Shown here one piece after another: positions 1 to 64,000 of a DNA stretch of 64,000 nucleotides. The DNA is from Acidobacteriota bacterium. GTDB lineage: Bacteria > Acidobacteriota > UBA6911 > RPQK01 > JAJDTT01. The translations under genes were made by a program, and so were the position numbers. Within the stretch, counting starts at the first letter, position 1; each line of letters opens with the position of its first letter. The notes beneath the pieces were generated by a model. That model worked only from the letters and a program-made list of their open reading frames with translations. It was not told the origin of the DNA and did not search any database. Location of the stretch: positions 480,001-544,000 of the forward strand of contig CBDCJH010000002.1 of NCBI GenBank assembly GCA_965217775.1, in the 5' to 3' direction.

Positions 1-552
1 CACCGAGCGGGCTCCTGACTGCCACACACCGGGGGCCTTGTCCACCGAGATTCCACCGATGGCGACCAAGGGGAGATCGGTTTCGCCGGAGGCTTTACAC
101 AGCAGTTCCAGACCCAGCACAGGGGCCGCGTCCTCCTTGGTCCCGGTTGGGAAAATGGGGCCCAGCGCGAGGTAATCGACAGGTTCCTCCAGTCCCCTCC
201 TGAACTGGTCCCAATTGTGGGTGGAGAGTCCGATGACCGCTTCCTCTCCCAGGAGTCGCCGGGCAGCCGACGACGGAAGATCGTCCTGGCCCAGATGGAC
301 TCCGTCGGCCTCGACCGCCAGTGCCAGATCCACGCGATCGTTGACCACGAAGCAGGCTCCCGCCTCTCGACACAGGAGCCGGATCTTCAGGAGTTGCCGG
401 TAGAGACGGCCGTCCGGAAGCGTCTTGTCCCGGACCTGAAAGAAACCGATCCCGCAACGGATCAGGCAGTGGGAGAAGTTCACATGATCCCAGCCCTGCG
501 AGTTGGGGCAATGAGTGATGGGGTAGAGGGGACCGGGCAAGGGCTTGGGCAT
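1..552 (-). CDS. thiE: Thiamine-phosphate synthase (3' end runs off the window)
   Basis: Not in the ORF track. Manual translation from the ATG at 552 gives MPKPLPGPLYPIT...QVRDK...VVNDRVDLALAVEADGVHLGQDDLP...GLSTHN...DYLALGPIFPTGTK...PLVAIGGIS, the ThiE motifs. Confidence 0.93.
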   Translation of the reverse strand, partial: MPKPLPGPLYPITHCPNSQGWDHVNFSHCLIRCGIGFFQVRDKTLPDGRLYRQLLKIRLLCREAGACFVVNDRVDLALAVEADGVHLGQDDLPSSAARRLLGEEAVIGLSTHNWDQFRRGLEEPVDYLALGPIFPTGTKEDAAPVLGLELLCKASGETDLPLVAIGGISVDKAPGVWQSGARSV

Positions 553-558
553 CGAACC

Positions 559-1905
559 TCATCCCCTGAGGAGCTGAAACAGGATCGTGAGGATGGCCAG
601 GGGGCAGACGAACCGGATCAGGAAACCCCAGACCGTTCCCAGGCGGAAAGTCCCGCGGCCCCGCTCCAGCTCCTCCACGGCGTTCCCGATACCCCACTTC
701 CAGCCCACGAACAGGCTCACCAGCAGAGCGCCCACGACCAACGCCATCCCTCCAAAATATTGGTTCGCGAAATCGAGGGTTCCGGAAAAGAACGGAACGG
801 CGCCGTTTCCCAACGCACTGGGGATTCCCAGGAGGAAGATCACACCGCCGGCTCCGATAGCCGCGCGGCGGCGGCTCCACCGGAACTCGTCGATGGTGAA
901 TGCCACGACCACCTCCAACATGGAGATGGCGGACGTGAGCGCGGCGATGCCCAGCAGGATGAAAAAAGCGGCTCCGAAAATATTCCCCAGGGGGATGGCA
1001 TTGAAGATGTTGGGCAGCACCACGAAGATCAGCCCCGGTCCCACGTCGGGTGACAGCCCCGGCACGGAAAAGAGTGCCGGGAAAATGGCCAAGCCGGCCA
1101 GGAACGCGATGAAAAAGTCAAAGAAGCTCACATACAGAGCGCTCGACACCAGGTCCTGTTTCGGGGAGAGGTAGCTTCCATAGGTGATGATCGCCCCCAT
1201 TCCCAGGCTCAGCGAGAAGAAGGCCTGGCTCACGGCCTTCAGGATCACCACGCCGTCCAGTTTTCCGAAATCGGGCTTGAGGTAGAAGCTGAGGCCTTCG
1301 GACGCCCCCGGAAGCGTCAATGAACGGGCCACCAGCAGGAGCAGCAGGCCGAACAGCACGGGCATGAGGATCTTGGCGGCCCTTTCGATTCCACCCTGGA
1401 TGCCCCCCATGACAATCCGAATGGTGATGAGCATGAACAGAAGGTGGCAGATGAGGACCGCCCCCGGATCCTGGATGAAACTGGTGAACGTCGCGCCGAT
1501 GGCCTCCGGTGTGGCGCCGTGGAGGGAGCCGCTGACTGCGACCCAGATGTATTTGAGCGTCCAGCCCGCGACCACGCTGTAATAACTCAGGATGATCAAG
1601 CCGGTCAGGACGCCGAGACCTCCGGCCAGGCTCCAGCCGCTTCCGGGAGCCAGGCGACGGTAGGCCCCGACCGGATTTCGCTGGGTCTTCCGGCCCAGCG
1701 CCAGTTCGGCCAGCATGACCGGGACACCGATCAGAAAGGTGGCGATCACGTAGACCAGAACGAAGGCGCCTCCTCCGTTCTGTCCCGCCTCGGTGGGGAA
1801 CCGCCAGATGTTGCCGAGCCCGATGGCGGACCCGACGACAGCCAGGACGAATCCGAGTCCGGACCCCCAGTAGCCTCTCTGGTTGGTCCCGGCGGTTGCG
1901 CTCAT
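559..1905 (-). CDS. Sodium-dependent transporter, neurotransmitter:sodium symporter (NSS/SNF) family
   Basis: [18 protein letters not shown] and [11 protein letters not shown] motifs and many hydrophobic segments. Likely start MSATAG at 1905, overlapping the accC stop (ATGA). Confidence 0.92.
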
Positions 1906-3248
1906 GCCGTCTTTCCCGTGAATTCGTCGAGGAACGAGGTCCCATAGGTCCCACTCAGGAAGTCGGGATGGCGGATCACTCTCCGGTGAAAGGGCAGGGT
2001 GGTCTCGATCCCCTCGACGACGAAGGTGTCCAAGGCCCGTTTCAGTCGAGATATGGCCTCCGCCCGGTCGTTGCCGTGAGCGATGAGTTTGGCGATGAGG
2101 GAGTCGTAGTGGGGGGAAATGACGCAATCCGTATAGGCCGCGGAATCAACCCGGATCCCCGGCCCTCCCGGAGCATGGTAAGCATGGATTCGGCCGGGAG
2201 AGGGAATGAAGGTCTCGGAAGATTCGGCGTTGAGCCGGCATTCGATGCTGCTTCCTCGAAAGACCACGTCGTCCTGGGAAAAGTCCAGAGGAAGGCCTGC
2301 CGCAATCTGTATCTGCTCCTTCACGATGTCAATCCCGGTGATCATCTCGGTCACCGGATGCTCGACCTGGATCCTGGTGTTCATCTCGATGAAATAGTGG
2401 TTCCCCTGCTGGTCGAACAGAAACTCCACCGTCCCCGCGTTCTGATAGCCGATCTCCTTCATGGCGTGCACCACTTGGCTTCCCAGCTCCATTCGCCGGC
2501 CGGGGCTGAGAAACGGGCTGGGAGACTCTTCCACCAGTTTCTGATGCCGCCGCTGAATGGAGCAGTCACGCTCCCCCAGGTGGACGATGTTCCCCCGGTC
2601 GTCGGCCAGGATCTGAAACTCGATATGGCGCGGGTTCTCAAGATACCGCTCCAAATAGACTTGAGAGTTGCCGAATGCGCTTTCCGCCTCGGACTGGACC
2701 AGTGCCAAGGAGTCAAGGAAATCTTGCTCCCGGCGAATGATGCGCATCCCCTTCCCGCCGCCTCCGGCTGCCGCCTTGATGATGAGGGGGAAGCCGACCT
2801 GCCGTGCCAACGCCGAGGGATCCGGGCTCTCCCGGTCGATGGCGCCGGTTCCGGGAATGGTGGGAATTCCCAGGGCCTTGATCGTCTCCCGTGCCCGGGA
2901 CTTGTCTCCCATGAGACTGATGGCGGACGCGGAGGGGCCGATGAACCGGATGCCACAGTTGTCGCAGACCTCCGCGAAGTGGGAACTCTCGGCCAGGTAG
3001 CCGTAACCGGGGTGGATGGCGTCCACGTTGGTGATCTCGGCCGCGCTGATGATGCTGGGGATGTTCAGATAGCTGTCGTAGCTTCGGGGCGGGCCGATGC
3101 AGACGGCCTCGTCGGAGAAGCGGACGTGGAGCAGGTCCCGATCGGCCTCGGAGTAGACTGCGACCGTGCGAATGCCCAATTCCTTGCAGGCGGCGACGAC
3201 ACGCAGCGCTATCTCACCCCGGTTGGCGATGAGGACCTTTCTGAACAT
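1902..3248 (-). CDS. accC: Acetyl-CoA carboxylase biotin carboxylase subunit
   Basis: [54 protein letters not shown]. Confidence 0.97.
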
Positions 3249-3256
3249 ATTTGCTA

Positions 3257-3384
3257 GCCCGCATTTCTCATCAGGGCGCGCCCAGCGCAGTCTGTCCCCG
3301 AGAGACATTGGTATCAATTGCGTAAACGCCGAACAATAAGATCATTTCAATCATACGCATAGCGGCTTGGTGAGAAATTCGGGC
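3257..3384. mobile_element. MITE family C copy (about 128 bp)
   Basis: Terminal inverted repeats gcccgcatttctca / tgagaaattcgggc, flanked by TA on both sides. Related copies at 8703-9461 and 31110-31241. Confidence 0.8.
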
Positions 3385-3821
3385 TAGGTGCGGATCTCGA
3401 ACAGGGGCTCACCGTATTCGACGGGCTGGCCGTTTTCAACCAGGATGCGAACGATCTGGCCATCCACGTCGCTCTCGATCTGGTTGAAGATCTTCATGGC
3501 CTCGATGATGCAGAGAGTGTCCCCTTCGCGGATGGTGGATCCGACTTGGACGAAGGTGTCTGCATCGGGTTTGGGTGAAGAGTAGTAGGTCCCCACCATG
3601 GGTGCGGTGAAGGCGTGAAGGTTCTCCGGCGCGGCTATGGGCTCGACCGGGGCCGTTTCTACGCCAGGGGCCTCCTGCACCGCCGGAGTTGCGGGTTCGG
3701 GCGGCGGGGCGACACCGCCGCGATGGATCCGGAGTCGGACTCCGTCCCGTTCCAACTCGAACTCCGCCACATCGAACTCGTCGATGAGTTTGAGTAAGGA
3801 CCGGATCTCCCTGGTGTTCAT
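3384..3821 (-). CDS. accB: Biotin carboxyl carrier protein
   Basis: APMVGTYY and the EAMK biotinylation motif; directly upstream of accC. Confidence 0.96.
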   Translation of the reverse strand: MNTREIRSLLKLIDEFDVAEFELERDGVRLRIHRGGVAPPPEPATPAVQEAPGVETAPVEPIAAPENLHAFTAPMVGTYYSSPKPDADTFVQVGSTIREGDTLCIIEAMKIFNQIESDVDGQIVRILVENGQPVEYGEPLFEIRT

Positions 3822-3863
3822 CGTTCTTCCTGCACCGGCTTCTCCCCGCGCGGTGTAAGTTTA

Positions 3864-4025
3864 GCAGTCCGTGGTGAAAGTCTCACGCAGCACCGAGACC
3901 GGGGCTGCGCCCGCCGGACAAGGCGCTCTGAGGGAGCATACCGGGAGGATGTGACCGAGGAGCAACGCAGTCCGCGCACGATGCGGACCCGGTAGAATGC
4001 CGTGACGACTGTTGCCACGGGCTGT
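3864..4025. mobile_element. MITE family A copy (first of a tandem pair)
   Basis: TIRs cagtccgtggtgaaagtc / gactgttgccacgggctg with TA flanks; the TA at 4026-4027 is shared with the next copy. Confidence 0.82.
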
Positions 4026-4027
4026 TA

Positions 4028-4187
4028 GCAGTCCGTGGTGAAAGTCCCGCGAGCACCGAGACCGTTCCTGCGCCCGCCGGACAAGGCGCGATTCGGGAGC
4101 ATACCGGGAGTATGTGATCGAATCGTAACGCAGTCCGCCGGGATGCAGGGACGGTCGGATGCCGTGGCGACTTTTGCCACGGGCTGT
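4028..4187. mobile_element. MITE family A copy (second of a tandem pair)
   Basis: Same TIRs and internal sequence (gcccgccggacaaggcgc...gcataccgggag...cgcagtccg) as 3864-4025. Confidence 0.82.
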
Positions 4188-4304
4188 TAGTCTCCACGGC
4201 CCCACGGGAACAAGTCGGAACCGTCCGTTGGGTCAGCCGATCGACTGCCCGTGGAAGTCGTTATCGCGCCTCTGTCGGCCGGAGAACGTCTTCTCCCTCA
4301 CTCT

Positions 4305-5375
4305 TCACCGGCCCGGATCGGAAAGCAGCCGGTACCCGGTGCCGGTCACGACAACCACATCCTCGATCCGGACGCCCATCCGTTCCGGAAGATAGATTCC
4401 CGGTTCCACGGTGAAAACCATTCCGGGCTTGAGGGGCCGCGGTCGACTCGGGGAGATCCGGGGCAGTTCGTGGACTTCCAAACCCAGTCCGTGGCCGACG
4501 CTGTGTTGAAAGTGGTCACCATGTCCGTAGCGCTCGATCACGCGGCGAGCCGCCCGGTCCACGTCGGAGGTCAGGATACCGGGACGGATGGAATCCAGAG
4601 CCGCGTGCTGGGCTTCCGAGACCATGTCGAAGATCTCGGGCTTCTTGGCCTCGCGGGGAAGATGGACCCGGGTGAGATCGCTCAGATACCCTCCGAAGCG
4701 GATTCCGAAATCGATCAAGAGGATTTCCTGCTCTCCCCAGACTCGGCCGGTAGCCACGCCGTGGGGCAGGGAGGATCGGGGTCCGCTGGCCACGATGGTG
4801 TCGAAGGCGACGCCTTCACCCCCGGCCTTGCGCATCTCCATTTCCAGGATGCCCGCCATCCGGACCTCGGCCATGCCGGGGGAGATCTGGTCGAGAAAGC
4901 CGGAAAATGCGCTCTGCGCCAGCTCGAAGGCCCGGGTCAGCGCCTCGATTTCGCTGGGTTCCTTGATGATTCGCAGGGTTTCGATCAGGTCGTGTTCGGG
5001 TACCCACTCGATGGCTGCGGACCAGGTCTGGATTCGCAGCCAGAGATCGCAACTGACACGAGTCGCCTCCAGCCCCAGTCGTTTCCGAGCGCTCTTGCCG
5101 GGAAAGCGGTCGTTCAACAGCTCTTCCAAGGCCTCCTCGAATGAACCCCCAATCAGCTGCGGAGTGCAGTTCACGGCCGTGGCCCGGGCTTGTTCCAGAT
5201 AGCGGGAGTCCACCAGGAGAATGGTCTCGTCTCCCAGGCAGCAGGCCAATCCCGCCGAACCGGTGAAGTTGAAGAGGTAGGTCAGATGGGGTCCGTGCTG
5301 GACCAGAAATCCGTCCAGGCCACGGTCCTCCAGCTCGGTCAGAAAGCGGCCATAGCGGCCCCGAAAGTCGTGCAT
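4305..5375 (-). CDS. M24 family Xaa-Pro aminopeptidase
   Basis: DSRY, PHG, IDFG...SDLTR, HSVGHGLGLEVHE, TVEPGIY and GVRIED metal-binding motifs. Confidence 0.93.
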   Translation of the reverse strand: MHDFRGRYGRFLTELEDRGLDGFLVQHGPHLTYLFNFTGSAGLACCLGDETILLVDSRYLEQARATAVNCTPQLIGGSFEEALEELLNDRFPGKSARKRLGLEATRVSCDLWLRIQTWSAAIEWVPEHDLIETLRIIKEPSEIEALTRAFELAQSAFSGFLDQISPGMAEVRMAGILEMEMRKAGGEGVAFDTIVASGPRSSLPHGVATGRVWGEQEILLIDFGIRFGGYLSDLTRVHLPREAKKPEIFDMVSEAQHAALDSIRPGILTSDVDRAARRVIERYGHGDHFQHSVGHGLGLEVHELPRISPSRPRPLKPGMVFTVEPGIYLPERMGVRIEDVVVVTGTGYRLLSDPGR

Positions 5376-5387
5376 CCCCGGACTCTA

Positions 5388-5711
5388 CCAGCCTGTGGCA
5401 AATGTGGTCACGGCATTCGACCGGGTCTGCATCCCGGCGGACTGCGTCGCGCCTCGGTCACATCCTCCCGGTATGCCCCCTCAGAGCGCCTTGTCCGGCG
5501 GGCGCAGCTCCGGTCTCAGTGCCAGGAGCCTGCGCCGCAGAAATTGGTCTACTGCGAAAGCGGTAGAATCGGTCCGGATTTCCCCGATTTCTCGGCGAAT
5601 AAAACAACTATGCACCTCAAAATCGAGAAAATCCGGCCTTGATTCCCCACTTTCTCGCTACGATCATTTCTACCGCGGAGACTCCTACGCGGGACTTTCA
5701 CCACGGGCTGT
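5388..5711. mobile_element. MITE family A copy interrupted by a family B MITE
   Basis: Family A sequence runs 5388-5522 and resumes at 5688 (cgcgggactttcaccacgggctg); TA flanks. Confidence 0.8.
5525..5685. mobile_element. MITE family B copy nested inside a MITE A
   Basis: TIRs ggagcctgcg / cggagactcc; reverse complement of the 11449-11609 copy. Confidence 0.82.
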
Positions 5712-6991
5712 TACCTGATTCGGGGCGTGATGAAGAAGATAATTTCCCGGGTTTCCCGGCTTTGGGAGTCCCTCCGAAAGAGCCGGCCCAGGACCGGGAT
5801 TCGGTTCAGACCCGGAACCTTTTGCTCCAGCGTCCGGTCGATTTCCAGGAGGATCCCTCCGATCACGGCCGTACCTTCATGCGGGATCAGAACTACGGTC
5901 TGGGATTCGCTCGTGAGGATGGTGGGAATGCCTTGAACTGTCCGGCTGAAATCGGGGACGTTGTTTTCCACCTTGATCTTCAGCAGAATCGTCTTCTCGC
6001 TCGTGATCTGTGGCGTCACCAGAAGCCGCAGGGCGGCGGTCTCGAAACGGACCGTGGTCGTGAAGTCGTGCTCGACTGGAATCGGAATTCGGGCTCCCTG
6101 GGTGATGATGGCCTCGACCTTGTTCAGGGCGGTGACCCGGGGTTTGGAAAGGATGCGAACTTCTCCGTCCGATTCGGCTGCGGTGAGAAGCGCATCCAGC
6201 CGAATCGTGTCCAGTACCGGGGTGGCCGCGATGCCGGGGGAAGGCAATCCCTGCCGGGACGGGGAGCTCATGCGCACGGAACCTCCGCCTCGTTGGCTGG
6301 TTCCGCCGAGCAGCAGGTCAAGCTGGAGACCCAGGTTCCGGGCGAAGGTGGTGGTGGCCTCGATGATTCTGGCCTCGATCTCGACTTGACGCCCTGCAAC
6401 GTCCAGCCGGTCCAGAAGGCGCTCGATCTCCAAGGCTCGAGCCGGGATGTCGGTTATCAGCACGGTGTTGGTCCTGGTGTCCACGTCCAAGCGGCCCTTC
6501 TCCCCCAGTTGGTTCTTCAGGGTCTTGGCCACCTCCTCGGCGGAGGCGTAGTTCAGGGACCGGGCCACGGTAGTCGGTGCCTGACTCTCACGTTCCTCTT
6601 CCAGCAGCTTCCGATCCCGTTCCTGCTCTGCCCGGAGAGTCTCTTGACGAGAAATCCGAATCAGGCTGTCCTGTGCCGTCTGTTCCAGGGAATGGCTCTT
6701 GAGGACCATCTCCACCACCTGGTCCAAGGCCACTCGCTCCACGCGTAGTGTCACGCTTCCCGACACGTCGGAATCGATCACCAGATTGAGGTCGCTCAAC
6801 TCCGCGACCGTGCGAAAGAAATCCACCAGGGAGGCGTCGACCAGGCTCATGGAAACCGTTTGCCGGAGCGGCTCGGGGACCTCTGGGACTTCGGGTCCCG
6901 AACCTTTCGAGGGAGTGGCTGCGACCAGCACCCATAAGAGAGGAATCCATCTGCACCGGAGTCGCGGAACGATTGACATGTTCTCACTCAC
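5711..6991 (-). CDS. pilQ: Type IV pilus secretin, short form (no AMIN domains apparent)
   Basis: N0-like segment LNLVIDSDVSGSVTL, N3-like segment DTRTNTVLITD, and secretin core QVEIEARIIE...KVPGL..IPVLGRLFR...EIIFFITPRI. Confidence 0.88.
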   Translation of the reverse strand: MSENMSIVPRLRCRWIPLLWVLVAATPSKGSGPEVPEVPEPLRQTVSMSLVDASLVDFFRTVAELSDLNLVIDSDVSGSVTLRVERVALDQVVEMVLKSHSLEQTAQDSLIRISRQETLRAEQERDRKLLEEERESQAPTTVARSLNYASAEEVAKTLKNQLGEKGRLDVDTRTNTVLITDIPARALEIERLLDRLDVAGRQVEIEARIIEATTTFARNLGLQLDLLLGGTSQRGGGSVRMSSPSRQGLPSPGIAATPVLDTIRLDALLTAAESDGEVRILSKPRVTALNKVEAIITQGARIPIPVEHDFTTTVRFETAALRLLVTPQITSEKTILLKIKVENNVPDFSRTVQGIPTILTSESQTVVLIPHEGTAVIGGILLEIDRTLEQKVPGLNRIPVLGRLFRRDSQSRETREIIFFITPRIR

Positions 6992-7380
6992 TTCCCGATG
7001 GATCCCGTTCGCTTCGTGACCCAGGTCCGATCCTCGTCAATCCCTTCGACCCGGAAAATCACCCAGTCTCCGGTGATCCCTTCCAAGAATCCGTCGGCGA
7101 ATCGAGCATTCACGGGAGCCAGATGGGTCAGGCGGTCAGTTCCTTGGACCAGAGCGAAACCGCCGAGTTTCCCCACGGCCGTCCCCACGATGACCAGTTC
7201 CGATATTGCCAGTTGCCGCAACGGCGTCGTCAATGGCGTCTCCACCGTAGGCCGTTGCTCCTGTCCCCAGGGAGCGAACGGATCTCTCTTCCCTCGAGGC
7301 GTGTAAACGGTTGTGCCTTCCGGGTCGGAAGCCGCCATGGCGCAGAAAAACCCGAGTTGCAGCAACGGGACCAGGATCAT
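6988..7380 (-). CDS. pilP: PilP-like pilus assembly protein
   Basis: Y.PRGKRDPF and PLRQLAISELVIVG motifs; lies between pilO and pilQ. Confidence 0.72.
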   Translation of the reverse strand: MILVPLLQLGFFCAMAASDPEGTTVYTPRGKRDPFAPWGQEQRPTVETPLTTPLRQLAISELVIVGTAVGKLGGFALVQGTDRLTHLAPVNARFADGFLEGITGDWVIFRVEGIDEDRTWVTKRTGSIGK

Positions 7381-7979
7381 GGGGCCTCCTCCAGCTCCGG
7401 CTCCCGGCTGGGATCGAAGTCTTGAAGACTGATCCGGAAGAGGCTCAGGGAGATGGAAGCATCCAGGGTCATCGCCGGACGGGACGGGTCCCGGCTGCTG
7501 CTGATGGACAGTTTTCGGATGTTGACGATTTCATCCAGTCCAGCAAGATCCTGAAAGAATCGGCCCAGGTTGTGAAACCCTCCTTCCACCACCACGTCCA
7601 TCGACCAATGGGTCAGGAACTCCTCCACGACGGGGGTCGAAGGAGAGACTCGTGTGGGACGCAGGTCACGGTGGAGAGCCAGTCGCAAAATTTGACTGAT
7701 CGCCTCGGAACGAGAAGTCCCCTTTTCCGGCATTCCTCCCTCGTCCAGCAGACGCTTGCGGTGTTCGGCGAATTCTTCCTTGATCCGTGAGAGGCGGGCC
7801 TCGGCCGAGTCGATCTGTTTCTGATGGGACTGGGCTCTCAGGAACTCCTTCTCCAGTCCCTCGAGTTGGAACTGGAGCGGACGGATGGTCGAGGCGTAGA
7901 TGGAACCTGCCAGGAAAATTCCCATGATGGCCAGGGAGAGGGCAGGTTTTTCGCGAACTCTTCGACGGAGTCTCTCCAT
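7377..7979 (-). CDS. pilO: PilO-like pilus assembly protein
   Basis: N-terminal TM segment, coiled coil, and GGFHNLGRFFQDLA.L..IVNI motif. Confidence 0.8.
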   Translation of the reverse strand: MERLRRRVREKPALSLAIMGIFLAGSIYASTIRPLQFQLEGLEKEFLRAQSHQKQIDSAEARLSRIKEEFAEHRKRLLDEGGMPEKGTSRSEAISQILRLALHRDLRPTRVSPSTPVVEEFLTHWSMDVVVEGGFHNLGRFFQDLAGLDEIVNIRKLSISSSRDPSRPAMTLDASISLSLFRISLQDFDPSREPELEEAP

Positions 7980-7994
7980 ACTCGCGTTTCCGGG

Positions 7995-8513
7995 TCAATG
8001 CCGCGTACGGGCAGTGACGGTAAAGCGGACGGTGTTCCCGACTTGTTCGAGGCCGCGAAGTTCCACCTGGGAAAACCCCGAGTCCGAAATCAGACGTTGC
8101 AGCAGAGTCCCCGCGACGGAGGGGGTAGCCGCAGTTCCCTCGAGGGTCAGAGTTTCCTCCTCCCAAACCAGACGATGCAGGGATACTTCCTCCCGGGACG
8201 GGAACCGGTCCATGAGCCGGTTCCACAACGAAAGAGGGGAAGCCTGATGGATCTTGAGTTCCCGGACACGGTTGCGGCACTGGATCAGGATTTCGACCGC
8301 CTCTTCCCAGCGCCGGACGCTCTCCAGAACCGCTTCCAGCCTCCCTCTGCGGTCAGAGAACGTCGCGAGTCTGGCTCGGCCCGAGTCTGTCCGGGAGTCT
8401 AGCGTCTGGTGCCAGACGGCGGTTGCCACGAGGACGGAGCATGCGGCCGCGAGGACCAGCAGGTCGCGTCTCGGCGCCGCCGCAATCGACGATCTGATGT
8501 GGATCCCCTTCAT
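7995..8513 (-). CDS. pilN: PilN-like pilus assembly protein
   Basis: TM segment, coiled coil and LTLEGTA...FSQVEL C-terminal domain. Start at MKGIH (8513) is inferred. Confidence 0.68.
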   Translation of the reverse strand: MKGIHIRSSIAAAPRRDLLVLAAACSVLVATAVWHQTLDSRTDSGRARLATFSDRRGRLEAVLESVRRWEEAVEILIQCRNRVRELKIHQASPLSLWNRLMDRFPSREEVSLHRLVWEEETLTLEGTAATPSVAGTLLQRLISDSGFSQVELRGLEQVGNTVRFTVTARTRH

Positions 8514-8625
8514 CTTCAATGTCCTCAACGCGCGAACCGCTTGGAACGCGAACCCAAGATGAGGAGTGAGGAGCACATCCACCGGGCGGCGCCCGGAATA
8601 ATCCCGGAAGGAGAAGGATAGGAGA

Positions 8626-8652
8626 GGCGGTTTCCAACCGCCGAACTCCGGA
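8626..8652. repeat. REP-like palindrome GGCGGTTTCCAACCGCC
   Basis: The 27-mer ggcggtttccaaccgccgaactccgga also occurs at 48243-48269. Confidence 0.6.
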
Positions 8653-8702
8653 GGAACCATAGAAATAAGACTGGAACGGCCGAAAGAGGGAGTGGGCGAC
8701 TA

Positions 8703-9461
8703 ACCCGCATTTCTCGTGCGCCGTGGAGTGGATAGGAGGGAGAGAGTGGCAACACGGGAAGCCCCGCCGGTGACGTGGCACGCGTCAACCGGGAATCCGC
8801 GAGGACCAGCCTGGGCCGTCGGGGTGGCGGAGAGGCCCGTAGTACCGGAGAAGCCGGGTAACGCCGGTGGAGGGAAGGGGCCTCAGGTGAGGACGGGTGA
8901 GGGAAAGTGCGAAGGACTACGGGAGTGGCCTGGCCTGGAACCCCGGTTTGAGTTCGGAAGCGCTGGAACCACCGCATGCGAAAGCGAAGGGGAACGACCG
9001 TGGGACCGCGCGGGAGCGGGGGACTGCGGGCGGCAGCGGCAAGGCGAGGACCGGCTTGCCGCCGGGATCGGCAGCGGTCGGGGAGCAGAGGGAGAGGTGC
9101 CACTCTCGAGGTGCGGGCGGCGGAAGCCGTTGCGCCATTCCCGCCGCTGACGAATCGACCCGTGTGCGAGCGGCATGGTCCCACTGGAGAGCCCGCTGCG
9201 GGGAAACCGCACGGCGGGTTCGGAGAGCGGGGAGAGGAAACGTGGCCACGGTGGAGATTGAGGCACCGGCACGATGGCGAAAGCCGCCGGCAACAGCGAC
9301 TCCCTCCGACCTACCGCCGTCGCGCCTCTCCTCGACTCTACACCAGCGAGCGCGCGCGAGCGCGCAGTCTGTCCCGGAGAAACCTTGGAAAATTCCGCGT
9401 AAATGCTCAAAAACAGATTATTTTTCATCATACGCGTAGCGACCTGGTGAGAACTTCGGGC
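8703..9461. mobile_element. MITE family C copy interrupted by a group II intron
   Basis: Removing 8716-9341 restores cccgcatttctc|accag...tgagaacttcgggc, which matches 3257-3384 and the reverse complement of 31110-31241. Confidence 0.85.
8716..9341 (+). mobile_element. ORF-less group II intron with vestigial domain I (626 nt)
   Basis: 5' GTGCG. DII stem gcccc/ggggt. DIII gaggccc...gtagtaccggagaagccgggtaacgccggtggagggaa...gggcctc. DV 9189-9221 with AGC triad and AC bulge. DVI with bulged A9335 and 3' end CGACTCTAC. Exact exon junction. Confidence 0.9.
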
Positions 9462-9492
9462 TAAGGGTCGCCCCTCGTCCGAAGATGAAAGA

Positions 9493-9517
9493 GGGCGCCC
9501 GCACGGGGCGCCCCAAC
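9493..9517. repeat. REP-like palindrome (GGGCRCCC...GGGGYGCCCC family)
   Basis: gggcgcccgcacggggcgccccaac; related to 14593-14617 and a half copy at 19945-19956. Confidence 0.55.
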
Positions 9518-9586
9518 AGGTTCCCACCAAGCGTAGGCGCGTCCCGCAATCATTCGACATCCGGCGCATGAGAACAGACGGCAACC

Positions 9587-9616
9587 TTGACAAGGGACGG
9601 GTCCGTTCGGTAGATT
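9587..9616 (+). promoter_or_regulatory. Sigma70-type promoter for rplM-rpsI-rpsB
   Basis: TTGACA-18 nt-TAGATT, about 40 nt upstream of rplM. Confidence 0.6.
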
Positions 9617-9653
9617 TCCAGACTCTTGGACTCTGAGGGCGTAGTGTAACGAA

Positions 9654-10094
9654 ATGAAGAATTCGAGTAAGACGATTCTTCCAAGGCTTGACGAAATCGA
9701 CAGGAAGTGGTTCGTCGTGGACGCCAGCGATCAGGTTCTGGGTCGCTTGGCAACTCGATTGGCCACCGTCCTCATGGGCAAGGACCGACCCCATTACACT
9801 GATTTTCTCGATACTGGCGCATTCGTGATCGTCGTCAATGCCGACAAGGTGCGTCTGACTGGGAAGAAGTGGTCCCAGAAGGTCTATTATTCCCACAGCC
9901 GCTACCCGGGAGGGCTGAAAGAGATAACGGCCGAGAATCTGCTCCGCCGGTATCCGGATCGTCTGGTACGCTTGGCGGTTCGAGGTATGCTGCCGAAGAA
10001 CAAGTTGGGCAAGAGGATGATCCGGAAACTCAAGATCTATGCCGGCGCCGACCATCCGCATCAAGCTCAGAAGCCGGAGCCACTGGCCCTGTAA
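9654..10094 (+). CDS. rplM: 50S ribosomal protein L13
   Basis: WFVVDA..QVLGRLA, HSRYPGGLK, RGMLPKNKLG, HPHQAQKP. Confidence 0.98.
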   Translation: MKNSSKTILPRLDEIDRKWFVVDASDQVLGRLATRLATVLMGKDRPHYTDFLDTGAFVIVVNADKVRLTGKKWSQKVYYSHSRYPGGLKEITAENLLRRYPDRLVRLAVRGMLPKNKLGKRMIRKLKIYAGADHPHQAQKPEPLAL

Positions 10095-10124
10095 TCCATC
10101 CCCGCCGGCGACAGGAGATCTTCC

Positions 10125-10517
10125 TTGAACGAGGTTCAATACTACGGCACGGGCAAGAGGAAGTCCGCCACCGCACGCGTGTTCCTGATGCCCGGGGAAG
10201 GGCAGATCGTCGTCAACCACGTCGATTACCAGGATTACTTCCGAAACCGGACACAGCAGGTTGTGGTTTTGCAACCTCTGATGCAGACGGAGAACAAGGA
10301 CAAGTTCGACGTCTACGTCAACGTCAAGGGCGGGGGATATACGGGACAGGCCGGTGCCGTCCGGCTGGGAATAGCCCGTGCCCTGCTCCAGTTCGATTCC
10401 GATCTCCGTGGCACCCTCAAGAAGGCAGGACTGCTCAGACGCGATCAGCGGGTCAAGGAACGGAAAAAATACGGACAGCCCGGGGCGCGCAAGCGGTTCC
10501 AGTTTTCCAAGAGGTAG
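10125..10517 (+). CDS. rpsI: 30S ribosomal protein S9
   Basis: [28 protein letters not shown]...[10 protein letters not shown]. Confidence 0.98.
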
Positions 10518-10531
10518 ACAGGGAGAAATAG

Positions 10532-11449
10532 GTGAGCTCCATTCCCATCAAGCAACTGTTGGACGCCGGTGTCCATTTCGGGCATCAGACAAGGCGCTGG
10601 AATCCCAAGATGAAACCGTTCATCTTCGGCCAGCGAAACGGCATTCACATCGTCGATCTGCGAACCACACTCCGGTATTTCAAGCGCGCCATCGATTTCA
10701 TCGTCGAGCGGAGCATCCGAGGAAGTTCGGTGCTGTTCGTCGGCACCAAGAGACAGGCTCAGGACACCATCGAGCAGGAAGCCGGCAGATGTGAGGCCCA
10801 CTACGTCACCAACCGCTGGCTCGGCGGTCTTCTCACCAATTTCGCGACCGTCCGGAACAGCATCAAGCGCTACAAGGATCTGGAAGAAAAACGGGTCAAC
10901 GGCTTCTACGACCAGCTCTCCAAGAAGGAAGTGGCCCGGCTGGAGCGGGAACGCAAGAAGCTGGACAAGAATCTGCGCGGCATCCGAGACATGGAGCGTC
11001 TCCCCGATATCCTCTTCGTGGTGGACACGAACCGGGAGGTCATCGCCGTCAAGGAAGCCGCCAAGCTGGGTATTCCGGTGATCGCCGTGGTGGACACCAA
11101 CAGTGATCCTGACGACGTCGAATTCGTGATCCCGGGAAACGACGATGCGTTGCGATCGGTGAGGTTGTTCACCTCCACCATCGCGGATGCGATCCTGGCC
11201 GGAAAGGCGATTCGGGAAGCTCGTTTGGCCGAAGCCCGAGAGAAGGCGGCCCGGGAAAAGGCGGCTCGCGAGAAAGCGGCCCGGGAAAAGGCGGCTCGGG
11301 AGAGGGCTCTACGAGAGAAGGCGCTGCAGGAGAAAGCAGCGCAAGAGCAGGCGGCGCAGGAGACTTCGATACCGCCAGATGCCACCGTGGCGACCACCAC
11401 CGCTTCCGCGGTGAAGGCCACGAGTGCCCCCACCTCCGACAACAGCTAG
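10532..11449 (+). CDS. rpsB: 30S ribosomal protein S2 with a repetitive C-terminal extension
   Basis: GVHFGHQTRRWNPKM, RWLGGLLTN, IPGNDDA. Confidence 0.98.
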   Translation: MSSIPIKQLLDAGVHFGHQTRRWNPKMKPFIFGQRNGIHIVDLRTTLRYFKRAIDFIVERSIRGSSVLFVGTKRQAQDTIEQEAGRCEAHYVTNRWLGGLLTNFATVRNSIKRYKDLEEKRVNGFYDQLSKKEVARLERERKKLDKNLRGIRDMERLPDILFVVDTNREVIAVKEAAKLGIPVIAVVDTNSDPDDVEFVIPGNDDALRSVRLFTSTIADAILAGKAIREARLAEAREKAAREKAAREKAAREKAARERALREKALQEKAAQEQAAQETSIPPDATVATTTASAVKATSAPTSDNS

Positions 11450-11609
11450 GAGTCTGCGCGGTAGGAATGATCGTAGCGAGAAAGCGGGGAATCGAGGCCA
11501 GATTTTCTCGATTTTGAGGTGCATAGTCGTTCTATTCGCCGAGAAATCGGGGAAATATGGACCGATTCTACCGCTTTCGCAGTAGATCAATTTCTGCCGC
11601 GCAGGCTCC
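11449..11609. mobile_element. MITE family B copy
   Basis: TIRs ggagtctgcgcgg / ccgcgcaggctcc with CTAG at both junctions; the left TAG is the rpsB stop. Confidence 0.85.
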
Positions 11610-11667
11610 TAGGGCGTCAGACAGGACTCGGCGCGTCAAGCTTCTTCAGCGGGAAGGTCGATCGAAA

Positions 11668-12267
11668 ATGAGTGTAACCGCAGCACAGGTCAAGGCGCTC
11701 CGGGACCGGACCGGCGCCGGAATGATGGAGTGCAAGAGAGCGCTGGTCGAGGCCGGAGGAGACTTGGATCGGGGTGTCGTCATCCTGCGCGAACGGGGTC
11801 TGGCCGCTGCCGCCAAGAGGTCTGGCCGCACCACGAGCGAGGGGACGGTGGGTCAGTACATCCATGCGGGTGGCAAACTGGGTGTTTTGGTGGAAGTGAA
11901 CTGCGAGACCGATTTTGTCGCACGCACCGACGAGTTTCAGGAACTCGTCCGGGATCTGGCCATGCAGGTGGCCGCTTCCAACCCCCTTTGCGTTCGGCGA
12001 GACGAGGTGGGTTCCGAAGAGATCGATCGCGAAAAAGGGATCTACCGCAACCAGGCGCTGGCAACGGGCAAACCTGAACGGATAGTCGAGAGAATCGTCG
12101 AAGGCCGGTTGGAGAAGTATTTCTCCGCCGTGTGCCTCTACGAGCAGCCCTTCGTCAAGGATCCCTCGATCACGGTCGAGCAACTCATCAAATCCAAGAT
12201 TGCCACCTTGAAGGAAAACATTACGGCCCGTCGCTTTTGCCGTTTCAAGGTGGGAGAAGATCTCTAG
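11668..12267 (+). CDS. tsf: Elongation factor Ts (short form)
   Basis: VKALRDRTGAGMMECK, EVNCETDFVA; start at MSVTAAQ. Confidence 0.97.
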   Translation: MSVTAAQVKALRDRTGAGMMECKRALVEAGGDLDRGVVILRERGLAAAAKRSGRTTSEGTVGQYIHAGGKLGVLVEVNCETDFVARTDEFQELVRDLAMQVAASNPLCVRRDEVGSEEIDREKGIYRNQALATGKPERIVERIVEGRLEKYFSAVCLYEQPFVKDPSITVEQLIKSKIATLKENITARRFCRFKVGEDL

Positions 12268-12294
12268 AGTTCCTCACAATCGAAGGAGGCGGTT

Positions 12295-13053
12295 TTGCCC
12301 CAGGAGAGCCAGGCACCGTTGGGAGACCCGGTCAAGCTGGAACGACCCGTCTACCGGCGGCTTCTCGTCAAGCTCAGCGGCGAGATGCTCATGGGCGCCG
12401 GCAACTTCGGCGTCGATCCCGCCATGATGGAGGGCGTCGCCCTCCAGATCAAAGACGTTCACGCATTGGGTATTGAGACTTCCGTCGTTGTCGGCGGTGG
12501 CAACATCATCCGTGGGGTGAACGTCAGCGAGGCCGGATTCGACCGGGCCACGGGCGACTACATGGGCATGTTGGCCACTATCATCAACTCTCTGGCCTTG
12601 CAGAACGCTCTGGAGAAGAATGACGTCGACACTCGAGTTCTGAGCGCCATCCATGTCTCGGAACTTGCAGAGCCGTTTATTCGGCGGCGAGCCATCCGGC
12701 ACTTGGAAAAGAAGCGCGTGGTCATATTCGCCGCCGGTACCGGCAGTCCTTACTTTTCCACCGATACGGCGGCGGCCCTGAGGGCGATGGAAATTCGGGC
12801 CGATGTGATCTTGAAGGGGACCAAGGTCGACGGCGTGTACGATTCGGACCCGGAAGTCAACCCGGATGCCAAACGATTCGATCATTTGACTTACCTCCAA
12901 GTCCTGGAAAAGGGTCTCAAGGTCATGGACGCAACGGCCGTATCGCTGTGCATGGATCACAATCTTCCCATCATCGTGTTCAGTCTTCGGCAGAAGGGGA
13001 ACATCACGAGCGCGGTCCTGGGAAAGAAGGTGGGTTCCATCATCAGCCATTGA
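12295..13053 (+). CDS. pyrH: UMP kinase
   Basis: [36 protein letters not shown]. Confidence 0.97.
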
Positions 13054-13105
13054 ACGATGCCGCCGAACCTGTCGGGGACGCCGCGCGACTCAAGGGGGAG
13101 ACAGC

Positions 13106-13675
13106 ATGAACGGGAACTCTGTCCAGCAGGTGTTGACTGAAACCCGAACCCGAATGCGTAAGACCGTTGAGGATCTGAGCCGGGAATTGGCGTCGGTCCG
13201 CACCGGCAGAGCCTCCCTGCACTTGTTCGATCCGATCAGGGTGGACTACTACGGCACTCCAACGCCCATCAACCAGGTCGCCACTTTGCACGTGGCGGAA
13301 GCGTCGCTGGTGACCATCCAACCTTGGGACCCGACCCAGATCGAGAGTATCATCCGCGCTATTCTGGTCTCCGATCTCGGTCTGAATCCTTCCAGCGACG
13401 GAAGGCTCATCCGGGTGCCCATCCCTCCGCTGACCGAGGAGCGGCGCCGGCAACTGGCCAAACATGTCCGGAAAGTGACCGAAGGGCACCGGACCGCGGT
13501 CAGGAACATCCGCCGGAGCGCCAATGACCGGGTGAAGAAACTCTCCAGAAGCAAGGCCATTTCCGAGGATGACGAGCACCGCGGGTACGATCAGGTCCAG
13601 AAGATCACCGACGACTTCATCGCCCAAGCGGACGATCTGGGGCGGCTGAAGGAGAGCGAGGTCCTCGAAGTCTGA
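13106..13675 (+). CDS. frr: Ribosome recycling factor
   Basis: RTGRA, VDYYG, PPLTEERR, RNIRR, ISEDD. Confidence 0.97.
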   Translation: MNGNSVQQVLTETRTRMRKTVEDLSRELASVRTGRASLHLFDPIRVDYYGTPTPINQVATLHVAEASLVTIQPWDPTQIESIIRAILVSDLGLNPSSDGRLIRVPIPPLTEERRRQLAKHVRKVTEGHRTAVRNIRRSANDRVKKLSRSKAISEDDEHRGYDQVQKITDDFIAQADDLGRLKESEVLEV

Positions 13676-13680
13676 ACCTA

Positions 13681-13762
13681 GGAGCCTGCGCGCCAGAAAT
13701 TGATCTACTGCGAAAGCGGTAGACCACTTTCTCGCTACGATCATTTCTACCGCGCAGACTCC
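13681..13762. mobile_element. Internally deleted MITE family B copy (82 bp)
   Basis: Both TIRs and CTAG flanks are present; about 80 bp of the centre is missing relative to 5525-5685. Confidence 0.82.
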
Positions 13763-13840
13763 TAGTGCCGGCGTCGTCCTGAACCGGTGTGACCCCATGC
13801 CCGGTGCGGCATCGGAGCCGTCGTCGTTATCCCAGTAGAA

Positions 13841-14386
13841 TCACGGCAGCAGGACGGCGGCCGCCACGACGGTCGTCCAGCGTCCGTTCCGGTCACCGAA
13901 CGCGGACTGGGCTATGCTGGTGGTTTCGGCGAACTCGCCGCATCGTTCCCACGACCCCTTCGGGCCTTCCCCGGCAGCATCCTCCTCCGAGGGCAGTCCC
14001 AGGCTGGCGGACAGCATCTGGGCCGCCACGGATTCGGCGTGGCTTCCCGCCGCGGCCGCGGTTTCCCCGAAACCGTGGTGCTCGCTCAAGTATCCATGCC
14101 GGTTCGAGTCCCTCGGCGTCGCCAACCCGATGGATGCGGCAACCAGACGGCCCGGCTCGGGAGTCGCATTCGTGCTGATCACGGCAAAGACCACCTGACC
14201 CGGGACCAGGCCTTCCAAACCCTGCTCCCTGTTGACCAACTTGCACTTGGGAGGAAAGATGCTGGAGACGCGAACCAGATTGAAGGAGGAGATCCCGGCG
14301 TCGTGGAGCGCCATCTCCCAACTGATCAGTTTCTCGCGGTGACGTCCGGTACCACGCGTCAAGAACAGTCTGCCGGGCACCAGCAT
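13841..14386 (-). CDS. Pyruvoyl-dependent arginine decarboxylase
   Basis: ALHDAGI..FNLVRVSSIFPP (Ser-Ser self-cleavage site), GYLSEHH, WTTVVAAAV. Confidence 0.88.
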   Translation of the reverse strand: MLVPGRLFLTRGTGRHREKLISWEMALHDAGISSFNLVRVSSIFPPKCKLVNREQGLEGLVPGQVVFAVISTNATPEPGRLVAASIGLATPRDSNRHGYLSEHHGFGETAAAAGSHAESVAAQMLSASLGLPSEEDAAGEGPKGSWERCGEFAETTSIAQSAFGDRNGRWTTVVAAAVLLP

Positions 14387-14592
14387 GCAGAAAACTCCTG
14401 TTTCCGGGCCGCAGCCGGCGCGTTTCCGGAGGGTGTCCGCCGCGGACTGCGGGAGGTTGTCATCGAGGTGCTATACTTGATTTTCCCCGCCTCGTCCACC
14501 GGGCAAACAGCGGGTGCGGCGCTCGCAGGCCCGGTCGCCCTCCCTGACCCTTGTGGTCGCCCTCGCCGGGCCGATCAGCGATGGGCGACAGC

Positions 14593-14617
14593 GGGCACCC
14601 ACAAGGGGTGCCCCTAC
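14593..14617. repeat. REP-like palindrome
   Basis: gggcacccacaaggggtgcccctac, with a degenerate inverted partner (cttgtggtcgccc) at about 14550-14562. Confidence 0.6.
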
Positions 14618-14760
14618 GTCGCGGTCCTCGTTCAAATCTGCTTTCCCTGTTCTCCTGAAGCTCCGGAAAAATCGGGAAAGTCCAGTCGCTGCCCCGGTTG
14701 AGTTCGCTTTCGGAACTATGGTATCAATGAGTCTCGTTGGAGGGAGCGGTCCAGGAGGAG

Positions 14761-15357
14761 ATGCCTGAAGAGCAACCGCCAGAAGCCGCGGTCCGACAAG
14801 AACCGACAGAGGCCGAGGAAAGCGAAAACCAATGGTCTCTGGCCGGCGTCTTCGATGAGTTTCGCGGTTGGGCTCGAGACATCCTCGTCGCCGCCGTCGT
14901 CGCGGTCCTCATCGTCATATTCGTGGTGCAGCCGGTCAAGGTGGAGGGGACCAGCATGGCCCCTCGCTTGGCTGATCAGGAGCGAATCTTTGTCAGCAAG
15001 CTCTCCTATCGTTTCTCGAATATCGAACGCGGCGATATCGTGGTCTTCTGGTACCCTAGGAACCCGGCCAAGTCTTTCATCAAGCGGGTCATCGGGATTC
15101 CCGGTGATACCGTGGAGATCAAGCGAGGCGTCGTGTTCATCGACGGACGGCGCTTGGAGGAACCCTACTTGCGCTCAGAGTACCTGGACCACGACTATCA
15201 CACGACCAAGGTTCCGGAAGGCCAGTACTTTGTTCTGGGAGACCGGAGAAACTCCAGCAACGACAGTCGAAACTGGGGATGCGTGCCGCGCCGGAACATA
15301 TTCGGGAAGGCCGTGTTCCGATACTGGCCCATCTCCAAGGCGGGCATGATCGAATAG
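14761..15357 (+). CDS. lepB: Signal peptidase I
   Basis: TM segment, VEGTSMAP (catalytic Ser), FIKRVIG (Lys), GDRRNSSNDSR. Start may be at 14737. Confidence 0.95.
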   Translation: MPEEQPPEAAVRQEPTEAEESENQWSLAGVFDEFRGWARDILVAAVVAVLIVIFVVQPVKVEGTSMAPRLADQERIFVSKLSYRFSNIERGDIVVFWYPRNPAKSFIKRVIGIPGDTVEIKRGVVFIDGRRLEEPYLRSEYLDHDYHTTKVPEGQYFVLGDRRNSSNDSRNWGCVPRRNIFGKAVFRYWPISKAGMIE

Positions 15358-15411
15358 CCGGGAGACGGATCCGGCTCAACCAGACCTGCCTGATTCGAGG
15401 ATCCAGCAGAC

Positions 15412-16500
15412 GTGGGCAAACGGGCGATTCTATACCTGGAAGATGGGACCGTGTACGAGGGCGTTGCCTTCGGTGCAGACACGGAATCTTTGGGCGAGGT
15501 GGTTTTCAACACTTCCATGACGGGGTACCAGGAGATTCTGACGGACCCCTCCTACTCCGGGCAGATCGTGGTCATGACCCAGCCCCAGATCGGCAACTAC
15601 GGAACCAACTCTGAAGATGGAGAGTCCTTCAAGCCGCACGTGGAAGGCTTCGTCCTCCGTGAATGCAGTCCCATCTTCAGCAACTGGCGGGGAGAGCAGA
15701 CGCTGGACGCCTATCTGAAGCAGCATGGCATCGGAGGCATCTCCGAGATCGACACCCGGGCCCTGGTTCGCCGCATCCGGGAGAAGGGGGCCATGCGGGG
15801 CGGAATCTCCACCTCCTCTGTCGATTCCATACGACGGAAAGTCCTGGCTCATCCAACGATGGCCGGACTGGATTGCGTGAGGTTCGTCACGACCTCGGAG
15901 TCCTATGCCTGGCCGGTGGAGGATTCCAGGTTCAGAGTCGTGGCCTACGACTTCGGGATCAAGCACAATATCCTTCGATGCCTCGCCTCCCGTGGGTGCG
16001 ACGTCACCGTCGTCCCGGCCACTACGGCTGCCGAGGATGTTCTGGCGATGGACCCGGACGGTGTCTTCCTGTCGAATGGTCCCGGTGACCCGGAGCCCCT
16101 CGACTACATTGTCGCCAACGTCAAGAAGCTGCTGGGAAAGAGACCCGTCTTCGGCATCTGTCTGGGTCACCAGCTTTTGGGATTGGCCTTCGGTGGGCGG
16201 ACCTACAAGTTGAAGTTCGGGCATCGAGGCGGCAACCAGCCGGTCCAGAATCTGTTGACTCGAAAAATCGAGATCACGTCTCATAATCACGGGTTCGCCG
16301 TGGATCCCGATTCCTTGGACGACGGCAGCGTCCAGTTGACCCATCTCAACCTCAACGACCAGACTCTGGAAGGCATGCGGCACCGGTCCCTGCCGGCTTT
16401 TTCCGTGCAATATCATCCCGAGGCTTCTCCGGGACCCCATGATTCCTTGTACCTGTTCGACGATTACCTCGACCTGATGCGAGCCCATCGGCCGGGTTGA
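15412..16500 (+). CDS. carA: Carbamoyl-phosphate synthase small subunit
   Basis: [40 protein letters not shown]. Confidence 0.98.
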
Positions 16501-16535
16501 GTTCCGCGGACCGAGCCTTCGAGCACAGAGTAGGC

Positions 16536-19500
16536 ATGCCCAGGCGAGACGACATTGAGAAGATCCTGATTATCGGCTCGGGACCCATTGTCATCGGCCA
16601 GGCCTGCGAGTTCGACTATTCCGGGACCCAGGCCTGCAAGGCCCTGATGCAGGATGGGTTCCAGGTCATACTGGTCAATTCCAATCCCGCCACCATCATG
16701 ACGGACCCCGAAGTCGCGGTCCGAACCTATGTGGAGCCGCTGACGGAGGAATACGTCGGCGAAATCATCCGGCGGGAACGACCCGATGCCATATTGCCTA
16801 CCGTGGGCGGGCAGACCGGTCTCAATGTCTCGGTCCAGCTCAGTGAGAGCGGCCTGCTCCGGGAGCTGGGCGTCGACATGATCGGAGCCAAGCTGGACGC
16901 GATTCAGATGGCGGAGGACCGGCGCCTCTTCCGTGCCGCCATGGAGGAAATCGGGCTCCAGGTGCCCAGTTCCGGCTTCGCCACCAGTCTGAAGGAGAGT
17001 CACGAGATTTTGGAGAGGGTCGGTCTTCCCGCCGTGATACGTCCATCCTTCACGCTGGGCGGCACCGGCGGCGGCATCGCCTTCAACACCGAGGAGTTTC
17101 AAGAGATTTCGGACCGGGGAATCCAGCTTTCGCCCATCGGCGAGATCCTGGTCGAGGAATCGGTTCTGGGGTGGAAGGAATTCGAGCTGGAGGTGATGCG
17201 CGATCTGAACGACAACGTCGTCATCATCTGCTCCATCGAGAACTTCGATCCCATGGGCGTGCACACCGGGGATTCCATCACCGTCGCTCCCGCGCAGACC
17301 CTTACGGACCGGGAATACCAGACGATGCGCGATGCGGCCATCGACATCATCCGCAAGATCGGAGTGGAGACGGGTGGCTCGAACATCCAGTTCGCCGTCA
17401 ATCCGGATGACGGGCGAATGGTGGTCATCGAGATGAACCCTCGGGTGAGCCGGAGTTCGGCCCTGGCCTCCAAGGCCACCGGCTTTCCCATTGCCAAGGT
17501 CGCGGCCAAGCTGGCAGTGGGCTACACGCTGGATGAGATTCCCAACGACATCACACTCAAGACGCCGGCCTCATTCGAGCCCACCTTGGACTACGTCGTG
17601 GTCAAGATACCCCGCTGGAATTTCGAGAAGTTTCCCGAATCCGATCCGTTGCTGGGAACCCAGATGAAGTCGGTCGGAGAGGTGATGGCCATTGGGAGGA
17701 CGTTTCGGGAAGCCTTGCTGAAAGGCGTCCGATCTCTGGAGACGGGCAAGACGCTGTTTGCCGAGCAGACCGATCCCCAACGCATCAACGAGCATCTGGT
17801 TCGTCCCAATCCGAGCCGTCTCGCTCATGTCTTTCTGGCCTTCGAGCATGGATACACTCGGGACCGGATCTTCGAACTCACCGGTATAGACCACTGGTTT
17901 CTACAACAGATCGAGCGGTTGCTGGCCGAGATCAAGGAACTCGAGGGGAACCGGCCCGAGGCCCTCGGACCCGCCAAGCTGGCTCGCGCCAAGAGGGACG
18001 GCTTCTCCGACCTCTGGCTTTCTCAGATCCTGAGCCGCAACCGGGCAGCCGGGAGTCCCGCCGTCACCGAGCGGGAGGTTTGGAATTTCAGAAAAGACAA
18101 CGGTATCGTTCCTGTCTTCAAACGCGTGGACACCTGCGCGGCCGAGTTCGAGTCCTACACTCCTTACTTGTATTCCAGTTACGAAATGGAGGACGAAGCG
18201 GATCCGGGCGACGGCAAGAAGATCGTGATCCTGGGGAGTGGACCCAACCGGATCGGCCAGGGGATCGAGTTCGACTATTGCTGCTGCCACGCCTCCTTCG
18301 CTCTCAAGGAGGAGGGGTACGAGACCATCATGGTCAACTGCAACCCAGAGACGGTTTCCACCGACTACGACACCTCGGACCGCCTCTACTTCGAGCCCTT
18401 GACCTTCGAGGACGTGATGGCGGTGGTGCAGCGGGAGCAGCCGGACGGCGTCGTGGTTCAACTGGGCGGTCAGACTCCTCTGAAATTGGCGCTGCCCCTC
18501 TTCGAGGCCGGGGTCCCCATCGTCGGAACCTCTCCCCAGTCCATAGACCTGGCCGAGGATCGGGAGCGTTTCGAGCGGCTCCTGCGGGAAATGAACATTA
18601 CCCGGCCCGAGAACGGAACCGCCATGTCCATCGTGCAGGCGCGCAAGATCGCCCGGCGCATCGGTTATCCGCTCCTGGTTCGACCCTCTTACGTGTTGGG
18701 CGGGAGAGCCATGGCCATCGTCTATGACGAGGCCTCTCTGGACGGGTACGTCAGCTCTGCCGTGGACGTCTCGCCCGAACGCCCTATCCTGATCGACAAG
18801 TTCCTGGAAGATGCCCGGGAGTATGACGTAGACGCGCTGGCCGACGGCGAGAACGTGATCATCGGCGGGATCATGGAACACATCGAGGAGGCGGGCATCC
18901 ACTCGGGGGACAGCACCTCGGTCCTGCCGCCCATCATCATCGAGGAAGAGCACCTGGAGACCATGCGGGACTACACCCGGCGGCTGGGGGAAGCGCTCCA
19001 GGTCGTGGGTCTCATGAATATTCAGTTTGCGGTGGTGGAGGAGCGTGTCTACGTCCTGGAGGTGAATCCCCGGGCCAGCCGCACCATACCTTTCGTGAGC
19101 AAGGCCACGGGAATCCCGCTGGCCAAGGTGGGAGCCCGGCTCATGATCGGAAGAAAGCTCTCCGAGCTGGGGCTGACGCGGGATCTGGACGTCACCAGTT
19201 GCTTTGTGAAGACCCCCGTCTTTCCCTTTGCCAAGTTTCCGGGCGTCGACACGATTCTGGGACCGGAAATGCGGTCGACGGGCGAAGTCATGGGGGGAGA
19301 CGAGTCCTTCGGCTACGCGTACGCCAAGGCTCAGACCGGCGCCGGCAACCACCTGCCCAAGTCAGGAGTCGTTTTCCTGAGCGTCAATGAGCGTGACAAG
19401 CGCTACATCATCACCATCGCCCAGGACTTCCAGCGGCTGGGTTTCCAGGTGGTGGCCACGAGCGGCACCGCCAAGGTCCTGGCGCTGTCGGGAATGGAAG

Positions 19501-19793
19501 TGGAGACGGTCTACAAGGTGAACGAAGGGCGGCCCAACGTGGTGGATCTGATCAAGAGCAAGAAGATCCATCTGGTGGTGAACACGCCCTTGGGCCGGGA
19601 GTCCTTCTTCGACGAGAAGGCCATTCGGCGGGCCTGCATTCAGTACGGAACTCCCTGCATCACCACGCTCTCGGCCGCGGCTGCCGCGGTCAGCGCCGTC
19701 CGGGCTCTGCAGCGGGAAGAGATCCGGATCAAGAGTCTCCAGGAGTATCACGAGCTCCGCAACGATCCGGCGGAGCCCCTGTTCCAATCCTGA
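16536..19793 (+). CDS. carB: Carbamoyl-phosphate synthase large subunit
   Basis: [30 protein letters not shown], duplicated ATP-grasp domains, C-terminal MGS domain. Confidence 0.98.
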
Positions 19794-19989
19794 GAGCCTG
19801 CTTTTCACCCTCGTCCCGTCTCGCGGATTCCCCTTTTCGTCCCTAACCCGGCATAGCCGGAACCGGAATTTCTTCGCCGGAGCGGCGGCGTTCCAGTTCC
19901 CGGACCTTCAATTGGCCGCGTCTGGCTCCGGTTTGGTACGAAGAGGGCGCCCCTACACGTCTCCTCCCTTTCTGTTACATTAGCGTTTC

Positions 19990-21351
19990 GTGAGCCCACG
20001 CTTGGACTTGGTCGAGTCTCTGGCCGAGAAGTATCAGGATCTGCCCCGCGAGGTGGTCTTCAAAGAGGACCTTCTGCGTACGGGAGTTGCATTCTCCCGA
20101 GACGCGCTGGCCATTGCCTCCGGGTACAAGCCCAAGGCGTACTTCATCTTCTCCTTCGATCTGGTGCCCATAACCGAGATGGAGCAGCAGGAGCACCTGC
20201 ATGCGCCCGAGGAGATCTGCCTGACCGGCGGGTCCGGCAACTTCCGGCGAACCATCGTATCGGTCCGGCTGAACCCCGGGTCTCCCTACTGCGTCGACTG
20301 CTCTCCGGATGGGAGGATGGTCCTGTTGCTGGAAGGGGTGGAGGTGTGCGGCGTGGAGTTTCCGTCGGTTCCCGAGTACTACAAGTCCACTCTGGCCAGC
20401 GGCAAGCCCATCACCGACATCGCTCCCAGCATTGAATGGGGTTATCTCCTCTATCTCACCGTCTTCCGGATCTGCCAATACTTCGGCCGCAAGGTCGAAT
20501 GCCAGTTCTGCGACATCAACGAGAACTATCGGCAACAGCGGAAATCGGGCCGCTCCTATACCGGAGTGAAGACGGTTGAGGAGATTCTGGAGGCGCTCGA
20601 GATCATTCAGGACACCGATTCGATCAGCAAGGCGTATACGGTAACCGGGGGCAGCATCACCTCCCGGCTGGACGGTCAGGAAGAGATCGACTTTTACCTC
20701 CGGTACCCGGAAGCCATCGAAGAGCGCTTTCCGGGACGGTGGTTGGGCAAGGTGGTGGTCCAGGCGCTGCCCCGGGAGTCGGTGCGCCGCTTCAAGGACG
20801 CCGGCGTCCGGATCTACCATCCCAACTACGAAGTCTGGGACGCCAGGCTCTTCGAGATCATCTGTCCGGGAAAGGCCCGGTACATCGGCCGGGACGAGTG
20901 GATTCGGCGGATCCTGGACGCGGCCCAGGTGTTCGGGCCGTCCTACGTGATCCCCAACTTCGTTGCCGGAATCGAGATGGCGCAGCCGGCCGGATTCACC
21001 AGCGTCGAGGAGGCGCTGGTTTCCACCGGTGAGGGTCTCGACTTCTTCATGAGCCGAGGCGTGGTCCCACGCTTTACGACCTGGTGTCCCGAACCTCTGA
21101 GCCTTCTGGGGAAGTCCAATCCCGGCGGGGCGCCCCTCGAATATCACCTGGGGCTGCTGAGAGTCTGGCGGGATACCCACGAACGCTACCGGCTCCCGGT
21201 CCCCCCAGGTTACGGGAAACCGGGCATCGGCAACGCCGTCTTCTCCGTCTCTTCCTTCATGGACGTCATTCGCGACGCCCCTGCGGTCCGATCCCTCGAT
21301 TCTCCGAATGGGAAGGGGAAACCAGTGCGAGCAGACTCCTCAGGAGCTTGA
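19990..21351 (+). CDS. Radical SAM protein with non-canonical CX8CX2C motif, function unknown
   Basis: CQYFGRKVECQFCD, TGG motif, NYEVWD...ICPGK, FVAGIE. Confidence 0.75.
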   Translation: MSPRLDLVESLAEKYQDLPREVVFKEDLLRTGVAFSRDALAIASGYKPKAYFIFSFDLVPITEMEQQEHLHAPEEICLTGGSGNFRRTIVSVRLNPGSPYCVDCSPDGRMVLLLEGVEVCGVEFPSVPEYYKSTLASGKPITDIAPSIEWGYLLYLTVFRICQYFGRKVECQFCDINENYRQQRKSGRSYTGVKTVEEILEALEIIQDTDSISKAYTVTGGSITSRLDGQEEIDFYLRYPEAIEERFPGRWLGKVVVQALPRESVRRFKDAGVRIYHPNYEVWDARLFEIICPGKARYIGRDEWIRRILDAAQVFGPSYVIPNFVAGIEMAQPAGFTSVEEALVSTGEGLDFFMSRGVVPRFTTWCPEPLSLLGKSNPGGAPLEYHLGLLRVWRDTHERYRLPVPPGYGKPGIGNAVFSVSSFMDVIRDAPAVRSLDSPNGKGKPVRADSSGA

Positions 21352-22012
21352 CGTCCTCCTTTTCCAACTGAGCACGTCCCAAGATTCGGTTCAAACGGGC
21401 CAGGATCCGCTGCCGGGACAGATGTGGGGGGAGGCCGGACGATGCGAGGACCGCCTCCAGGTGAGCGATCAGGGACTGGAGTTCGGCGGGTTCGGCAAGG
21501 TGGAGAAATTGCATGTCCGCCGGCTCCCGAGACGCCAAGTGGAGGTCGTAGGCCACGACACCCACCGCCTGAGCCAGATTCAGGACCGGATACTCCCCTG
21601 CCGTGGGGATTTCCACCAGCCATTCACAGAGCCGAAGCTCCTCCTTCGACAGACCGTTGTCTTCGGGTCCGAAAACGATGCCCAGCGGTCCGGACCGGAA
21701 TCGGGGGATCAGTTCACTCGCCAGGGTGCGGCTGCTGATGCGGCGTTTTCCCGATTTCGGCGATCTCGCCGTGGTCCCCACCAGAAGCCGAATCTGTCGT
21801 CTGGCCTCGCGCAGGGAGGGGTAGTAGACGGCGTCGTCCACCAAAGGGGCGCCCTTCATGGCCAGCATGCGGGCCTCGGCCCCGACTTCGCACCGGGGCC
21901 GGATCAAGACCAGGCGGCCGAAACCCATGTTTTTCAGGACTCGGGCCGCTGCTCCCAGATTGGAGGCGAACTGGGTCCGGACCAGGATGAAATGGAGATG
22001 GTCCTTGGGCAT
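21266..22012 (-). CDS. SPOUT RNA methyltransferase, TrmJ/LasT (TrmH group 1) family
   Basis: NLGAAARVLKNMG, VGTTAR, VFGPEDNGLS, LNLAQAV. Its 3' end overlaps the radical SAM gene by 86 bp. Confidence 0.9.
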   Translation of the reverse strand: MPKDHLHFILVRTQFASNLGAAARVLKNMGFGRLVLIRPRCEVGAEARMLAMKGAPLVDDAVYYPSLREARRQIRLLVGTTARSPKSGKRRISSRTLASELIPRFRSGPLGIVFGPEDNGLSKEELRLCEWLVEIPTAGEYPVLNLAQAVGVVAYDLHLASREPADMQFLHLAEPAELQSLIAHLEAVLASSGLPPHLSRQRILARLNRILGRAQLEKEDVKLLRSLLALVSPSHSENRGIGPQGRRE

Positions 22013-22217
22013 CTTGGCCCGAAAGTCTACAACAAAGAAGAATGCGCATTCCGAGGGTTGAATCGCATTGACATGGGTGGGGTATTGGATGATGATATGC
22101 GCCCTGAAACTGTCGAGTGTTTCAGACCATTCGTGACCATGCTTTGTCTTGGTAGTTTGTTAGAATGATTGCGCGTTTGGCGGGGAGAGGCTGCCCCCGG
22201 TTTCGGTGGAGATAACA

Positions 22218-24059
22218 TTGGCCATCGCACAGACCCAAACCTTCGTCCCCCAGCAGGACGGCGTCCGGACCAGCGTGGTGAACGACCTCAGCATTCAGGT
22301 CGCCACGGTAAACGGTTCCGGAAGCCAGAGCTCCAACAACGTGCTGATGCGGTCCATCTTCCAGATGGGCATTCCCACCAGCGGCAAGAACCTTTTCCCC
22401 TCCAACATCGCGGGGCTGCCCACGTGGTTCACTATCCGCGCATCCCAACGGGGCTACGTCGGTTGCAAGCGGGAAGTGGACATCCTGATCGCGATGAACC
22501 CGCAGACATCCCGTGAGGACGTGGAAACCCTGGACCCGGGTCGAGTGGTGCTCTACGAAGAGCGGCTCAAGCTGTCGGGCCTCCGGGATGACTTGATCTA
22601 CTATCCCATTCCGTTCAGCAAGTTGGCGGCGGAGGTGGTTCGGATTCCCAGGCTGCGCAAGTTGGTCGCGAACATGGCCTACGTGGGCGCCGTGGCCGAG
22701 TTCCTGGGCATCGAGATGGAACAGGTGGAGGTGGCGATTGCCAAGTGGTTCAAGAAGAAGCGGAAAGCCATCGATCTGAACATTCGGATCGCCCACATGG
22801 GGGCTCAGTACGTCAAGGATCACCATCCGAAGCGCGATCCGTACCGGCTGGAAAGGATGGACAAGACCCAAGGCAAGATCATCATCGACGGGAACTCGGC
22901 CTGCGCCCTTGGCGCCATGTTCGGTGGAGTGACCGTAGTGACGTGGTATCCCATCACACCGGCCAGCAGTCTTGGGGAAGCTCTCACCCATTATCTGCAG
23001 CAGTATCGAACCGACCCCGAGACGGGGAAAGCGACATATGCAGTGGTCCAGGCCGAGGATGAGTTGGCGGCCCTGGGTATGGCGATCGGGGCAGGATGGT
23101 CCGGCGCCAGATCCATGACCTCGACCTCGGGTCCGGGTATTTCATTGATGGGCGAATTTACGGGACTGGCCTATTTTGCCGAGATCCCGTGTGTCATTTT
23201 CGACGTTCAGAGGGTCGGGCCCAGCACCGGCCTGCCGACACGCACCGCGCAGGGCGACATACTGGCGCTGCACAGCCTTTCGCACGGGGATACGGCTCAT
23301 CCGGTCCTGCTGCCCGGGGACATGGAGGAGTGTTTCGAGATGTCCCGGCAGGCTTTCGATTTGGCCGAGCGGCTGCAGCAGCCGGTGTTCGTCGGATCGG
23401 ATCTGGATTTGGGCATGAACAACTGGATGTGCGATCCTTTCGAATATCCCACCGAGCCACCGGACCGGGGCAAGGTCCTCACGGCAGCCGACTTGGAGCG
23501 GGTTGGGGAATTCGCCCGTTACCGCGACTTGGACGGGGACGGGATTCCCTATCGCACGTTACCGGGTACGGAGCATCCCCTGGCCTCCTATTTCACCCGA
23601 GGCAGCGGACACAACGACGCCGCCGGTTACAGTGAGCGGCCCGAGGACTACGTCCAGCTCATGGACCGCCTGAAGCGAAAATACGAAACGGCGAGGGACC
23701 TGGTGCCGCAGCCTGTGATCGAGTTGCGAGACGAGGCTGTGATCGGGATCATCGCCTACGGGTCGTCGGACTCGGCCATGGGGGAATGCCGGGACCAACT
23801 CCGGGAAGAGTACGGGATCGAGATCAACTATCTCCGGCTTCGAGCCTTGCCGTTGAGCGCGGCTCTGAAGGACTTCGTCGCCGCTTGCCGCCGGGTCTAC
23901 GTCGTCGAGCAGAATCGGGACGGCCAGATGGCCGATCTGATCCGGCTGGAGCTCGGCGCGGAGGGGACCAAGATTCGAAAAATCTGTCACTATACCGGAC
24001 TTCCGCTGGATGCACGCTTCGTCACCGACCAGGTGATAGCCTTGGAGCGTCCATACTGA
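22218..24059 (+). CDS. 2-oxoacid:ferredoxin oxidoreductase alpha subunit (gamma-alpha fusion)
   Basis: NGSGSQS, YPITPAS, QAEDELAA, TSGPG, RVGPSTGLPT, VEQN..GQ. TTG start after GGAGA is inferred; GTG at 22206 is possible. Confidence 0.92.
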   Translation: MAIAQTQTFVPQQDGVRTSVVNDLSIQVATVNGSGSQSSNNVLMRSIFQMGIPTSGKNLFPSNIAGLPTWFTIRASQRGYVGCKREVDILIAMNPQTSREDVETLDPGRVVLYEERLKLSGLRDDLIYYPIPFSKLAAEVVRIPRLRKLVANMAYVGAVAEFLGIEMEQVEVAIAKWFKKKRKAIDLNIRIAHMGAQYVKDHHPKRDPYRLERMDKTQGKIIIDGNSACALGAMFGGVTVVTWYPITPASSLGEALTHYLQQYRTDPETGKATYAVVQAEDELAALGMAIGAGWSGARSMTSTSGPGISLMGEFTGLAYFAEIPCVIFDVQRVGPSTGLPTRTAQGDILALHSLSHGDTAHPVLLPGDMEECFEMSRQAFDLAERLQQPVFVGSDLDLGMNNWMCDPFEYPTEPPDRGKVLTAADLERVGEFARYRDLDGDGIPYRTLPGTEHPLASYFTRGSGHNDAAGYSERPEDYVQLMDRLKRKYETARDLVPQPVIELRDEAVIGIIAYGSSDSAMGECRDQLREEYGIEINYLRLRALPLSAALKDFVAACRRVYVVEQNRDGQMADLIRLELGAEGTKIRKICHYTGLPLDARFVTDQVIALERPY

Positions 24060-24075
24060 ATTCACGATTCACGCC

Positions 24076-25140
24076 ATGGCTGTACGTACAAGAAGGGTGC
24101 CAAAGAAAAGAAGGGCGCCAAAGAAAACAAATCGAATCGGGTTAGCTCGTTCCGCCTATCGAGGTCACCCATCGACGCTGTGTTCCGGGTGTGGCCACGA
24201 CGCCATCACCAATCAGATCATCCGGGCGTTTTACGAGCTCGGCGTCAACCCCTACGCCGTGGCCAAGATGAGCGGTATCGGCTGCTCCAGCAAGACGCCG
24301 GCCTATTTCATGAACGCGTCGCATGGCTTCAACAGCGTCCACGGACGCATGCCTTCGGTGGCCACGGGAACCATGTTGGCGAATCGTGGTCTGGTCTGCA
24401 TCGGGGTGAGCGGAGACGGGGACACGGCCTCGATCGGGCTGGGCCAGTTCTGTCATCTGCTGCGGCGCAATGTGCCCATGATCTACGTCATCGAGAACAA
24501 CGGCGTCTACGGTCTCACCAAGGGCCAGTTTTCGGCGACCGCCGACGACGGCTCGACGCTCAAGACCGGTGTGGTCAACGAGTTGCCGGCCATGGACTGC
24601 TGTTCGCTGGCGATCGAGATGGGATGCTCCTACGTGGCCCGTTCCTTTGCCGGAGACCCCAAGCAGCTGGTGGCGCTGTTGAAGGGGGCGCTCAGCCACA
24701 GCGGAACCGCCATGCTCGACGTGATCAGCCCCTGTGTGACCTTCAACAACCATCCCGGGTCGACCAAGAGTTACTCGTGGGCCAAAGAACACGAGGAGTT
24801 GCTGCACCAGATCGACTTCATCCCCGGCTTCGAGCCCATCGCCGCGGTGGATTATCCGGAAGGCGAAGCCTTGGACGTGGAGATGCATGACGGGTCCGTC
24901 ATCCGGCTGCGCAAGGTGGACATGGACTACGACCCCATGAATCGCCGGGAGGCCGTAAGGGTGCTCCACAGCTCCGCCGCTGCGTCGGAGCTGCTGACCG
25001 GTCTGATCTATGTCAATCCGGTGGCCAAGTCGTTCCTGGATACCCTGAACCTGTGTGACGAACCTCTGGTGTCGCTGCCCCACGAGAAGGTCAAGCCGGG
25101 TCCGGAGGTCCTGGAACAGGTCATGCAGGACCTGATGTAG
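24076..25140 (+). CDS. 2-oxoacid:ferredoxin oxidoreductase beta subunit
   Basis: LCSGCGH, SGIGCSS, HGR, GDGD TPP-binding motif, NNGVYGLTKGQ, SPCVTFN. Confidence 0.93.
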   Translation: MAVRTRRVPKKRRAPKKTNRIGLARSAYRGHPSTLCSGCGHDAITNQIIRAFYELGVNPYAVAKMSGIGCSSKTPAYFMNASHGFNSVHGRMPSVATGTMLANRGLVCIGVSGDGDTASIGLGQFCHLLRRNVPMIYVIENNGVYGLTKGQFSATADDGSTLKTGVVNELPAMDCCSLAIEMGCSYVARSFAGDPKQLVALLKGALSHSGTAMLDVISPCVTFNNHPGSTKSYSWAKEHEELLHQIDFIPGFEPIAAVDYPEGEALDVEMHDGSVIRLRKVDMDYDPMNRREAVRVLHSSAAASELLTGLIYVNPVAKSFLDTLNLCDEPLVSLPHEKVKPGPEVLEQVMQDLM

Positions 25141-25275
25141 TCTTTCGTTCTGGTGATCGGGCCGCCGCGCGGTTCCTGACTCTCGGGTTCCGCCCCGATC
25201 TATCCCCCCAATCGTCGGTCCAGACCCGGCGAGTTCCCTCCGACAAAAGGTCAGAGTCGAGCGAGGTCCCGTCGA

Positions 25276-25320
25276 TATTCCACAGCTCGGGAGGCACCTC
25301 TGTGGAAAACTTGTGGAAAA
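25276..25320. promoter_or_regulatory. Cluster of DnaA-box-like 9-mers
   Basis: TGTGGAAAA at 25301-25309 and 25312-25320 (TTTTCCACA on the minus strand, fits TTWTNCACA), plus TATTCCACA at 25276-25284 (one mismatch). Confidence 0.45.
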
Positions 25321-25425
25321 CTATTTTGGATACCCAAGAGGAGCTGTCGGGTATCGGTTCGGGACGGCGAGCGCCGCATCATGAAGCCACTCGCATTTCG
25401 GGGGGGGGGGGGCTCTTTGTAATAT

Positions 25426-25445
25426 TGTGTTAACATGTTAATACA
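25426..25445. promoter_or_regulatory. Palindromic operator candidate for the TrpR-like regulator
   Basis: TGTGTTAACATGTTAATACA is a near-perfect 20-bp palindrome whose last base is the A of the regulator's ATG. Confidence 0.65.
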
Positions 25446-25759
25446 TGGAACGGGTATTGGAAGAGAACGAGGCTCTCTGGGAGCTTTTCGATGCCATGTC
25501 CCGGTTGCAGGGCAGGGAAGAGTACGCCCTCTTCTTTCGGGATCTCTGTACCATGGGGGAGCTCAAGGCCATGGCCGAACGCTGGCAAGTGGCCCAGTTG
25601 GTGGCGCGGGAGATCCCCTATCGAGAGATCCATCGGATCACGGGAGTCAGCACGGCGACCATCACCCGGGTCGCCCACTGGCTTCGATACGGCGAAGGCG
25701 GATATCGGCTCATGATCCGGCGGTTGGCTGCCGTCGAGTCGCCGCCGGCGGCGTCCTGA
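25445..25759 (+). CDS. YerC/YecD family TrpR-like repressor (probable his operon regulator)
   Basis: FFRDLCT..EL.AMAERWQVA, PYREI...TGVSTATITRVA, GEGGY; first gene of the his operon. Confidence 0.9.
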   Translation: MERVLEENEALWELFDAMSRLQGREEYALFFRDLCTMGELKAMAERWQVAQLVAREIPYREIHRITGVSTATITRVAHWLRYGEGGYRLMIRRLAAVESPPAAS

Positions 25760-25789
25760 CTCCGCGGAGCCCTGGCGCGATCTGGAACG

Positions 25790-27127
25790 ATGGCTGAGCG
25801 TAGGTGCGCAGAGATGGAGGTTTACGACTACTCACGACTGTCCGAGGCCCAGCTCTCGGACCTGTGTCGCCGCAATCCGGTGGGTGATCCGGAGCTATTG
25901 AAGGTCTGTAGCCGGATATTCTCGACGGTCGAGGAGAAAGGCGACGACGCAGTCCGGGAGTACACCCGCCGGTTCGACGGAGCGGAGATCGGGGAGTCCC
26001 GCATCTCGAGGACCGAATTCGAATCGGCCCTGGGGGAAGTGTCTCCGGCTCGACTGGAGGCCCTGGAACGGGCGGCGTCCAACATTCGGAAATTTCACGC
26101 CGTCCAGGGTCTGAGGGAAGGCTTTCTGGAAGTGGAGCCCGGAATCGTCTGCTGGCGGGAGCAACGGCCCATCGAATCGGTGGGCCTCTATGTGCCGGGT
26201 GGAACGGCCGTCCTCCCTTCCACCGTCCTGATGCTGGGAGTCCCTGCGGTGTTGGCCGGTTGTCCGCGAGTGGCCCTCTGCACGCCGCCACGGCGCGACG
26301 GGTCGGTGACTCCCGAGGTTCTGGCGGCCGCGTCCATCGCCGGGATCCGTGAGGTGTTCCGGATCGGGGGCGCCCAGGCCATCGCGGCCCTCTGCGTCGG
26401 CACCTCTTCGGTGCCCCGGGTGGACAAGATCCTGGGACCCGGCAGCCCCGTGGTTCAGACGGCCAAGCTGTTGGCCCAGCAGCGGGGAACGGCCATCGAC
26501 ATGGTGGCCGGTCCCAGTGAAGTCCTGGTGGTGGCGGACGATACGGCTCGACCCGACTTCGTGGCTGCAGACCTCATCTCCCAGGCCGAGCATGGAGCGG
26601 ACAGCGTGGCCATTCTGGTCTCGCCTTCGCGTGAGCTGATCGATCGAGTCGACCGGGAGTTGGAACTCCGGCTGCAGGACCTCCCGCGGCGTCCTCTGGC
26701 GGTGGAAGCCCTGGGATCCGGTTTCTCTCTCCGGACCTCGTCCCTGGATGAGGCGTTGGAGTTCACCAATCGGTACGCGCCGGAGCACCTCATCCTTCAG
26801 CTTCGGGAACCGAAGCGATGGGCAGCCCGGGTACAATCCGCCGGTTCCGTCTTCCTGGGCCCCTGGTCACCCGAGGTCGCGGGGGATTACGCCTCGGGGA
26901 CCAACCACACGCTGCCCACGTCGGGTCTGGCCCGGAGTTTTTCGGGAGTTTCCCTGGACAGTTTCGTGAAGAAGATCACGTTCCAGGAGTTGAGCCGGGA
27001 AGGACTTCGGTCCCTGGCTCCCACCTTGGAGGTGATGGCCGAGTTGGAACAGTTGGAGGGACATCGGCGAGCGGTCGAGGTACGGATTCGTCGTGAGGAC
27101 GCCGGACCGGTTCCGGCGGGAGACTGA
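25790..27127 (+). CDS. hisD: Histidinol dehydrogenase
   Basis: GLYVPGGTA, GGAQAIAA, IDMVAGPSE, SQAEH, APEHL, GDYASGTNHTLPT. Confidence 0.97.
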   Translation: MAERRCAEMEVYDYSRLSEAQLSDLCRRNPVGDPELLKVCSRIFSTVEEKGDDAVREYTRRFDGAEIGESRISRTEFESALGEVSPARLEALERAASNIRKFHAVQGLREGFLEVEPGIVCWREQRPIESVGLYVPGGTAVLPSTVLMLGVPAVLAGCPRVALCTPPRRDGSVTPEVLAAASIAGIREVFRIGGAQAIAALCVGTSSVPRVDKILGPGSPVVQTAKLLAQQRGTAIDMVAGPSEVLVVADDTARPDFVAADLISQAEHGADSVAILVSPSRELIDRVDRELELRLQDLPRRPLAVEALGSGFSLRTSSLDEALEFTNRYAPEHLILQLREPKRWAARVQSAGSVFLGPWSPEVAGDYASGTNHTLPTSGLARSFSGVSLDSFVKKITFQELSREGLRSLAPTLEVMAELEQLEGHRRAVEVRIRREDAGPVPAGD

Positions 27128-27128
27128 A

Positions 27129-28172
27129 ATGAAGGTACGCGAACTGGTGAGACGGAATATCCTGGAGCTCAAGGCCTACCGGTCGGCCCGCGACGAGGTG
27201 CAGGAGGGTGTTCTGCTGGACGCCAACGAGAGTCCTTTCCCAGTCGACTGGCGGGGGATCCAGTTGAACCGCTATCCGGATCCCAATCAGGCCGGGCTGA
27301 GGGAAGCGCTGGCGGCATACGTCGGCCGCCGGCCCGAGCAAGTGGTTGCAGGTAACGGATCAGACGAGGTGCTGGACTGGATCTTCAAGATTTTCTGCCA
27401 ACCCGGCCGGGATCAGGTGGCCGTCGTCGAGCCCACCTACGGGATGTACCGGGTCATGGCGCAGACTTTCGGAGTCACCCTTTTCGAGTCCCGCCTGGAC
27501 CGGAACCAAGGTCTCGACGCAGACGCTTTCCTGGAGGCTGTGCCCGCTTCGGTTAAGGTCGCGTTTCTCTGTTCTCCCAACAATCCGACGGGTGACGTGC
27601 TGGCAACGGAGCAGATCTTGAAGCTGTGCCGGGAATGGAAGGGCATCGTGGTGCTGGACGAAGCTTACGTGGAGTTTTCCGAGACCCCGTCTCTGGTCTC
27701 CCAGGTGGAGGCGTTTCCCAACCTGGTGGTGATGAGGACCCTGTCGAAGGCTTTTGGCCGGGCGGGCCTGAGGCTGGGATACGCAGTGGCGAGTCCCCTG
27801 GTGACGTCTTTTTTCCTGAAGGTCAAGGCGCCCTACAATCTCAGCTCGCTGGTGATGCAGAAGGGCCTGGAGGCCCTGGAGGGTTGGGAACGCCACCGCC
27901 CAACGTGGCTCCGGATCCGAGGGGAGCGGGAGCGGTTGTCTCGAGAACTCGCTTCGTTGCCGGGCCTGGGACGAGTCTTTCCGTCTCAGAGCAATTTTGT
28001 CCTTTTCGACTGCCCCCGGGCCGGCACCGTCTGCAGGAAACTGCGGGAGAGGGGTATCGTGGTCCGGGACCGTAGCGATCTGCCCGGGTTGTCCGAGTGC
28101 ATCCGAGTCAGCGTCGGCACTCCGGAGGAGAACGATCTGTTTCTGAGAGAGTTGCGTCGAGTTCTCACCTGA
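27129..28172 (+). CDS. hisC: Histidinol-phosphate aminotransferase
   Basis: LDANE, NRYPDP, GNGSDE, SPNNPTG, DEAYVEF, RTLSKAFG.AGLRLG. Confidence 0.96.
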   Translation: MKVRELVRRNILELKAYRSARDEVQEGVLLDANESPFPVDWRGIQLNRYPDPNQAGLREALAAYVGRRPEQVVAGNGSDEVLDWIFKIFCQPGRDQVAVVEPTYGMYRVMAQTFGVTLFESRLDRNQGLDADAFLEAVPASVKVAFLCSPNNPTGDVLATEQILKLCREWKGIVVLDEAYVEFSETPSLVSQVEAFPNLVVMRTLSKAFGRAGLRLGYAVASPLVTSFFLKVKAPYNLSSLVMQKGLEALEGWERHRPTWLRIRGERERLSRELASLPGLGRVFPSQSNFVLFDCPRAGTVCRKLRERGIVVRDRSDLPGLSECIRVSVGTPEENDLFLRELRRVLT

Positions 28173-28213
28173 GTGTCCAGTCGTTCTCAGGGATCAACAG
28201 CGGGGAAGAAACG

Positions 28214-28807
28214 GTGAAGAGAACAGCATTGGTCGATCGAAAAACCAAAGAAACCCAGGTTCGGATCGAGCTGAATCTGGACGGCCGGGGCCGCTACTCG
28301 GCCCAGTTGCAGACCGGCTTCTTCAGCCACATGCTGGAACTATTGGCCTTGCACTCTGCAATGGATCTTCGGGTCCAGGGCGACGGGGACCTGCAGGTCG
28401 ACGACCATCACCTGATCGAGGACGTGGGGATCGTCCTGGGACAGGCGTTGAAGCAGGCCCTGGGGGAGAAGCGGGGGATCCGCCGCTATGGATGGACGCT
28501 ACTGCCCATGGACGAGGTTCTGGTGGCGGTGGCGCTGGATCTGGGAGGGCGTTTCGCCTTCCATTCCGACTACCGTCCCGTAAGAGAGAAGGTGGGAGAC
28601 CTGGCCACCGAAATGGCGCCGCATTTCTTCCGGTCTCTCGCCGTCGAGGTGGGCGCCAATCTCCACTTTCAATTCCTCAATCCGGGAGAGAACGAGCACC
28701 ATCGAATCGAGGCCATGTTCAAGGGTTTCGGCCGCGCGCTACGCACTGCCGTCAGTCTCGATCCGGAAGCCGCAGGGAAGATTCCCTCGACCAAGGGAAG
28801 CCTGTGA
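28214..28807 (+). CDS. hisB: Imidazoleglycerol-phosphate dehydratase (monofunctional)
   Basis: RKTKETQV, FFSHML, DDHHLIED, PMDE, NEHHRIEAMFK, IPSTKG. Confidence 0.96.
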   Translation: MKRTALVDRKTKETQVRIELNLDGRGRYSAQLQTGFFSHMLELLALHSAMDLRVQGDGDLQVDDHHLIEDVGIVLGQALKQALGEKRGIRRYGWTLLPMDEVLVAVALDLGGRFAFHSDYRPVREKVGDLATEMAPHFFRSLAVEVGANLHFQFLNPGENEHHRIEAMFKGFGRALRTAVSLDPEAAGKIPSTKGSL

Positions 28808-28815
28808 GGGTCATA

Positions 28816-28975
28816 TCAGCTCGTGGCAAAAGTCGTCACGGCATTCGACCGGGTCTGCATCCCGGCGGACTGCGTTGCTCCTCGGTCACATACTCCCGGT
28901 ATGCTCCCTCTGAGCGCCTTGTCCGGCGGGCGCAGCCCCGGTCTCGGTGCTCGCGAGACTTTCACCAAGGACTGA
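28816..28975. mobile_element. MITE family A copy between hisB and hisH
   Basis: cagctcgtggcaaaagtc...gactttcaccaaggactg; reverse complement of the 3864 and 4028 copies. Confidence 0.82.
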
Positions 28976-28976
28976 A

Positions 28977-29600
28977 ATGATCGTCGTCGTGGATTACAAA
29001 GCGGGAAATCTTTACAACGTGGGCAATGCCTTGGCCCATCTGGGCGTGGACTTCGTCTTCTCCGGGGATCCTGAGCGCGTCGCAAGGGCCTCCAAGGTGA
29101 TCCTTCCCGGAGTGGGATCGGCGCGGGCCGCCATGGATTCCTTGCGGGAGCAGGGACTGATCCCGGTCATTCAAGGACTCCAGGTTCCGTTCCTGGGGAT
29201 CTGCCTGGGTCTGCAGATCCTATTCGACGGTTCCGACGAAGAGGACACTCCCTGCCTGGGTGTCATGGACGGTCGAGTCAGAAGCTTCGACGATTCCAGG
29301 GTCAAGGTGCCTCATATCGGATGGAACCAGATCCGGCGCAGCCGTTCACTTCCGGCACAAGCGAGAGCGGGGAAGTTGCTCGACGGCATCCCCGACGGTT
29401 CCTACTTCTATTTCGTGCACAGCTACTACGCTGCTTCCGGCTCGGCCGAGACGGTGACGGTCACCGACTATGCCAGTTCCTTCGCCTCCATGGTGTCCCG
29501 GAAGAATTTCTGGGGCGTCCAGTTCCATCCGGAGCGTTCCGGCGAGCCGGGGCTCCGCGTGCTCAAGAACTTCGTCGGGGTGGATGATCCATGCTCGTGA
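28977..29600 (+). CDS. hisH: Imidazole glycerol phosphate synthase, glutaminase subunit
   Basis: VVDYKAGNL, LPGVG, GICLGLQ, PHIGWN, YFVHSY, QFHPERS. Confidence 0.97.
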   Translation: MIVVVDYKAGNLYNVGNALAHLGVDFVFSGDPERVARASKVILPGVGSARAAMDSLREQGLIPVIQGLQVPFLGICLGLQILFDGSDEEDTPCLGVMDGRVRSFDDSRVKVPHIGWNQIRRSRSLPAQARAGKLLDGIPDGSYFYFVHSYYAASGSAETVTVTDYASSFASMVSRKNFWGVQFHPERSGEPGLRVLKNFVGVDDPCS

Positions 29601-30310
29601 TCCCGGCCATCGATCTGGTGGATGGAAAATGCGTGCGGCTGGTTCGGGGCGAGTTCCATCGCAAGACGGTCTACTCGGGGGACCCGGTGGAGCAGGCCTT
29701 GGAATTCCAGGAAGCGGGTCTGCCCCGGATCCATGTGGTGGATCTGGAAGGCGCCCGCTTTGGGGAAGGCCGCAACCGGCCTTCGATCCGCAGGATTCTC
29801 TCTCGGGTGCGGGTGCCCGTCCAGATCGGCGGCGGCATTCGTGAGGCAGCGGATGTCTCCCAGCTCCTGGACTGGGGCGCCGGTCACCTGATCCTGGGCA
29901 CGTCGGTCCTGGAGACTCCGGAAAAGGTAGAGAGGTGGATCTCCAAATGGGGACCCTCTCCCTTCATCGTGAGCGTCGACCTGCGCCGCGGACGTCTCCA
30001 GGCTCAGGGTTGGGAGCGGGAAAGCCGGCTGGCATTGGAGGCGGTGCTCAAGAGAATCTTGGACTGGAGCATCGAACAGATCATCTGCACCGACGTGGAA
30101 CAGGACGGAATGCTCAAGCGGCCCGGGTACGCGGCCTGCCGGAAAATCTTGGGATTGCTGCCCGCTCACGTGCTGCTCGTGGCGGCCGGCGGTGTCACGA
30201 CACCCGGGCATCTTTCCCGGCTCGCTGGCATGGGTGTGGGTGGAGCGATCATCGGCCGCGCCTTCTACGAGGGAAGGATCTCATTGGAGGAGATGGCTGG
30301 TGTTGGCTAA
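29591..30310 (+). CDS. hisA: ProFAR isomerase
   Basis: [38 protein letters not shown]. Confidence 0.95.
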
Positions 30311-31079
30311 ACGCATCATTCCCTGCCTCGACGTCGCCGGCGGGCGCGTGGTCAAGGGGATCCATTTCGTGGACCTGAGGGATGCCGGGGACCCGGTCGA
30401 GTTGGGTCGCCGCTATTACCGGGAGGGGGCCGACGAGTTGGTGTTCCTGGACATCACCGCTACGGTCGAGGAACGGAAGACGACCCTGCACTGGGTCCGA
30501 AGAGTCGCCGACTCCATCTTCATTCCCTTCACCGTCGGGGGAGGAATCACCTCTCTGGCGCGGATCCGGGAGCTGCTCCGAGCGGGAGCCGACAAGGTGT
30601 CCATGAACAGCGCCGCGGTCAAGCGGCCGGAGTTGATCCGGGAATCCTCCCGGGCCTTCGGCGCCCAATGCATCGTTCTGGCGGTGGACGTGAAACGGCA
30701 CGGACGGTCCTGGAAGGTCTACATCGGGGGCGGACGCTACGAGACGGAATGGGACGGTCTGGAGTGGATCCAGCGTGGCGCCGAGCTGGGCGCCGGAGAA
30801 ATTCTCCTCACCTCCATGGATCGGGACGGGACCCAGTCCGGATACGACCTGGAGCTGCTGCACAAGGTCGATTCTCTGGTCCGGATTCCGATCATTGCCT
30901 CGGGCGGAGCCGGTTCCCCGCAACATCTCCTGGAGGGGGTCCGGATCGGCCGTGCCGACGCCATACTGGCGGCCAGCATCTTTCACTACGACCAGTATTC
31001 CATCGCCAGCGTGAAGGAGTTCCTGGCGGAACGCGGGATTCCGGTTCGTCCGGTTCCCCGGGCAACCGGGAATTCGTGA
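30300..31079 (+). CDS. hisF: Imidazole glycerol phosphate synthase, cyclase subunit
   Basis: [49 protein letters not shown]. Confidence 0.97.
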
Positions 31080-31109
31080 GACCGTGCCTTCCCGATGCGG
31101 AGCGGTCTA

Positions 31110-31241
31110 CCCCGCATTTCTCACCAGGTCGCTACGCGTATGATGAAAAATAATCTTTTTTTGAGTATTTACGCAGAATTTGCCAAGGTTTCTCCGGGAC
31201 AGACTGCGCTGGGCGCGTGCCCCCTGGTGAGAAATGCGGGC
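31110..31241. mobile_element. MITE family C copy (uninterrupted)
   Basis: TIRs cccgcatttctcaccag / ctggtgagaaatgcggg with TA flanks. Confidence 0.85.
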
Positions 31242-32146
31242 TACGGCGCACTCCGCGCGTCCAGGTGCCGGCCCGTAATGAACGCTTGGACGAAGGGATC
31301 GGATGAGGAGTAGAGCGCTTCCAGATCTCCCTCGAAGTGAATTCGGCCGTCTCTGAGCAGGATGATCCGGTCGGACACGGTGGCCAGACACTGAAGGTCG
31401 TGGGTGACCACCACCGAGGTGAGGTTGTTCTGGCGGTTCAGCTTGCGGATCAGACGCGACAGCGACTTGCCGATCATGGGATCCACGCCTGCGGTGGGCT
31501 CGTCGTAAAGGATCGCTTCCGGATTCGTGGCGATGGCGCGAGCGATGGCCACCTGCTTCTTGGAGCCCAGGCTCAACTCGTCGTACTCGAGCTCTCCCAT
31601 CCCTTCCAGTTCCACGGCGTCCAACAGCTCTTCGACCCGCTTGTTGATCTTTTCCTCGTTGGCCATGCCCTGTTCCCGCAAGGGATAGGCGATGTTCTCA
31701 CCCACACTGAGGAAATCGAAGACGGCGCCGCTCTGGAACACGTAAGAGACCCGTTTGCGGACGTCCAGCAGGTCACTCTCGCTCATCTCTGCCAAGCTCC
31801 CGCCCTTGAAACGTATCTCGCCCCTGTCCGGCCAGAGCAATCCTACGATGAGCTGGAGCAGGACACTTTTGCCGCCTCCGCTCATGCCCAGGATCCCCAA
31901 GGTTTCGGCGCGGTTGATCTTCAGGCTCAGCCGGCTCAGGACGTTCTGGGGGCCAAAGGATTTGTAGACCTCGTTCAACTCGATGAGGGGAAGGGAAGAG
32001 TCCTGCCGCGGCGGCAGCGATTGATTCGAGGTAGCGCCGGCAGGATCAGGCTGCGCCGACCGGCGCCTTTGGATCGCCACAACCAGAAAGGCGAGAGCCA
32101 GCGGCAGCATGACACAGAGCAGAATAAGAAGGGGGCTGTCGAACAT
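31241..32146 (-). CDS. MlaF/Mkl-like ABC ATPase with N-terminal hydrophobic anchor
   Basis: Walker A GMSGGGKS, Q-loop VFQSGAVFD, Walker B ILYDEPTAG, VTHD; signature reads LSLGSKKQ. Start at MFDSP is inferred. Confidence 0.85.
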   Translation of the reverse strand: MFDSPLLILLCVMLPLALAFLVVAIQRRRSAQPDPAGATSNQSLPPRQDSSLPLIELNEVYKSFGPQNVLSRLSLKINRAETLGILGMSGGGKSVLLQLIVGLLWPDRGEIRFKGGSLAEMSESDLLDVRKRVSYVFQSGAVFDFLSVGENIAYPLREQGMANEEKINKRVEELLDAVELEGMGELEYDELSLGSKKQVAIARAIATNPEAILYDEPTAGVDPMIGKSLSRLIRKLNRQNNLTSVVVTHDLQCLATVSDRIILLRDGRIHFEGDLEALYSSSDPFVQAFITGRHLDARSAP

Positions 32147-32147
32147 A

Positions 32148-32308
32148 TCAGCCCATGGCAAAAGTCGTCACGGTATTCGATCGGGTCTGCATCCCGGCGG
32201 ACTGCGTTGCTCCTCGGTCACATACTCCCGGTATGCTCCCTCTGAGCGCCTTGTCCGGCGGGCGCAGCCCCGATCTCGGTACTACGTGGGACTTTCGCCA
32301 CGGACTGA
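32148..32308. mobile_element. MITE family A copy
   Basis: cagcccatggcaaaagtc...gactttcgccacggactg with TA flanks. Confidence 0.83.
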
Positions 32309-32404
32309 TAGGCTCCGCAGCCGCGACCCGGCCGGAATGCCTCGCGGAGGTCGCCCTCCGGATTCTTCGCTCTCGATGTGCTCCGATTCAGTGCTCGGGG
32401 CACA

Positions 32405-32755
32405 TCAGTGGCGGATCTGAAAGCGGGTCAGTTTTCGCGCCATTTCCCGCTGCTGGTCCGGGTCGCGGCTGTTGTACAGGTCCAGCCACTCCCGCAGTTC
32501 CCTGGCGCTCAAGGCCAGAACGTCGCAGACCCACAAGAAGCTTCCCGGATCTTTCTCTTCCGAGGAGAACCAATCCAGGGCATCTTGGCGCCAGAGCTCC
32601 CATTCCTTGCTGGCAGACTTCTTGGGAGCAACGATATCTCGGAATGCCTGCAGCAGAATTCCCAGAGCGAGATTCCTCAGGGAGGCATCCGGCTTTCTGG
32701 TTTTGGGGTATAGACCGTCGCTTTCGATTACCGAAGTCTTCATTGCTAACGCCAC
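32405..32755 (-). CDS. Small helical hypothetical protein
   Basis: Protein-like 116-aa ORF (LALGILLQAFRD...ALDWF...SFLWVCDVL) filling the gap; function unknown. Confidence 0.65.
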   Translation of the reverse strand: MALAMKTSVIESDGLYPKTRKPDASLRNLALGILLQAFRDIVAPKKSASKEWELWRQDALDWFSSEEKDPGSFLWVCDVLALSARELREWLDLYNSRDPDQQREMARKLTRFQIRH

Positions 32756-32834
32756 TTCCTATCCGACTCGCCCGTGGGCGACACCTGTTCTGATATCTTA
32801 CTTGATGCAAGTTCGGGCAAAAAAGTTTCGTTAA

Positions 32835-32850
32835 TGCAAAAACTCGGCCC
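32835..32850 (-). promoter_or_regulatory. Possible sigma54 (-24/-12) promoter
   Basis: The minus strand reads GGGCCGAGTTTTTGCA, i.e. GG-N10-GC with TTGCA, about 80 nt upstream of the 32755 ORF. Confidence 0.3.
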
Positions 32851-33097
32851 GGACCGGAGTCATGCGTCTCGGCGGCTTCCTCTCAATCCGCCGTGAAAAT
32901 CAAGCCTGAATTCGAATCCCGTGACCAGCACTTCCAACTGAATTGTACCGATCGAGGGTGACGGGCCGAAGGAGCAACGAAGGAACAAAACGGAGAACGG
33001 AAGGCGAACGTACTCCGTTTGGTTTCCTCCTTCCCTCTCACTTCTCGTTTTGATTCTCACCGGCGTGCTAAAATGCCCCTCCACCAAGGAGGTGAAT

Positions 33098-33613
33098 ATG
33101 ACGGTTGAAAGATCCAATGCAGTGACGCTCAAAGGCAATCCCTTCACCCTGGTGGGACCTGAGCTCGAAGCGGGAAATCCGGCTCCCGATTTTCAGGCCC
33201 TCGCTACCGACCTGACCCCGGTATCGCTGGCCGACACCGGGAACTCCATCCGCGTATTCAGCGTGGTTCCCTCGCTGGATACTCCCGTCTGTGACATGCA
33301 AACCAGGCGCTTCAACGAGGAAGCCGGGAAACTGCCGGGCGTGAAGATCTATACCATCAGCATGGATCTCCCCTTTGCGCAGAGCCGCTGGTGTTCGGCC
33401 GCCGGCGTCACGAATCTCTCCATGCTCTCCGATCATCGCGAGGCGTCCTTCACTCAGAACTACGGGACCTTGATCAAGGAATTGCGCTTGGCCAGTCGCG
33501 CCCTGTTCGTCGTTGACGCCGAAGGGGTGATCCGGCACGTCGAGTATGTAGGTGAGGTGACCGAGCAGCCGGATTACGATGCTGCCCTGGACGCCATCGC
33601 GGGCGCCGGCTAG
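33098..33613 (+). CDS. tpx: Thiol peroxidase (atypical 2-Cys peroxiredoxin)
   Basis: VTLKGNP, VPSLDTPVC, ISMDLPFAQSRWC; strong SD AAGGAGGT. Confidence 0.96.
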   Translation: MTVERSNAVTLKGNPFTLVGPELEAGNPAPDFQALATDLTPVSLADTGNSIRVFSVVPSLDTPVCDMQTRRFNEEAGKLPGVKIYTISMDLPFAQSRWCSAAGVTNLSMLSDHREASFTQNYGTLIKELRLASRALFVVDAEGVIRHVEYVGEVTEQPDYDAALDAIAGAG

Positions 33614-33683
33614 CCGGTCGGCACGGCGGGCGGAACTGCAACTGGTTTTCCGGAACTCTGGAACGGCGGGCGCCGACGTGTAG

Positions 33684-35333
33684 CTACGGGATCAACCGAG
33701 GCCTCGGGATTTCGTCGGCTGTGCTCCAGGCAGTCAGATACACGAGTCGCGTCACCTTTTCCATCTTGGCAAAATTGAGTTTGCCGACCGTGTCCGAAGT
33801 CCGGTGGTAGTCCGGATGGAGTCCGGTGTGGAACAAGGCCACCGGCACCCCGCGGGCCAGAAAGGGCCAATGATCGCTCCGCCGGATCAGGTTCATGGGG
33901 TGGTCGTCATACCGGAATCTCAGCTCCAGGCCGACCCGCCGGTTGGCTTCCCGGACCCGTTCCCGCAGATCGCTGCTACGGCTGTATCCCAGGACGTTCA
34001 CCGAGTTCCGGTTCTGTTCCGCGGTTTGCTGCTCCATGCCCTGAAATCGGCGATCCTGGGAGTCGGGAACCTCTTCGTTGCGGCCGATCATGTCCATCTG
34101 GAGCATGGCTACGGTCCGTTCCAGGGGAAAACCGGATCGCTCCACATAGTAGTAGGAGCCGAGCAAGCCTGATTCTTCGGCGTCCCAGCCGGCGAAGAGG
34201 ACGGAGCGCCGGGGCCCCTGGGTGTTCAGGGAGAAGGCTTCCGCCACTTCCAGAAGTCCGGCCGTGCCGCTGGCATTGTCATCGGCGCCGTAATAGATCT
34301 CCCCTTCGTCGGCGCCGAGATGGTCAAAATGGGCGCCCACCACCACCACCTCCCGGCTGAGCCGGGGATCAACTCCGGGGAGAGTGGCCAGGACGTTGCG
34401 AACCTCCGTGGTATGGGGCACCGTGTCCGACTCCAGGTGCGCCTCCACGCCCTCGAGGATCAGACTCTGGGGCCGATAGTCCTGATCGATCTTCTGCTGG
34501 AGTTCCTTCAGAGTCGTTTCTTGGGTTTCCAACATGGAATCCGCCAACTTGGCGGAGACGTAATGAACCGGGATGGTGACGGCTTCAGCCCAGATCTCCA
34601 GGTAGCGACGGCGGGTGAGACCCTTCTCGGGCCAGAAGTATCGGGCCAATCGCGTGAGTCCTCTCCGTTCGGTGTGATGGAGCACGTGCGGCGCCAGGAG
34701 AACGCCGGCGGCGCCCCGTTCCTGTGCCCTGAGAATCTTGCGGCGCGTCAGGCCGTGCTCGGTGGCGACGACTCCTTGGAAAGAACTCTCCGGGTCCTTT
34801 TCTCCGGGCTCATGACGCACCACCATGACGATCTTGTCCTCGACGTCGAGGCCGTCATAGTCGTCATATCCCAACTCGGGCGCCACGATGCCGTAGCCGG
34901 CAAAGACCACTGGACCGCGGGAGAAGCCCTGGGCGGAGAGGGGGGCCGGACAGAACTCGGCGAACAACTCGGGCTTCCTGGAGGAAGCCTTACCCGGAAA
35001 CCGGATCTCGAGGGTGTTTCGTTGGCCCAGTTCCATCCGTACCAGCCTGAAGTGCTGGAAATAGGAATCCCCGTCTCCGGCGGGTTCCAGACCCAACAGC
35101 TGAAAACGGTGGGCGAGATAACGCGACGTGATCCGGCCGAACGGAGATCCGGTGCCGCGGCCCTGAAGATCATCCGAAGCCAGGAACGAGACGCTCGATC
35201 TCAGATCGGATTCGTTGATGCTGGACACGCCTCCCTCACCGAGATCGTCGGTGAGGCCGGCGATGCCGAGCGAAACGGCCAGGAGTGAGCCGGCGGCCAG
35301 GAGCACCAGGCTCGATGTCCGGACTCGGGTCAC
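33684..35333 (-). CDS. Secreted M28 family peptidase with PA domain
   Basis: Signal peptide, LASDDLQGRGTG, VFAGYGI, GAHFDHLG, GADDNASG, AEESGLLGS, RSDHWPF, HPDYH. The ORF-track extension upstream runs through a MITE. Confidence 0.9.
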   Translation of the reverse strand: MTRVRTSSLVLLAAGSLLAVSLGIAGLTDDLGEGGVSSINESDLRSSVSFLASDDLQGRGTGSPFGRITSRYLAHRFQLLGLEPAGDGDSYFQHFRLVRMELGQRNTLEIRFPGKASSRKPELFAEFCPAPLSAQGFSRGPVVFAGYGIVAPELGYDDYDGLDVEDKIVMVVRHEPGEKDPESSFQGVVATEHGLTRRKILRAQERGAAGVLLAPHVLHHTERRGLTRLARYFWPEKGLTRRRYLEIWAEAVTIPVHYVSAKLADSMLETQETTLKELQQKIDQDYRPQSLILEGVEAHLESDTVPHTTEVRNVLATLPGVDPRLSREVVVVGAHFDHLGADEGEIYYGADDNASGTAGLLEVAEAFSLNTQGPRRSVLFAGWDAEESGLLGSYYYVERSGFPLERTVAMLQMDMIGRNEEVPDSQDRRFQGMEQQTAEQNRNSVNVLGYSRSSDLRERVREANRRVGLELRFRYDDHPMNLIRRSDHWPFLARGVPVALFHTGLHPDYHRTSDTVGKLNFAKMEKVTRLVYLTAWSTADEIPRPRLIP

Positions 35334-35390
35334 GGCCGGACCAGCCTGGAGATGGTGGCGCCCGGTCCGGAAGTGCCGGCTTGGTGTGCT

Positions 35391-35583
35391 CGAATGCCGT
35401 GACGGCTCTTGCCACGGGCTGTTGACAGCCCGTGGTGAAAGTCCCGCGAGCACCGAGACCGTTCCTGCGCCCGCCGGACCAGGCGCGATGAGGAAGCATA
35501 CCGGGAGTATGTGAGCCGATAGCAACGCAGTCCGCCGGGATGCAGGGACGGTCGAATGCCGTGACGACTTTTGCCACGGGCTG

Positions 35584-35584
<1 letters not shown>
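35391..35584. mobile_element. MITE family A full copy (35425-35584) preceded by a terminal fragment of another
   Basis: Fragment cgaatgccgtgacggctcttgccacgggctgt, then cagcccgtggtgaaagtc...gacttttgccacgggctg abutting the thiC stop. Confidence 0.8.
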
Positions 35585-37625
<2,041 letters not shown>

Positions 37626-37814
37626 CTCGGGCCCGCAAGCCGAGACTCAATCGGGCATGTTATCGGAGGGACGCGGCGCTTTCAAGAGACCATTATTGGC
37701 GTCAACCTGTTAACCTCCGATATATCAGTCCTCTGTGGCAATATGAGGGCTATTCGGGGCTGGCCGGCACCCCCTTTACCTGGAGGACGAGGAGGATCTT
37801 TCGACCTTCGTCCC

Positions 37815-38531
37815 ATGACCCCGCGTTACAAGACCATGATCTCAGCCGATTTTCCCGGGGCCGCCTGTCCCCCGGGGAGTCGCGTGCGTTTTCCATCCGC
37901 TGAAGGGTGGATCGAGGGCGCCGTCAACGAATTGAGACTCCGGCATGCCGTCGTCGCGGCAACGGACGGCACTCGCTGGAGGGTCCCCTATGGGGCCGTG
38001 ACCGTCATCGAGCGGGCCCGGGCGGCAGAGTGCACACTCCGGGAGGTCGAGGACCTCGCCCAGGAGCTGCTGGAACGCCAGCGGCGGGTCGGCGGCCTGG
38101 ATGCCGGCTGGAACTTCGGATTCGACCTGGCTCCCGTGCGGGCGGGAATCTGCCGGTACGCCCGGAAGAGAATCGAACTCTCCGTGAGCTACTGCCTCCG
38201 GGCAACGCGGTCCCAGATCGAGGACACTCTGCTCCACGAGATCGCTCACGCCATCGTCGGCCAAGGTCACCATCACGACGCCGTCTGGAAGGCCAAGGCT
38301 CGGGAGATCGGCTGCAGTGGCGAACGCTGTCACGACGTCACTCACAGCGTTCCCCAATGGGTGGGCAGATGCGGTTGCGGGCAACGATGGTACCGTCGGC
38401 GGCTCCACCGCCGGATCTGGAAGAACGCGCTCTGTGCCCGCTGCGGGCTCCGGATCGAATGGCGGCGCAACCGGGAATCGGTACCGGCGGAAGTGGGGTC
38501 CAGGTTACCTTCCCCTGAACCTGCGCCGTGA
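37815..38531 (+). CDS. SprT-like zinc metalloprotease domain protein
   Basis: RAGICRY..KRIELS, DTLLHEIAH, H..VWK..A..IG, C-terminal CGC...CARC. Start is uncertain. Confidence 0.82.
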   Translation: MTPRYKTMISADFPGAACPPGSRVRFPSAEGWIEGAVNELRLRHAVVAATDGTRWRVPYGAVTVIERARAAECTLREVEDLAQELLERQRRVGGLDAGWNFGFDLAPVRAGICRYARKRIELSVSYCLRATRSQIEDTLLHEIAHAIVGQGHHHDAVWKAKAREIGCSGERCHDVTHSVPQWVGRCGCGQRWYRRRLHRRIWKNALCARCGLRIEWRRNRESVPAEVGSRLPSPEPAP

Positions 38532-38718
38532 CCGGCAGGACCCCAAAAGGTGTGAGGCGGGGTGACGATGGGCAGGTGCGAGGGGTTGCGTCAGTCGCAT
38601 TCATTTTGACTTCCAGGCTCCTTGATGTTCCCCCACTGCGCCGGGGCTATTCCGGTTTGACCAGGAATCGGCGCCCCTCGGACAATCGGGTTGGATTCCG
38701 GTATATTTAAAGCCGACG

Positions 38719-40161
38719 ATGACGTTGCGTCGTACCCGCCCGCGCCAAGTTACGTTCTGGTTCGTCTCTCTTGCCGTTCTGGCTGCGTTTCAACTCGGAC
38801 CCGCCCAGGTCCAGGACCTCGAAGAACTGCGCAAGGCTGCCGAAGAGGGAGACGTCGGCGCTCAGTTCAGCCTGGGCTTCAGGTACGCCACTGGCCGGGG
38901 TGTACCGAGAGATCCTGAGCAGGCCGCGAAGTGGTATCGGAGGGCCGCGGACCAGGGAGACGCTCTCGCTCAATACAACCTGGGCGTCATGTACGTCAGC
39001 GGCCGGGGCGTGCCGAGGGATGCCGCCGAGGCCGCGAAGTGGTACCTGATGGCCGCCGAGCAGGGAGACGCCCGGGCCCAGTACAACATTGGCGTCAGGT
39101 ACGCCAACGGCCAGGGTGTGTCGAGGGATGCGTCCGAAGCCGCGAAGTGGTACCGGAAAGCCGCCGAGCAGGGGCATGGCCGCGCTCAATACAACCTGGG
39201 CGTCATGTACGTCATCGGTCGGGGCGTGCCCAAGGACGCCGCCGAGGCCGTGAAGTGGTATCTGAAGGCCGCCGAGCAGGGAGACGCCCGCGCCCAATAC
39301 AATCTTGGATTCCGGTATGCCAATGGTTGGGGTGTTTCGGAGGACGCCGGCGAGGCCGCCAAGTGGTACCTGAAGGCCGCCGAGCAGGGACACGCCCGCG
39401 CTCAGCTTTTTCTGGCCGACATGTACTCGGATGGCCGGGGTGTGCCGGAGGATGTCGGCGAGGCGGTCAAGTGGTATCGGAACTCTGCCGAGCAGGGAGA
39501 GGCCAGCGCTCAAAACAACCTTGGCGTCATGTACGCCAGCGGTCGCGGGGTATCGAAGGACGACCAGGAAGCCGTGAAGTGGTATCTGAAGGCCGCCGAG
39601 CAGGGAGATGCCGGCGCCCAGTTCAACCTGGGCGACATGTATGCCTCGGGTCGGGGAGTGCCGAAAGATGTGGGCGAAGCCGTGAATTGGTATCGGAAGG
39701 CTGCAGATCAGGGCGAAGCCGGCGCTCAATACAACTTGGCCGACATGTACGCCGACGGCCGGGGTGTGCAGGCGGATGCCGGCGAAGCCGTCAAATGGTA
39801 TCGGCTGGCCGCCGAGCGAGGAGACGCCGGCGCTCAATACAACCTCGGCTTCAGATATGCCAACGGTTGGGGGATGCCGGAGGACGACCGCGAAGCCGTG
39901 AAGTGGTATCTGAAGGCTGCGGAACAGGGGGAGGCCCGGGCCCAGAACAACCTTGGTGTCATGTACGCCAACGGTTGGGGGGTGCCGAAGGACGAAGTTC
40001 AGGCCTACGCCTGGATTATTCTGGCCGCGGCGAAAGGAAACGAGAACGCGGTCAGGACCAAGAACTGGCTCAGTCCGAAGATTTCCCCCGATCAGGTGTC
40101 GGAAGCGCAGAAGCTCGCCGAAGATCTGTCCCAGCGCATCGAGCCCACAGAACCGGAGTAG
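38719..40161 (+). CDS. Secreted Sel1-like repeat protein (11 repeats of 36 aa)
   Basis: Signal peptide followed by AQYNLG.MY..G.GV..D..EAVKWY.KAAEQG units. Confidence 0.95.
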   Translation: MTLRRTRPRQVTFWFVSLAVLAAFQLGPAQVQDLEELRKAAEEGDVGAQFSLGFRYATGRGVPRDPEQAAKWYRRAADQGDALAQYNLGVMYVSGRGVPRDAAEAAKWYLMAAEQGDARAQYNIGVRYANGQGVSRDASEAAKWYRKAAEQGHGRAQYNLGVMYVIGRGVPKDAAEAVKWYLKAAEQGDARAQYNLGFRYANGWGVSEDAGEAAKWYLKAAEQGHARAQLFLADMYSDGRGVPEDVGEAVKWYRNSAEQGEASAQNNLGVMYASGRGVSKDDQEAVKWYLKAAEQGDAGAQFNLGDMYASGRGVPKDVGEAVNWYRKAADQGEAGAQYNLADMYADGRGVQADAGEAVKWYRLAAERGDAGAQYNLGFRYANGWGMPEDDREAVKWYLKAAEQGEARAQNNLGVMYANGWGVPKDEVQAYAWIILAAAKGNENAVRTKNWLSPKISPDQVSEAQKLAEDLSQRIEPTEPE

Positions 40162-40243
40162 GCAGACTACTCCCAGACCATCCCGCACCAATCCGTGTCG
40201 ATCCCGCCGGAATATCCGTGGAAGTGGACCCCGTCTGATTCCC

Positions 40244-41785
40244 CTACTCGGCCGTCTCGTTGGCGGGATAGCCGGGATTGGGAGGATCGAAGTAGCCGTT
40301 CCCGTCGAAGTCCACCCAGATCGGATTGGTGAAGGCGAACGAGCTGAAATGGGAGAAGGGCGTCTCCCAGGGGCGGTCGGAGGTGGCCAGCACCAGAATC
40401 CAGGTGTCCTGGTCGGCTTTGACCTCGATGTCCCAATGGTGTCGGGTGGCCTCCGGCGCCTCGAGGGTCGAGAGCGTCTTCAGCACCTTGCCGTTGGCCA
40501 CGATCTCCACCCGGTCCAGCGGAATCCAGGGGGCCCTCTGGACGTTGACGTGCAGCATCACCGACCCGTCTCTGGCGGTGTGGGTGGAGCCCATCTGGAC
40601 GCCGTCGTCGATGCTGAAGCGGATGAAGGGACCCAGCGAAGCGGATGACGCGCCCCGCTTCAACGCGTCGACCACCTTGTAGGGATCGATCTCCCAGGGG
40701 TTGTCCGTGTCCGAGAGGACGTAGTTTCGAGGATATCCGGGCAACTCGCTGGGGTACCGGTGGGCGTCGGTGTTGCCCACGCCGGTGATGGCGATCCCCC
40801 GGTTGAGCAGGCTGTACCAATCCTTCAGATTCTGGTCCAGCTTGTGGTTCCGGCCGAATTGGGGATTTTCCCCGTCCTCAACCACGGTCAGGGCGTTGTA
40901 GACCTCTACCTGGTCGAAACCGGTTTCGAAGAAGGGATACTCGATCTCCCCGGTGTCCCGATTGAGCCGGGTGTTGAAGTAGCCTCCCTTGGACGCGTCG
41001 TACCGGGGATGATTGATCTGGACGATCTCGTCGCCCGGGTTCCGCCGCATCAGCCGGAGGAATTCTCCCGGAGTGCGAATGGAGTGGCGATATGAACGTT
41101 CCTGCCACCGGTTCAGCGACATGGGAAAGCTATTGTAGTGGCCGAATACCGTGTCAATCTCAGACCCCACCACCGAGGACATGAAGCGGCCCAGGTTCAG
41201 TTGCTCGATGTAGGGAGAGTAATCCTTGAGGATGTTGTGATCGGTCGCGGTGAGCAGGTCCAGTCCGGCCGCGGCCGACACGATGGCGCCGTCCCGCATG
41301 GCGAACTGGAGATGCAGGTGGAAGTCGGACGAGATGAAGCCGCTGGTGTCGATGGCCCGCGACAGCGTGGAGGTGAAGTGGCTCCGTGTCCCTTCCAGGA
41401 TCTCCACCTCCTGATGGTCCAGGGTGTATTCGATTCCGCGGCTCACGTAAACGTCGTACCGGCCCACCGGAATGGTCTTCAATTCCCGGCCGGAAGCCGT
41501 CACCAGGAAGTTCTTGAAGCGTCCGACCACAGGCGATTCCGGCCGGCCGTCGGCGTGGGCGAAGTAGAGCCGGGAGGGCAGATGGATTCCGGTCTTGTCC
41601 TCCAGAACCTCGAACGAGAGCTCACCCACGGGCTGGCCCGTCTCCAGGACGAAGCGCTGGTCCGGGTCGGGCCCCTGATCGTGCGAGGAGAGGGTCGTGG
41701 CCGGATGCTGCAGGAAAAACCAGCAAGCTACGCCCGCCAGCAGGAAAGAGACTCGAAGCAAGAACTTGGTTGAGAGCTTTTTCAA
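40244..41785 (-). CDS. Secreted PHP-domain metallohydrolase (CehA/McbA-like)
   Basis: DFHLH, TDHN, GHYN, INHP, NTDAH motifs. TTG start after SD GGAGG, followed by a signal/TM segment (inferred). Confidence 0.75.
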   Translation of the reverse strand: MKKLSTKFLLRVSFLLAGVACWFFLQHPATTLSSHDQGPDPDQRFVLETGQPVGELSFEVLEDKTGIHLPSRLYFAHADGRPESPVVGRFKNFLVTASGRELKTIPVGRYDVYVSRGIEYTLDHQEVEILEGTRSHFTSTLSRAIDTSGFISSDFHLHLQFAMRDGAIVSAAAGLDLLTATDHNILKDYSPYIEQLNLGRFMSSVVGSEIDTVFGHYNSFPMSLNRWQERSYRHSIRTPGEFLRLMRRNPGDEIVQINHPRYDASKGGYFNTRLNRDTGEIEYPFFETGFDQVEVYNALTVVEDGENPQFGRNHKLDQNLKDWYSLLNRGIAITGVGNTDAHRYPSELPGYPRNYVLSDTDNPWEIDPYKVVDALKRGASSASLGPFIRFSIDDGVQMGSTHTARDGSVMLHVNVQRAPWIPLDRVEIVANGKVLKTLSTLEAPEATRHHWDIEVKADQDTWILVLATSDRPWETPFSHFSSFAFTNPIWVDFDGNGYFDPPNPGYPANETAE

Positions 41786-41902
41786 GGTTATCCTCCACCC
41801 CGAGGTTAGGGCCCGGATGGCAGGACTGCAAGAAGAAACCATGAGAAAAATGTATTTTCGCGAAATGGTGATGGTATTGGGATCAACTAAGGGAGACGGT
41901 CC

Positions 41903-42634
41903 ATGAGTGTTCTGGAAAATCAGGTGGCGGTGGTCACAGGGGCGGGTACGGGCATCGGCCGGGCCGTGGCCGAGACCTTCTCTCGCGAGGGCGCCGCAGT
42001 GGCTCTGCTCGGGCGCCGGCAAGAACCACTTCGGGAGGTGGCGGCTCAGTTGCCTCGAGACCGGGTCTTGACCTGTGCTTGCGACGTCTCCTCCCGAAAT
42101 CAGGTGGACGGCGTTTTCGCGCGGATCCGGGAGCGGTTGGGAGTGGCGAGTCTGCTGGTGAACAACGCCGGGATCAACACGGTGGTGAGGGATCTGGCGC
42201 ATATTGAACCTTCGGATTGGGACCATGTCCTGGCCGTGAACCTGACCGGCGCCTTCAACTGCATCCGCGCCGTCCTGCCCGGCATGCGGGAGCTGGGAGG
42301 GGGTGTCATCATCAACGTCTCTTCCATCGCCGGGAAGCGGGCCAGCAAAGTGGCGGGAGTGGCCTACGTGGCCTCCAAGCATGGGATGGTGGGACTGACC
42401 CACTCCACAAACCGGGAGGAAGGGGTCAACGGGATCCGCTCCACCGTGATCCTTCCCGGCGAGGTGGATACCCCCATTCTGGACGTCCGCCCGGAGCCGG
42501 TTCCCCGCGAGTGGAGAGAGCGGATTCTCCGATCCGAGGACGTGGCGGCGTGCGCCTTGCTGGTGGCCGGGCTTCCGCCACGCGCCTGCGTTCCCGAAAT
42601 CGTCGTCACGCCCACGATTCAAAGTTATTCTTGA
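41903..42634 (+). CDS. Short-chain dehydrogenase/reductase
   Basis: TGAGTGIG, NNAG, SS...YVASK catalytic motif. Confidence 0.93.
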   Translation: MSVLENQVAVVTGAGTGIGRAVAETFSREGAAVALLGRRQEPLREVAAQLPRDRVLTCACDVSSRNQVDGVFARIRERLGVASLLVNNAGINTVVRDLAHIEPSDWDHVLAVNLTGAFNCIRAVLPGMRELGGGVIINVSSIAGKRASKVAGVAYVASKHGMVGLTHSTNREEGVNGIRSTVILPGEVDTPILDVRPEPVPREWRERILRSEDVAACALLVAGLPPRACVPEIVVTPTIQSYS

Positions 42635-42763
42635 CACGCGATGCCGCTGGCCGGGGGTCTTGGAACCTGGTTCGGATCGCCTCTCCCTCTGGGCGTAGTA
42701 GACTGGGTGCGACCTGGGGGTCGTCGGAAAAACCACTCACAGAAAGAGAAAAAGGGAGGATCC

Positions 42764-43099
42764 ATGAAGAAGAATTCGGTTGGTGAAGTTCAGGGAAACG
42801 ACAGCATTCCGGGGATTCTGCGCAAGACGCTCGCCTATAACGAGGAAGTCATGCTCTGCCACTTTTCCATGTCACAAGGGGCTACTATTCCCCTGCACAA
42901 TCACCGGGCCAGCCAGGTGGGATACGTGGTCAGCGGATCCCTCAAGTTCGTGGGCAAGGAAGAATCGGATACCTTCAGGGCTGAAACGGGCGATTCCTAC
43001 GTCTTCGATCCCTACAAGTTCCATGGCTGCCAGGTGCAGGCGGACTCCGAAGTCTTGGAAGTTTTCTATCCGGTTCGGGAAGAGTACAAGGACTCCTGA
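42764..43099 (+). CDS. Cupin domain protein (KdgF-like)
   Basis: PLHNH..SQVGYV.SG, GDSY, HG, VFYPVREEY; SD GGAGG. Confidence 0.82.
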   Translation: MKKNSVGEVQGNDSIPGILRKTLAYNEEVMLCHFSMSQGATIPLHNHRASQVGYVVSGSLKFVGKEESDTFRAETGDSYVFDPYKFHGCQVQADSEVLEVFYPVREEYKDS

Positions 43100-43100
43100 C

Positions 43101-43862
43101 ATGGTCAATGCTTCCCTGAAGCAGAAGCTGGCCCGGGGCGAGTTGGTGGTGGGGACCCTCATGACCTTCGATTTCTGGGCCGGATACCTGGAAATCTACA
43201 AGCAGGTGGGTATGGACTTCGTGTTCCTGGACATGGAGCATGGAGCCGCCGACCTGGCCAAGGCAGAAGAACTGTGCCGCACTGCCCGCTTGCTGGACCT
43301 GCCTCTGATCCTGCGTCCCGAGGACAGCGTCTACCACCTTCTGCGCCGCTACGCGGACATGGGCCCCTCCGGGTTCATGATTCCCTGGACCGAAAGGGAG
43401 GAACAACTGGAGACGGTCAAGAGCGCCATCTACGTTCCGCCCCGGGGACGCCGGGGACCGGGAGGGCCGTCCGTCATGCGCACGCGCAGCCTGGATCTGA
43501 AGGGCTGGCAGGAGGTGGAGGACGACTTCTTCGTCTGTTTCCAGGTGGAGACGCCTCGGGGCATCGAGGCCCTGCCGGGACTGGCCGCCCGGGACTGGAT
43601 CGATGCCGTGATGTTGGGTCCCTATGATCTCTCACTCAATCTGGGACACTGCGGAGAGTGGGATCATCCGGTGGTGGTCGACGCCATACTGAGGGTCCTG
43701 GAAGGGGCTCGAGCCGCCGGGAAACCTTGCGGCATGGTGGTCGGAAGCCTGGAACAGGGCCGATTCTGGATCGAACGGGGTTTTCACTTCCTGTCGTTCG
43801 GAGAGGCCACGGGCATGGTCCGGGCCCAGGCCTCCGCCTTTCTCTCGGCCGTCCGGGGATGA
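43101..43862 (+). CDS. HpcH/HpaI family class II aldolase
   Basis: DFVFLDMEHG, PPRGRRG, QVET, GPYDLS. Confidence 0.9.
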   Translation: MVNASLKQKLARGELVVGTLMTFDFWAGYLEIYKQVGMDFVFLDMEHGAADLAKAEELCRTARLLDLPLILRPEDSVYHLLRRYADMGPSGFMIPWTEREEQLETVKSAIYVPPRGRRGPGGPSVMRTRSLDLKGWQEVEDDFFVCFQVETPRGIEALPGLAARDWIDAVMLGPYDLSLNLGHCGEWDHPVVVDAILRVLEGARAAGKPCGMVVGSLEQGRFWIERGFHFLSFGEATGMVRAQASAFLSAVRG

Positions 43863-43910
43863 GCTTCCCCGGGGCGCACGGCGTCAACCGCTGTCGGCGG
43901 AGAGTCGTGC

Positions 43911-44807
43911 CTACTTGAGGAGGTCCAGGCCCCGCAACACCGTTTCCACTTGCTCGAGGCCCCTCTCGGTCGGCTGAGCAAAGGGACGGGGAGTGAAGTT
44001 TCCGGGGACGCCCCTCAGGTTCATGGCGGAGGTGAAACCGGCGAATACCGAGTCGTAGGCCACGACCTCCCTCAAACGCAGGAGCTTCCTCTGGGCCGCG
44101 GCGGACCCTTCCACGTCTCCCTTCCGGAAAGTTCGGTAGATCTCGACTCCATATTCGGGCGCCAATGCGAAGAGCCCCTCGATGATTCCCACGGCGCCCA
44201 AATGCAGCGCCAAATCAAAGAAGGTCGTGTGTCCGGAGAGGACCGCGAACTCCGACCCACGGAAATGCTCCGCGGAACGTCGAAAGGCGAGAAAGTCTCC
44301 GGACGCCTTCAACCCCACGATATTGGGGTGCTCGGCCAACTCCCGGACCAGTTCGAATTCCAACGAATGGCCCGTGAGTCCCGGGTTGTCGTACGGATAG
44401 ACCGGGAGGCTGGTCCGGGAAGCCACGCCGGTGAAGTAGTCGTGGAGCTCGGTCTGACTGAAGCGGAAGATAAACGGGGGGATCAGAGCCACCCCGGTCA
44501 GGGGATAGTTCTCCGCGAGCCGGATTCGCGCCAGGGTGCGTTCCGTGCTGGTGTCGCCGCATCCCACGATCACGGGCACGGCCCCCCTCACTTCGTCGAT
44601 GGCCACCTCCACGGCTTCCACGAAGACCTCGTCCTTGAGCATCTGCATGCAGCCCATGGACCCCAGCACCAGAAGGCCGTCCACGCCGGCGGCCAACTGC
44701 ATCCGGATCTGCTTCCTCATGCCCTCCTCGTGGAGGTCCTCGTACCGATCCAGGGGTGTCCCCAGCGCAGTCACCACGCCTTGTAGCGTTCCTCGAAGTG
44801 GATTCAT
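43911..44807 (-). CDS. DapA/NAL family class I aldolase
   Basis: GLLVLGSMG, VPVIVG, YDNP, IVGLKAS (Schiff-base Lys). Confidence 0.88.
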   Translation of the reverse strand: MNPLRGTLQGVVTALGTPLDRYEDLHEEGMRKQIRMQLAAGVDGLLVLGSMGCMQMLKDEVFVEAVEVAIDEVRGAVPVIVGCGDTSTERTLARIRLAENYPLTGVALIPPFIFRFSQTELHDYFTGVASRTSLPVYPYDNPGLTGHSLEFELVRELAEHPNIVGLKASGDFLAFRRSAEHFRGSEFAVLSGHTTFFDLALHLGAVGIIEGLFALAPEYGVEIYRTFRKGDVEGSAAAQRKLLRLREVVAYDSVFAGFTSAMNLRGVPGNFTPRPFAQPTERGLEQVETVLRGLDLLK

Positions 44808-44847
44808 AGTCTCCTCAATGTCTGCGGCGGACGCTCACCGATCCCAG

Positions 44848-45777
44848 TCAGCCGATCTCGTCCTCCAGAAAGTGGGCGAACTTTTCTTCCAAAGTAGCCC
44901 GAAGCCGCTCGATCCTCCCGGCCGGCGCCGCTTCCGACGGAGGACGGGGAGGCCCCGCCTTGAAGTAGCCGGCCGCGTTCACCGTGGCCTTGGTGAGGGA
45001 AGTGTCGTTGTAGCCTTCTCCTGCCAGCGGGATGATAGCTTCCTGCAAGATCTCGTTGCACTGGTGCTGGTAGGCCATGGCTTGGGCCACGTCCCCGCCG
45101 CGGATCGCCTTCCACCATCTCTGCATGAAGGCGGGGAAGGCATAGACGAAGCTGGCCATGACTCCGTTGCCGCCCACCAGGTGGCTCACGCCCCAAAGCT
45201 GCTCCAGGGGGAAGTGGGGGATTTCGGTTCGCCGCAGGCAGTTGAGGTAGAGATTCACGTCGGCGCCGATCATCTTCACGCCGGCCACGGTGGGGATTTT
45301 CTGCAACTCCACAAAGTCCGAGTCGTTGAGGAGCAGCTTGGTGGTGCCGGGGTTGTTGTAGACGATGATGCCCAGGCCGGGGCAGGCTTCCGAAAGATCG
45401 CGGAAGTACTGGTAGGCTTCCGCCTTGGTCAGGGTCTGGTAGAAGGGGACGACGTTCATCACCCCTTCGGCCCCTTCCTCCATGGCGATGCGTGAGCGGC
45501 GAATCGACTCCTCGGTATTGACGGCGCTGGCTCCCACGACGACCTTGGTCCGGGTTCCCTGGCATTCTTCCACCGTGATCCGGCTGATGGTGCGCAGTTC
45601 CTCGTCGTTGACCACGAAGAACTCGCCGTTGGTCCCGGTGGTGATGATGCCGTCCACTTCCATCCGAACCAGCTTCCGGATGTTGTAACGAAACCCTTCC
45701 GTGTCGAGATGGAATCGGTCGTCGAAGGGGGTGACCACGAGTACGTAAAGACCGTCCATGTTCTGTCTCGTCAGCAT
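44848..45777 (-). CDS. DapA/NAL family class I aldolase
   Basis: VTPFD, GTNGEF, IVYNNP, GVKM; start MLTRQ after SD AAGGAG. Confidence 0.88.
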   Translation of the reverse strand: MLTRQNMDGLYVLVVTPFDDRFHLDTEGFRYNIRKLVRMEVDGIITTGTNGEFFVVNDEELRTISRITVEECQGTRTKVVVGASAVNTEESIRRSRIAMEEGAEGVMNVVPFYQTLTKAEAYQYFRDLSEACPGLGIIVYNNPGTTKLLLNDSDFVELQKIPTVAGVKMIGADVNLYLNCLRRTEIPHFPLEQLWGVSHLVGGNGVMASFVYAFPAFMQRWWKAIRGGDVAQAMAYQHQCNEILQEAIIPLAGEGYNDTSLTKATVNAAGYFKAGPPRPPSEAAPAGRIERLRATLEEKFAHFLEDEIG

Positions 45778-45879
45778 TTCTCTTCTCCTTAGAACTGTTC
45801 GTTTGGCCGTTTGAGCCAACCTGACGCCGGGCCAGTCTACTACGACGGTTGCCCCCTCGCAGTCAAGCCTCAGGGCGGA

Positions 45880-47370
45880 TCATTGGGAAGCGTCCCAGAC
45901 CGTCTCCGGCTCGAATGGATAGAGGGGCCGGGGACGGTGCCGGTAGTCGAAGTGAGCGGGATTGGCCGAGGTTATTCCGGGAGTGTCCACGTAGATCAGC
46001 CCACTGGAAACCGGCTCGTAGGCCGCCACCGGAGCGATGGCCCCCTTGGCCACCAGAATCCGGTACGACTTCGGCTTGATGCCCAGGCTCAAGACCTGTT
46101 CCAGGCTCATGGGCGCCATCCTGAGCGAGGTCAGAACCATGGCGTGACCTTCTGGTGTTTCCACCAGTGCGGTGAGCCCCTGGTTGTTGAAACGGGCGCC
46201 GCCGTGACGGGCCTCATCCTCCACGAAGGCGCCGTCGTGCAGGCAACGGACCCGCCCCCGAATGGGGATGGGCGGCCCGTGCAGGTCATCGCTCTTCCCG
46301 CCCACTCGCAGCGAGACTTCCGTTCCCACTCCGGAGGCGACGCAGGCCTGGACGGCGGCCGGGTCGAACAGGACCACCAGGGCGGGGCCGGAGCCGGTCC
46401 GAATCACTTCCTGCAGGATGAGGGTGCCGTCGGCGGGGCTGCCGCCACCCACGTTGTCGCCCACGTCCAACAGCGTGACGGGTCCTGCATCGGCGTCCAT
46501 GGCTGCTTCGACGGCCTCCCTGATGGGAGTCCCCAGCAGGGTCAGCTCGTCTCGAAGTTCCCAGGCCCGGCGCGCCAGGCCCAGCGCCTCCTTCCGGGCC
46601 AGCGCCCGATCGCCGTCGGTCACGACCAGAAACGCCGGGCCCATCTCCTCCACGTCGGCGTAGGCGAACCCGGGCGCGATGCTGGCCGATATGATCCCGT
46701 CCTGCTCGAGCAAGTCCTCCATCCGCCGATAGAGGCCGGCCATGGGTTCCTGGCGGGTCCCTTGGGCCAGGATGCTGATACAGAGTGGAGGTTTGACCAG
46801 TGACTGCACCGGCCGGATCCTGCCTGCAACCGTCTCCGCCAGGATCCGGGCCGCTTCCCGGCCCCGTTCCCGCTGATCCAGATGGGGGTAGGTCCGATAG
46901 ATGGTGGTGGCGGTGACGCTCTCGATCATGAGTGGGGAAACGTTGGCATGAAGGTCCAGCGTCATGACGATGGGTAGATCCGGGCCCACCAACCGGCGGA
47001 TCCTGGCCGCGGTCCGGCCGTCGGCGTCCCGGACGTGCTGCGCCACCATCGCCCCGTGCAGGGCCAGGAGCAGTCCGTCCAGGGATTGGCCCGAGATCCG
47101 GTCCAGAATCTCCTCCAGTATCCCCTCGTAGGCTTCTTCCTGTACGGGACCCGCGGGCATGGCCGTGCCGGTGACCAGGGGGACCGTCTCGAGTCCCAGA
47201 GCCGGCAGCACCTCCAGCATGCCTCCGATCTCGTGATGGGCCTCACTCCAGTGGGAGAAGACCTCCTGGCCCGATACCAGGCAGGTGTCCTGGAACATCT
47301 CCCGGGTGGTGGGGACCGGATAGAAGGTGTTGGACTCGTGCATCAGGGAAGCGAGACCGACCCTCTTCAA
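45880..47370 (-). CDS. MlrC-like M81 family metallopeptidase
   Basis: HESNTF, LHGAMV, DLHAN, YRTYPHLD, DNVGGG. Confidence 0.9.
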   Translation of the reverse strand: MKRVGLASLMHESNTFYPVPTTREMFQDTCLVSGQEVFSHWSEAHHEIGGMLEVLPALGLETVPLVTGTAMPAGPVQEEAYEGILEEILDRISGQSLDGLLLALHGAMVAQHVRDADGRTAARIRRLVGPDLPIVMTLDLHANVSPLMIESVTATTIYRTYPHLDQRERGREAARILAETVAGRIRPVQSLVKPPLCISILAQGTRQEPMAGLYRRMEDLLEQDGIISASIAPGFAYADVEEMGPAFLVVTDGDRALARKEALGLARRAWELRDELTLLGTPIREAVEAAMDADAGPVTLLDVGDNVGGGSPADGTLILQEVIRTGSGPALVVLFDPAAVQACVASGVGTEVSLRVGGKSDDLHGPPIPIRGRVRCLHDGAFVEDEARHGGARFNNQGLTALVETPEGHAMVLTSLRMAPMSLEQVLSLGIKPKSYRILVAKGAIAPVAAYEPVSSGLIYVDTPGITSANPAHFDYRHRPRPLYPFEPETVWDASQ

Positions 47371-47419
47371 CAGTAGACCTCCGTGGAATGTGGTGGGATG
47401 CGGGTGTTTCGAAAACCGG

Positions 47420-48169
47420 TCAACCGGTCACCCAAAGTTTGACCGCGAAGACGACGATGGTGATCGTCACCACCCGCTTGACCCAGGCGTGGCCCTTCAG
47501 GACGGTGAACCGGACGCCTAGCTGCCCTCCCAGAAAGGTCCCCACGGCCAGGACCAGGCCGGGGAGCCAAAGGACCTTTCCCTGAGAAACGAAGATGGCG
47601 AGAGAGACGATGGTGAAGGCCAGAATGCTCAACACCTTGACCGCGTTCCCCCGGACCAGGTCCAGACCGGCCATGGTGGTGGCGGCCAGCACCAGGAACC
47701 CGACGCCCGCCTGAACGAACCCCCCGTAGACGCCGGTCAGGAAGAAACCGAATGCCAGAACCGGCAGGCGAACGCTCCCCTTACGGCTGGATGGATCCTT
47801 CTTGGCGAGAGGGTCCCAGAGGGTCCACAGGGTCACGGCGATCATGAGGAAGGCCAGAACCTTGCGAAAAGCGGCATCTCCGATGGAGAGAGCGAGGACG
47901 GTGCCCGCGACGGCTCCCAGGCTGGCGGGGAGAGCCGCCCAGAGGATGGACTTCCAGTCCATCAGACGGTTCCGGTGGAATCCCCAGACAGCGCCCACGT
48001 TCTGGAAGAAGATGCCCACCCGGTTGGTGCCGTTGGCGACGGTGGCCGGAAGACCCATGAAGATCAGAATGGGCAGCGTCAGGAAGGAGCCTCCGCCGGC
48101 GATGACGTTCAAGGCGCCGGCGACAAAACCGGCCAGGACCAGCAAGGGATACAGCCACGGATCGGTCAC
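47420..48169 (-). CDS. TauE/SafE family membrane protein
   Basis: NVIAGGGSFLTLP, ANGTNR, YGGFVQAGVG; about 8 TM segments. Confidence 0.88.
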   Translation of the reverse strand: MTDPWLYPLLVLAGFVAGALNVIAGGGSFLTLPILIFMGLPATVANGTNRVGIFFQNVGAVWGFHRNRLMDWKSILWAALPASLGAVAGTVLALSIGDAAFRKVLAFLMIAVTLWTLWDPLAKKDPSSRKGSVRLPVLAFGFFLTGVYGGFVQAGVGFLVLAATTMAGLDLVRGNAVKVLSILAFTIVSLAIFVSQGKVLWLPGLVLAVGTFLGGQLGVRFTVLKGHAWVKRVVTITIVVFAVKLWVTG

Positions 48170-48189
48170 GACGCACCATCATAGGGGGA

Positions 48190-48220
48190 AAATTCCAAAT
48201 CGCAAATTCCAAATCCCAAA
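48190..48220. repeat. Short tandem heptamer repeat (AAATYSC x4)
   Basis: AAATTCC AAATCGC AAATTCC AAATCCC AAA. Confidence 0.6.
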
Positions 48221-48234
48221 CTGACGACCGGGAG

Positions 48235-48267
48235 CGGAGTTCGGCGGTTTCCAACCGCCGAACTCCG
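48235..48267. repeat. REP-like perfect inverted repeat
   Basis: cggagttcggcgg-tttccaa-ccgccgaactccg; shares its core with 8626-8652. Confidence 0.65.
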
Positions 48268-48404
48268 GACGAAGCATGGGGGCATGAGCGCCCGGAGGAT
48301 AAATGGGCGAACGGAGGTCGCCCGTCCAAGGTCCACTTCATTTTTCCAAGGAGTGCTCAGCCAGGGAGATCCTCGACGGGATTTCGACACTCGAGCCGGA
48401 TCGG

Positions 48405-50048
48405 TCAGTGGGGGATCTTCCCGGAATCCGCCAGTCGCCGGCTCAGGACCCGGATGCCCTCCCGGTAAACTCGAAGCACCGATTCCCGGTCCCGGGCACT
48501 GGAAAATGACGCCCGGGAACGAATCTTCGCCACGCTCGCCTCCATCTCCGCCAACAGCGATCGGGCGACCTCGGGCCGGAAGATGGACCGGCCGTGCAGT
48601 TGGAGATAGATGGGGCTGGTGTGAGCGAAGAGGGGCCGGTCCAGTTCGTTGCCGGGCAGTTCGTGGGGGATGCGAAGAGCCACCCATCCGGGCTCGGAAA
48701 CCTCCAATGCAAAGTCCAGGTCGGCCACGAAGTGGGCTCCCGAAGGACGGCTCGAGACGGCATGGACCACGCGGCCGTTGACAACCAGCTCCAAGGCCTT
48801 GAAGTCCAGGCGACCCACCCCTCGGCCTCGGATCCTCACCGTCTCCTTTCCGGTCAGCGAGATCGTGCCACCGGGTCGATGTTCCCCAGCTTCGAACTCC
48901 AGGAAGGGGCCATTGGTGATGTAGGAGCGCCCGTGCGAGAGGATCTCCAGCCATTCCCGCTCGGTGACAGGTCCCTCCATAGGGACGTAGACCCGGGAGA
49001 AGTCATAGATGAACCAATCGGTCCCGGTCGAGAAGGGCGCCTTGAGTCCCAGGTTCAGGTAGCGGTAGAAGGTTTCGTCGTACTCCGATACCGATCCACC
49101 GTCGAAGATGTTCTGGGCGTCCACCAAGCCGGCCATCCAATTGGGAATGTCCTCGTGACCGTTGGCGTTGTGGCACCAGATGACGGTGCCGCCGTCCTGC
49201 CGCGCCTCCCGGATTCCCGTCTGCAGGGGACGGCCGTCGGTGCCCGCACCCATGATGCCGGGCCCGATGCTCACCGGCCGGATCAGCTTGAGCAGGTTCA
49301 GAAGCATCACGTGGCCGTACCCCTGTTCTCCCCGGCCGAAGTTGTGGCGGTGCTCTTCACCCCATCCGAAGACGATTCCGTCGCCGGAGAGCCGGGCCAG
49401 GTCACTCCGGGTGAAACCGTTGGTGGTATAGCGGGCCTCGTCCGGCATCCTCCGCAAGTAGGAAACGAACAGTAGATCCAGTCCATCCCCCAGAGGCACC
49501 TCGCGCAAGTAGCGTTCGGCGTCCCGGAAGGTGATGTTCATGAGGTGGAGATGGGTATTGCCGGATTTCAGCCCTCTGGCCCGGGGGTCATAGATGCGGC
49601 GTAGGGGCAGCTGGATCTCCTCCCGGCTCTTCCCGGACAAGTCCAAGGACCGTGCCGTTTTCTCCGTCTCCAGTCCATGCAGCGCCTCGATCAACAGTTT
49701 CGTGCGGGGAACCGCAATCTCGGCGGATGGAGGCATCGTGTGCCAGCCACCGGCCCGGTGAAAGAGCCCCGGCAGCTCCAGCGCCTCGTCCCGGCTTTCA
49801 GGGGTGACCCGGATCAACCCCGGGAGCTCGATCCCGGATCCCTCCTCCGTCAGAGACACCTTCAGATTGCAGACCTCGTGACCCGCCAGGGCCCCGGTTC
49901 CCACCGGACGCGCCAGGGCGGCCACGTTGTGCCGCTTGAGAAAGGCGGCGCGGGTGCTCTCGTGCGCCCGGACCGGAACCATCAGCATCAGGACCGCCGG
50001 CACCAGGACGCTTATCGCCAGGGCGGGTCGTTGAAACGGGTCCTTCAT
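48405..50048 (-). CDS. Secreted PHP-like metallohydrolase (CehA/McbA-like)
   Basis: Signal peptide, GNTHLHL, EEHRHN, GHV, WCH, STGTDW, ITNGP, AHTSPIY. Confidence 0.7.
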   Translation of the reverse strand: MKDPFQRPALAISVLVPAVLMLMVPVRAHESTRAAFLKRHNVAALARPVGTGALAGHEVCNLKVSLTEEGSGIELPGLIRVTPESRDEALELPGLFHRAGGWHTMPPSAEIAVPRTKLLIEALHGLETEKTARSLDLSGKSREEIQLPLRRIYDPRARGLKSGNTHLHLMNITFRDAERYLREVPLGDGLDLLFVSYLRRMPDEARYTTNGFTRSDLARLSGDGIVFGWGEEHRHNFGRGEQGYGHVMLLNLLKLIRPVSIGPGIMGAGTDGRPLQTGIREARQDGGTVIWCHNANGHEDIPNWMAGLVDAQNIFDGGSVSEYDETFYRYLNLGLKAPFSTGTDWFIYDFSRVYVPMEGPVTEREWLEILSHGRSYITNGPFLEFEAGEHRPGGTISLTGKETVRIRGRGVGRLDFKALELVVNGRVVHAVSSRPSGAHFVADLDFALEVSEPGWVALRIPHELPGNELDRPLFAHTSPIYLQLHGRSIFRPEVARSLLAEMEASVAKIRSRASFSSARDRESVLRVYREGIRVLSRRLADSGKIPH

Positions 50049-50244
50049 GGAAGCCTCCTCATTGGGGAATATGGGCGTGATCGTACCACCTCCCGCTTCG
50101 GGTCACGAAACCGGAAGAGCGGAGCATAGGATTCCGGTTCCGAGGGAACGAACAGACCCGGCGTGCCGTATAGTATGCTGAATCCCGAAGCGCCGCCTCT
50201 GATTGGAATTCACCGGCTATCGGCGGCTCCTCTCGTGGTCCGCA

Positions 50245-51459
50245 ATGAAAATCCGGGTGAAGGTCTACGGTTTCCTGGCTATTGTCGCGGTTCTGGCCGC
50301 CGCTTGGCACTTTGGATCTCCCTACCTGGACAAGGACTCCAAAGATCCGTCCGCCGATGCCTCTCAAGAGGAAAAATCGGACGAAGGGGCAATCCCGGTC
50401 CAGTTGGAGCAAGTGAGTCAGGGATCCATTTCCTCGTTCCTGACCTCGACGTCCAACCTGAGGGCTCTTCGTGAAGTGGACCTTATGGCCCAGACGGAAG
50501 GGACCGTTCGTCGCGTTGCGGCCGAAGAGGGCGATTATGTCCAAGAGGGACAGCTACTGTGTGTCCTGGACGATCGGGAGCTGGTGATCCGCCGCCGGCT
50601 CACAGAGGAGAAGCTGGCCCAGACCCGGATCCAGTTGGAGAAGGCCCGGATCCGGGGGCAGAAGGCCCAGGTCCAGATCAAGAACACGTCCCTGGAATTG
50701 GACCGGAAGGAGCGGGCCTTCGCCGATGACCTGGTCAGCGAGGAGGAGGTGGCCACGCTCCGCTACCAGATCGCCGAATTGGAACACGACGAGCGCGCTG
50801 CCGCGTCCGAGGTGAGGGAGTTCACCCACCGGGTCAGCGAGCTGGAAACCGAAATCGAGCAGGTCCAACTGGAGATCTCCCGCAGTGAGCTTCGTGCCCC
50901 CTTTTCCGGCCACATCACGCGGCGCACCGTTGAGCTTGGCCAGACGGTCCGCGGATCGGACGCGTTGTTCCGGTTGGGCGCCTTTTCGCCCCTCTATGCC
51001 GATGTCCACGTGGCCGAGCGGGAAGCTCGCCTGGTGCGTCCCGGACAGGCGGCGGCGGTGGGGCTCGACGCCGGAGGGACGGAGTCGAGCCAGGGACGGG
51101 TGATCCGCATCAGTCCCGTCGTGGACGAGTCCACCGGAACGGTCAAGGTCACCATCGAATTGGTCTCCTCTAATTCCTTCTTCAAGCCGGGAGCCTTTGT
51201 CCGGGTGGACATCCGCACCGACACCCGGGAGCAGGCCACCATCGTCCCCAGAAGGGCGCTTCGGGAGCAGGACGGCGAGAGTTTCGTCTTCCTGGTCCGG
51301 GATGGAGTGGCCCACCGGCGTCCCGTGCGCCTGGGCTATCAGCGGGACCAGGAGGTCGAAGTCCTGGAGGGCGTCGACCCCGGCGACCCCCTCGTGGTGG
51401 CCGGCCACGGCCAGTTGAACGAGGGCTCCAAGGTCCGGGTAACCGGGCAAGGCCAGTGA
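50245..51459 (+). CDS. RND efflux periplasmic adaptor (MFP)
   Basis: N-terminal TM segment, lipoyl half-motifs (EEGDYV..GQ, LRAPFSG), long alpha-hairpin, ISPVVD..TGT. Confidence 0.93.
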   Translation: MKIRVKVYGFLAIVAVLAAAWHFGSPYLDKDSKDPSADASQEEKSDEGAIPVQLEQVSQGSISSFLTSTSNLRALREVDLMAQTEGTVRRVAAEEGDYVQEGQLLCVLDDRELVIRRRLTEEKLAQTRIQLEKARIRGQKAQVQIKNTSLELDRKERAFADDLVSEEEVATLRYQIAELEHDERAAASEVREFTHRVSELETEIEQVQLEISRSELRAPFSGHITRRTVELGQTVRGSDALFRLGAFSPLYADVHVAEREARLVRPGQAAAVGLDAGGTESSQGRVIRISPVVDESTGTVKVTIELVSSNSFFKPGAFVRVDIRTDTREQATIVPRRALREQDGESFVFLVRDGVAHRRPVRLGYQRDQEVEVLEGVDPGDPLVVAGHGQLNEGSKVRVTGQGQ

Positions 51460-51469
51460 CCGCCAGCCG

Positions 51470-54400
51470 ATGAGAACCGTCAGGACCGCGATCCGCCGCC
51501 CGGTCACCGTCTCCATGTTCGTGGTGGCCGTCTGTCTCTTCGGAGCGGTTTCGGTCGATCGCCTCTCGCTGGATCTCCTGCCCGACATCTCCTATCCCTC
51601 ATTGACGATTCAGACCGAGTTCGAGGACGCGGCTCCGGAAGAAGTCGAGGCGCTGGTCACCCGTCCCGTCGAGGAGAACGTCGGGGTGGTTCCGGGTCTC
51701 TCCCGGATCAGCTCGATTTCCCGGCCGGGCCAATCGGAAGTCATCCTGGAATTCGGCTGGGACACGGACATGGACCTGGCGGTCATGGACGTGAGGGAGA
51801 AGCTGGATCTGGCCAACCTCCCGACGGACGCGGAGAAGCCGGTGATCCTGCGCTTCGATCCCGCCTATGACCCGGTCATGAGGCTCCATCTGTATGGGGA
51901 CGCCCCCCTCAGCCGAATCCGGGACCTGGCGGAGCGAAAGGTGAAGCAAGGTCTGGAATCGACCTCGGGAGTGGCGGCGGTCAAAGTGGCCGGCGGCCGG
52001 GAGGAGCAGATCCGGATCGAGATCGACGAGAAACGGCTGGCCGAGCTGAACATTCCAGTCAGCGAGGTCAGCAGCGTCATTCGCGAGGCGAACCTCAATC
52101 AGGCCAGCGGGAGCCTGTACGACCTGGACGCCAACTACCTGGTCCGGGTGCTCAACGAGTTCCAATCGGTCGAGGAGATTCGGAATCTTATCGTTCGGAA
52201 TCTGGACGGACGCCAAGTGGTTCTGGGAGACGTGGCCAGAGTCTGGCGGGGGACCAAGGAACGGGACGTCATATCCCGCTTCAACGGCCGGGAGAGTGTG
52301 GAGCTGCGCATCTACAAGGAGGGCGACGCCAACGCGGTGGCGGTTTCCGAAGCGGTGAGAGAACGCCTGGAGCAGCTCAAGCAGCAGAAGACCTATCCCG
52401 GCGAGTTGACCCACGAGATCGTCTACGACCAAGCGCAGTTCATCAGTCTGGCGGTCCGGAACGTGGCGGCGGCGGCCCTCCTGGGAGGATTGCTGGCAAC
52501 GTTGGTCCTGTTCGTCTTCCTGCGGGACCTTCGCAGCACCGCCACCATCGGCCTCTCCATCCCGATTTCCGTCATGGCCACGTTTACCTTGATGTACCAG
52601 ACCGGCGTGACCCTGAACATCATGTCGCTGGGCGGAGTGGCCTTGGGAGTCGGCATGCTGGTGGACAATTCCATCGTGGTGCTGGAATCGATCCACCGGC
52701 ATCGACGGCGGAACCCGGACTTGGCGGAGGCCGTCTATCAGGGCACCCGTGAGGTGGGTCAGGCCGTGGCGGCGTCGACTCTGACCACGGTGGCCGTCTT
52801 TCTGCCCCTGATCTTCGTGGAGGGGATTGCGGGCCAGCTCTTCAAGGATCAGGCCCTGACCATCACCTACTCCCTCCTCGCCTCCCTGGCCGTCGCCCTT
52901 ACCGTCATTCCCATGGTCCTGTCCCGGCGGAGGATCGCGGTGGAGCCGGTCGCCCAGTCCGGCACCGGACAGGTTCCGGCGGCAGGCGGCGAGGAAGCCC
53001 GGCTGGCGCGTCTGATCCGAGCCGCGGGACGCGGCGGGGCGCGGGTCTTGAGGTTCCTCACCGTGGATCTGGTTCTGGTCGTGGTTGGCGACCTGAGACG
53101 TTTGCTCAGGACTCTGGGACGAGGCCTGCTGAAACCCCTGAACCCCTTGCTGGGGCGGTTCGATTCCGGCTTCGAGTCTCTGCGGCGAACCTATCCCCGC
53201 TTCCTGGCCTGGTCTCTCGACCACAAGGGGAGCGTATTGGCTCTCACCTTGGGCCTGGTGGGTGCCAGCGCCGGGCTGGCCCAGTTTCTCGGGGCCGAGT
53301 TGATCCCATCCCTGGTTCAGGGAAAGTTCTCCTTCGAGATCCAGCTTCCCCAAGGGAAGCCTTTGGAAGAGACCGATCGGATCATCCGGCAGGTGGAGAG
53401 CCAGGTGTTGGCTCTGGACGGGGTGGCCACCGTCTTCTCCAGCGTGGGAGGAGGGGCCGATGACCAGTTCGCGACGGGTCCGCTCGAAGAGCACCGGGGC
53501 TGGATTCACGTCTCCATGGAGGACGGCCGTGACAAAGCGGGCGAGGAGCGTGTGATCGGCCGCACCAGAAGTCTGCTGGGACGATATCCGGGACTCACCC
53601 ACCTGTTCGGCCGGCCCACCCTCTTCAGCTTCAGAGAGCCGGTGGAGGTGGAGATCTACAGCTACGACCTCGCTCAACAGCGGAGCATCGCCGAGAAGGT
53701 GATGGCTCGGCTCTCCGGGATCGACGGCCTGGCCGATGTTCAGAGTTCGACCCGATTGGGGAACCCCGAGGTCCGGATCAGTTTTCGGCGGGAGCAATTG
53801 GCCCGGCTGGGCCTGGACGAAGGTCAGGCGGCTGAGATCCTGAGGAGCAAGATCCGCGGCGACGTGGCCTCCCGCTACCGGGACCAGGAGAGACAGCTCG
53901 ATATTCTGGTCCAGGCGGCCGAATCGGATCGGGACGCCATTGAGGATGTTCGCGATCTCGTCATCAATACTCGGCTGGACCGCACCGGCGCCGGCGGAAA
54001 TCGGCGTGGTACCGGGGACGGTGCCCGGTCCGGCGAAGGCGGCACGCGGTCCGGATCGAATCCGGCGCGGACGGAGCTGGAATCCGATACCGAGGAAGAG
54101 AACTCCCAAGTGCCGATCCGGTTGGGATCCGTGGCCCAGGTGCAGCTTTCGCGGGGACCCGGTGAGATTCGCCGCGTGGGTTCCCAACGGGCGGCCGTGG
54201 TGTCGGCCAACCTGGCGGGAGCGGATCTGGGCACCGTCTCCCAAAAGATCGAGGCCGAGCTCTCCGGAATGTCCCGAGAGCTGCCGCCCGATTCAGTGGT
54301 GACTCTGGGTGGGCAACACCGCGAATACGACCGTTCCCGGAGCAGCCTGCTCTTCGCTCTGGCTCTGGCGGTGCTCCTGGTCTACCTGGTGATGGCGTCG

Positions 54401-54850
54401 CAATTCGAATCCCTGGTCCACCCTTTCGTCATCCTGTTCACGGTGCCGGTGGCCTTGGTGGGGGTGGTGGCCGCTCTATTCGTGACCGGATCGACGGTCA
54501 GCGTCATGGTGTTGCTGGGCGTGATCATCCTGGTCGGGATCGTGGTCAACAACGGGATCGTCCTGATCGACTACACCAATCAGCTCCGCCACCGGGGGTT
54601 GAGTCGCCGGGAGGCGCTGATCGAGGCGGGACAAGTGCGATTGCGGCCCATCCTCATGACCACGCTGACCACGGTCCTGGGACTGCTTCCCATGGCCCTG
54701 GGCTGGGGCGAGGGCTCGGAGGTGCGAACCCCCATGGCCATCACCGTGATGGGCGGATTGCTCTTCGCCACGCTCCTGACATTGATCCTGGTGCCGGTGC
54801 TCTACGAGGGCCTGGACCGAAAGCCGGAGACATCAAGCCATGCAGGGTGA
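51470..54850 (+). CDS. RND efflux permease subunit 1 (AcrB/HAE1-like)
   Basis: RRPVT, APEEVE, GMLVDNSIVV.E, GIVVNNGIVLID, RLRPILMTT. Confidence 0.95.
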   Translation: MRTVRTAIRRPVTVSMFVVAVCLFGAVSVDRLSLDLLPDISYPSLTIQTEFEDAAPEEVEALVTRPVEENVGVVPGLSRISSISRPGQSEVILEFGWDTDMDLAVMDVREKLDLANLPTDAEKPVILRFDPAYDPVMRLHLYGDAPLSRIRDLAERKVKQGLESTSGVAAVKVAGGREEQIRIEIDEKRLAELNIPVSEVSSVIREANLNQASGSLYDLDANYLVRVLNEFQSVEEIRNLIVRNLDGRQVVLGDVARVWRGTKERDVISRFNGRESVELRIYKEGDANAVAVSEAVRERLEQLKQQKTYPGELTHEIVYDQAQFISLAVRNVAAAALLGGLLATLVLFVFLRDLRSTATIGLSIPISVMATFTLMYQTGVTLNIMSLGGVALGVGMLVDNSIVVLESIHRHRRRNPDLAEAVYQGTREVGQAVAASTLTTVAVFLPLIFVEGIAGQLFKDQALTITYSLLASLAVALTVIPMVLSRRRIAVEPVAQSGTGQVPAAGGEEARLARLIRAAGRGGARVLRFLTVDLVLVVVGDLRRLLRTLGRGLLKPLNPLLGRFDSGFESLRRTYPRFLAWSLDHKGSVLALTLGLVGASAGLAQFLGAELIPSLVQGKFSFEIQLPQGKPLEETDRIIRQVESQVLALDGVATVFSSVGGGADDQFATGPLEEHRGWIHVSMEDGRDKAGEERVIGRTRSLLGRYPGLTHLFGRPTLFSFREPVEVEIYSYDLAQQRSIAEKVMARLSGIDGLADVQSSTRLGNPEVRISFRREQLARLGLDEGQAAEILRSKIRGDVASRYRDQERQLDILVQAAESDRDAIEDVRDLVINTRLDRTGAGGNRRGTGDGARSGEGGTRSGSNPARTELESDTEEENSQVPIRLGSVAQVQLSRGPGEIRRVGSQRAAVVSANLAGADLGTVSQKIEAELSGMSRELPPDSVVTLGGQHREYDRSRSSLLFALALAVLLVYLVMASQFESLVHPFVILFTVPVALVGVVAALFVTGSTVSVMVLLGVIILVGIVVNNGIVLIDYTNQLRHRGLSRREALIEAGQVRLRPILMTTLTTVLGLLPMALGWGEGSEVRTPMAITVMGGLLFATLLTLILVPVLYEGLDRKPETSSHAG

Positions 54851-57800
54851 CCGGAAGGCGAACTCGTCCTCGACTAAGACGGGCGGCCCGAACTCCTCGG
54901 CGCTGGCCGGCTTTTCCGTGCGCTATCCGGTGACCATCTGCGCCGTCTTCTCCTTGCTGCTCCTGGTGGGCGTGGTCTCCCTGTTCAAGATTCCGCTGGT
55001 GTTGTTTCCCAACCTGGACCTCCCCTTTGTGATGGTGCAGGTTCCTTATCCCAATGCCACGCCGGCTCATGTCCTGCAGACCATCACCAAACCGGTGGAA
55101 GAGGTCGTCAGCACGGTCCCCGGTATCCAATGGATGCAGTCTTTCTCCAATAGCGGCAGGTCCGGGGTGCAAACGTTTTTCGACATGAACATGGACGTGC
55201 AGCGGCTCCGGGGAGAGGTCAGGGAGAGGGTCGAGCGGATCCGCGGCGAGCTTCCGGAAGACGTGGAACGGATCGACGTGGTCAACTTCAGTACCGACGA
55301 TACGCCCATCCTGGGACTGAGGATTGCGTCCGAGAGGAACCTGCAGACCGCCTACGAGTTCCTGGACGTGAAGATCAAAAGACGGATCGAGCGGGTCCCG
55401 GGAGTGGCCGAGGTCGAACTTTTCGGAACTCAGAGGCCCGAGATCGGCGTGTATCTGAGCCTGGATCAGCTCAGAAGGTATCGGGTGGACGCAGGCCGGC
55501 TCTACCGGAACCTGTCGGGCATCAACCTGGACCGCTCTCTGGGGCAGTTCACGGACAGCGGAGTCCGCTACAGCGCCATGACCCGGGGCATGTTCCGGTC
55601 TCTGGAGGACTTCAACGTCTTTCCCGTGAACGAGCGGGGCCTGCGCCTGGAGAACGTAGCCGATGTGGTCTACGAGAGTCCCGTGGCCCATGCCAGCCAG
55701 CACCTCAACGGCGAGTACGCGGTGGGTCTCTGGGTTCGCAAGGCCGCCGAAGCCAACACCGTGACCACGGTGCGAGCCGTGGAGGCGGAGTTGGAGAAGA
55801 TCAAGGCGGACCCCGCCCTGAAGGGAATCCAACTGGAGCCCCTCCGCAACGCCGGCGCCGAGATCGTCAAGGCCCTCAAGGGACTCCTCACGGCCGGGAC
55901 CGTCGGCGCACTCCTGGCTCTGGGGGTGCTGGTCCTCTTCCTTCGCAAGTGGAGCGCGGCCCTGGTGGTTGCCCTGGCCATTCCCTTCTCCCTGGTTGGA
56001 AGCCTCGGGTTCCTCTACTTCGGTGGCCTGAGCCTGAACGTCCTCTCGATGATGGGACTCATGCTGGCCACCGGAATGTTGGTGGACAACGCCATCGTCG
56101 TGTTGGAATCGATCTACCGGAAACTCGAGCAAGGAGCAGACCGTCTGGAGGCGGTCAAACAGGGAACCCAGGAGGTGCAGATGGCGGTGATCGCAGCCAC
56201 CCTCACCTCCATCATCATTTTCGTCCCCCTGGTCTTCGGCGCCCAGAGCTTTCTCAGCTTCTGGCTCCGACACACCGGCCTGGCCATTATCTTCGCGCTT
56301 CTCTGTTCTCTGTTTCTCTCTTTGACCCTGATCCCCTTGGCCATGGGACGCTTCCTGAAGCTGGACGTGGCTCCTGCAGCCGGCACCGAACCGATCCCAG
56401 CCACAGGTGACGGTGACGCCTTTGTCGCCAGGGACGGTCGGAAACCAGGCCGCTGGCGGATCATGGATTTCTACCTGAAACTGGTGGCCTGGCCCCTGAG
56501 ACATCGCTTCCTGGTGGGCTTCCTGCTGGTTCCGCTGGCGGTCGCCGGCTCCGGCTGGCTGCTTCTCAACGTCGTCCCCGACAACGCTCCGGACGCCCAG
56601 GAACCGGGCAGCCTCCGGGTCCGCTACGAATTCACCGAGAACTATCACTACGCCAAGATCGAAAGAGACTACGTCGATCCAGTCGAATCATTCCTCGCGG
56701 AGAACCAGGAGGCTTTCAAGATCGATCAGGTCTTCAGCTCCTTCTCCAACAACAGCGCGTCGACCGAAATCTATCTCCACGGTGACGGGATCGGTCTGGA
56801 AGAGATGGAGGAGATCCGCGGGAAGATCTCGGCCGGACTCCCGGTGATCCCGGGTTGCCGGATCGAGTTGTCCGGTCAGAGTGGAAGGCAGAACCGGGAA
56901 GGGATCAACGTGAGCCTCTACGGCGATGATCCTCGAGTCCTGGACGGACTGCTGAGTGAGGCCCGGACCCGCCTCCGGCAACATCCCGACTTTTCCCAGG
57001 TGTCCGCGCCTCGGGACAGCACCCGCGAGGAGGTTCAGATCCGATTGCGCGGGGATCTGGCCCGCCGCTACGGTGTGTCCACCCGGTCCGTTTCCGAGAT
57101 TCTGGGGATCCTGATGCGAGGCCGGCAGGTTCGGGGCTTCCGCACGTCGGAAGGGGAAGTGGACGTCATCATCCGGCTCCGGCCGGAGGATCGGAGCGGG
57201 CTGGAGGACCTGCGCTCGGCCGTGGTGGGCTACGGAGACGAGGGAGAGGAGATCCTGTTGTCTCAAGTCGCCGATCTTCGGATCGAGAAGGTTGCAGCGC
57301 AGGTCCAGCGGGAGGATCGGCAGACTTATGCCAACTTTTTCGCCACCTACTCGGGAGACAAGAGGGACGAGGGCATCCGGCAGATGACGGTGGTCATGGA
57401 CGGCTTGGACTATCCGGACGGCTATGGGTGGTCGCTGGGCTTCTGGACCCGGCGGAACCAGCAATCGGATCAGGAGTGGGTCTTCAACATCCTGCTGGCG
57501 CTCTTCATGGTCTACTTCGTCATGGCCTCCCTGTTCGAATCCCTGACCCATCCCCTGGCCATCATGCTGTCGCTGCCCTTTTCGGTGGTGGGAATCGCCG
57601 GCTTTCTGCTCATCACCGGGACACCCTTCAACGTGATGGCCAAGATCGGATGCCTGGTGCTCATCGGAATCGTGGTGAACAACGGCATCGTCCTCATCGA
57701 CCGGATCAACACCCTTCGACGCCAGGGGGTCGACCGCCGCCGCGCCATACTGGAGGGTTGCCGCGATCGCTTTCGTCCCATCGTGATGACGGCGACCACC

Positions 57801-58031
57801 ACGGTCGTGGGTCTGATTCCGCTGGCCTACAGCTACAGCAGCTTTTTCGATTTGCGGTACTTTCCCATGGCCCGCACCGTCATGGGCGGACTCATCGCCT
57901 CCACGGTGCTGACTCTGGTGGTGCTGCCCACCTACTACACCCTCTTCGACGACCTGACGATCTGGCTCCGGCGGAGCTGGCAAACCAGCGACCCGTCGCC
58001 GTCCCTGGATCCTGTACGTCAGGAGCCATGA
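54840..58031 (+). CDS. RND efflux permease subunit 2
   Basis: GMLVDNAIVVLE, GIVVNNGIVLID, RFRPIVMT; overlaps the end of subunit 1. Confidence 0.95.
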   Translation: MQGDRKANSSSTKTGGPNSSALAGFSVRYPVTICAVFSLLLLVGVVSLFKIPLVLFPNLDLPFVMVQVPYPNATPAHVLQTITKPVEEVVSTVPGIQWMQSFSNSGRSGVQTFFDMNMDVQRLRGEVRERVERIRGELPEDVERIDVVNFSTDDTPILGLRIASERNLQTAYEFLDVKIKRRIERVPGVAEVELFGTQRPEIGVYLSLDQLRRYRVDAGRLYRNLSGINLDRSLGQFTDSGVRYSAMTRGMFRSLEDFNVFPVNERGLRLENVADVVYESPVAHASQHLNGEYAVGLWVRKAAEANTVTTVRAVEAELEKIKADPALKGIQLEPLRNAGAEIVKALKGLLTAGTVGALLALGVLVLFLRKWSAALVVALAIPFSLVGSLGFLYFGGLSLNVLSMMGLMLATGMLVDNAIVVLESIYRKLEQGADRLEAVKQGTQEVQMAVIAATLTSIIIFVPLVFGAQSFLSFWLRHTGLAIIFALLCSLFLSLTLIPLAMGRFLKLDVAPAAGTEPIPATGDGDAFVARDGRKPGRWRIMDFYLKLVAWPLRHRFLVGFLLVPLAVAGSGWLLLNVVPDNAPDAQEPGSLRVRYEFTENYHYAKIERDYVDPVESFLAENQEAFKIDQVFSSFSNNSASTEIYLHGDGIGLEEMEEIRGKISAGLPVIPGCRIELSGQSGRQNREGINVSLYGDDPRVLDGLLSEARTRLRQHPDFSQVSAPRDSTREEVQIRLRGDLARRYGVSTRSVSEILGILMRGRQVRGFRTSEGEVDVIIRLRPEDRSGLEDLRSAVVGYGDEGEEILLSQVADLRIEKVAAQVQREDRQTYANFFATYSGDKRDEGIRQMTVVMDGLDYPDGYGWSLGFWTRRNQQSDQEWVFNILLALFMVYFVMASLFESLTHPLAIMLSLPFSVVGIAGFLLITGTPFNVMAKIGCLVLIGIVVNNGIVLIDRINTLRRQGVDRRRAILEGCRDRFRPIVMTATTTVVGLIPLAYSYSSFFDLRYFPMARTVMGGLIASTVLTLVVLPTYYTLFDDLTIWLRRSWQTSDPSPSLDPVRQEP

Positions 58032-58103
58032 TCTGCTGGCCCTCATTGAAACGGCTGTTGCGGCGGCCGCCGGCCGGATAGATGGGGGACAAGGAAGAAA
58101 ACC

Positions 58104-58816
58104 ATGGGAAAACGCTTGAGTCGGAGGGAGTTTCAAAGCAGTGTGGGAGCCTTGACCGTAGCCGGGAGCACGCTCTCGGTACAGGGGACTCCGGTCGAAG
58201 GGGACGGAACCGGCGAATTGAGATATCGCTGGACGGTTCCCGCCGGCCTGTCCTGGTCCGATTCCAGACGAATCCGGGGCAGCTTCCTCCTCAGGTTCCG
58301 GGACGACGGCCGGACGTGGGGACAGGCCTCCTTGATCAGCCGCGAGAATCACGGCGAGACGTCGTTGCTCCACTTTCCGCGGGGGAGTTGTTGGCGGCCA
58401 TGCGAGGCGCCAGCCCGAAAGGTCACGATGTGTGGCTGACCCGGTCGAAGGACTTGGGCCGGACCTGGTCCTCGCCGATTCGGGCTACAGGGCACGGTCA
58501 GCACCCCGCCGACTTGACGGCGCTTTCGGACCGGCACCTGTTGCTGGTCTTCGGTCACCGCCGGTCTCCCTTCGGCGTCCGGGCCATGGTGAGCCGGGAC
58601 CAAGGCCGCACCTGGGACCGGGACCGCAGTCTGACTCTGGCCTCGGAGAGTCTGGACAGCGACTGCGGCTATCCCAGCGTCGTCCGGCTGGACGGCGGCG
58701 AGGTCCTGGTGGCCTATTACCTCCGCCAGGGCCATGGTCCCTTCGTGAACCCGCCCGACCGGTTCGGCGGTCCCTATGCGGCGGCGGTCAAGTTTCGGAT
58801 TGCGGATGTCGTGTAG
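58104..58816 (+). pseudogene. Frameshifted BNR/Asp-box (sialidase-like) gene with a Tat-like leader
   Basis: Frame 1: MGKRLSRREF...RDDGRTW...ETSLLH. Continues in another frame from about 58373: LSAGELLAAMR...SKDLGRTW...SRDQGRTW...DCGYPS. Confidence 0.7.
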
Positions 58817-58884
58817 GTTGGCGTTCCGCCGATGATTGGTGATGGCGTCGTGCTTCCAGACCGAAATACGAGGTGGCGACGTAT

Positions 58885-60945
58885 TCAGTCCAAAAGCGCC
58901 TTGAAGACGCCATCAGCGGAATCGCTGTAGAACTCGATGTTGATCTTGGTCCATAGCTCATCGGGGAGGTCGATGAGGGGACGCCGGGACGACACGGGCA
59001 TGAGCAGTGTGGCGGCCTGCTTGTCCACCGCCAACTCCGCTATTGCGATCGGGTTGTAGATCAGATCAACGGATCCGCCGAGGTTGAGCGGTCCCACGAT
59101 GATGGCGCCGCCGCGCGTGCTCCGTTCCAGAAGCGAGCCGACACAGGCCACCAGCACCGGCAGGCCCAATCCTGCGCCCGATTTGTCCGCATCGAACGGG
59201 CGAAGTTGGATCGTGTACTCGTGGGAACGAGGATCGCGACTCCCGACCAATTCCTTGGCGCGCGCATAGAGATTCTGCTCACCCACCTTCACGCTCTGCC
59301 GAAACGCGGGGGGCGATGGTTGATTCAGTATTTTGGCGCCTCCTCCTGGGCCGACGGCCACCTCGATCCGATAGAGTCCGACGCCTGCTTCGCCGCTGCC
59401 TGATCCCACCGCCCAAACTTGCCCCGGTGGCAGAGGATCCGAATCGATGGCCTCGTCGCTGTGCAGCTCCGGAGTCGCGACAAATTGCTCGACTCCGTCG
59501 ACCCCCAACGTGAACGAGAAGTGCGTATTCCGGAACTCACTCTTGAGGCAACGCTTCTGCTGCTCCTTGACCCGGCGGCGGGACTCCAGCGCGATTCGAA
59601 GAATCCATTCCAGATCTTCATCCGGAACGCGCATCTCCGGGTCCGGATACAGCAACTTGATCAGCCCGGATGTGGTCTTGTGCACGGCCTCAATGTCGCG
59701 GCCCGAAAGAGCCCCACCCCAGAACACACGGTTCTGCAGCGTTGTGAGACGGCTGGTCTGACGCATCCGCGACCAGCATTCGCTGAGGAAGTCGCTCACG
59801 AGTCCGAAGTGGTGGGTCAGGTGCTCATTGGGATTGAGTTTGGGGAAGTCCCATCCGGAGGCGTAAGAGTGAATCCGGTCGTGAAACGCGGTGTCGTCGC
59901 GCATTTCCTTGGGCAACGGACTCAAGAGATGTCCGATCCGCTGCTGCTGCTCGACGTCGACGTCGAAGTTGCCAACCATCACGATGGAGCCCTCGGCACG
60001 GATGCTCTCCTTGCCCCGGCTGAACTCACCGGCGGCCATGTAGCCCTTCATGATGTTGACGCCGTCCTTCTGGTCGAAAGAGATTCCGGCGATCTCGTCG
60101 AAGCAGAGAACATCGTACTGACAAACGAGACCGCGGCGGCCGTTCGCCATGTTCACGAACATCTTGGCAACCGTTGCCTTGCCGCCCGAAAGCAAATGAG
60201 AATATGGCGAGATCTGCTGGTAAACGTGGCTCTTGCCCGTCCCGCGAGGACCGAGTTCGACCAGGTTGTAATTGCGCTCGACGAAGGGAGCCATTCGCAG
60301 CAAGGCGACCCATTTTGCCCGCTCCTCCAACGCTTCCGGTTCCAGGCCGGTGGAACGGATCAGGAAGTCACGCCACTGCTCAGTATCGAATTTTCGACGA
60401 CCCTTGGCCAGAACGTCGAGTACTTTCGGGTTTGACATCTGAATCGGACGCAACAATCCGATACCAAAAGGTCGGCCCTGTTTTTCTTGGGCCGTGATGG
60501 GATCGTAGGTGAGTGTTACCTCCGCATAGAATCCGTCGGCGAGCATCCTCTCGTTGGTCTTAACGATGGAATCCGCGACTTGCACGTCCTTCAGATGCAA
60601 ACTCGGCAACTCAGCGACGTAACAGTCGTTCCTGGCGTCCAACCGTGCCCTCACAATATCGATCAGTTTTACGGAGCCATTCTCCCGCGCCCGCGATTTG
60701 AAGATCTCGCGATCGCTGGTCCGGACCGTCCGGCCCTGAAGCTGCTTCTCGACGATGGCCAACCCTTCCTCGATTTCCTCTTCGTCGACGCTCGCGCAGT
60801 AGCGACCGAGGAGGAATTCCACGACGTAGGTTGGAACGGGGTATTGGCGTGCGTAACGTCGCACCAGATCCTTGCGGACGAGATAGCCTGGAAAAGCACT
60901 AGCGGCAATATTGTCCAAGTAATCCATCTCGACGGACTGAGTCAT
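58885..60945 (-). CDS. brxL: BREX Lon-like AAA+ protein BrxL
   Basis: VPTYVVEFLLGRYC, ELGPRGTGKSH, FDEI, MKGYM..GEFSRG, AFHDRIH; coupled to pglZ. Confidence 0.93.
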   Translation of the reverse strand: MTQSVEMDYLDNIAASAFPGYLVRKDLVRRYARQYPVPTYVVEFLLGRYCASVDEEEIEEGLAIVEKQLQGRTVRTSDREIFKSRARENGSVKLIDIVRARLDARNDCYVAELPSLHLKDVQVADSIVKTNERMLADGFYAEVTLTYDPITAQEKQGRPFGIGLLRPIQMSNPKVLDVLAKGRRKFDTEQWRDFLIRSTGLEPEALEERAKWVALLRMAPFVERNYNLVELGPRGTGKSHVYQQISPYSHLLSGGKATVAKMFVNMANGRRGLVCQYDVLCFDEIAGISFDQKDGVNIMKGYMAAGEFSRGKESIRAEGSIVMVGNFDVDVEQQQRIGHLLSPLPKEMRDDTAFHDRIHSYASGWDFPKLNPNEHLTHHFGLVSDFLSECWSRMRQTSRLTTLQNRVFWGGALSGRDIEAVHKTTSGLIKLLYPDPEMRVPDEDLEWILRIALESRRRVKEQQKRCLKSEFRNTHFSFTLGVDGVEQFVATPELHSDEAIDSDPLPPGQVWAVGSGSGEAGVGLYRIEVAVGPGGGAKILNQPSPPAFRQSVKVGEQNLYARAKELVGSRDPRSHEYTIQLRPFDADKSGAGLGLPVLVACVGSLLERSTRGGAIIVGPLNLGGSVDLIYNPIAIAELAVDKQAATLLMPVSSRRPLIDLPDELWTKINIEFYSDSADGVFKALLD

Positions 60946-63263
60946 GTGTCTACTCCCACGCGGGTCGACTGACGGGCCAAGACCCGGCCCGCTTCGTCCA
61001 GCAGCACCAGCACCAGCGCCGCCATTTCGTGTTCATCGTCGGCTAGGACCAAGCTGACGGTCCCCTCTGCATCGACCAGCTTCTGCGTCGCCACAACCGA
61101 TTCACCGTTCGGCTGACCCAGCCGAAGGTCAGCGGTCACCGGACCGCCACCGACCTCGGATTCAATGAAACAGCGCAGTCCCCGCCACGTCATCGATGTG
61201 ATGGAGGCGGTCGCCTTCGTCTCCCCGGCGCGTGTCACGACCATATCCGGGATGAGGCATTCCTGTACGCTCAAGCCGCCGTGTGCGTAATCTTCGGACT
61301 TGTTGAAGCAAGCGATGCCGGGCGCCGTCGCGAACCACTGTGCACTGTTCCAGTGCCACGGCGCGCGCGTCACGTCAGGTATCGACTCTCCAGCAATGAC
61401 CGCGCAACGGGCCCAGCGACTCTCCGTCAGGTGCTTCGGCAGGTCCACCTTCGGCAGCCCTCCGGGCAACAGCAACCACCCGTGATCCGTCACGACGCGC
61501 ACGGTCGCCCATCCAGCGTCGAGGACGCTCTTGATTCGTTCCGCCAGACGCCTTATTTCACGGTCCAGTTGGCCCGCGACCTGAACTCCCATCTCGTGGC
61601 CGAATTTGTCGAATCTGCCTGCCTCCAGCCAGGCGCGCGCCGGGTGGGAGTTCGGCGGGTCCGGGGCGGTACCGCTAAGAAGCTGGTAGCCTTTTTCTCC
61701 TATCGCCGTGCGCAGCCGCGACGCATCGGCGGGCTTTCCGCCGGTCTTCAGCCGCGCGCCGAACGTTGGATCCAGCGCGACGCCCTCGACATGCTCTGCA
61801 ACTGGAGTCACCGCTGGTTTTGCCGTCCCGGTGACCGTCGGCAGCGCCGCCCACCGGTGTCCCAAGTCGACGCGGAAACCACGGCCTTCAAGCGACTCCG
61901 CCAGACGGTTGGCCAAGTCGAACCGCAGCCCGTCGACGAACAGTATGCAGCCGTCATCTCCCGCCTCCACCGTCGGCTGATCCCCGCAGCTTGGCAGGGG
62001 CGCTCTTTCGACCGCTGCCTGAAACGCGCGCGCCGAGTCCTCCAGCCACGGTTGGAGGAGGTGGCGTACGGTCTCCTTGATCCACTCTTCATCCTCGAAC
62101 GGTGCGATGGCCAGCGTTTCCCAGGCTCCCAGGTCCGCCTGGCAGCCCCGATCGAGATAGGCTCGGGCCACGTCATCGGGCGTCGTTCCTCCCATGGCCT
62201 GACGCGCCGACTTCGCAAGCTTGGCGAGGGACTTCAAGAGCTCCGCCATCGGCGCCGACCCCATGCGAGCCCAGACCCATTTTCGGCGCCCGCCATGGTG
62301 CTTTTCGAGTCCGATGATCGTTTCGCAAGCCTCATCGTGATGGAGCGTTGGTATCGCGATGAGTCTGTCTCGAACGGTTTCCTCGTCCTTTTCGTTCAGA
62401 TCGGGCCACCGGTCACGATTGAAGCGCAATCTGCCCGACGGTTTGCTGCGCTGGAGTAGTCCGGCGATGTCGCCATAGCTTTGGGGCGCTTCGGCGAACC
62501 GTTCCCACACGGCCGCCCACTGCCCGTCCCCCCGCGCCATCCTCGCACCAGCCACGACATCCGCTTCAATCGCCGGATCGAACTCCATCTCATCCCGGCA
62601 GCGGCTGCAGAACGCTTCCCATTCGCTCGATCCCAAGCGGTTGCGCGCTCCGTCCGGGTCCCCCATCCATCGCAGCAGGTCTCTGACGACATCGCCGGCG
62701 AGCATGCGATCGAAGTCGTCGCCCGAGAGGCGACGGCGAGCGAGTTGTTTCACCGGGCTGAGAGCCACTTCAGGCAACGCCCGGAGCAGCGCGTCGCTGG
62801 TGGCCTGATCGCCGGCGATGTCAAGATCCAGTGTGTTTCGTGAAGTCAAGTAGGCGTTCACCGTCCAGTCTTTGCCGTTGGGTTGATGCCAGAGGGCGCC
62901 CCGGAACAGCAGCGCCACCAACGGCTTCAATCGGTCCGGGCACTCCGCCCCGGCGCGGAGCCGTTGGCGCGCCACTCCGGGCAGGTACACGATCGGTGGC
63001 CGGCCATCGGGAAGGGAAGGCTTGTCGACGGTGCCGTCCACGACGCAACGCACCCAGATGGCAGGACCGGTGCGCCGCTCGGGTTCGTAGTCGCCCAGGA
63101 CGAGAAATTCCGTGACCCGCTTGAGAAGCAGGTCCTTCAGCGGCAGCCACTCGCCCTTGGGGTCGGTCCAGAGGATGGCAGCCGGGCGTACTTGGCCGTC
63201 GAGTGGCGTGCCCTTGGCGCGGAGACCGCAGATCAGCCGATCGAGAATAGTCTCCTCTCTCAT
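60942..63263 (-). CDS. pglZ: BREX phosphatase PglZ (type B-like)
   Basis: ILWTDP, LFVDGLRFDL, LPTVT.TAK, VTDHGWLL, YAHGGLSVQEC. Confidence 0.92.
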   Translation of the reverse strand: MREETILDRLICGLRAKGTPLDGQVRPAAILWTDPKGEWLPLKDLLLKRVTEFLVLGDYEPERRTGPAIWVRCVVDGTVDKPSLPDGRPPIVYLPGVARQRLRAGAECPDRLKPLVALLFRGALWHQPNGKDWTVNAYLTSRNTLDLDIAGDQATSDALLRALPEVALSPVKQLARRRLSGDDFDRMLAGDVVRDLLRWMGDPDGARNRLGSSEWEAFCSRCRDEMEFDPAIEADVVAGARMARGDGQWAAVWERFAEAPQSYGDIAGLLQRSKPSGRLRFNRDRWPDLNEKDEETVRDRLIAIPTLHHDEACETIIGLEKHHGGRRKWVWARMGSAPMAELLKSLAKLAKSARQAMGGTTPDDVARAYLDRGCQADLGAWETLAIAPFEDEEWIKETVRHLLQPWLEDSARAFQAAVERAPLPSCGDQPTVEAGDDGCILFVDGLRFDLANRLAESLEGRGFRVDLGHRWAALPTVTGTAKPAVTPVAEHVEGVALDPTFGARLKTGGKPADASRLRTAIGEKGYQLLSGTAPDPPNSHPARAWLEAGRFDKFGHEMGVQVAGQLDREIRRLAERIKSVLDAGWATVRVVTDHGWLLLPGGLPKVDLPKHLTESRWARCAVIAGESIPDVTRAPWHWNSAQWFATAPGIACFNKSEDYAHGGLSVQECLIPDMVVTRAGETKATASITSMTWRGLRCFIESEVGGGPVTADLRLGQPNGESVVATQKLVDAEGTVSLVLADDEHEMAALVLVLLDEAGRVLARQSTRVGVDT

Positions 63264-64000
63264 CGGTCTGGTGCCGGACCCTTCCGCAGTGTCAACTTCA
63301 AGTAGTCCTCCGTTGCTTCGAACTCGGGATCCACGCCGTTCAAATTACGGAGCAGAGGAACAATCTTCTTGCGAACGCCCATGCCCCTCGCGTCGACGTA
63401 GCCGTAATCTCGCAAGACCTCGACGACGAGTGGATTCCGAGCCGAACGTTGACCGGCCAGCATTTTTTTGACCGTCATGGTGTTCGGCAACGCACCGGGA
63501 CTCAATATCTCCAATCGATCGACATAACGGACCAATTCGATCTCCTCATAGCGGGTCCAATCCCTGTGAGCGAGTGCATTGACAACTGCCTCGCGGAGGG
63601 CCTCCATGGGATAGTGCCAGTGGCGTTCACGTCGCATGGACTCGTTGATGTCGTCCGTTTCTTCTAAAACGAATGGCCGTATCGAGTCAGCGAGATTTTC
63701 AATCAGACCCTTTTCGACGATCTTCCTCCCCCAACGCGGTGATTCCTTCCAGTAGGCGACCAAGGGACCATCGAGCACTTGGTCGTCCAGTGCGTCGTAG
63801 GCTTTGTCATCACCTTTGAAGGCCATCCAGCGGATGCCCGCTTGGCGCATCAGGCGTCTTGGGCTGTATCCAAACAGCAGGAGGCCCGCTATCGTGCACA
63901 GTGGGGGGCCATCTTGGCGCTCGGTCATAAAGCCCAGTCCGCACAGGCGTTCCCCCCACTCCATTTCGGAGGTTGGGATTTCGTGGTCGCCGACGATTCT
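63260..64000 (-). CDS. ATP-binding protein with HATPase_c_4 (RecG C-terminal-like) domain; 5' part outside the window
   Basis: AGLLLFG, YP.EALREAVVNALAHRDW, EILSPGAL, RNP, RGMG. The frame is open to the window edge (RIVGDHEIPTSEM...). Confidence 0.82.
   Translation of the reverse strand, partial: RIVGDHEIPTSEMEWGERLCGLGFMTERQDGPPLCTIAGLLLFGYSPRRLMRQAGIRWMAFKGDDKAYDALDDQVLDGPLVAYWKESPRWGRKIVEKGLIENLADSIRPFVLEETDDINESMRRERHWHYPMEALREAVVNALAHRDWTRYEEIELVRYVDRLEILSPGALPNTMTVKKMLAGQRSARNPLVVEVLRDYGYVDARGMGVRKKIVPLLRNLNGVDPEFEATEDYLKLTLRKGPAPDR

Follow-up and report, generated by a model that had tools for sequence, protein, structure and literature searches.

The element at positions 8716-9341 of the window (the whole 64,000-nt stretch of DNA analysed here, G000:C2:480001-544000) is best read, with a probability of about 0.85, as the inactive relic of a group II intron, in which a one-off internal deletion removed most of domain I (DI) from a copy that was already non-autonomous and had entered, by retrohoming, a MITE upstream of rplM at its terminal inverted repeat. 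The first-pass annotation of this DNA had described a group II intron that lacks the RT and almost the whole of DI but keeps the core of DII, DIII, DV and DVI, and Rfam, the alignment to an RT-encoding intron of genome G006 and a consensus fold all agree with that description. Each position that it named, namely GTGCG, the DI stem enclosing 27 nt, DV, A9335, the 3' AC and HAKAK, is correct in the sequence. Its further suggestion, a class of non-autonomous mini-introns, fares badly, since the junction left by the deletion is unique, EBS1 and EBS2 lie in the deleted part, and the closest ORF-less relatives keep DI; the same junction, together with the full-DI sister copies and an insertion site matched by the EBS, favours the simpler alternative that it had also named, a deletion. 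The element very probably belongs to a known kind, the dead intron relics, rather than to a new class of mini-introns.

Insertion site and anatomy of the intron copy

The intron lies in a spacer of ~1.1 kb between pilN and rplM. On one side of this spacer is a minus-strand pilus-assembly operon with pilQ/P/O/N-like ORFs, the last of which ends near 8514-8660, and on the other are the plus-strand genes rplM-rpsI-rpsB-tsf-pyrH, starting at 9654. The two flanks stand no more than 184 nt apart in all eight same-genus genomes, as against 1022 nt in the window, indicating that ~8559-9580 is a lineage-specific insertion. None of these eight genomes has an intron match in the pilN-rplM spacer, where the site is empty, and the window from 9581 onward is kept in them. 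The features of the locus are the following:

8700-8703 (+): target-site duplication CTAA, left copy, matching the CTAA at 9461-9464
8704-8715 (+): outer 12 nt of the left terminal inverted repeat of the MITE (R), CCCGCATTTCTC, which form the 5' exon with IBS2 (CCGCAU) and IBS1 (UUUCUC); joined to ACCAG in 12 of the 41 R copies and complementary to the EBS2/EBS1 loops
8716-9341 (+): 626-nt copy of an ORF-less group II intron, deleted internally in DI (termini, Rfam, empty R sites, G006 alignment)
8721-8757 (+): DI stub, a basal stem CCGTG (8721-8725) / CACGG (8753-8757) of 5 bp that encloses 27 nt (G006 alignment, consensus fold)
8761-8825 (+): DII, every pair present (consensus fold of 12 relatives mapped to the window)
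8832-8884 (+): DIII (consensus fold of the 12 relatives)
8885-9186 (+): DIV remnant without ORF, diverged; the same ORF-less DIV is in the G002 copy (92% identity)
8975-8990 (+): leftover of the IEP N-terminus, HAKAK(E), with CATGCGAAAGCGAAG at 8975-8989; homologous to ...RKTLHAKAKEAPGF... of the G006 IEP
9035-9111 (+): 77-nt DIV segment missing from copy 2, a sister copy in the same genome (comparison of the two)
9189-9221 (+): DV with AGC triad and AC bulge, GAGCC...AC...GGUUC (Rfam; both DV helices show compensatory changes among relatives)
9224-9339 (+): extended DVI, ~116 nt, with bulged A9335 (Rfam; covariation in 9 aligned copies)
9342-9460 (+): remainder of R, serving as 3' exon; its right inverted repeat is 9443-9460 (41 blastn rows, inverted repeats)
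9461-9464 (+): target-site duplication CTAA, right copy, directly after the right inverted repeat
9587-9616 (+): sigma-70-like promoter match TTGACA-18-TAGATT, a consensus match only, upstream of rplM (9654) and downstream of the intron and the MITE

R, which gives 41 blastn rows in the genome, is a short, non-coding MITE of about 131-144 nt, whose ends are 18-nt terminal inverted repeats (CCCGCATTTCTCACCAGG and CCTGGTGAGAAATGCGGG). Of the 12 copies listed, nine have these repeats together with 4-bp duplications, and the duplications of other R copies are CTAG, TTAG and GTAG. Twelve of the 41 rows run uninterrupted from ...GCATTTCTC into ACCAG..., exactly where the window has 626 nt; 15 others belong to a longer variant of ~249 nt, two, those of the window and copy 2, have the intron in front of them, and the remainder consists of sequence variants and partial alignments. 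The intron is inserted precisely between nucleotides 12 and 13 of the left inverted repeat of R and, since the empty R copies are contiguous at this point, its ends are fixed independently of any intron feature. The window holds further R copies at 31108-31229 (-) and 3285-3386 (+). The position of the promoter match hints, if weakly, that rplM is transcribed without the intron.

The intron begins with GTGCG (8716-8720), ends with AC (9340-9341) and contains no ORF. Rfam RF00029 (DV+DVI) gives 9187-9341 a score of 38.3 bits (E 1e-5), a little short of its gathering score of 40, because DVI carries an insertion of ~100 nt; the RT-encoding relative in G006 scores similarly low (35.2 bits), and the sub-threshold score is therefore a trait of the family. 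The intron is thus visible to Rfam only in E-value mode and not at gathering thresholds, and no group-II-D1D4 model matches in the window, so that the Infernal check proposed at the outset bore fruit for DV and DVI and came out empty for DI to DIV. The sole Rfam match over its gathering score in the window is a TPP riboswitch at 37519-37625 (-), with 58.9 bits. Domain VI is usually a few tens of nucleotides long. Here the extension is kept with compensatory changes in nine aligned copies from eight genomes, including L061 2554-2671, as in GGGGAGAGG/CCUCUCC versus GGCGACUGG/CCAGUCG; a literature search on the intron class and the extended DVI returned nothing specific. Within the DIV remnant, clear alignment to the G006 intron is confined to the IEP N-terminal stretch HAKAKE (8975-8990), which agrees with the decayed IEP N-terminus first read there. 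Folded without constraints by RNAfold, the 626 nt had an MFE structure (z -2.1) that departed from the canonical six-domain layout, and the family consensus fold, computed with RNAalifold from 12 relatives, was used instead.

Extent and uniqueness of the domain I deletion

The deletion was measured against the RT-encoding intron of G006, a genome of the same genus (L061 677-2673, 1997 nt), which is the full-length relative that the first-pass annotation had recommended seeking. Window positions 8728-8883 align to positions 304-459 of that intron at 94% identity and 9187-9341 to positions 1843-1997 at 88%, giving 88-94% identity over 311 nt, and the first 12 nt of the G006 intron are also kept. 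The window copy lacks positions 13-303, that is, 291 of the ~328 nt of DI (~89%; DI spans ~6-333), as well as the ORF, and the two sides of the deletion meet between 8727 and 8728, where GTGCGCCGTGGA abuts GTGGATAGG. The consensus predicts 121 pairs in DI-DIII, of which the window copy retains 40 and has lost 81; in DI it retains none but the five of the basal stem. The retained stretch 8728-8752 is the leftover 3' strand of DI, 17 of its 25 nt being the 3' halves of pairs with deleted 5' partners (counted by hand on the structure line). With such orphaned helix strands inside it, the stub, at first described as tidily closed, is a by-product of internal deletion rather than a domain cut out cleanly. 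In the relatives with full DI, RF02003 (group-II-D1D4-4) scores 91.8 bits (G006) and 85.7 bits (G002), and the parent family appears to be a bacterial group II family of the Rfam D1D4-4 type.

The junction itself has one match in its own genome at up to four substitutions. Exact-pattern scans of two public collections, one of genome contigs and one of metagenome contigs, gave no exact match, although diverged copies could be missed by such scans. Among 60 related genomes searched, 26 had matches to the family, and in none of these did a match run through query positions 1-13, the best starting at position 13 or later. Several copies with the same stub at different sites had been named by the first-pass annotation as what would show mobility; one copy in the genome, and none in the 60 related genomes, was found. 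Reading of the two sequences reveals no direct repeat at the DI breakpoints. A microhomology-mediated deletion between two GTGGA pentamers was considered and rejected: the junction retains both in tandem (GTGGA-GTGGA), and simple repeat slippage therefore does not explain it.

Across 12 aligned introns, each from a different genome, two loops of DI covary with the 5' exons. The EBS1/exon pairs are UGAGAAA-UUUCUCA, AGUAUUU-AAAUACU, CACAA-UUGUG, UGAAU-AUUCA and CCUA-UAGG, and the EBS2/exon pairs are AUGCGG-CCGCAU, GGAC-GUCC and GGUC-GACC. The EBS of the same-genus subfamily are complementary to the inverted repeat of R (CCGCAU-UUCUC); in the full-DI members, the EBS2 loop AUGCGG and the EBS1 loop GAGAAA are complementary to the 5' exon of the window, and the full-length introns in G001 and G007 stand behind similar ...GCCCGCATTTCT.. 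motifs. By these pairings, the intron family homes into the inverted repeat of R, and its EBS1 and EBS2 are fitted to the end of a MITE. Both EBS1 and EBS2 fall within the segment deleted from the window copy, which sits in the cognate site of recognition elements that are now gone. With the EBS-bearing DI missing, the RNA cannot pair with its exons and therefore should neither splice nor move; the copy may have persisted because it lies in a non-coding stretch ahead of the likely rplM promoter, which has no need of splicing. In a sister genus, G009, G011 and G012 (L049, L050 and L052) carry full-DI ORF-less introns of the same family, with at least nine near-identical matches per genome, and their EBS1/EBS2 are retuned to another target (..GTCCGCTTTTAGG before the insertion point).

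Relatives, helper protein and competing explanations

A near-complete sister of the window copy, copy 2, is present in the same genome (C2:3538081-3542387, minus strand) and is 98-99% identical to it. Copy 2 has the same 5' exon, followed by GTGCGCCGTGGAAAGG..., and retains the full DI and the same ORF-less DIV. Its DI is split by an insertion of ~3.5 kb with three tyrosine-recombinase domains in a row, which is recombinase-in-trio-like; a 77-nt stretch of DIV (window 9035-9111) that lay between the two copies of a 10-nt repeat is missing as well, and the upper helix of DV contains a mismatch. The recombinase-trio element (Phage_integrase x3) occupies about 2555-6092 (+) of L039 (G000:C2:3536000-3545000). 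The host of copy 2 is another R copy, of a different R subtype and with a GTAG duplication. Movement of MITE and intron as one unit is disfavoured, as the two intron-bearing R copies differ in subtype and in duplication (CTAA versus GTAG), which favours separate intron insertions into R for the window copy and copy 2. A further copy in the sister species G002 has an ORF-less DIV that is 92% identical and includes the 77 nt, and a complete DI, and is 3'-truncated before DV. As copy 2 and the G002 copy keep DI, the ORF-less lineage was once inserted at several sites with full DI, and the deletion is private to the window copy. The other pieces of the family in the genome are all fragments, with 5' pieces of 49, ~237 and ~520 nt and 3' pieces of 81-131 nt, and with copy 2 disrupted as well, the family seems to be in general decay there. 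A hairpin-rich repeat (GCAGCCCGTGGCAAAAGTCGCCACGG...) is inserted in domain III of one intron fragment (L041, G000:C2:3328000-3334000, at 3342-3511 (-)), and the same repeat also adjoins other R copies (L041 1-60, L040 2210-2262).

One full-length copy in G006, the RT-encoding intron described above (L061 = G006:C1:5840800-5844200), stands upstream of a 23S rRNA gene (2837 onward), at a distance of ~160 nt. Its IEP has 463 aa with RVT_1 and GIIM and no endonuclease domain, and scores 316 bits against TIGR04416 (cut-off 300). A tblastn search with the family IEP found no cognate RT in the genome of the window, the best match being the RT of another intron family at 32% identity, followed by two weaker RTs. 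GIIM and RVT_1 scans of the same genome likewise gave no ORF of this intron family; the GIIM (PF08388) scan returned no match at all despite 11 RT-encoding introns of the other family, for which it is insensitive, and was not used alone.

On the preferred reading, R would have transposed into the pilN-rplM spacer, and an ORF-less intron with full DI would then have retrohomed, by reverse splicing, into its cognate site in the inverted repeat of R, CCCGCAUUUCUC followed by ACCAG, with the help of an IEP acting in trans and since lost from the genome. A single deletion would afterwards have removed 291 nt of DI, either following integration or during cDNA synthesis through an RT template jump, and with them EBS1, EBS2 and the greater part of the DV-docking scaffold. 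Against insertion followed by deletion stands the fact that no pre-deletion allele was found, and we infer the order of events. A lone copy and a full-length intron at the same site in relatives had been named in advance as the signs of a one-off deletion; the lone copy was found, and the site in the relatives is the empty one described above. That the deletion happened during retrohoming itself, RT jumping across the structured DI and leaving the same dead copy, is possible though doubtful. The intron termini and exon junctions are perfect and an internal, 5'-proximal segment is missing, as such a jump would produce, and the DI breakpoints have no direct repeat, unlike the 77-nt deletion of copy 2; but nothing separates an RT jump from a later genomic deletion, and there is no intermediate. 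An origin of the junction in the assembly is hardly credible. The genome contains several related intron pieces and many repeats, between which a mis-join might arise, but contigs from the runs of two studies (one perhaps the source sample) bridge 8500-8759 with 0 and 1 mismatches, and the unique left flank continues straight into the junction. The empty-site form is present too, in runs X1 and X6, where 8558 is joined to 9581 with the same 15 letters as in G007.

Two points weigh against a dead relic: nothing in DII, DIII, DV or DVI is obviously disabling, in contrast to the DV mismatch of copy 2, and a metatranscriptome contains abundant RNA contigs of the intron family. In that sponge metatranscriptome (X7), the intron body 8730-9341 is covered at depths of hundreds, and the unique flanks 8500-8581 and 9525-9700 (including rplM) have essentially no cover. 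No X7 contig crosses the DI-less junction, a contig-level result that cannot show absence, strand or RNA ends, and the contig over 8730-8879 runs upstream into full-DI sequence. These contig-level data suggest that the abundant intron RNA comes from a full-DI relative, and from the abundance of such contigs some family members in related populations are evidently transcribed. The ligated exon joint, CATTTCTC followed by ACCAGCG (8715 to 9342), is not listed in four runs, which at contig level cannot prove its absence.

A functional non-autonomous mini-intron, splicing or moving with DI supplied in trans by genomic fragments and RT likewise in trans, is very unlikely, even though its catalytic core of DII, DIII, DV and DVI is intact, its genome also contains fragments with DI and without DV (e.g., C2:3331425-3331944), and tripartite trans-splicing introns are known in organelles (PMC4424553). 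The copy is single with a unique junction, its genome has no cognate RT, orphan helix strands remain inside the stub, and the DI donors are damaged, one having a mutated 5' end and an internal MITE and the other being split by the 3.5-kb element. Moreover, the exons are the two halves of an intergenic MITE, so that nothing, transcription-linked selection included, would be expected to favour splicing. A mini-intron class, if true, would call into question that bacterial introns cannot do without DI in cis, but the evidence does not support it. It is barely credible that the window copy forms the working half of a fragmented bacterial intron, its DII-DVI core acting with DI RNA from a DI-bearing, DV-less fragment; if it did, the trans-assembling core would be a bacterial counterpart of organellar tripartite trans-splicing.

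Comparison with known systems and the second intron family

The majority of bacterial group II copies are truncated or inactivated, often among other mobile DNAs, according to the review by Zimmerly and Semper (2015, PMC4424553), and the window copy resembles them as a probably non-functional remnant that lies outside housekeeping genes and amid mobile DNA. Unlike 5' or 3' truncations, its loss is internal (DI and ORF), and the termini and the DII/DIII/DV/DVI core are kept. In that review, bacterial ORF-less introns are also described as rare and normally found alongside related IEP-encoding introns (PMC4424553). The parent lineage of the window copy is like such trans-served introns in being ORF-less, and it keeps an IEP N-terminal remnant. 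It occupies two sites in its own genome and one in the sister species, and its relatives are multi-copy in the genus g2 genomes (G009, G011 and G012). Unlike the trans-served introns, its own genome is without a related IEP, and the window copy is also without DI. A dead relic matters little in itself; the family nevertheless offers a worked example of bacterial group II decay, through ORF loss, ORF-less spread, random internal deletions and invasion by other elements.

RmInt1 has an IS element as its target. The present family is like introns of the RmInt1 type (PMC4615759) in these traits, that its IEP lacks an endonuclease domain and its homing site is inside a mobile element; unlike them, its target is the terminal inverted repeat of a MITE of ~131 nt. 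Euglena group III introns and organellar trans-spliced introns are, like the window copy, strongly reduced or split group II derivatives, and the known ones depend on trans factors (PMC4424553). Those introns, however, reside in essential genes, exist in many copies and do splice; the window copy has neither many copies nor essential exons, and no spliced joint of it is listed at contig level. Group III introns are described there as keeping DI and DVI motifs without DV, which is the opposite of the pattern seen here.

The genome also harbours a second, unrelated group II family (Rfam D1D4-6) with 11 RT-encoding copies at ~98.5% identity and ORFs of up to 526 aa; ten of the 11 copies are ~1.94 kb long, e.g., L026 (5165859-5167801). 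At least four ORF-less derivatives of ~660 nt accompany them, two being adjacent at one locus (loci C2:4405406-4407280, 3223499-3224155 and 1903822-1904599). Members of this family are inserted just after hairpin repeats of the GGCGAC-TTTCTTG-TCGCC type, and this position, together with the D1D4-6 match, indicates an IIC-like family, for which the GGCGGTTTCCAACCGCC-type hairpin repeat appears to be the target structure. One such short hairpin repeat lies at window 8620-8653, and the type is scattered over more than 100 sites. It also forms tandem arrays with 52-nt and 104-nt spacing, and further occurrences are at G000:C2:940408-940696 and 4661511-4662065.
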